Positions 1 through 24,738 of a stretch of 24,738 bases of DNA are shown piece by piece. The stretch is from the IMG/VR virus record IMGVR_UViG_3300044676_001594, positions 1 to 24,738 of that record. One strand, 5' to 3'. Source of the stretch: a virus (lineage: Duplodnaviria; Caudoviricetes). Positions within the stretch are counted from its first letter, which is position 1. Each line of letters opens with the position of its first letter. The notes beneath the pieces are model-generated. The model was not told the DNA's origin. It ran no database searches and saw nothing but the letters and a program-made list of their open reading frames with translations. Both the position numbers and the translations under genes were made by a program.

Positions 1-102
1 CTGTTGCTTTGATTCAAACACATAACCAAAAACCCCTTTAAGAATCGCACCCATAGCAGTAGAACCACCGCCCGTGATAAACAACATAAGTAACTCACCC
101 AT
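1..102 (-). CDS. Partial membrane protein, putative holin (N-terminus only; runs off the window)
   Basis: Not in the ORF track. Hand translation from the ATG at 102 gives MGELLMLFITGGGSTAMGAILKGVFGYVFESKQQ, a hydrophobic Gly-rich N-terminus followed by polar residues. Starts 4 nt after the upstream stop. The holin call is inference. Confidence 0.5.
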   Translation of the reverse strand, partial: MGELLMLFITGGGSTAMGAILKGVFGYVFESKQQ

Positions 103-106
103 CTCT

Positions 107-481
107 TCACCTGCTTTCCGTCAAATGACTTTCCAACTTGGCACGCATTCTGTCCAATTCTTTTTCAAGATACCGTAGCCGTTCAAACTGTTGGAAGTCA
201 GATGTTATTGGCTTGTCTTGCATCTCTAACAAATGATCTAGGTCTGCTTTGGATTGTTCTGCAAACTTTTCTATGTGCATCATCCGTGCTGACAAGTCTC
301 CAAGTAAAGTCCCTTCGTGTTGTACTCTGTCCAATCCACTATCAAGTGCTATGATCTTATTCCATACTACACTGTATCCCCAAACCACGCTACCTACCAC
401 AGCTATCACTTTAGCCATGAACGCCAGGTTCGCTTTGACTTGGACATTGTCTCCTAGTTCTGTTGCCATAGTCTTTATCAT
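107..481 (-). CDS. Single-TM plus coiled-coil protein (lysis-associated candidate), 124 aa
   Basis: Hydrophobic segment AFMAKVIAVVGSVVWGYSVVW, then heptad-like segments (RLRYLEKELDRMRAKLE). Confidence 0.55.
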   Translation of the reverse strand: MIKTMATELGDNVQVKANLAFMAKVIAVVGSVVWGYSVVWNKIIALDSGLDRVQHEGTLLGDLSARMMHIEKFAEQSKADLDHLLEMQDKPITSDFQQFERLRYLEKELDRMRAKLESHLTESR

Positions 482-490
482 AAACAGAAA

Positions 491-575
491 CCCCTACCTA
501 GGGAAACAAAATAAGGCAGAGGATAAAATACTAAAAAAAACCTCCGCCCCTAATAACACGAACCTAGGTAGGGGC
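491..575 (-). promoter_or_regulatory. Structured intergenic RNA: long hairpin, or alternative terminator-like hairpin plus U8
   Basis: Perfect 12-bp inverted repeat CCCCTACCTAGG (491-502)/CCTAGGTAGGGG (563-574). Inner stem 515-522/541-548. Alternative stem 546-552/569-575 followed on the minus strand by GGAGG and T8 (533-540). Confidence 0.6.
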
Positions 576-592
576 TACTATGAATAATAACA

Positions 593-1381
593 CTAAATAT
601 TACTTACAGATAAGCGTCTGTCAATCTCTTCGTGATATGCTTTGTCACCGGAGCGATAGCGAGGGTCGGACTGTGCACGAGCTAATTCCTGCATACTTTT
701 AAAAGGCATAGTGGATGATCCGGATAGATTGCCTTGGGTAAGTTTAGGTTTACTACCTGTAGCATTCTGATACCTAGCGTACAATCCTTGAACTGCTAAC
801 TTAGCTTGGTTAATTGTACCACCTGTGACCGCCTCATCAAAAGCGTCGATCTCTTCTTGTGGTAGATTCTCATTTGCCCACTCAGCCATCGCATCGTATT
901 GATCCCCCGCAACTCCTTTGATTTGTGCTTCTTCAGATTGTAACAATGCTTGCTGACCAGCTGCGTAGCTGTCAACCAAATCCTTAGGAAGTCCAGCTTT
1001 CTCTAAAGCGTTATAAGTTTCCTCACTAAGTTGACCGTCGTTTTCAAAGAACTCTTTACTAGCTTCTGCAATCGTTTGATACGCTTCACTAACATTCTCT
1101 TCAGTTTGTTCTTCTTTGTCCTCAGCTTCCGTTTCACTTTGTTCAGGTTCTTCCGTAGCTTCTTCCTTAGGTTGTCCAAGTTTCTTTTCCAGCTCGGAGT
1201 ACGCTTTCGCCATGTCCGCTGGGTCTTTGAACTTCTCTGGGAGCCATTCCGGACGGTCGCTTTGTTCTTCCGGTAGTTCCGTTTCGGCTTGCTGCTCGAC
1301 TGCTTGTTCGTGGTTCTCTTCGGTGGGTTCGATTTCGCTTGGTGCTTTCTCATTAATCTCTACTCGGTGTAATTCAGCCAT
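593..1381 (-). CDS. gp9: Capsid assembly scaffolding protein (T7 gp9-like)
   Basis: Acidic, contains RPEWLPEKF...AKAYSELEKKLG and C-terminal DPRY...Y..EIDRRL. Directly downstream of the portal. Confidence 0.9.
   Translation of the reverse strand: MAELHRVEINEKAPSEIEPTEENHEQAVEQQAETELPEEQSDRPEWLPEKFKDPADMAKAYSELEKKLGQPKEEATEEPEQSETEAEDKEEQTEENVSEAYQTIAEASKEFFENDGQLSEETYNALEKAGLPKDLVDSYAAGQQALLQSEEAQIKGVAGDQYDAMAEWANENLPQEEIDAFDEAVTGGTINQAKLAVQGLYARYQNATGSKPKLTQGNLSGSSTMPFKSMQELARAQSDPRYRSGDKAYHEEIDRRLSVSNI
597..624 (-). promoter_or_regulatory. Candidate sigma70-type promoter at the end of the scaffold gene
   Basis: TTGACA (624-619), 16 nt, TAATAT (602-597) on the minus strand. It lies in coding sequence and could be chance. 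Confidence 0.35.
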
Positions 1382-1387
1382 TTGTTA

Positions 1388-2950
1388 TTATTCCTCTTGC
1401 GGTGTTTGTTGTTGTGAAGCCATGTACTGCTCTTGAGCTGCGTTGATAGCGGGTGCTACTGCGGGTGCTCCGAGTTTCTGTGCCATCTCCATCATCTGTT
1501 GCTGTTGCATGGCTTGTTGAATTTCTTCTTCTGTCTTGATCAATCCTTCAGTCTCAATACCAAGAGCAGTAGCACGACGCTTGAAGTAGTCAGATACATT
1601 TAAGTATTGAGTAACAGCTTGTGGTCCTACTATCTGGTTAGCACCTGCTAAGAACATATCTAATCTGTTAAGATCATTACCACGACCAAGTGCTTCAACA
1701 CCAGTAACAATGGTAGGCTTAACAATATCTTTAGGTATCTTAGGCAGACGCTTATTCCTAGACATCTTGTCCATTAAACGACTGACGATAGGAAGCTGTA
1801 GTTCTTGAGATAACAGAGAGTAGAGACCACCCAGAGCAGCTTCAAGCTCTTGACTTAACATGCGTATCTCTTCAGCGGTCACTCTCTCTGCATCCCTCAC
1901 AACTCCCGATGTCAAAAGAAATGCTTGGCTGAGACGATCTGTTATACCAGTCATCGTGGCTTGTGCAGTACGAAAGTCATTAAACTTATTTAACTGCAAT
2001 ACAGATACATCTCCTTCACTGCCTTGTACAATCGCACCGTTTGGTGCTTCAGCTAATGTTCGTGCTCGTGTTGTACCATTCGGATTAACCATGAACAATA
2101 CTTTAGCTGCTGCTGCACTACCTTCTACGATTGCTTTGGTCAGTGCTTCTAAACTCTTTAAGTCTCCGAGGTACTCTTCAACAAAGCCTCTGCCATAGTC
2201 CTCTCCATCAATCTGGGTGTAACGAAGTGGGAGCCACGGGGACTTGTCGATCGGATACTCACCCATACTTTCTTCGATGAGGATTCCTTTGACATCCTGG
2301 TAGACTTTGTACTTGTCATCTTCTCTGACGATTGCGGTGTAGAGGTCACAGCTGTTCTCCTTTTCTTGACGGTATACTTCTTCTCTTACCGATTCAGGAA
2401 GCATCATAGGAGCTACAGTTTCTTTCACTGCTATGTGTGTTACATTACCCATCGGGTCTCTCTTGACTACATAACGATCAAGCTTGAACACACGCATCCC
2501 ACCTTCGTCCGGTAAGTACAACAAACTGTTACCTGTTATAAGTAAGTTCTTTAGTGCTTGGAAGATACCGTTCCTGAAGTTCTGTACTTCTACTTCCTGT
2601 GATACACTACGCTCTACATCAGCTAATGCTTTCTCTAAATCTGTGCGTAACTGCTCACCACCCTCTGGTCCTAACTCCTGCTTTGCTTTGTCCAGTTCAT
2701 ATCTATCTATAACCAGACGGAAGAATGGAGCGTTAGGTGGTAACAGTGCTAACAATAACTTACTGCTAAGATTCAGTACACCTCTAGCTCCGATACCTTG
2801 GTACGGTGTGTAGTACTTAGTAGCGTAGTTCGCACCGTCAGGTGGTAGAACATAAGGAAGTGTAAGCTCAGAAGATGTACGACCTCTATCTAAGAATGAC
2901 CACCGCTGGTTCTCCAACGAGTGATATAGCCCTTGGGCTGTTTCGTGCAT
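1388..2950 (-). CDS. gp8: Portal / head-to-tail connector (T7 gp8-like)
   Basis: 520 aa with LTLPY, YQGIGARGVLNLSSKLLLALLPPNAPFFRL, GEDYGRGFVEEYLGDL, RDAERVTAEEIR and TGVEALGRG. Confidence 0.97.
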   Translation of the reverse strand: MHETAQGLYHSLENQRWSFLDRGRTSSELTLPYVLPPDGANYATKYYTPYQGIGARGVLNLSSKLLLALLPPNAPFFRLVIDRYELDKAKQELGPEGGEQLRTDLEKALADVERSVSQEVEVQNFRNGIFQALKNLLITGNSLLYLPDEGGMRVFKLDRYVVKRDPMGNVTHIAVKETVAPMMLPESVREEVYRQEKENSCDLYTAIVREDDKYKVYQDVKGILIEESMGEYPIDKSPWLPLRYTQIDGEDYGRGFVEEYLGDLKSLEALTKAIVEGSAAAAKVLFMVNPNGTTRARTLAEAPNGAIVQGSEGDVSVLQLNKFNDFRTAQATMTGITDRLSQAFLLTSGVVRDAERVTAEEIRMLSQELEAALGGLYSLLSQELQLPIVSRLMDKMSRNKRLPKIPKDIVKPTIVTGVEALGRGNDLNRLDMFLAGANQIVGPQAVTQYLNVSDYFKRRATALGIETEGLIKTEEEIQQAMQQQQMMEMAQKLGAPAVAPAINAAQEQYMASQQQTPQEE

Positions 2951-2951
2951 A

Positions 2952-3182
2952 TTAAATATCTAAGTCAGGATCAGTCCACTCAGGACCACCTAAGATGCTA
3001 AGTATCTCAGTTTGATCGTACTGTGGTTCACCTATTAAAAAGCTAGGAGTGTCTCCTTCAAACCTTGCAAGTATCTTACTACCGTCTAAGCTCTTTCTGC
3101 TTTTCGCCTCGTCTGTGTCTACTAACTTACTAAAGTCAAAGCTGCTAGCTTCTGCGGAATCAACGATTACATATGTTCTCAT
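2952..3182 (-). CDS. Small protein following the LamG gene (possible fibre accessory/chaperone), 76 aa
   Basis: Tightly coupled to neighbours (1-2 nt gaps). RKSLDGSK..ARFEGDTPSFL pattern. Function inferred from context only. Confidence 0.55.
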   Translation of the reverse strand: MRTYVIVDSAEASSFDFSKLVDTDEAKSRKSLDGSKILARFEGDTPSFLIGEPQYDQTEILSILGGPEWTDPDLDI

Positions 3183-3184
3183 AA

Positions 3185-3958
3185 TTAATATGGTTTTGTA
3201 GATGTTACAAATGTAGCACCGTTGTTAGTACCGTTGTTAACACCAGTCTCATCATTAGCATTGTTCTCTAATCGATAGAATGAAGTGAATTGCGGGTAGA
3301 GTTTACTTGATCCTACGATGTTAGAAACTTCTGTGCTTGTTAATTCGCGATTAAAGATAGCTACTTCGTCTAAGTACCCTCCAAATGGGCTTGTTGAATT
3401 GCTGTTAGCTCCAATTTTTAAAGTATCAGTTGAGGAGCTTGAATTTGTCTGTGGAGCGGTCGCACTTAATATTTGAGAACCATCCCTGTACAATTTTATA
3501 TTACCCCCAGCGGCACAAGTCGCAGCAATATGGTGCCAGTTGTTATCGCTAATAGCATTAGAGACATCAAAGGAGAAGTCAGGAAGTACCCGTATTCTTA
3601 ATTTTTTGGGTGAACCTTGGCTAGACCTGTTATCGTACCAAATATACGCATGAGAATTAGCTACTAAAAATTGGTTCACATCGGTTGTATAAGCTGTAAA
3701 CTTCAACCAAAAAGTAATACTAAAGTTACAAGTCTGCTGTATGAAATCGAACTTGTTGTTTGTATCGATGTAGTCATTCGTACCGTCAAACAAAGCACTA
3801 TAACTGTTGGTTTTGAAAGAAGCTCCATCATTCTGATACCCTCTCCAATTCGTGCCGTCATATACGATGACATTCTTCGTGTCTGTTTCAAATAATACAT
3901 CCCCGTCCGTTGGAGAACCAGGGCGTGTGGCTGATGTGCAAGTGCTGAATGTACTCAT
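3185..3958 (-). CDS. LamG/concanavalin A-like lectin domain protein (putative receptor-binding protein)
   Basis: FDGTNDYI, FSITFWLK, WHHIAAT, KLYRDG, FGGYLDEVAIFNRELTSTEV are LamG_3-type signatures. N-terminal fibre module RPGSPTDGDVLFETDT..VYDGTNW. Confidence 0.85.
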   Translation of the reverse strand: MSTFSTCTSATRPGSPTDGDVLFETDTKNVIVYDGTNWRGYQNDGASFKTNSYSALFDGTNDYIDTNNKFDFIQQTCNFSITFWLKFTAYTTDVNQFLVANSHAYIWYDNRSSQGSPKKLRIRVLPDFSFDVSNAISDNNWHHIAATCAAGGNIKLYRDGSQILSATAPQTNSSSSTDTLKIGANSNSTSPFGGYLDEVAIFNRELTSTEVSNIVGSSKLYPQFTSFYRLENNANDETGVNNGTNNGATFVTSTKPY

Positions 3959-3961
3959 GTT

Positions 3962-4174
3962 TTACGGTGTATAATCGTTATTGTAAATGTACCAAGCTGA
4001 CCCGTCCCATATGTATATGTCGTATGTATCCGTTCCGAACTTGACTGTTACTTCTCCTGTTGGGTTGGTGGGTGATGATGCTAAGATGTTAGACTCTGTA
4101 TCTGTATCAACATTGAATACGGATTCAGTAATAGTAGCAATAACACCTAACGCAAATGTTGGCAATACAAACAT
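3962..4174 (-). CDS. Short fibre adaptor protein, 70 aa
   Basis: Hydrophobic N-terminus. The last 15 aa (WDGSAWYIYNNDYTP) are identical to those of ORF 4666-5640. Confidence 0.65.
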   Translation of the reverse strand: MFVLPTFALGVIATITESVFNVDTDTESNILASSPTNPTGEVTVKFGTDTYDIYIWDGSAWYIYNNDYTP

Positions 4175-4177
4175 ATT

Positions 4178-4663
4178 TTATGCAACAGTATCTCCAGCAA
4201 GAACAAAGGTGTCAGCTGCATAAGCAACCACACTAGCTGCTCCGTACTGTCCCGCTATCTTGGTGTGTGATTGTCTATTGTTGATGGTAGTACCAGAAGC
4301 ACTGAAGCTTACTTGACCCGCTCCCTTTTGTACAAAGCTACAATTAAACCCAGCTCCTAAACCACTTGGTACTGTGACAGTTACAGCAGAAGCGTTGTCT
4401 AACACAACTACTTTACCGTTGTCTCCAGCTACTAATGTATAAGTGGTTCCTGTTTGATCGTTGATCGAAGCGTCGAAGTTGCTGATCGCATTACCGTTGA
4501 AGTCGTAGCTTGCCAGGTTAGAGGCAGATGCTTGCCCCATTAGATTAGTAACGGTTACCTTCTTAGTAGTAGGAGTACCTGCGACATCGTCAACGATTGC
4601 TACAATGTCAGCACCTGCTGGTGTCGTCAGCTCGGTAAGTTCTGTAATTTTTTTATTAGCCAT
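4178..4663 (-). CDS. Fibre segment / beta-rich virion protein, 161 aa
   Basis: N-terminal KKITEL...D..AIVD...TKKVT motif and a C-terminal beta domain (TYTLVAGDNGKVV...VTVTVP...QKGAGQV...GQYGAA...FVLAGD), both typical of phage fibre parts. Confidence 0.7.
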   Translation of the reverse strand: MANKKITELTELTTPAGADIVAIVDDVAGTPTTKKVTVTNLMGQASASNLASYDFNGNAISNFDASINDQTGTTYTLVAGDNGKVVVLDNASAVTVTVPSGLGAGFNCSFVQKGAGQVSFSASGTTINNRQSHTKIAGQYGAASVVAYAADTFVLAGDTVA

Positions 4664-4665
4664 GT

Positions 4666-5640
4666 TTACGGTGTGTAATCATTGTTGTAAATATACCAAG
4701 CACTACCATCCCAAACATACAGATCGTGAGTGTTGCTGCCGAAATATACGGTTGCTTGATTTGCTGGGTTGGACGGGGTGAGTAATAATATATCCGCTTC
4801 GTCTTGTTGGAAGTCGTCAGCAGAACCTGGTGTTACAAGATCGTCAGGTATGTTGTACTTATTAGCTGCTGCCTCTAAGAACAATCCGCTGATGGATGCT
4901 GTGGTAAAGTTTGTAGAAGAGAGGTTAACACTTGTTACTCCGATACTGCTTGCAGAATTAGTAAGAGTGAAGGTAACTACTGTGTCGCTACCTGTTGGTA
5001 AAGTCTGTCCGCTATCTACTGTAAGTACAAGTGTACCTGTTGACTGCGTCCAACTACCAGCCGATCCAAAGATAACAGCTCCCGCCCCACCTAAACTTAA
5101 AGAACCATTATCCGCTGTGGCACTACCTGTAAGTCCTGACAGAGTGATCGAAGAACCTGCGGAGATAGAAGCGGATGGTTGTACAGTAAATGTAAAGATG
5201 TTGGAGTTGCTTGCTAAGTTACTACTGTCTGTAAGCGTGGCAGTATCAAATGTTGCAGATATAATAAAGGTAGCTGTATTAGAGGTTGAAGTATCCACCC
5301 CATCTGTAGCTATTATCCTGTAGTAATATGTAACAGCTCCCGATAAAGGACCTGTGTCGTTAACCGTTAAACCTAAAGTACCACTAGATATAGTAGTAGG
5401 ACTTGTAAATGAAGCACTAGTATCCCGTTCGTATGTATAGCTAGTAGCTCCCGCCACACCTGTTGTACTTATAGTAGCACCGTCAACTCCGAATTGAACA
5501 ACTGTTATATCAGGCTTTGCAAGCCCAGCTACTACAGCGTCAAACCCATACAGTACCTCAAAGCTAGGTCGAATGAAGTTACCAGGGAACGCAATGATTC
5601 CGCTTGGTTTTTCAATCGACGGTGTGAGTAAGAGAGACAT
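4666..5640 (-). CDS. Ser/Thr-rich virion protein with FnIII/Ig-like domains, 324 aa
   Basis: FnIII-like L..AVTYYYRIIATDG segment, a second beta-sandwich region, and the C-terminal fibre module shared with the 70-aa ORF. Confidence 0.7.
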   Translation of the reverse strand: MSLLLTPSIEKPSGIIAFPGNFIRPSFEVLYGFDAVVAGLAKPDITVVQFGVDGATISTTGVAGATSYTYERDTSASFTSPTTISSGTLGLTVNDTGPLSGAVTYYYRIIATDGVDTSTSNTATFIISATFDTATLTDSSNLASNSNIFTFTVQPSASISAGSSITLSGLTGSATADNGSLSLGGAGAVIFGSAGSWTQSTGTLVLTVDSGQTLPTGSDTVVTFTLTNSASSIGVTSVNLSSTNFTTASISGLFLEAAANKYNIPDDLVTPGSADDFQQDEADILLLTPSNPANQATVYFGSNTHDLYVWDGSAWYIYNNDYTP

Positions 5641-5951
5641 TAAAGTGAGTCAACAGTTCCGGTAGCGTAGACGCTGTGGGTTCCTGCTGTATATGCACTT
5701 ACATTAGCTCTTAGCTTTTCGTAGTGTCCGTGGTCATCTCGTATCATAACTGATCCCAGTGCTGATACTGATTGACTGTGTACTACACGCCAAGCTCCTC
5801 CAATCCAAGCTTCTATATCTACAGTAGCTGCACCAGCAACGGATGTTTCTATTACGAATGTCCATCCCTTGTCTCGCTCTACACTGACCTCAGTACCAGG
5901 TGCTTGTGATGTACCGTTTAACAATAAAGTTTTCTTATCTAAACTTCTCAT
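5640..5951 (-). CDS. Small all-beta virion protein (decoration/adaptor candidate), 103 aa
   Basis: Alternating beta-strand pattern (WTFVIE..ATVDIEA..KLRANVS). TAATG overlap with the next gene. Confidence 0.6.
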   Translation of the reverse strand: MRSLDKKTLLLNGTSQAPGTEVSVERDKGWTFVIETSVAGAATVDIEAWIGGAWRVVHSQSVSALGSVMIRDDHGHYEKLRANVSAYTAGTHSVYATGTVDSL

Positions 5952-5966
5952 AATTAATTCTTTAGG

Positions 5967-6179
5967 TTACGATGAAAGCTGTACGCCTGTACCCCCGGAA
6001 CCTCCACCCATGCTCAATGTAGGACGACGAGTAGCAGCAGTCAACTGGCTAGTACCACGACGACGCTTAGTAGGTTGAGTAGCTCTTTGAGTAACAGCCC
6101 GTTCAGCAGTGGGAAGTGGTGGTGGAGGTGGAGCTGGCGGTGGAGCCGGAGGCGGTATCTTAGGTTGTGAGAAACACAT
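5967..6179 (-). CDS. T7 gp6.7-like virion protein, Pro-rich
   Basis: Starts MCFSQPKIP (T7 gp6.7 starts MCFSPK), has basic RRRG..L, and lies upstream of the portal. Confidence 0.7.
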   Translation of the reverse strand: MCFSQPKIPPPAPPPAPPPPPLPTAERAVTQRATQPTKRRRGTSQLTAATRRPTLSMGGGSGGTGVQLSS

Positions 6180-6181
6180 AG

Positions 6182-6385
6182 CTATTCTAAGTCTTTGGTT
6201 ATGATGTTGTCTTGTAACTGTTCGTCGTATTTTTGTTGTAAATAATTAATTACACTTCGTTGTCCTACCTTATACCATATATCTCTATCTGAGTCTGTCA
6301 AGAGGGGACATTTATCTGGGAATAGTTTGTCAAGCTTTTCTATCAAAGACTTACTCAACGCTGGTAATATTATCTCTTCACTCAT
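6182..6385 (-). CDS. Conserved podovirus protein (gp6.5-like), 67 aa
   Basis: P.LS..LIEKL...FP...GQRSVINYL pattern. GAGGAGG Shine-Dalgarno upstream. Syntenic position. Confidence 0.65.
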   Translation of the reverse strand: MSEEIILPALSKSLIEKLDKLFPDKCPLLTDSDRDIWYKVGQRSVINYLQQKYDEQLQDNIITKDLE

Positions 6386-6444
6386 GTTCGTCGTTCCTCC
6401 TCACATCGTGTTTTCTCACAAGCTCGCAAAACACTCTTGTTCAT
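6382..6444 (-). CDS. 20-aa mini-ORF bridging the MTase and gp6.5-like genes
   Basis: MNKSVLRACEKTRCEEERRT, with ATGA 4-nt overlaps at both ends. Confidence 0.3.
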   Translation of the reverse strand: MNKSVLRACEKTRCEEERRT

Positions 6445-7457
6445 AATTGTTGTATTAATGTTTTGAATGCTAACTCACAGGTGTCTGGTACTACTCCGTT
6501 ACCCAAGAGCCTAAGTCTGTCCACCCTGAAGGCAGTCCCATTAGCTGACAGACCCACGCAGGATTGAGCTTCGGTGACCCTTGGTTCTTCCCACTCGTAC
6601 TGTTGCTGACCGGGTCTTGAGGGCCATCTAGTCTTGCCAAGTCCCGACCCAAGCATTTCTGATTTGATTCTGTCGCTGTCCTCGCACCCTCCACATGATC
6701 GCTCGCTTGAGGTGTTGCCCAATTCTTCGGGTTGTGTACCACTTCCCCTAGATTGCACTTCCCTCTGTCGTATGTCGCATCTCTGCTCATCGTTTCCCTT
6801 GGTGTAGGCCAATTGTCCAGCTCCCCCCGACGAGCCATAGCCGTCAAACACTTGCTCGCTTGTGTGTTCCCGCCTATCCTGTACTTCTCTTCGCTGGCTT
6901 GCGGTGTCGGATAACTTCCCAAGGATGAACACTCGTTTCCGTTGGTGTGGAGCGCCTGTTTCAGACGCGCTGAATACTCCCCACGTACACGAGTAACCTC
7001 TTTCTTCCAAGTCTCCGAGGACATATTTAAGTACCGATTCTCCGTCTGCTGTTTTAGCTGAGATGATTCCTTCGACATTTTCAAAGAGGACATATCGTGG
7101 TCGCATAGCGGTAACTCCATCTGCGATCCAAGGCCACAAGTGTCGTGGGTCTTCTGTTGCTTGTCGTTTTCCTGCACTACTGAATGGTTGGCAAGGGAAC
7201 CCTGCACTGAGGATGGTAACTTTGTCACGTAGTTCTCGATACGGAAACTGCTTGAGGTCCGTGAAAACAGGACACGCATCCAAGAGTCCCGCTTCCATTT
7301 TCGCAATAAGGTTGGCAACTGCATAGGCTTCGATCTCGCAGTGAGCAATAGTTCGCAGGTTTGGAATAGCTCGTTTAAGTCCGATTCCGATGCCGTCGTA
7401 CCCGCTGCACAAAGAGACGTAGGTAGGAATACTAGTGGTTGTTTCATCGTTATTCAC
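6441..7457 (-). CDS. DNA cytosine-5 methyltransferase, catalytic (alpha) chain: motifs I-VIII and X
   Basis: SLCSGYDG (I), GFPCQPFS (IV), FENVEG (VI), PHQRKRVF (VIII), RLRLLGNGVVP (X). No motif IX in this frame. Confidence 0.92.
   Translation of the reverse strand: MNNDETTTSIPTYVSLCSGYDGIGIGLKRAIPNLRTIAHCEIEAYAVANLIAKMEAGLLDACPVFTDLKQFPYRELRDKVTILSAGFPCQPFSSAGKRQATEDPRHLWPWIADGVTAMRPRYVLFENVEGIISAKTADGESVLKYVLGDLEERGYSCTWGVFSASETGAPHQRKRVFILGKLSDTASQRREVQDRREHTSEQVFDGYGSSGGAGQLAYTKGNDEQRCDIRQREVQSRGSGTQPEELGNTSSERSCGGCEDSDRIKSEMLGSGLGKTRWPSRPGQQQYEWEEPRVTEAQSCVGLSANGTAFRVDRLRLLGNGVVPDTCELAFKTLIQQL
6491..7447 (-). CDS. Overlapping-frame second (beta) chain of the C5 MTase: TP repeats plus motif IX
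   Basis: 318 stop-free codons nested in the alpha gene, with YPTPQAS, WPTPRET and WATPQAS repeats and LNPAWVCQLMGLPSGWT. Its ATG is 2 nt after the upstream gene's TAA. Confidence 0.75.
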   Translation of the reverse strand: MKQPLVFLPTSLCAAGTTASESDLNELFQTCELLLTARSKPMQLPTLLRKWKRDSWMRVLFSRTSSSFRIENYVTKLPSSVQGSLANHSVVQENDKQQKTHDTCGLGSQMELPLCDHDMSSLKMSKESSQLKQQTENRYLNMSSETWKKEVTRVRGEYSARLKQALHTNGNECSSLGSYPTPQASEEKYRIGGNTQASKCLTAMARRGELDNWPTPRETMSRDATYDRGKCNLGEVVHNPKNWATPQASDHVEGARTATESNQKCLGRDLARLDGPQDPVSNSTSGKNQGSPKLNPAWVCQLMGLPSGWTDLGSWVTE

Positions 7458-7815
7458 TTCTGTATGTTATATCGTCCAGTTCCGACGGGAGCTTTCCCTC
7501 TTTAATCTTTTCTTCAGTCCATATCCAAGCTGAAGCATTCCACAAGATAGCACCCGCATGGTCTTCAGAGTTGTCCCCCTCAGCCAGCCCCAACAAATGT
7601 CTAAACATCGAGTCATATAATCTACTTAGTGGGAATCCTTGCTTCCAGTTGTCGTCTCCGTAAAGCTTTCCGCCAGCTTCAAATCTTTTGGCGAGACTGC
7701 GTAAGGCGACCGGAGGTATAAGGCTGGGTCGTCCCCGTCCATTGTCCCCATCACGCCTTGCCCCAGTGCTGAAGTTTCTAGTATATCCTTGGTTTGGTAA
7801 TTCTTCGGTGTCCAT
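7450..7815 (-). CDS. dATP/dGTP diphosphohydrolase N-terminal-domain family protein (DUF5664-like)
   Basis: F.TGARRD...GRPSLIPP.AL..LA..FEAG..LYG..NWKQG.P...YDS..RHL....G...EDH..A..WN pattern. Confidence 0.8.
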   Translation of the reverse strand: MDTEELPNQGYTRNFSTGARRDGDNGRGRPSLIPPVALRSLAKRFEAGGKLYGDDNWKQGFPLSRLYDSMFRHLLGLAEGDNSEDHAGAILWNASAWIWTEEKIKEGKLPSELDDITYRSE

Positions 7816-8549
7816 AGTTTCTTTATTGTTTTAGTTCTGAAGCAGTAATTCTCTGCTCGTAGTAATCGTGCCATCCATGCATTCATCAAAGCATCTTGTT
7901 CAGTAAGCCCTGCTTTCTCGTAACATGTTACAACTGTTTCCCAAGTGTATCCGTATTTATCCAACGCTTTCTTAGCAGCTACTGGTCCTACTTTTGGTAC
8001 ACCACTGAATCCATCTGTTGAATCTCCGGTCAGTGTTTGTATCAAGTGGAAGTTATCTGCTTCTTCAACGGATGGTTGGTGGTACTCTCCTTTGTTATAG
8101 TCAAAGAAGATACCTGGTACACTCTTGAAGTCTTTGTCTATACTAACGATAATCGTCTCTTCATCCATCGCTTTATCAGTAGCTAAGATAGATATAACAT
8201 CGTCTGCTTCTAAGTTAGCCCACAACACACCACCTAACTCATCGATGATCCACTGCTTCACTTGTCGTAAGATGATGGGTAATCGAGACTTAGCACGGTT
8301 TGCTTTGTATTCAGGGTTAAGTTTACGACGGAAGTTAGCACGGTCTGATAGACACAGCACTACATTCTCACACTTCAACTGTTCTCTGAACTCCTGTATC
8401 TTATTTATCACACGAGCTTTAGCTAATGCCATGTCTGCGTGTACAGTCCACAGTTCTTCCTTCCATTGTATTGGTTCTTCTGCGACAACAGCTGCCTCGA
8501 AAGCGAGGACATCTGCGTCTATTAATAGTGTAGTTTTTGTTTTACTCAT
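7626..8549 (-). CDS. gp6: 5'-3' exonuclease (T7 gp6-like)
   Basis: LLIDADVL, NFR..L.PEYKANR, LEADDVI, SIDKDF, QTLTGDSTDGFSGVPKVG, ARLLR...LWTP. Confidence 0.95.
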   Translation of the reverse strand: MSKTKTTLLIDADVLAFEAAVVAEEPIQWKEELWTVHADMALAKARVINKIQEFREQLKCENVVLCLSDRANFRRKLNPEYKANRAKSRLPIILRQVKQWIIDELGGVLWANLEADDVISILATDKAMDEETIIVSIDKDFKSVPGIFFDYNKGEYHQPSVEEADNFHLIQTLTGDSTDGFSGVPKVGPVAAKKALDKYGYTWETVVTCYEKAGLTEQDALMNAWMARLLRAENYCFRTKTIKKLWTPKNYQTKDILETSALGQGVMGTMDGDDPALYLRSPYAVSPKDLKLAESFTETTTGSKDSH

Positions 8550-9051
8550 AGTATACGCTCCAGTTATTCTGATATTTCATGTACTTGGACTTGGAACTAT
8601 TGTCGTCGTACAGTTTTATTGTCAAGCTAGTGACAGCTTTTCTAGGTATCATCCACCACATATTAATAGGTGCTGCGTAACAAGCTACTACATCCACCAA
8701 GTCACTCATGTGTGCTTTAGTAGTACATCCAGTACCGGTTGATAAACTGTAGTAATTACATTTGTGTTTAACGCTTGTGCTTTTTACTTGTACCTTCAGA
8801 TCACCTGCTGGGCAGTGCACGATATAGTCCCAAGGCATAGGAGTAGTTGGTGTGTGTGGTTCAAAGTCCCGCTCTAAACATTCTGTTATGAAACGAGTCT
8901 CTGCTATAGCTCCTATGCGTTGTTCTTTAGATGATGGCATGTGTTGTCTCCATTCAAATGGGTAGCTAATATCTTGGGTGTCGTACAATTCAGCGACCGT
9001 AGTATAGTAATCATATTCTATTTCGTCCATCATCAATGCGTCTCCGCCCAA
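8542..9051 (-). CDS. PD-(D/E)XK endonuclease (group I intron-associated PDDEXK_5-like), free-standing
   Basis: G.IAE.RF...C...P....WDYIV......KVQVKS motif. Start is uncertain (ATG near 9033, coupled to the pol stop, or MPSSK at 8940). Confidence 0.75.
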   Translation of the reverse strand: MGGDALMMDEIEYDYYTTVAELYDTQDISYPFEWRQHMPSSKEQRIGAIAETRFITECLERDFEPHTPTTPMPWDYIVHCPAGDLKVQVKSTSVKHKCNYYSLSTGTGCTTKAHMSDLVDVVACYAAPINMWWMIPRKAVTSLTIKLYDDNSSKSKYMKYQNNWSVYYE

Positions 9052-10907
9052 GTGTTTCCGATCTTGTACTCACCATCAAGTTGTACATTCAGCTTCAGTT
9101 CAACACCCGCTACACGAATAGCTTTCACTGCTAACTTACCGAATGCTTCTGCTTGGTCTGGTATTACTTCCGCTTGGAACTCATCGTGTATGTTAGCAAC
9201 AAATGCGTACTCTCGACCGTGCTGCCAGTTACTCTTACCGAGTGCGTGGAACAGTTGGATAAGTGCTACCTTCATACACACAGCTCCGGCTGATTGAAGT
9301 AACATGTTCAGTGCTGCGTGACTGCTTCTAATCCGTAATAGTCGCCCGTCCAATCCTGATAAGACACCACCGTGTTCCACTTTCTTTTGGATAGCATCTT
9401 GTAGTTTCTTCAAAGCTGGTAGGTTATCTAAGAACTTACGCTTCAACTGCATACCTTCCTTCGCTCCACCCCCAATGATCTCTCCCATCTTAGCGGGACC
9501 AGCACCGTACAACAAAGCGTAGATCATGGTCTTAGCTTGGTCTCTGTTCTCTAACCCTGCTCGTTCCATGTTGAATGTATGGATGTCTCCTTCTGTTACT
9601 ATCTTTCCGTACTCTCCTCTATCGTAGAATGCTAAGTAATGTGCTAACATCCGTAGCTCCAATCCACTAGCGTCACATCCCACCAACTTCTTACCGACAC
9701 CCGCACCGAATAAATCCCGACACTCTTCACCGTAAGGTACACGACAAGCAGGAACTTGTGCTACATTTGGATTGCTGTGTGTACACCGCCCAGTCACTGC
9801 TCCATTTGTATTCACACTACCGTGTATGCGTCCAAGCTTCGCCAACTTTAACCACGCTTGTTCACCCTCTGCTAACTGACCCAGTCTTTTCTGTACGAGG
9901 AGATAGTCTAATAACTTCTGTGCTATTGGATGGTCGATCTTCTTCAGTACTCCCTCATCCACTTTAGGTGTGGTAGCGTCTGGTTCTTTTGGTAGATCGT
10001 ATCCGAGGTCAGCTAACGCTTGTGCTATCTGTTGTCGAGACCCTGGGTTAAACAGTGTAGTCTTCTTCTTGTTACCACTCTTGACTGCTTCCTTTAACAA
10101 GGTCTGCTTCAACCCTCTAGCTTTCAACATCTCCTTTAGCTTTACCTTGGTCTCAGCAGTGAGGACTTCTATCTTATCTTCCTCCTTTAATGTTATCGAC
10201 CAACCAGCTGGACTCTTCATCTCTTCCACCTTTGGTGATACCATCTGTTGCAGTTCGTCTTTCAACTCTGCTCGGATAGAGGTTAACTTAGCGGTTAACT
10301 TGTCTGCTTTATCCAAGTCAAAACTGAAACCGTGTCGTTCTTGTTGAGCGATGATAAATGCAAACCAATGTTCTATACCTATCATCACACGGCTCGGCTC
10401 TTGCTTCATTAAGTAATCGTACAACAGCTGAGTAACTATACAGTCACGCTCACAGTACTTCTTCATCTCCTCATTGTAGTGATCAAACGCACCATCCTCT
10501 TCTCCGTAAGTCAGCTTCGTAGCTTTACCCATCCGGTGTCCCCAAGCTTTCAAGCTGTGACTACCTACAAGTTTAGGATCGAAGTTGTTCCGTCCGAAGT
10601 CCTCGTTCCTCAAGTCAGAGAAGATACACCTAGATAATACTAAGGTATCAATAACTTTAACCAAGGGTGGAGAGAAGCCGTACATCTTCTTCAGTGCTGG
10701 TATATCAAACTTAATAACATTGTGTCCAACTATACGGTCTGCTTCTGCTAGTGCTTGCAACCCTCGATGTATGCTGTCTCCCGCAAATGTCACCATCTTA
10801 GAAGTCATTGGATCGTACACACTCAAGCAGTGTACCGTGTGTAAGTCAGTCAGATTAGTGAAGTCTTCAAGACCGTTAGTTTCTATATCAAAGAATAGTG
10901 TTCTCAT
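9033..10907 (-). CDS. gp5: DNA polymerase family A (T7 gp5-like)
   Basis: Exo motifs FDIETNG, GHNVIKFD, YCERD. Pol motifs DASGLELRMLAHY (A), RDQAKTMIYALLYGAG (B, Tyr at the T7 Y526-equivalent site), IHDEFQ (C). Confidence 0.97.
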   Translation of the reverse strand: MRTLFFDIETNGLEDFTNLTDLHTVHCLSVYDPMTSKMVTFAGDSIHRGLQALAEADRIVGHNVIKFDIPALKKMYGFSPPLVKVIDTLVLSRCIFSDLRNEDFGRNNFDPKLVGSHSLKAWGHRMGKATKLTYGEEDGAFDHYNEEMKKYCERDCIVTQLLYDYLMKQEPSRVMIGIEHWFAFIIAQQERHGFSFDLDKADKLTAKLTSIRAELKDELQQMVSPKVEEMKSPAGWSITLKEEDKIEVLTAETKVKLKEMLKARGLKQTLLKEAVKSGNKKKTTLFNPGSRQQIAQALADLGYDLPKEPDATTPKVDEGVLKKIDHPIAQKLLDYLLVQKRLGQLAEGEQAWLKLAKLGRIHGSVNTNGAVTGRCTHSNPNVAQVPACRVPYGEECRDLFGAGVGKKLVGCDASGLELRMLAHYLAFYDRGEYGKIVTEGDIHTFNMERAGLENRDQAKTMIYALLYGAGPAKMGEIIGGGAKEGMQLKRKFLDNLPALKKLQDAIQKKVEHGGVLSGLDGRLLRIRSSHAALNMLLQSAGAVCMKVALIQLFHALGKSNWQHGREYAFVANIHDEFQAEVIPDQAEAFGKLAVKAIRVAGVELKLNVQLDGEYKIGNTWAETH

Positions 10908-10913
10908 ATTTAT

Positions 10914-12494
10914 TTAGAATGGTTCGTTGTTATTTGTTTCTTCAAAGGTACTCGCCCTGTCTTCCTCGGTGCACCTACCTGTATCACAGTTGTAATACAA
11001 AGTACTACAGTGTCCGGTCTCACCGCTGAATCGATTCTTCAGTACTCTTACTTTTGTTTCGTTGGATAGCTTGTCGCTCTGTTGGTTGCGTTCCAATCCG
11101 ATGACCATGTCAGATAGCTGTGCGATTGCTTGGCTACCTCGGAGGTGATGCAGACTGACTCGTCCACCCTCTTCATGTCCTGTATCCACACGCTTCAAGT
11201 GACTGACCAGTACCATACCACACCCCGTCTCCTCAACTAGAGATCGTAGCTTGGTCATAGTATTATCTATCAATCGTCGCTCGTCGTCTCCTTGTATCCC
11301 ACTAACAACTATCGATAGGTGATCTAGGAATATCCATTTACAATCGAATCCTTTAATCAGATACCTAATCTTAGATAACAGATTGTCACTCTCCATACTC
11401 CCGAAGTGATCGTAGGTGTAGAACTTACCGTTGCCCACAGTCTTATCGAACGCAGGTCGTAACTCCTTCTCATCTAACATATCATCGTCGAGGTGTAACG
11501 GTTTGTTCATGTGGATCCCTAGTATACCCAACGCTGTACGCCTGACAGATTCTTCAAGAGCTATGTAACCTACCGTCTCACCCATCCCTAACAGATGGTG
11601 TGCTATCTCACGACAAAACAGACTCTTACCGATACCACTACCAGCAGTAACAGTTACAAGTTCACCCAACCTCATACCGTGAGTGATACTGTTCAGTCCT
11701 ATAAACGGATACGGTTTGCTTTTGTGTTCCTCCTTATGAGAGATAACATCCCACAACTCCTTACCGTTTACGATGCCGTCCGGTCTGTACTCACGAGCGT
11801 CGAACAAGCACTGGACTAACTCCTTACTTCTGTTCGCAACGAGCATGTCGTTAGCATCCTTTAGTGGTAGCTCTGCGATGTGTGCTTTGCCAGGTGTTAA
11901 GAGTGCTGCACATTCTGCTGCTCCCTTTCGTCCGACATCATCCATATCAAAGCAGAAGACTACTTGATCGTACCTGTCCAACCAATCGATAGCTTGAGCA
12001 ACAAACTTCTTAGCTGCTCCTGCTCCGTTAGGTACACTGACTACTGGCCACTTGTTATCGAACGCTTGGCTGACACTTAAAGCATCCACCTCACCCTCGG
12101 TAACAACTACTCGTCTACCTCCATCCCGCCACAGGTGCTGACCGTACAATCCTATCAGCTCTCCTCTAGTAGCGAAACTCTTGTCAGCAAACCGTAGCTT
12201 CTGTGCACAAGTCTTACCGTCTCTTGTTTTATAGTTAGCTATCTGTACAGGCTGTCCGTTCACATTGCCCATCCAATACCCCCACTTCCGACAGGTATCT
12301 TCAGTCAAGTTTCTTCGGGCTATTGCTTGAGGTGATCCGTTAACAAACTCTCTCGGTGTTGGGTCGCTCACTTTTCGTCCTCCTCCAGCGTGACTGTTAC
12401 AGCTGAAACAATGCCAGCTTCCGTCGTCGTTAGTGGCTCTTGCATCACTTGATCCACACTTAGGACAGGGTTGGTGTGTGTTTGTAAAAGCCAT
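10914..12494 (-). CDS. gp4: Primase/helicase (T7 gp4-like)
   Basis: Zn finger CPKC...CFSC, TOPRIM TEGEVDA/FDMD, Walker A AGSGIGKS, LDHLSI, VSHL, LRGS.AIAQLSD, KNRFSG. Confidence 0.97.
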   Translation of the reverse strand: MAFTNTHQPCPKCGSSDARATNDDGSWHCFSCNSHAGGGRKVSDPTPREFVNGSPQAIARRNLTEDTCRKWGYWMGNVNGQPVQIANYKTRDGKTCAQKLRFADKSFATRGELIGLYGQHLWRDGGRRVVVTEGEVDALSVSQAFDNKWPVVSVPNGAGAAKKFVAQAIDWLDRYDQVVFCFDMDDVGRKGAAECAALLTPGKAHIAELPLKDANDMLVANRSKELVQCLFDAREYRPDGIVNGKELWDVISHKEEHKSKPYPFIGLNSITHGMRLGELVTVTAGSGIGKSLFCREIAHHLLGMGETVGYIALEESVRRTALGILGIHMNKPLHLDDDMLDEKELRPAFDKTVGNGKFYTYDHFGSMESDNLLSKIRYLIKGFDCKWIFLDHLSIVVSGIQGDDERRLIDNTMTKLRSLVEETGCGMVLVSHLKRVDTGHEEGGRVSLHHLRGSQAIAQLSDMVIGLERNQQSDKLSNETKVRVLKNRFSGETGHCSTLYYNCDTGRCTEEDRASTFEETNNNEPF

Positions 12495-12865
12495 TGTTTT
12501 GGTATTTGTTTATTTGCATATAGTATATTTTTCTTTTCGCACCAGCGGGCGTAGGTAGTGTTGCTTCCTTTCCGTATCTTATTAAAAGCATTCATAAATA
12601 CTAGTCGGATGTCTAGGTGTGGATGCTGTTCTCGGACTAGTAGATGCTTCGTTCGATCCTCCACCGTCCATAAACCCTTAGCTTCAATGATGATGCCGTT
12701 GGGTAGTATGAAGTCGGGAGTATAAGTTGCTACCTTTTGGTACTCTAACTTGATTGTTTCGTACTCAAAAGCAACACCACTACGCTGAAGCTGGTTAGCT
12801 AATGTTTGCTCGAATCCAGATCGGTACTTAGAAGTTGGCGAGGACCTCTTCTTCTTCTTCCGCAT
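12368..12865 (-). CDS. gp3: Endonuclease I / Holliday junction resolvase (T7 gp3-like)
   Basis: YRSGFE, YTPDFILPNGIIIEAKG, DRTKHLLVREQHP.LDIRLVF, Y..WCEK. ATG at 12865 preferred over GTG at 12874. Confidence 0.95.
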   Translation of the reverse strand: MRKKKKRSSPTSKYRSGFEQTLANQLQRSGVAFEYETIKLEYQKVATYTPDFILPNGIIIEAKGLWTVEDRTKHLLVREQHPHLDIRLVFMNAFNKIRKGSNTTYARWCEKKNILYANKQIPKQWLLQTHTNPVLSVDQVMQEPLTTTEAGIVSAVTVTLEEDEK

Positions 12866-13454
12866 CGAATCCACCCTCTAAGTTTTCACCGCCATTAACA
12901 AAGCCTTCTTCCTCAGTAGTGAATCCAAACGCAGATGCTGCGATACTGGATACTCCACCTTCACCAAGTTGAATGACTTGAACAGCTTGTAACTCAAAGG
13001 TGACTCCGAATCCAACAGCAGCTGTGTAGTAAAACTTAGGACGGAACGCTACATTAACTTGCGAACCTCCCCATACTTTTACATCTGGGTCAAGTGGTTT
13101 ACCAGTGGAATCGTACAGAGCAATCGATAAGTGATACTCACTACCGTCCCGTCTGCGTCCACCAGCTTTTTGTTTTACCTTGATCAGGTATCCACCTTCC
13201 ACTTCATCAATCGGAAACTCACGCTGTGTAATCTTCTTACCAGCATTTGCTTCTTGTACTTCACGCAACTCTTCCTCGTACAACGGACGAAGAACCTGTT
13301 TGATTGCGTCTGCTTGTTCTTTATCTATTACAAGATCACAACTGTAAGTACCAAACTCCGGATCAAATCTTTTGTTAGGTTCATTAAGGTGACAGTACTT
13401 AGCTGTACCTTTAGCTTTTATAATCTCGTGTTTCTTTCTAGCTTTTAGTGCCAT
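12828..13454 (-). CDS. gp2.5: Single-stranded DNA-binding protein (T7 gp2.5-like)
   Basis: G.AKY.HL.EP, LYDS.GKP, VWGGS, GV...LQAVQVIQL, acidic tail ending in F. Confidence 0.92.
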   Translation of the reverse strand: MALKARKKHEIIKAKGTAKYCHLNEPNKRFDPEFGTYSCDLVIDKEQADAIKQVLRPLYEEELREVQEANAGKKITQREFPIDEVEGGYLIKVKQKAGGRRRDGSEYHLSIALYDSTGKPLDPDVKVWGGSQVNVAFRPKFYYTAAVGFGVTFELQAVQVIQLGEGGVSSIAASAFGFTTEEEGFVNGGENLEGGFDAEEEEEVLANF

Positions 13455-13474
13455 ATCTATTTTTCATTTATTAG

Positions 13475-15808
13475 TTAAGACAACAGATACTTCATACGCT
13501 TTACTGCCGAGACATCTAAGTCTCCAAGTTCAGGCACGAGTGGAAGTTCTGCGGTCGGATGGTTGTTGATTTGCTCCATTCTGAACTCGGTCAGGAGATC
13601 AACAGAGAAAGTTTTTGCGTACATCTGTCGTACAATCGTATTACATTTGCGTACATTACAAGCGTGGGTCACGAAACAGTCATGTATAGTAGCCAAGTCA
13701 AAGTCAACCTCATTAGCTACTTGATGTACGATACAAGCGTCTAAGCTGTGGATAAAGTTAGCAGTCACTGCATTGCCGTGTTGCTTGGTATCTATCTCAG
13801 ATGTCTCAGTAAAGGTACGGACATATACAGTAGTGTTATCAAATACAGATTCTAAATCTATCTTCTTATACTTACTAAAGCTTTGCTTAACTTTAAATCC
13901 AGTAGGTGTAGTCCAAGTAATACCGTCCTCGTAAGGCAAACACCTTATCGTTTCACGCAGGTACTTCATCACTCGGTTAACAGGTTCACACACTTCATCT
14001 GCTATCTTGTTTATTATATTACTGATCCAGATAACAGCAGTTAACATCTCACCTGTTGTAGACCAAGGATGATTAACTCCTATACTTTTAAATAAATCTT
14101 GTACTAAGTTGTAACTTGTAGCTCCATACGGACGGTTCATCACTGCCATCTTAGCTATCTTTCTTTTGATACCGTACTGCATCCAGCTCTTAGCAATAAC
14201 ACCACCGTCTTTCATCAGCTCATCGTGTATCCTGTCTGCTACATATTGATACATGTCATTAGCTCTGTCTTCCTCCACCAGGTTGCACATCCTACCAATC
14301 TCTTTGTCCCGCAATAACAAACTAAGTATCTGCATACCGTTATTGGAACAGTCCTGACGCACAGGTAAGTAGCTAACATATCCGTACCCCTCCTCCGTAA
14401 ACTTCTTAAACTCTAAACAGAACCGCAGGAAACAGAACGGATCACTTGCATCAGTCCACCAATCAGTACCGTGCGGATCATCAGCAGCTTCCAATATAAA
14501 CTTCTGTCGTTTACCTACCCACTCTAACCGTTCTGCTCGTGTACCCTTCACTCCCCACATGTTAGCACCGTGTACAAGGATAGCTTCTAAGTCCTCTTCA
14601 TCTACTACTTGTTGACCGTTCTTAAAGTCTAACAAACTCTTAGCTAAGTCAGAACCTTGTGGATGTAAGTAGTACGGTAAAGCGTACACTCTGCCACGAT
14701 AGTCACAACGATACGGAAAGTATATCTTCTCCCACTTCCCGTACATTTTAGCGAGGTGTAAGATACGACAAGCTTGGAATCTTTTAGAGCTGTTACTAGC
14801 GTTGGTCTGTTTAATATCTTTCTGCTTTAATTTCCACACCATCAACTCATGCTCATCACTGCCTGTATAATAAGGTTGCTCAGGTATCTCTCCAAATTGT
14901 GGGATGTTTCCTACTACCCGTTCATTCTCCCAAAACTTTAGAGTAAGTTCTAAAATCTCTTCGTTAATTTTCCACTCCACTCTTTGAAGTTTATTAACAG
15001 CAGACATTACATGATCGTAGTTATTACCCTCAAACCATTCGACAGGTTTACCTGTGAAGAATTTCTGTGCAGGTAACTGTTCTATATCGTACCCACCACC
15101 CATCAAGCCGTGCCAATCAACTGGACGGTCAGGTAAAGCCATCTTAAATACTTCCCCTGCTTCCTTCCACTTGTCAAAGCGATGCATCCAATCTTTAAAC
15201 TCCGGAGTAGGTAATACAAAGCGTTCCGGCATCTTACTACTGGTACTCTCTCGCATACCCACTATGAACAAACCAGTACAGCACCTAATTTCCTCCAACA
15301 ACCACAGTCCAAGAGCAGTCTTAGCTTTGTGGTGCCACAATTCAAACCGTACATCTTCGTACTTATAAAACTGGGTGATCTTACTTTGCTTACTCCTGTC
15401 GTTTATCTCTAACAAATCACGCTTGTTGTGACTCAAGTTCTCCAACGCATACTTCCACCTAGCTTCATTCTCAAATGCTTTACCGATACGATGTCCCATC
15501 TTTCCGATAGCTAAGTGGTTGTCTATGTTGTTAAGGAATGTACGCAAAGCAATAACAGCTATTTCATACGGACACATATCCATGACGAAGGTCAGGTAAA
15601 GTGGTGTGGTGTAACCTGGACTAGAGAATTGATCGATGATGTGCTTGACCCTGTCTCCTAACTTCGGACACATACTCTGTAACATACGCTTACAACTAGC
15701 TGTGTGGCTTGACTCTCCTTCTTTGCGTAGCTTTGCTTGTCGGTTACGATACTGCGTCCGTCCCCACTCCCTCATCCTCCAAACATGTCCCTTTGTCTCT
15801 TTAGTCAT
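13475..15808 (-). CDS. gp1: Single-subunit DNA-dependent RNA polymerase (T7 gp1-like), 777 aa
   Basis: DYRGRVY, PQGSDLAKSLL.F, QDCSNNGMQ (motif A), RKIAKMAVMNRPYG (motif B), WTTPTGF, NFIHSLDA, IHDCF (motif C). Confidence 0.96.
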   Translation of the reverse strand: MTKETKGHVWRMREWGRTQYRNRQAKLRKEGESSHTASCKRMLQSMCPKLGDRVKHIIDQFSSPGYTTPLYLTFVMDMCPYEIAVIALRTFLNNIDNHLAIGKMGHRIGKAFENEARWKYALENLSHNKRDLLEINDRSKQSKITQFYKYEDVRFELWHHKAKTALGLWLLEEIRCCTGLFIVGMRESTSSKMPERFVLPTPEFKDWMHRFDKWKEAGEVFKMALPDRPVDWHGLMGGGYDIEQLPAQKFFTGKPVEWFEGNNYDHVMSAVNKLQRVEWKINEEILELTLKFWENERVVGNIPQFGEIPEQPYYTGSDEHELMVWKLKQKDIKQTNASNSSKRFQACRILHLAKMYGKWEKIYFPYRCDYRGRVYALPYYLHPQGSDLAKSLLDFKNGQQVVDEEDLEAILVHGANMWGVKGTRAERLEWVGKRQKFILEAADDPHGTDWWTDASDPFCFLRFCLEFKKFTEEGYGYVSYLPVRQDCSNNGMQILSLLLRDKEIGRMCNLVEEDRANDMYQYVADRIHDELMKDGGVIAKSWMQYGIKRKIAKMAVMNRPYGATSYNLVQDLFKSIGVNHPWSTTGEMLTAVIWISNIINKIADEVCEPVNRVMKYLRETIRCLPYEDGITWTTPTGFKVKQSFSKYKKIDLESVFDNTTVYVRTFTETSEIDTKQHGNAVTANFIHSLDACIVHQVANEVDFDLATIHDCFVTHACNVRKCNTIVRQMYAKTFSVDLLTEFRMEQINNHPTAELPLVPELGDLDVSAVKRMKYLLS

Positions 15809-16037
15809 GTGCGTTATTAAACCAACATTTAGGTAGCTGTCTTTGCTTGTCCGTGCGGTAAGCTATTAACTTGCCTTCAGCATCCCGTACATAGTTGCCG
15901 TTCTTATCCCGCTGGAAGCCTGTGATCTCCGTATCCGCCCAAAACTTATTCCACCCCACAGCGATGGCGTTGTGATCGATGCTAGACCAGTTAAAAGGGA
16001 GGTCAGTTACGGATGTTTCGTATTCTTCCACACTCAT
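15801..16037 (-). CDS. Hypothetical early protein, 78 aa
   Basis: ATG start, overlaps the RNAP start, contains RDKNGNYVRDAEGK repeats. Confidence 0.65.
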   Translation of the reverse strand: MSVEEYETSVTDLPFNWSSIDHNAIAVGWNKFWADTEITGFQRDKNGNYVRDAEGKLIAYRTDKQRQLPKCWFNNAHD

Positions 16038-16104
16038 CTAATAGTTCTTCCCGTAATATGTCCGCCTCAGCCTCCCAAAACAGGTCAACTCTTTCTCGGA
16101 TCAT
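16003..16104 (-). CDS. Hypothetical early peptide, ~33 aa (likely real part of ORF 16003-16227)
   Basis: MIRERVDLFWEAEADILREELLDECGRIRNIRN. The upstream Lys-rich part of the tracked ORF is the shadow of an acidic ORF. Confidence 0.4.
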   Translation of the reverse strand: MIRERVDLFWEAEADILREELLDECGRIRNIRN

Positions 16105-16258
16105 CGTATCCTTCCCGCCTGAGCCAATCTTCGATGGCTTCTTCGTCACCATCAAACTCTTTAATCTCTTCCAAAAGCCATTCTCTCTCCTCTTCTTCTT
16201 TTCGTGCTTCTTCATAGTGTAATTCATAAGGGTCGGTTAACCAGTTGTCGTAACTCAT
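16085..16258 (-). CDS. Highly acidic early protein, 57 aa
   Basis: Not in the track. MSYDNWLTDPYELHYEEARKEEEEREWLLEEIKEFDGDEEAIEDWLRREGYDDPRKS, with a GGAGG SD and an ATGA overlap with the upstream ORF. Confidence 0.7.
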   Translation of the reverse strand: MSYDNWLTDPYELHYEEARKEEEEREWLLEEIKEFDGDEEAIEDWLRREGYDDPRKS

Positions 16259-16413
16259 TGTTCCTCCAGTTTCTCAAGGTGTTCTTTGTAGTGCTGTAGC
16301 TGTATATATAGGTCTAAAAACCTACCACTTAGCTCTCGGTTCATATCGTTGTTAAAAATGTGGAACATAAGCTCTTCAGTCATGTCCACAGGGTCAAGTA
16401 ATATATCTTTCAT
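16255..16413 (-). CDS. Hypothetical early protein, 52 aa
   Basis: Hand translation MKDILLDPVDMTEELMFHIFNNDMNRELSGRFLDLYIQLQHYKEHLEKLEEQ. Tiles with neighbours. Confidence 0.6.
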   Translation of the reverse strand: MKDILLDPVDMTEELMFHIFNNDMNRELSGRFLDLYIQLQHYKEHLEKLEEQ

Positions 16414-16420
16414 CGGTTTA

Positions 16421-16492
16421 TTAATCTCGGTACATCCAACACGTGAAAATTATCGCAATAAATGCAATAAGAAACATCATCATCATACTCAT
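16421..16492 (-). CDS. Single-TM micro-protein, 23 aa
   Basis: MSMMMMFLIAFIAIIFTCWMYRD, with AAGGAG upstream. Confidence 0.5.
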   Translation of the reverse strand: MSMMMMFLIAFIAIIFTCWMYRD

Positions 16493-16515
16493 AGCATATT
16501 CTCCTTCGGTTAAGC

Positions 16516-16674
16516 TCACTGGTTCTGAATCGCTTTTAGTTGTGAATCGTACAGCTTTCGTTTGATCGATTGAAAGGTTTCTATTTCTTCTTCTTCGTAA
16601 AATTCATCGATCAGGTAATGTACGGCATCTAACAATGCTTTGTATTCTTCTTCGGTTAATTCAATAGTATTCAT
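16516..16674 (-). CDS. Hypothetical acidic early protein, 52 aa
   Basis: MNTIELTEEEYKALLDAVHYLIDEFYEEEEIETFQSIKRKLYDSQLKAIQNQ. TAATG overlap with the upstream ORF. Confidence 0.6.
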   Translation of the reverse strand: MNTIELTEEEYKALLDAVHYLIDEFYEEEEIETFQSIKRKLYDSQLKAIQNQ

Positions 16675-16967
16675 TATTTTATTGGGTTGTCGGTTGTCTG
16701 TCGGATCACGCCTTCAATCGTGCTTACAGGCTTCCTTGATAACAATTCCTGCTGTAGCTCCACCAAGCGGTCACGGACACGTACGCTATCAGGTAGTTTC
16801 TCAAGGACACGTAAGTAGTGATCGATAAGAGTCTGGATGGATATATCGTCTAGCGTGGAAAGATCGGATGGGTCAGTGTTATTCAAAGTCATGTTCGATA
16901 CACTTTGTGCCCTCTCGCTCCATCCCTTGCAAGCTTTTATCGCAAACATCACAGGTCTTTGTTTCAC
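16674..16967 (-). CDS. Hypothetical early protein (start uncertain: GTG 16967 or ATG ~16892)
   Basis: ORF track. Helical C-terminal part. Confidence 0.55.
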   Translation of the reverse strand: MKQRPVMFAIKACKGWSERAQSVSNMTLNNTDPSDLSTLDDISIQTLIDHYLRVLEKLPDSVRVRDRLVELQQELLSRKPVSTIEGVIRQTTDNPIK

Positions 16968-17160
16968 GGACAGGTAAGGATCGGTTACGATAGTATTGCC
17001 TGAGAGTCTTTTCTATATCGGAATACATCGCCTCTTTAGATGGGCTTTGACCGCTTATCGGAAGCTCACGACATCCCCACGCTATGAACGGAAGGGAAGA
17101 GCTGTGTGAGTCGATACGATAGAAGAATGTTAGGTTTTGATAGGTAAAGGATACGCTCAT
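16879..17160 (-). CDS. Hypothetical early protein with C-terminal CxxC...CxxH (possible Zn site)
   Basis: CDVC...CIEH. ATGA overlap with the upstream ORF. Confidence 0.6.
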   Translation of the reverse strand: MSVSFTYQNLTFFYRIDSHSSSLPFIAWGCRELPISGQSPSKEAMYSDIEKTLRQYYRNRSLPVRETKTCDVCDKSLQGMEREGTKCIEHDFE

Positions 17161-17342
17161 GATTCGATAACTGATTTAGTTAGTTCACCATCTATTTGAA
17201 TGTCTTCTCTTATGTCGGATTCATCATCATCTAAATGCCACCTTGAAACAATGTTTTCACCATCGATTGAATCGTCAAAGTAATAAACATAGTTGCCGAT
17301 AGTGACATATAAAGAGTTATCGCTAGGTTGTTGTATTTTCAT
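17157..17342 (-). CDS. Hypothetical early protein, 61 aa
   Basis: ORF track. Preceded by the CCTTACCTGT motif. Confidence 0.6.
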   Translation of the reverse strand: MKIQQPSDNSLYVTIGNYVYYFDDSIDGENIVSRWHLDDDESDIREDIQIDGELTKSVIES

Positions 17343-17357
17343 GTGTACAGGTAAGGT

Positions 17358-17522
17358 TTAAATTGATTGCTCCAGTTTATTAAGCTTTGCATAGCACTTA
17401 CTCAACTCATTGCGTAGCCAATCAACATATGTCGGATCATCTTGCCAGTAAATTATGGCTTCCTTTGTATCTTGGATGATTTGCTCTAAATTTCTAATGT
17501 CGGATATGATATTTGTTTTCAT
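17358..17522 (-). CDS. Hypothetical early protein, 54 aa (helical hairpin-like)
   Basis: Not in the track. MKTNIISDIRNLEQIIQDTKEAIIYWQDDPTYVDWLRNELSKCYAKLNKLEQSI, preceded by CCTTACCTGT. Confidence 0.6.
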   Translation of the reverse strand: MKTNIISDIRNLEQIIQDTKEAIIYWQDDPTYVDWLRNELSKCYAKLNKLEQSI

Positions 17523-17546
17523 TTTGTGAACAGGTAAGGTTGTCGG

Positions 17547-17738
17547 TTAGTTTGCAAGCCATTCCTCATAAGTTAAAAGAGGCTCGCCAGTGGTAAAATC
17601 ATTACCCTTTCCGTCATCTGCACAGGTAAGATAGCATTGATATTCCTCGTCGTTTGTACCTCTTAATTTGGTTCGACAGTTGTAAGTAGTTTCAAGTAAA
17701 GACTCGTTGTCGAGTAAGTTGTCGTTTGGATAGTTCAT
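17547..17738 (-). CDS. Hypothetical early protein, 63 aa
   Basis: RGTNDEEYQ.Y...DDGKG.D.TTGEPL.TYEEWL. TAATG coupling. Confidence 0.65.
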   Translation of the reverse strand: MNYPNDNLLDNESLLETTYNCRTKLRGTNDEEYQCYLTCADDGKGNDFTTGEPLLTYEEWLAN

Positions 17739-17971
17739 TATTTAATTTTAGGTTTCAATAGGATTCCTGATGTGTGAGCATGGCAAGCTATGTCGTATTG
17801 AATAGCAACAGCTTTGACACGATCAAACAGCTTTTGTGTGAGGTTGTCCTGAATGTTAATAGTTATCTCCTTGCCCGTATCGGCAACAGTTTTGCAATAG
17901 GATTCGATTAAGTTCATGAGAGTAAGATACTGAGAAGTATTGCAATCCAAGCAACGCCACAGAAGGTACAC
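17738..17971 (-). CDS. Hypothetical early protein (likely start MNLIES near 17917)
   Basis: ORF track. An internal ATG overlaps the upstream stop. Confidence 0.55.
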   Translation of the reverse strand: MYLLWRCLDCNTSQYLTLMNLIESYCKTVADTGKEITINIQDNLTQKLFDRVKAVAIQYDIACHAHTSGILLKPKIK

Positions 17972-18096
17972 ATAAAGATATTTGCGATACGATCGGATTT
18001 ACTTGGTTTGATCCAGTGAGGATAACAAAGGTTTGATGTGATTTTGATTCTTTTCATAATAGTTTTATCCTTTCGTTCTTCCGTGCTCAATTTCAC
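17914..18096 (-). CDS. Small early membrane protein (C-terminal TM)
   Basis: IFMCTFCGVAWIAILLSILLS hydrophobic tail. Confidence 0.55.
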   Translation of the reverse strand: MKLSTEERKDKTIMKRIKITSNLCYPHWIKPSKSDRIANIFMCTFCGVAWIAILLSILLS

Positions 18097-18274
18097 ATAA
18101 GGTTGAGAAGTAGCTACTCAATCCACTAGGATTCTTATTCCAGATTTCCTTAACTCTTTTACGCTCGCCCTCAGTCTCTGGTTTAAAGTCTTTGCAACGG
18201 TCATTCATAAAAGCCATAGGTGAACATAACATTCTTAATTCTCTGGCTCGTTTTGGTGTAATTTCCTGAGTCAT
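18065..18274 (-). CDS. Hypothetical early protein, 69 aa
   Basis: ORF track. Tiles with neighbours. Confidence 0.6.
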   Translation of the reverse strand: MTQEITPKRARELRMLCSPMAFMNDRCKDFKPETEGERKRVKEIWNKNPSGLSSYFSTLCEIEHGRTKG

Positions 18275-18278
18275 GGTA

Positions 18279-18488
18279 TTAATACGCTTTCAAGATTGTT
18301 GGTGAGCCTTTGCCCGCTTTTCTGTATTTGTAAGCGACATTTGCCATAGCTTGAGAAATAGGGCTTGGATGTGTGGATTTGATTTGTTCGACATGATGAA
18401 CATTGTCACCTGTAACAACAACGATAGATATAGTTTTTTTCATAGTAATAGTGATTGGATTAAGATTAACCAAACTTGTATGGATCAA
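18279..18488 (-). CDS. Hypothetical early protein (likely start MKKTIS near 18443)
   Basis: ORF track. Confidence 0.5.
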   Translation of the reverse strand: MIHTSLVNLNPITITMKKTISIVVVTGDNVHHVEQIKSTHPSPISQAMANVAYKYRKAGKGSPTILKAY

Positions 18489-18654
18489 TGCTAATTAGCT
18501 TTTCAACAAGTATATCGTCAAGTTTAGAAAACTGGTCTCTAGTAAAGATGCCAGCGTTCCAAAGTCTTTCTAAGCTTTCCTCTACTTTTAAAAGAGAGTC
18601 AGCGTCATTAGCTTTATTGATCCGTTCAAGTGCAGATTGATAGTTATTGTTCAT
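18466..18654 (-). CDS. First early gene, hypothetical helical protein
   Basis: ATG at 18654 (MNNNYQSALERI) preferred over the GTG start in the track. Confidence 0.6.
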   Translation of the reverse strand: MNNNYQSALERINKANDADSLLKVEESLERLWNAGIFTRDQFSKLDDILVEKLISIDPYKFG

Positions 18655-18679
18655 GTAAACAGCTATTGGACAATCCACA

Positions 18680-19215
18680 GCATCTTTGCAAATTGTTTTT
18701 TGCGTTTACCTATTCTTTAAAGCTGTACTTATGGATGTTATAACAAAGGCTAATGATACGATAAGTGGAGCTTGGATTGCTTATTGAGACCAAATCTCAA
18801 CATTTCAATGATTTCAAAAATAAATGAAAAAAGAACTTCGAAAGCGAAAAACACATATACAAGCATTTACACATTTAAACTAACAAGGCGACAAGATCAG
18901 CTGTCATTCGAGCCTATCCCATTGACGCAAACAGCTGGCAATCTCTGTCGATTTGCGAAAATAATTGATCGATTTTATTATGTTTTTGCCAAGCGGTCTG
19001 GAGCTGTTTCGTAAATCGTTGATAATCAACAAAACGAGGTTCGCACAATATGTAATGTGTCGATTATGTGTCCAATAACATCCCCCACCCTTTAATAATC
19101 TTGGGTACACGCGGGGTCAATTAAACGCAGGCGTATATAGCGTAAGGGTCTCGCATTTTTTCACCAAAACTTTTTGGTAATGCTCATCATAAGCCTCTCA
19201 GATTTTTCTACTAAA
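18680..19215. other. Probable genome terminus / terminal-repeat region (late-to-early junction)
   Basis: No convincing ORF. Lies between the terminase block and the first early gene. Palindrome GTTGATAATCAAC (19018-19030), paired motifs TCTCGCATTTTTT (19149-19161) and TCTCAGATTTTT (19196-19207). Exact ends cannot be seen. Confidence 0.55.
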
Positions 19216-19221
19216 TCTTTT

Positions 19222-19458
19222 CTAGGAGTCCTTTAAACTTTCTACATACTCCTCTAAACCGCACCTCAGAGCTACGCTTATATAGTCGTCATCAGTGGCT
19301 TCTTCCTTTCCCCACTTAACTAGCATATCGTAAACTTCATCTTCCATCTCCAGGTTTAGTTTGGTGAACATCTCATCTTCTGTTGAGACGATCCGGATAA
19401 CTGGAAGCTGTTTGTCAGAAAGTGAAGTTGATGTCGGTGTCGGTGTCTTCTTCTTCAT
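19222..19458 (-). CDS. Putative ribbon-helix-helix-like DNA-binding protein, 78 aa
   Basis: KLNLEMEDEVYDMLVKWGKEE...YISVALRCGLEEYV fits a strand-helix-helix pattern. Fold is inferred. Confidence 0.45.
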   Translation of the reverse strand: MKKKTPTPTSTSLSDKQLPVIRIVSTEDEMFTKLNLEMEDEVYDMLVKWGKEEATDDDYISVALRCGLEEYVESLKDS

Positions 19459-19676
19459 AGTCGTCTTGGTTATCTATTCCTTCATCTAGCATGTCTAATG
19501 CGTTGTCACCATCAGGTGCAAAAATAACATCATCTGTTTCAGTAAGTACAGACAACTTAGCGAAGTCCAAGCAACCTGCTATCGTGTAGTCGTTAAGATC
19601 GTACTCTCTTTTAAAGCGGTACACCAGCTTGGCTAGTTCGTACTGGAAGGTGTCTGTTTGATCGTTGATGTGCATC
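19415..19676 (-). CDS. Hypothetical protein with acidic C-terminus
   Basis: ORF track 19415-19690. The second Met (MHIND, near 19675) lies 6 nt after a -10 box and is preferred; start coordinate approximate. Confidence 0.65.
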
Positions 19677-19681
19677 ACTTT

Positions 19682-19709
19682 AATATACATAAGATAGAGC
19701 AGTTGTCGA
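19682..19709 (-). promoter_or_regulatory. Candidate sigma70-type promoter (leaderless)
   Basis: TCGACA-N16-TATATT-N6-ATG. Confidence 0.45.
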
Positions 19710-19753
19710 GTAAAGCGAGTAACTGCGATGAAGTGAGCAGAGCGATCTTCTTG

Positions 19754-19786
19754 CGAGACGCTCTTGAGACACTATTGAGACACCTT
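19754..19786. repeat. Three direct repeats of GAGAC with an 11-bp period
   Basis: CGAGACGCTCT TGAGACACTAT TGAGACACCTT, with GAGAC at 19755, 19766 and 19777. Confidence 0.6.
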
Positions 19787-20302
19787 CTGTACCCCTGATA
19801 AACACTGATGTTTTAAATTTAAAGCTTTACAAGTTCCCTTCGGTGTGAGATCGTTATAATATTGATATTAAGATAGAACCTAAAAGGTCCTTTTAATCGA
19901 TCATATAAGTAAGTACTAAAGATAAGTGTACAAGCAAGAGTGTTAGAGTCGTATAGCTGTTTACTGCTACAGCTTTCCTTTTAAACAAAGATTCCTTAGT
20001 AGATAGCTTCAGCTACCATCAGATCAGTAAGACTCTGTTGAGCTGCTCATACATTAGATCCTTCGCAGCTAGTTTAGAGTAGAGACTGATAACAACTCTT
20101 TAACTTTAGGGCTTAAGGATAGGTGTGTTTATAAATAAACCATATAGCATATTTAAAGTGTTACTTTAGATTTACAATAGGTAACTTGTATACAGTAAGT
20201 CTGTATTTAAACTAAGTAAGAAATTACAATATAAGAATGCTAAGTAGATACTGTAAGAAAGATTTGTTATAACTAAGAGTAAGGAGTAGCGATAGCTACG
20301 AG

Positions 20303-22069
20303 TTACGACCAGAGCAGTGCAGAGACCTTATTACTTCTTTTATGAAAGCTATCAACAAACTTAGTTAACTCTTCATTCATCAGCTCTTGTTGTCTATCAA
20401 TCATAGATTGGTTAACATCAGCAGCCATCTGCTGCACCCAATAACCAACAGCTATTGATAACGCATCAAGACGGTCATCATGTACCAAGCTGCCCCTATC
20501 TCTTGTTATCCTACTTAACTGATACATAAGCATGTACCTGGTTTGTTGTTCTATAGGGTAGCTTAAAGCTGACCTGTAATCATTATTTATAACAGAGGGA
20601 TCAACAATAAGTCTATGGCTGTTTAACACAGGTTCAAGAGTGTCTACAATCCGTAGCTCCTTCTGTTTGTTATGTCTGACTTCTTCTATAGTCACCGGAT
20701 AGGAAGTTCTAAACAGAGGCTTTATCAGCTCCATAAACATACCGTCTCCAAAGTTAGACTCTATCACTACCTTATTAACTTTGTTATCCTTTGCTATAGC
20801 TACCAGTTGTTTAAGGGTCTTCTCATCGTATCCACCTCTTATACCACCAGCATCGGGGACGAACAACTGACCGTTAAGCATCTTGACTACAGCGTACCCT
20901 GTTTCATCTTTACCTCTACCTGACGGGTCAATCGCTAATACAGAGCCTGTGTACGGTATCATATCCCCAACAGTGTTAGCAGGTCTTCTGTACCTGTCCC
21001 CCGCTAATCCTACATTAGGTAACTCCCTATCACAGTTATCAGGATCAGATGACCACACTACCTTCTCAGGAGCTACATCGACATCCACATCCATAATGAC
21101 CAGATCGTTTATCTTTAATGGGTAGCGGTCAGCATCAGATAGCTTAGGATTAAGCATGAACTGTAAAGCGTACCCCGTCCGACCGTACGACATCTTTCTT
21201 TCTTCCAGGTCGAGATCAGTGAACCTTAAGGGTTCTGTAGAAGTACCGACAGTCTCAGGTGTTATATTATCCGCTATAAGGGGTGCTAGATCGCCTCCGT
21301 AGTTATTTATAGCCTCGGTGTCGTCTGGATACTCTGAAGACCAAATACGGCTCTTGTAGCCCCTCTCTCGCAGTTTGTTGTATATACTGTCTTCACATTG
21401 AGGAGTACCTAGAAAGATGATACGGGATGTGTCTAAGGGTTTAATGATAGCGTCGAACTCTTTTACTTGTTCATCTAGCTTATCCCTCATTCCTTGAGTG
21501 GCAGAGTTGTTAGCTACTTCCACATCGTCCGCTACGATTATATCAGCACGAGACCCTGTTAGCTGGGAGGATATACCTAGTGACTTAACAGAGGGAGCGT
21601 GAGAGGCAGGAGCAGGTCCTACATCAAAAGCTATCTTACTGAATCGTTGGTTCTCTGACGGCTTTAATCCTTGTAAAATGGGAATCTCTTGAATGATTCG
21701 CAAGGTAAAAGTAGAGAAGTCATCCGATCTATTCTTACTAGCTGATACAACAAGTATGTTCTTGGATGGGTCCAGCAGTAGCTGATGTACTACAAAAGCA
21801 CTTGTTATCCAACTCTTACCCACGCCCCGGAACGCCATGATAACAGACCGTTTAGGTCCGTGTTGCAGATACTCTGCTATGTCGTACTGTAGCTCGGTGG
21901 GGTCTGGGAGGTTCAGGTGCTTCCAAACCAGGTATAGAAAGTTTCTAAAGTCCTTGAGCTTGGGTGGTATCTCTTGGTGTTTCTTGTTCTTCTTCTTCAA
22001 ATGGTAAAGTATTAAGTTGGTCAGACAGGGTTTGTAAAGGTGTACCCATTCCGCTGTCCATAACAACAT
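20303..22069 (-). CDS. terL: Terminase large subunit (T7 gp19-like)
   Basis: DFRNFL..VW, AFRGVGKSWIT (Walker A), GSRADIIVADDVE (Walker B), LGTPQ, IDPSGRGKDET, ESNFGDGMF, HDDRLDAL. Start is uncertain (ATG 22069 or TTG 22000). Confidence 0.97.
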   Translation of the reverse strand: MLLWTAEWVHLYKPCLTNLILYHLKKKNKKHQEIPPKLKDFRNFLYLVWKHLNLPDPTELQYDIAEYLQHGPKRSVIMAFRGVGKSWITSAFVVHQLLLDPSKNILVVSASKNRSDDFSTFTLRIIQEIPILQGLKPSENQRFSKIAFDVGPAPASHAPSVKSLGISSQLTGSRADIIVADDVEVANNSATQGMRDKLDEQVKEFDAIIKPLDTSRIIFLGTPQCEDSIYNKLRERGYKSRIWSSEYPDDTEAINNYGGDLAPLIADNITPETVGTSTEPLRFTDLDLEERKMSYGRTGYALQFMLNPKLSDADRYPLKINDLVIMDVDVDVAPEKVVWSSDPDNCDRELPNVGLAGDRYRRPANTVGDMIPYTGSVLAIDPSGRGKDETGYAVVKMLNGQLFVPDAGGIRGGYDEKTLKQLVAIAKDNKVNKVVIESNFGDGMFMELIKPLFRTSYPVTIEEVRHNKQKELRIVDTLEPVLNSHRLIVDPSVINNDYRSALSYPIEQQTRYMLMYQLSRITRDRGSLVHDDRLDALSIAVGYWVQQMAADVNQSMIDRQQELMNEELTKFVDSFHKRSNKVSALLWS

Positions 22070-22208
22070 TGTTATCTTTAAGGAACTGTCTAGCTCCGTT
22101 AAGAAGTGCAGCGTTGTACTCCCCTAAATCCTCCATCATATCAATACTGTTACGATATGCACCAGCTATCTTGTCGTGCAATTTACTTCCTTCGGTATGA
22201 CTTAACAT
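21945..22208 (-). CDS. terS: Terminase small subunit (T7 gp18-like)
   Basis: LH...A...AA.LN.ARQFLKDN.V...L..L...LPF, directly upstream of terL. Confidence 0.88.
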   Translation of the reverse strand: MLSHTEGSKLHDKIAGAYRNSIDMMEDLGEYNAALLNGARQFLKDNNVVMDSGMGTPLQTLSDQLNTLPFEEEEQETPRDTTQAQGL

Positions 22209-22214
22209 ATCAAT

Positions 22215-22243
22215 AGTGTATTAGTAGTTGTTATCTTTGTAAA
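22215..22243 (-). promoter_or_regulatory. Sigma70-type promoter for the terminase genes (leaderless)
   Basis: TTTACA-N17-TACACT-N6-ATG. Confidence 0.6.
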
Positions 22244-22273
22244 CAAAAAGAGGCAGCCCGATTGGACTGCCCC
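22241..22273 (-). terminator. Rho-independent terminator after the 317-aa fibre gene
   Basis: GGGGCAGTCC-AATC-GGGCTGCCTC-TTTTTGTTT. Confidence 0.88.
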
Positions 22274-22298
22274 TTGATGATAGATATGAGATAAACTC

Positions 22299-23252
22299 TT
22301 AGCTTAAAGCAGCTTCGAACTCAGCAACGGTTCCTAATTCAGTTCCGTTGTGGTAGAGGTCTGCATCAAACTTAGCAGCACTTGCTGATCCGTCTGTTGA
22401 AGAGATGTCAGTGGAAGCAGCAGTAGCGGAAGTCGAGAGAACCTTGAACTTGTCGTCTCCTTCGTCCCAGATCAAAGCTACATTGCTTTCAGCAGAACCA
22501 CGCTCAACGATGAAACCACCGTCATTCGAGGCATTCGTTCCGGAACCAGCACCTTTAGAAAGGTTCATGATGCTGTCAGCTACATCGATGTTAGTGGTGT
22601 TTACCGAAGTGGTTGTACCATTAACAGTCAAGTTACCGCTGAATGTAGCGTTGGCAGCCGAGATGTCACCAGAGAAGGAAGCGGAGTTACCGTCAGAAGC
22701 AAGTGATCCAGCTTTAGTTTGCAACGCAGAGATGTCTGTGTCGTTACTGGCTACATTGGTTTGCAGAGTGGAGATGTCCGAATCATTCGAAGAAACATTG
22801 CTTTGCAAGGTAGCGATGTCGGAATCGTTGGAGCTAACATTAGACTGAAGAGTCGAGATAGCAGAGGCGTTAGTAGAAACGCTGGACTGAAGGCTGGAGA
22901 TGTCGGTATCGTTAGAAGATACAGCGTCAGCAACAGTTTTAAGTTGGCTATCAAGAGCTTCGTCAGCAGCTTTAAGGCTGGCTACAGAACCGAGATAGTT
23001 GGTCGAACCGTTAGCACTGTAAGCACCGTTAGCACCGAGACCAGCACCAGTTTGAGTAGCATCTACTTCGGATTGAAGAGAAGTTACATCTGAAGATACG
23101 GCATCAACATATTGCTTGGTAGCAGCGTGGAGGTTGGCGGAAGGATCAGCTGAGAGCGTCAAAGCTCCAGTCATTGTTCCTCCTGCGAGGGCAAGCTTCT
23201 TATCAAGCTCTACTTTGGTTTTTTGTCCCAATTGGGTTAACAAACTAGACAT
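22299..23252 (-). CDS. Trimeric coiled-coil fibre protein, 317 aa
   Basis: GGTMTGAL, DP...HAATKQYVD, 14-aa heptad repeats, GNLTVNGTTTSVNT...D, GF.VERG, WDE..DKF: all common phage fibre motifs. Confidence 0.82.
   Translation of the reverse strand: MSSLLTQLGQKTKVELDKKLALAGGTMTGALTLSADPSANLHAATKQYVDAVSSDVTSLQSEVDATQTGAGLGANGAYSANGSTNYLGSVASLKAADEALDSQLKTVADAVSSNDTDISSLQSSVSTNASAISTLQSNVSSNDSDIATLQSNVSSNDSDISTLQTNVASNDTDISALQTKAGSLASDGNSASFSGDISAANATFSGNLTVNGTTTSVNTTNIDVADSIMNLSKGAGSGTNASNDGGFIVERGSAESNVALIWDEGDDKFKVLSTSATAASTDISSTDGSASAAKFDADLYHNGTELGTVAEFEAALS
22713..22922 (-). repeat. Five 42-bp (14-aa) tandem coding repeats
   Basis: VSSNDTDISSLQSS/VSTNASAISTLQSN/VSSNDSDIATLQSN/VSSNDSDISTLQTN/VASNDTDISALQTK. 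Confidence 0.85.
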
Positions 23253-23303
23253 AATATATATACTTTCTTTTGTGGGTTAAGCTTATCAGTTAATATGTGA
23301 TAA

Positions 23304-23332
23304 AGAGTATTAGCAGAACTTATATCTGTCAA
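23304..23332 (-). promoter_or_regulatory. Sigma70-type promoter for the 317-aa fibre gene
   Basis: TTGACA (23332-23327)-N17-TACTCT (23309-23304). Confidence 0.65.
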
Positions 23333-23673
23333 ACAGCTTCAGTAATAAGTATAGCACCAGCTTCTGTTGTCAGACTGTCTCCATCTTCTGCAAGTATATG
23401 AGTAGCAGTAGGTACTGCACCGCCAAGCTCTACAATCTTCCAAGCAGTTCCATCGTCAACAGCGATACAAGGACCACCCGATCCGTCACCATCTGTTACA
23501 TATATGATACGACCTGATGTACCTGCTGCTGGTAGACTGGATGCTAAATATGATCCTATTTGCAGAGATTGTGATATATTTACCGCTCCACTGATCAACC
23601 CTCCAGACTTATCAAACTTGTTATCAAGCTTGGCTTTTACCTTCTGTCCTAACTGTGTAAGTACGCTGCTCAT
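23329..23673 (-). CDS. Short fibre protein with an N-terminus paralogous to the 317-aa protein, 114 aa
   Basis: MSSVLTQLGQKVKAKLDNK..SGG.ISG versus MSSLLTQLGQKTKVELDKK..AGG.MTG. C-terminal ILAEDGDSLTTEAGAILITE. Confidence 0.75.
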   Translation of the reverse strand: MSSVLTQLGQKVKAKLDNKFDKSGGLISGAVNISQSLQIGSYLASSLPAAGTSGRIIYVTDGDGSGGPCIAVDDGTAWKIVELGGAVPTATHILAEDGDSLTTEAGAILITEAV

Positions 23674-23675
23674 AT

Positions 23676-23909
23676 CTAAGGTGTTGAGAGACCATCTATA
23701 AAGTCTTGATAATCACCAACTTCCTCTTCACGAGCGTCCAAGAAGTAAGGCAAAGAGTTCCAAGCTGTCGTCCCGTCTCCTATCTTAATTCTGTTACGAG
23801 CGGGGTCTAATTCAAGACCTAGTTCACCTTCGAGAAGTACGGGGTTGGTGGTCTGCCAGTTGGTAGCGGTATCTCTTCTAAGTTGTATTCTTTTACTAAA
23901 TGTAGCCAT
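23676..23909 (-). CDS. Stand-alone Mtd_N / hyaluronidase N-terminal-like fibre attachment domain, 77 aa
   Basis: RIQLRRDTATNW...NPVLLEGELGLE.D...KIGDGTTAWNSLPY. Confidence 0.85.
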   Translation of the reverse strand: MATFSKRIQLRRDTATNWQTTNPVLLEGELGLELDPARNRIKIGDGTTAWNSLPYFLDAREEEVGDYQDFIDGLSTP

Positions 23910-23912
23910 CTG

Positions 23913-24146
23913 TTAAGCTCCTCCTCCATTGTAAACATCTAAGTTATTATCAACGACAGCTCTTTGTGATTGAATGATTGGATCACCTAAAGGAGCGTCG
24001 CCAGCGTCTAAAGCAACGACATCAGGGTCTTGTTTCAAAAGTTCTACTGTTTGGTTCACTTGTGTGGCGACAGCAGCGGATACAGCGTTCAGCGTCCGGT
24101 ACTGAGCGGATAGTGGGTGTGGACGAACTACAGGGCGACGAGGCAT
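23913..24146 (-). CDS. Hypothetical adaptor-like protein, 77 aa
   Basis: Basic N-terminus, short helix, LDAGDA and YNGGGA motifs. Tiles with neighbours. Confidence 0.6.
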   Translation of the reverse strand: MPRRPVVRPHPLSAQYRTLNAVSAAVATQVNQTVELLKQDPDVVALDAGDAPLGDPIIQSQRAVVDNNLDVYNGGGA

Positions 24147-24148
24147 GA

Positions 24149-24424
24149 CTACGCTACTGATTTAGCCCCTCTGCACTTCCACTTCTTACGACTGAGGCTA
24201 TTAGGACTGTTAGGATCATTCTTCCAATTTCCTTTTATCTTTAAAGACCTAGCACAGTAAGCATCACCTTTAGGAGTTCCTGGTCTAATTCTATCACCAC
24301 CACCTTTAGCTTTACCTGATTGACCGTAGCCTATGCGACGCTTTCTTCCCGTCTTAGGGTTAGTAACAACTTTAACGAAACGCTTACCTTTAGGCTTCTT
24401 TATACTGAGACCTTTGCGTGCCAT
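24149..24424 (-). CDS. Small basic phage protein, 91 aa
   Basis: K.....GYGQ.G...PGTPKGDAYCARS...DPNSPN.LSRKKWKC pattern, recalled from aquatic phages. Confidence 0.75.
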   Translation of the reverse strand: MARKGLSIKKPKGKRFVKVVTNPKTGRKRRIGYGQSGKAKGGGDRIRPGTPKGDAYCARSLKIKGNWKNDPNSPNSLSRKKWKCRGAKSVA

Positions 24425-24429
24425 TACTT

Positions 24430-24567
24430 TTAGCTAGGGAATCCTTTTTTCATGTTAGAGTAAGATTTAGCACTTACCGTAGAATTTTTCTTACTACGAC
24501 TAATACCTAAACGCCTACGGTTATTCATGTTCTCGTACAGTCCTGGTCTTTTAATCTTTCTTTTCAT
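24430..24567 (-). CDS. Small basic protein, 45 aa
   Basis: Not in the track. MKRKIKRPGLYENMNNRRRLGISRSKKNSTVSAKSYSNMKKGFPS, with GAGG upstream. Confidence 0.65.
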   Translation of the reverse strand: MKRKIKRPGLYENMNNRRRLGISRSKKNSTVSAKSYSNMKKGFPS

Positions 24568-24571
24568 CTGT

Positions 24572-24738
24572 CTATTTCCTCACTAATACTTCAAGCATTC
24601 GATCTAGCTTCTGGTTCATCTCCTTGATAGCTTCCTCTACTTTCCCCATACGGGACTCCACAGCAGCGTCTCTTTCTCGTTGAGCAGCTAACTCCACCTC
24701 TATCTTTGTCAGGCGTTTATCACCGATGTCCATCCGTT
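24572..24738 (-). CDS. Partial coiled-coil protein (C-terminus only)
   Basis: ...RMDIGDKRLTKIEVELAAQRERDAAVESRMGKVEEAIKEMNQKLDRMLEVLVRK-stop. Confidence 0.6.
   Translation of the reverse strand, partial: RMDIGDKRLTKIEVELAAQRERDAAVESRMGKVEEAIKEMNQKLDRMLEVLVRK

Follow-up and report, generated by a model that had tools for sequence, protein, structure and literature searches.

A conserved, probable socket-and-plug connector in phage fiber cassettes and a possible self-polymerizing filament in an aquatic podovirus family

The reach of podoviruses is generally taken to be no more than a few tens of nanometers from the capsid, with a fiber length that is fixed by gene length. The locus analyzed here raises the question of whether a fiber subunit that carries both halves of an end-to-end joint could chain with copies of itself into a filament. 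It lies in a stretch of 24,738 nucleotides (hereafter, the window) from the virus record IMGVR_UViG_3300044676_001594, which represents a 63% complete virus and shows the hallmarks of a T7-like phage: a single-subunit RNA polymerase, a helicase-primase, a DNA polymerase, a T7-type portal, a scaffold, and a terminase. The closest terminases in an annotated collection belong to an uncultured marine phage (65%) and to Roseobacter phages (approximately 60%). A complete 41.7-kb relative with terminal repeats (G001) carries the same cassette between its tail-fiber genes and its terminase.

Elsewhere in the window, a C5 DNA methylase ORF (6441-7457, minus strand) has a second, same-strand ORF of 318 aa (6491-7447) overlapping its whole extent, and an alternative frame resembling the latter is likewise open in G001. 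Two very basic small proteins of 91 and 45 aa are encoded at 24149-24567 (minus strand); the 91-aa gene is swapped for unrelated basic proteins in close relatives.

Cassette layout and the two terminal motifs

The cassette comprises the following parts, all on the minus strand:

22299-23252, minus strand: rod protein F, the proposed polymer subunit (317-aa ORF; domain plan from a monomer model and relatives)
23193..23252, minus strand: socket of F, residues 1-20, pattern [ILV][LFW]xx[ILMV]Gxx[VT]K (alignments)
22302..22343, minus strand: plug of F, residues 304-317, pattern [LVY]GxxxxFxx[AG]L (alignments)
23329-23673, minus strand: adaptor C, 114 aa, with a socket, a small beta domain, and the C-terminal acidic motif LxxExGxxLxxExGxxL, without a plug (ORF and model)
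23676-23909, minus strand: anchor A, 77 aa, with an Mtd_N domain (residues 8-48) and a plug (residues 63-75), without a socket (Pfam)
23913-24146, minus strand: upstream adaptor U, 77 aa, with an Arg/Pro-rich start, a short helix-like middle, and two DGG-like motifs (ORF)

F is laid out as a socket helix (residues 2-22), a hyaluronidase-type shaft repeat, a long coiled coil (80-181), a beta-rich distal domain, and a plug helix (309-316). Its monomer model places helices at 2-22, 39-69, and 80-181, strands at 246-307, and a terminal helix at 309-316; with a mean pLDDT of 72 and a pTM of 0.36 (and a pLDDT of 60 for C), the models were used for secondary structure only. Residues 11-55 of F are similar to the shaft repeat of phage hyaluronidases. 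Relatives range from 289 to 363 aa, mostly in length steps that are multiples of 7, and from the heptad repeats and the fiber relatives we infer that F is trimeric. One such trimer would be approximately 30-40 nm long, of which 154 predicted helical residues would account for 23 nm, the contribution of the beta parts being an estimate. In P0222, a relative of the rod, a plug-like motif is followed by an extra domain of approximately 120 aa, which is perhaps a chain terminator or a branch.

Foldseek with the models returned no solved fold at E<=0.001, neither terminus of F is covered by any family in a Pfam scan, matches in the ESM Atlas are unnamed viral clusters only, and weak PHROG matches carry the label minor head protein. 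Among cultured phages, 35 records match F, none of them over >80% of its length. Prokaryote genomes yielded 29 loci with the distal domain only, and plug or socket genes were not found there. A search seeded with P0176 gave 77 loci that contain the shaft repeat alone, and repeat proteins dominate a representative search, in which 7 of 150 matches are near full-length relatives of F or fragments of these. A matches Mtd_N (PF18454) at 49.2 bits against a cut-off of 26.3.

The two ends of F recur in its neighbors, as a first-pass annotation of this sequence had pointed out. Its N-terminus is common to C, with 14 of the first 20 residues identical; because 9 of those 14 residues are encoded by different codons, the likeness is maintained at the protein level, and on account of the synonymous differences we rejected gene conversion as its origin. 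Its C-terminus, ELGTVAEFEAALS, resembles that of the Mtd_N protein, EVGDYQDFIDGLSTP (2 residues longer than originally given), in that both end in GxxxxFxx[AG]L; G307 and F312 are invariant in the plug alignments. Outside this pattern, the plug of A is not the same as that of F, which would allow binding in a set order. All 41 distinct plugs carry a net negative charge, and 28 of 37 sockets are net positive (5 of 37 are net negative). In a shuffled-ORF control the two terminal patterns match 2 and 0 of 36,745, although the patterns were derived from the very sequences later counted.

Distribution of the motifs and the proposed joint

The first-pass annotation had suggested looking for co-occurrence of the two motifs across phage genomes, and this holds well beyond the window. 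Among 8013 distinct ORFs, 146 carry both motifs, 131 the socket only, and 85 the plug only, and they fall into three motif-defined classes: plug only for Mtd_N anchors, socket only for adaptors, and both for rods. A further 97 ORFs have the distal domain with neither motif, and none of the 8013 joins Mtd_N with a socket. In clade 1, the order anchor, adaptor, rod is found in 65 of 80 loci; among the remaining 15, the end of the contig or locus truncates 13, and the anchor starts with GTG in the other 2. In clade 2, also T7-like, the order is anchor, two adaptors, rod in 50 of 80 loci, with LamG genes as well, the other 30 not having been checked singly; clade-2 rods are approximately 43% identical. 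Outside the T7-like phages, G004 and G005 each encode a small protein that ends in a plug, together with a rod and an adaptor that carries only the socket, and a fifth group (L326, L461-L471, L505, and L517) has a DGG adaptor, an Mtd_N-plus-plug protein, a rod, an adaptor, and a tip, located 3' of a nozzle-like gene. At L442, a rod stands without an anchor or adaptor in the 6 kb of sequence covered. Judged by these motif matches, socket and plug are conserved in two clades of T7-like phages and in three further groups that are unrelated, even though the rod bodies differ (43-65% identity, 206-412 aa) and three capsid families are involved (phrog_267, 334, and 1328). This evidence weighs as approximately five lineages and not as hundreds of cases, since the loci are relatives of one another and supplied the patterns. 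Counting against a matched pair, motifs from one genome are not significantly more alike than motifs compared across the five lineages (socket p=0.06, plug p=0.43). Clade 2 has three socket types with two plug types, so that at least one plug would have to accept more than one socket.

Several arrangements beyond this common plan were also seen. Two anchors without Mtd_N (L165:3113-3427 and L325:2148-2423) start with MPRRKK, as U does, and apparently contain two plug-like helices each. In G004, the gene of the socket-only adaptor (L321:894-1103, minus strand) and the rod gene point away from each other on opposite strands. A glycine-rich lipoprotein-like gene close to the genes for the capsid or the rod occurs in G003, G004, and G005 alike, unrelated as these phage types are, and may indicate a common host group.

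Natural fusions bear on whether the two motifs meet. In P0245, P0248, and P0258, single chains run from Mtd_N through approximately 15 linker residues into the equivalent of F residues 16-50, and streptococcal phage hyaluronidases likewise place the shaft repeat after Mtd_N. Because the fusions link Mtd_N straight to the N-terminal repeats of the rod, plug and socket would replace a covalent linker; a common capsid-binding site is unlikely as an explanation, since the motif pair persists across three capsid families and differing rod bodies. We therefore regard docking of the plug on the socket as very probable, with an acidic C-terminal plug helix that would pack on a mostly basic N-terminal socket helix. 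We judge the connector to be real, conserved, and apparently undescribed.

Further parts may extend the chain on both sides. Toward the virion, a DGG-like end occurs upstream of an Mtd_N-type start in 51 of 70 distinct gene pairs, against a background of 136/4760, and U is the proposed partner of the Mtd_N domain of A. On the distal side, three genes are of interest:

4178..4663, minus strand: 161-aa protein that starts MANKKI, the proposed next link after the acidic motif of C (C-terminal domain as in the P0245 tip)
3962..4174, minus strand: 70-aa small adaptor, whose C-terminal domain resembles clade-2 socket-only adaptors (by eye)
3185..3958, minus strand: 257-aa LamG (concanavalin-like) protein, the proposed receptor-binding tip (PF13385, 93 bits)

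C had been cast as a cap that ends the filament. We rejected a dead-end cap as the main reading because genes of the MANKKI type are immediately preceded by a gene that closes with this acidic motif, in 42 of 78 loci when scored by pattern and in 49 when scored by eye (for example, in G002). Both complete genomes that encode the 114-aa adaptor also have the MANKKI gene, which is missing from the one complete genome with clade-2 adaptors, and the C-terminal domain of P0245 matches that of the 161-aa protein (43%, E 9e-17). C is thus probably an adaptor to a lectin tip, and the 161-aa, 70-aa, and LamG proteins would complete the chain, judging from gene order and likeness by eye.

These three genes belong to a series of small structural genes that precedes the portal gene (3185-5951, minus strand; 103, 324, 161, 70, 257, and 76 aa). 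A common C-terminal domain links the 324-aa and 70-aa proteins, many relatives encode a short acidic-motif-ended protein in place of the 324-aa gene, and the series possibly encodes a separate head spike with tips common to the filament. In G001, the T7-type tail fiber (L313:17996-19986, minus strand) is split into parts of 262 aa (with DWG/YGQ end motifs), 153 aa (Mtd-like at its start and ending in LDFG), and 239 aa (again Mtd-like at its start), and this three-gene fiber looks like a second peptide-jointed chain.

Expression of the rod gene

Transcription signals of its own had been proposed for F, and candidates for both are present:

23304..23332, minus strand: candidate sigma70-like promoter TTGACA-N17-TACTCT, which shares bases with the stop codon of the gene for C (sequence; pattern in relatives)
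22241..22275, minus strand: intrinsic-terminator-like site 3' of F, a 12-pair hairpin with a T-run at 22275-22248 (sequence; kept in related loci)

The promoter pattern TTGACA-17-TAnnnT stands 5' of the rod in all 70 related clade-1 loci examined, with spacer sequences that vary and a TGA that usually doubles as the stop codon of the 114-aa gene; a consensus scan missed the site because its -10 box matches at 3 of 6 positions. The description of F as monocistronic was too strong, as nothing resembling a terminator was found between the genes for C and F, and read-through from C would thus be possible besides separate transcription. Nor are these flanking signals universal across the family. 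Promoter-like and terminator-like sequences flank the rod in G001, G002, G004 (by eye), and G005, and clade 2 is without them: a scan of 79 rod genes found the promoter pattern 5' of one, L165, which itself lies outside clade 2.

Codon usage points in the same direction within the lineage of the window. The preference of F for C-ending codons noted earlier is real overall but modest (52:22 versus 710:545 in 19 other window genes, p=0.02), and its share of 0.70 is close to the 0.65-0.69 of several replication genes. Scored on capsid-gene usage, F ranks first of 17 window genes. The rod is second after the capsid gene in G001 (of 49), G002 (of 43), G003 (of 42, with a weak score of -0.006 versus 0.175 for the capsid gene), G004 (of 22), and G005 (of 29, with the capsid gene assumed from position and the rod scored over 125 aa only). 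Anchors and adaptors of G001-G005 rank 12-38, and those of G001 and G002 rank 19-38.

In one estuary study, RNA-library contigs from four samples span the cassette. Their depth over F is 191, 1059, 134, and 563-672, compared with 12-100 for C, A, and U and 7-34 for the terminase; although these values, too, would point to an excess of rod, we left them out as evidence because contig depth cannot rank genes. In 3 of the 4 samples the contigs end at 22273. A run of unrecorded type has a flat depth of 3-4 across the cassette, and three runs of a second study gave short divergent pieces only.

Filament models and their significance

In the assembly that we propose, the order from the virion outward would be U (DGG peptides), a trimer of A (Mtd_N and plug), n trimers of F, a trimer of C (socket and acidic motif), the 161-aa protein, the small adaptor, and the LamG tip. 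Since F carries both ends, it would chain head-to-tail, several copies deep, and n would track the ratio of rod to adaptor, because the cassette is without a tape-measure-like gene. That ratio was apparently raised in this lineage by placing F behind its own promoter. Attachment at the tail nozzle is a guess, prompted by anchor genes that directly follow a nozzle-like gene in three other phage groups.

The expression asymmetry expected of a polymer is found in this lineage at the level of codon usage, and we consider it rather likely that F self-polymerizes in this phage. A different picture emerges in G006-G010, where the same parts stand in assembly order, mostly tightly coupled and without rod promoter or terminator signals, and rods have codon ranks of 8/55, 7 and 13/24, 33/44, 17/37, and 12/27; G007 (L471:2899-4296) even has two different socket-plus-plug genes in tandem (149 and 314 aa). 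This arrangement looks like a fixed chain. We read the whole as one connector that would be used with near-equal amounts of the parts in G006-G010 and with a large rod excess in G001-G005, whose rod gene is the last of the set and where an excess of a subunit with both joint halves would most simply make a polymer.

Could the window phage build a fixed chain as well, with the plug of A taking only F, the plug of F taking only C, and one extender of approximately 40 nm per fiber? The collinear genes of G006-G010, the rods there without capsid-like codon bias, and the tandem extenders of G007 all argue for such a scheme, as do the differences between the plugs of A and F and the variation of rod length in heptad steps, which already tunes reach. 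It nevertheless leaves unexplained why, in this lineage, a dedicated promoter and terminator together with capsid-like codons are confined to F, with A and C at ranks 19-38, and why F has shifted out of assembly order: the assembly order and similar expression expected of a fixed segmented fiber are found in G006-G010, whereas G001 and G002 have the order A-C-F with the rod at rank 2. We consider a fixed chain rather unlikely for F.

Two other explanations for F seem less probable still. F might be a high-copy capsid fiber whose N-terminus binds a capsid site for which C competes, its C-terminal helix serving as a trimerization cap or otherwise; high expression would suit a decoration protein, and the weak PHROG label fits, but the socket is found alongside capsid proteins of three unrelated families, the fusions put the socket region straight after Mtd_N, and the plug would be left without a partner, so that we hold this to be improbable. 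Slightly more doubtful still is that F polymerizes mostly off virions into filaments set free at lysis, as decoys or to aggregate particles and cells. Its own sigma70-like promoter does uncouple it from the anchor, and a self-compatible subunit can assemble anchorless, as recombinant F-ENA is reported to do (PMC12357932), yet anchor and adaptor are present in clade 1 wherever the flanks are checkable, amid structural genes.

The closest known logic to a self-polymerizing F, by analogy and not homology, is that of F-ENA, an endospore appendage of Bacillus thuringiensis. Its description reports neighboring F-Anchor, F-ENA, and F-BclA genes, which encode an anchor with the docking end of the polymer, a trimeric subunit that self-assembles in E. 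coli, and a tip with a docking N-terminus (PMC12357932). A gene trio with such common docking ends is present here at the sequence level, with F as the putative polymer subunit. F-ENA joins 96-aa domains by an N-terminal hook (PMC12357932), whereas F would be a coiled-coil rod of approximately 35 nm with a predicted helix-helix joint. F, C, A, and U are without DUF4183 in a Pfam scan, there are no collagen repeats or exosporium leader, and the setting is a phage and not a spore-forming Firmicute. The streptococcal phage hyaluronidase HylP (PDB 2dp5, 2yvv, and 6x3m; Mtd_N PF18454) similarly has an Mtd_N cap with an ELDKKLxLxGGxMTG shaft repeat behind it, but is one chain with a catalytic beta-helix, whereas here the junction is split between genes and carries plug and socket instead.

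Separate trimeric proteins joined end to end are familiar from T4 gp34-gp37 and from branched podovirus spikes. Each joint of T4-type segmented fibers is unique and their length is fixed, and we know of no segment among them that holds both halves of one joint. A literature search for a self-polymerizing phage fiber, with most subscription papers outside its coverage, found nothing relevant. Long flexible appendages for first contact, as proposed here, are described for the capsid fibers of phages 7-7-1 and phiCbK; those of 7-7-1 measure 88-114 nm, and their proteins and structure are stated there to be unknown (PMC12796354).

We tentatively suggest, with confidence a little short of even, that an aquatic podovirus family turned a segment of a peptide-jointed tail fiber into a self-polymerizing subunit, such that placing the rod behind its own promoter would yield ruler-free filaments of hundreds of nanometers or more with exchangeable lectin tips, while sister lineages kept low-copy, fixed-looking chains. 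The joint, being two short helices, could serve as a compact end-to-end connector in protein materials. If the proposal is true, it would offer a candidate mechanism for long virion filaments of unidentified proteins, a step from segmented fiber to pilus-like polymer would be visible in living genomes, and the encounter rates estimated for abundant estuarine phages would change, with filament length following expression.
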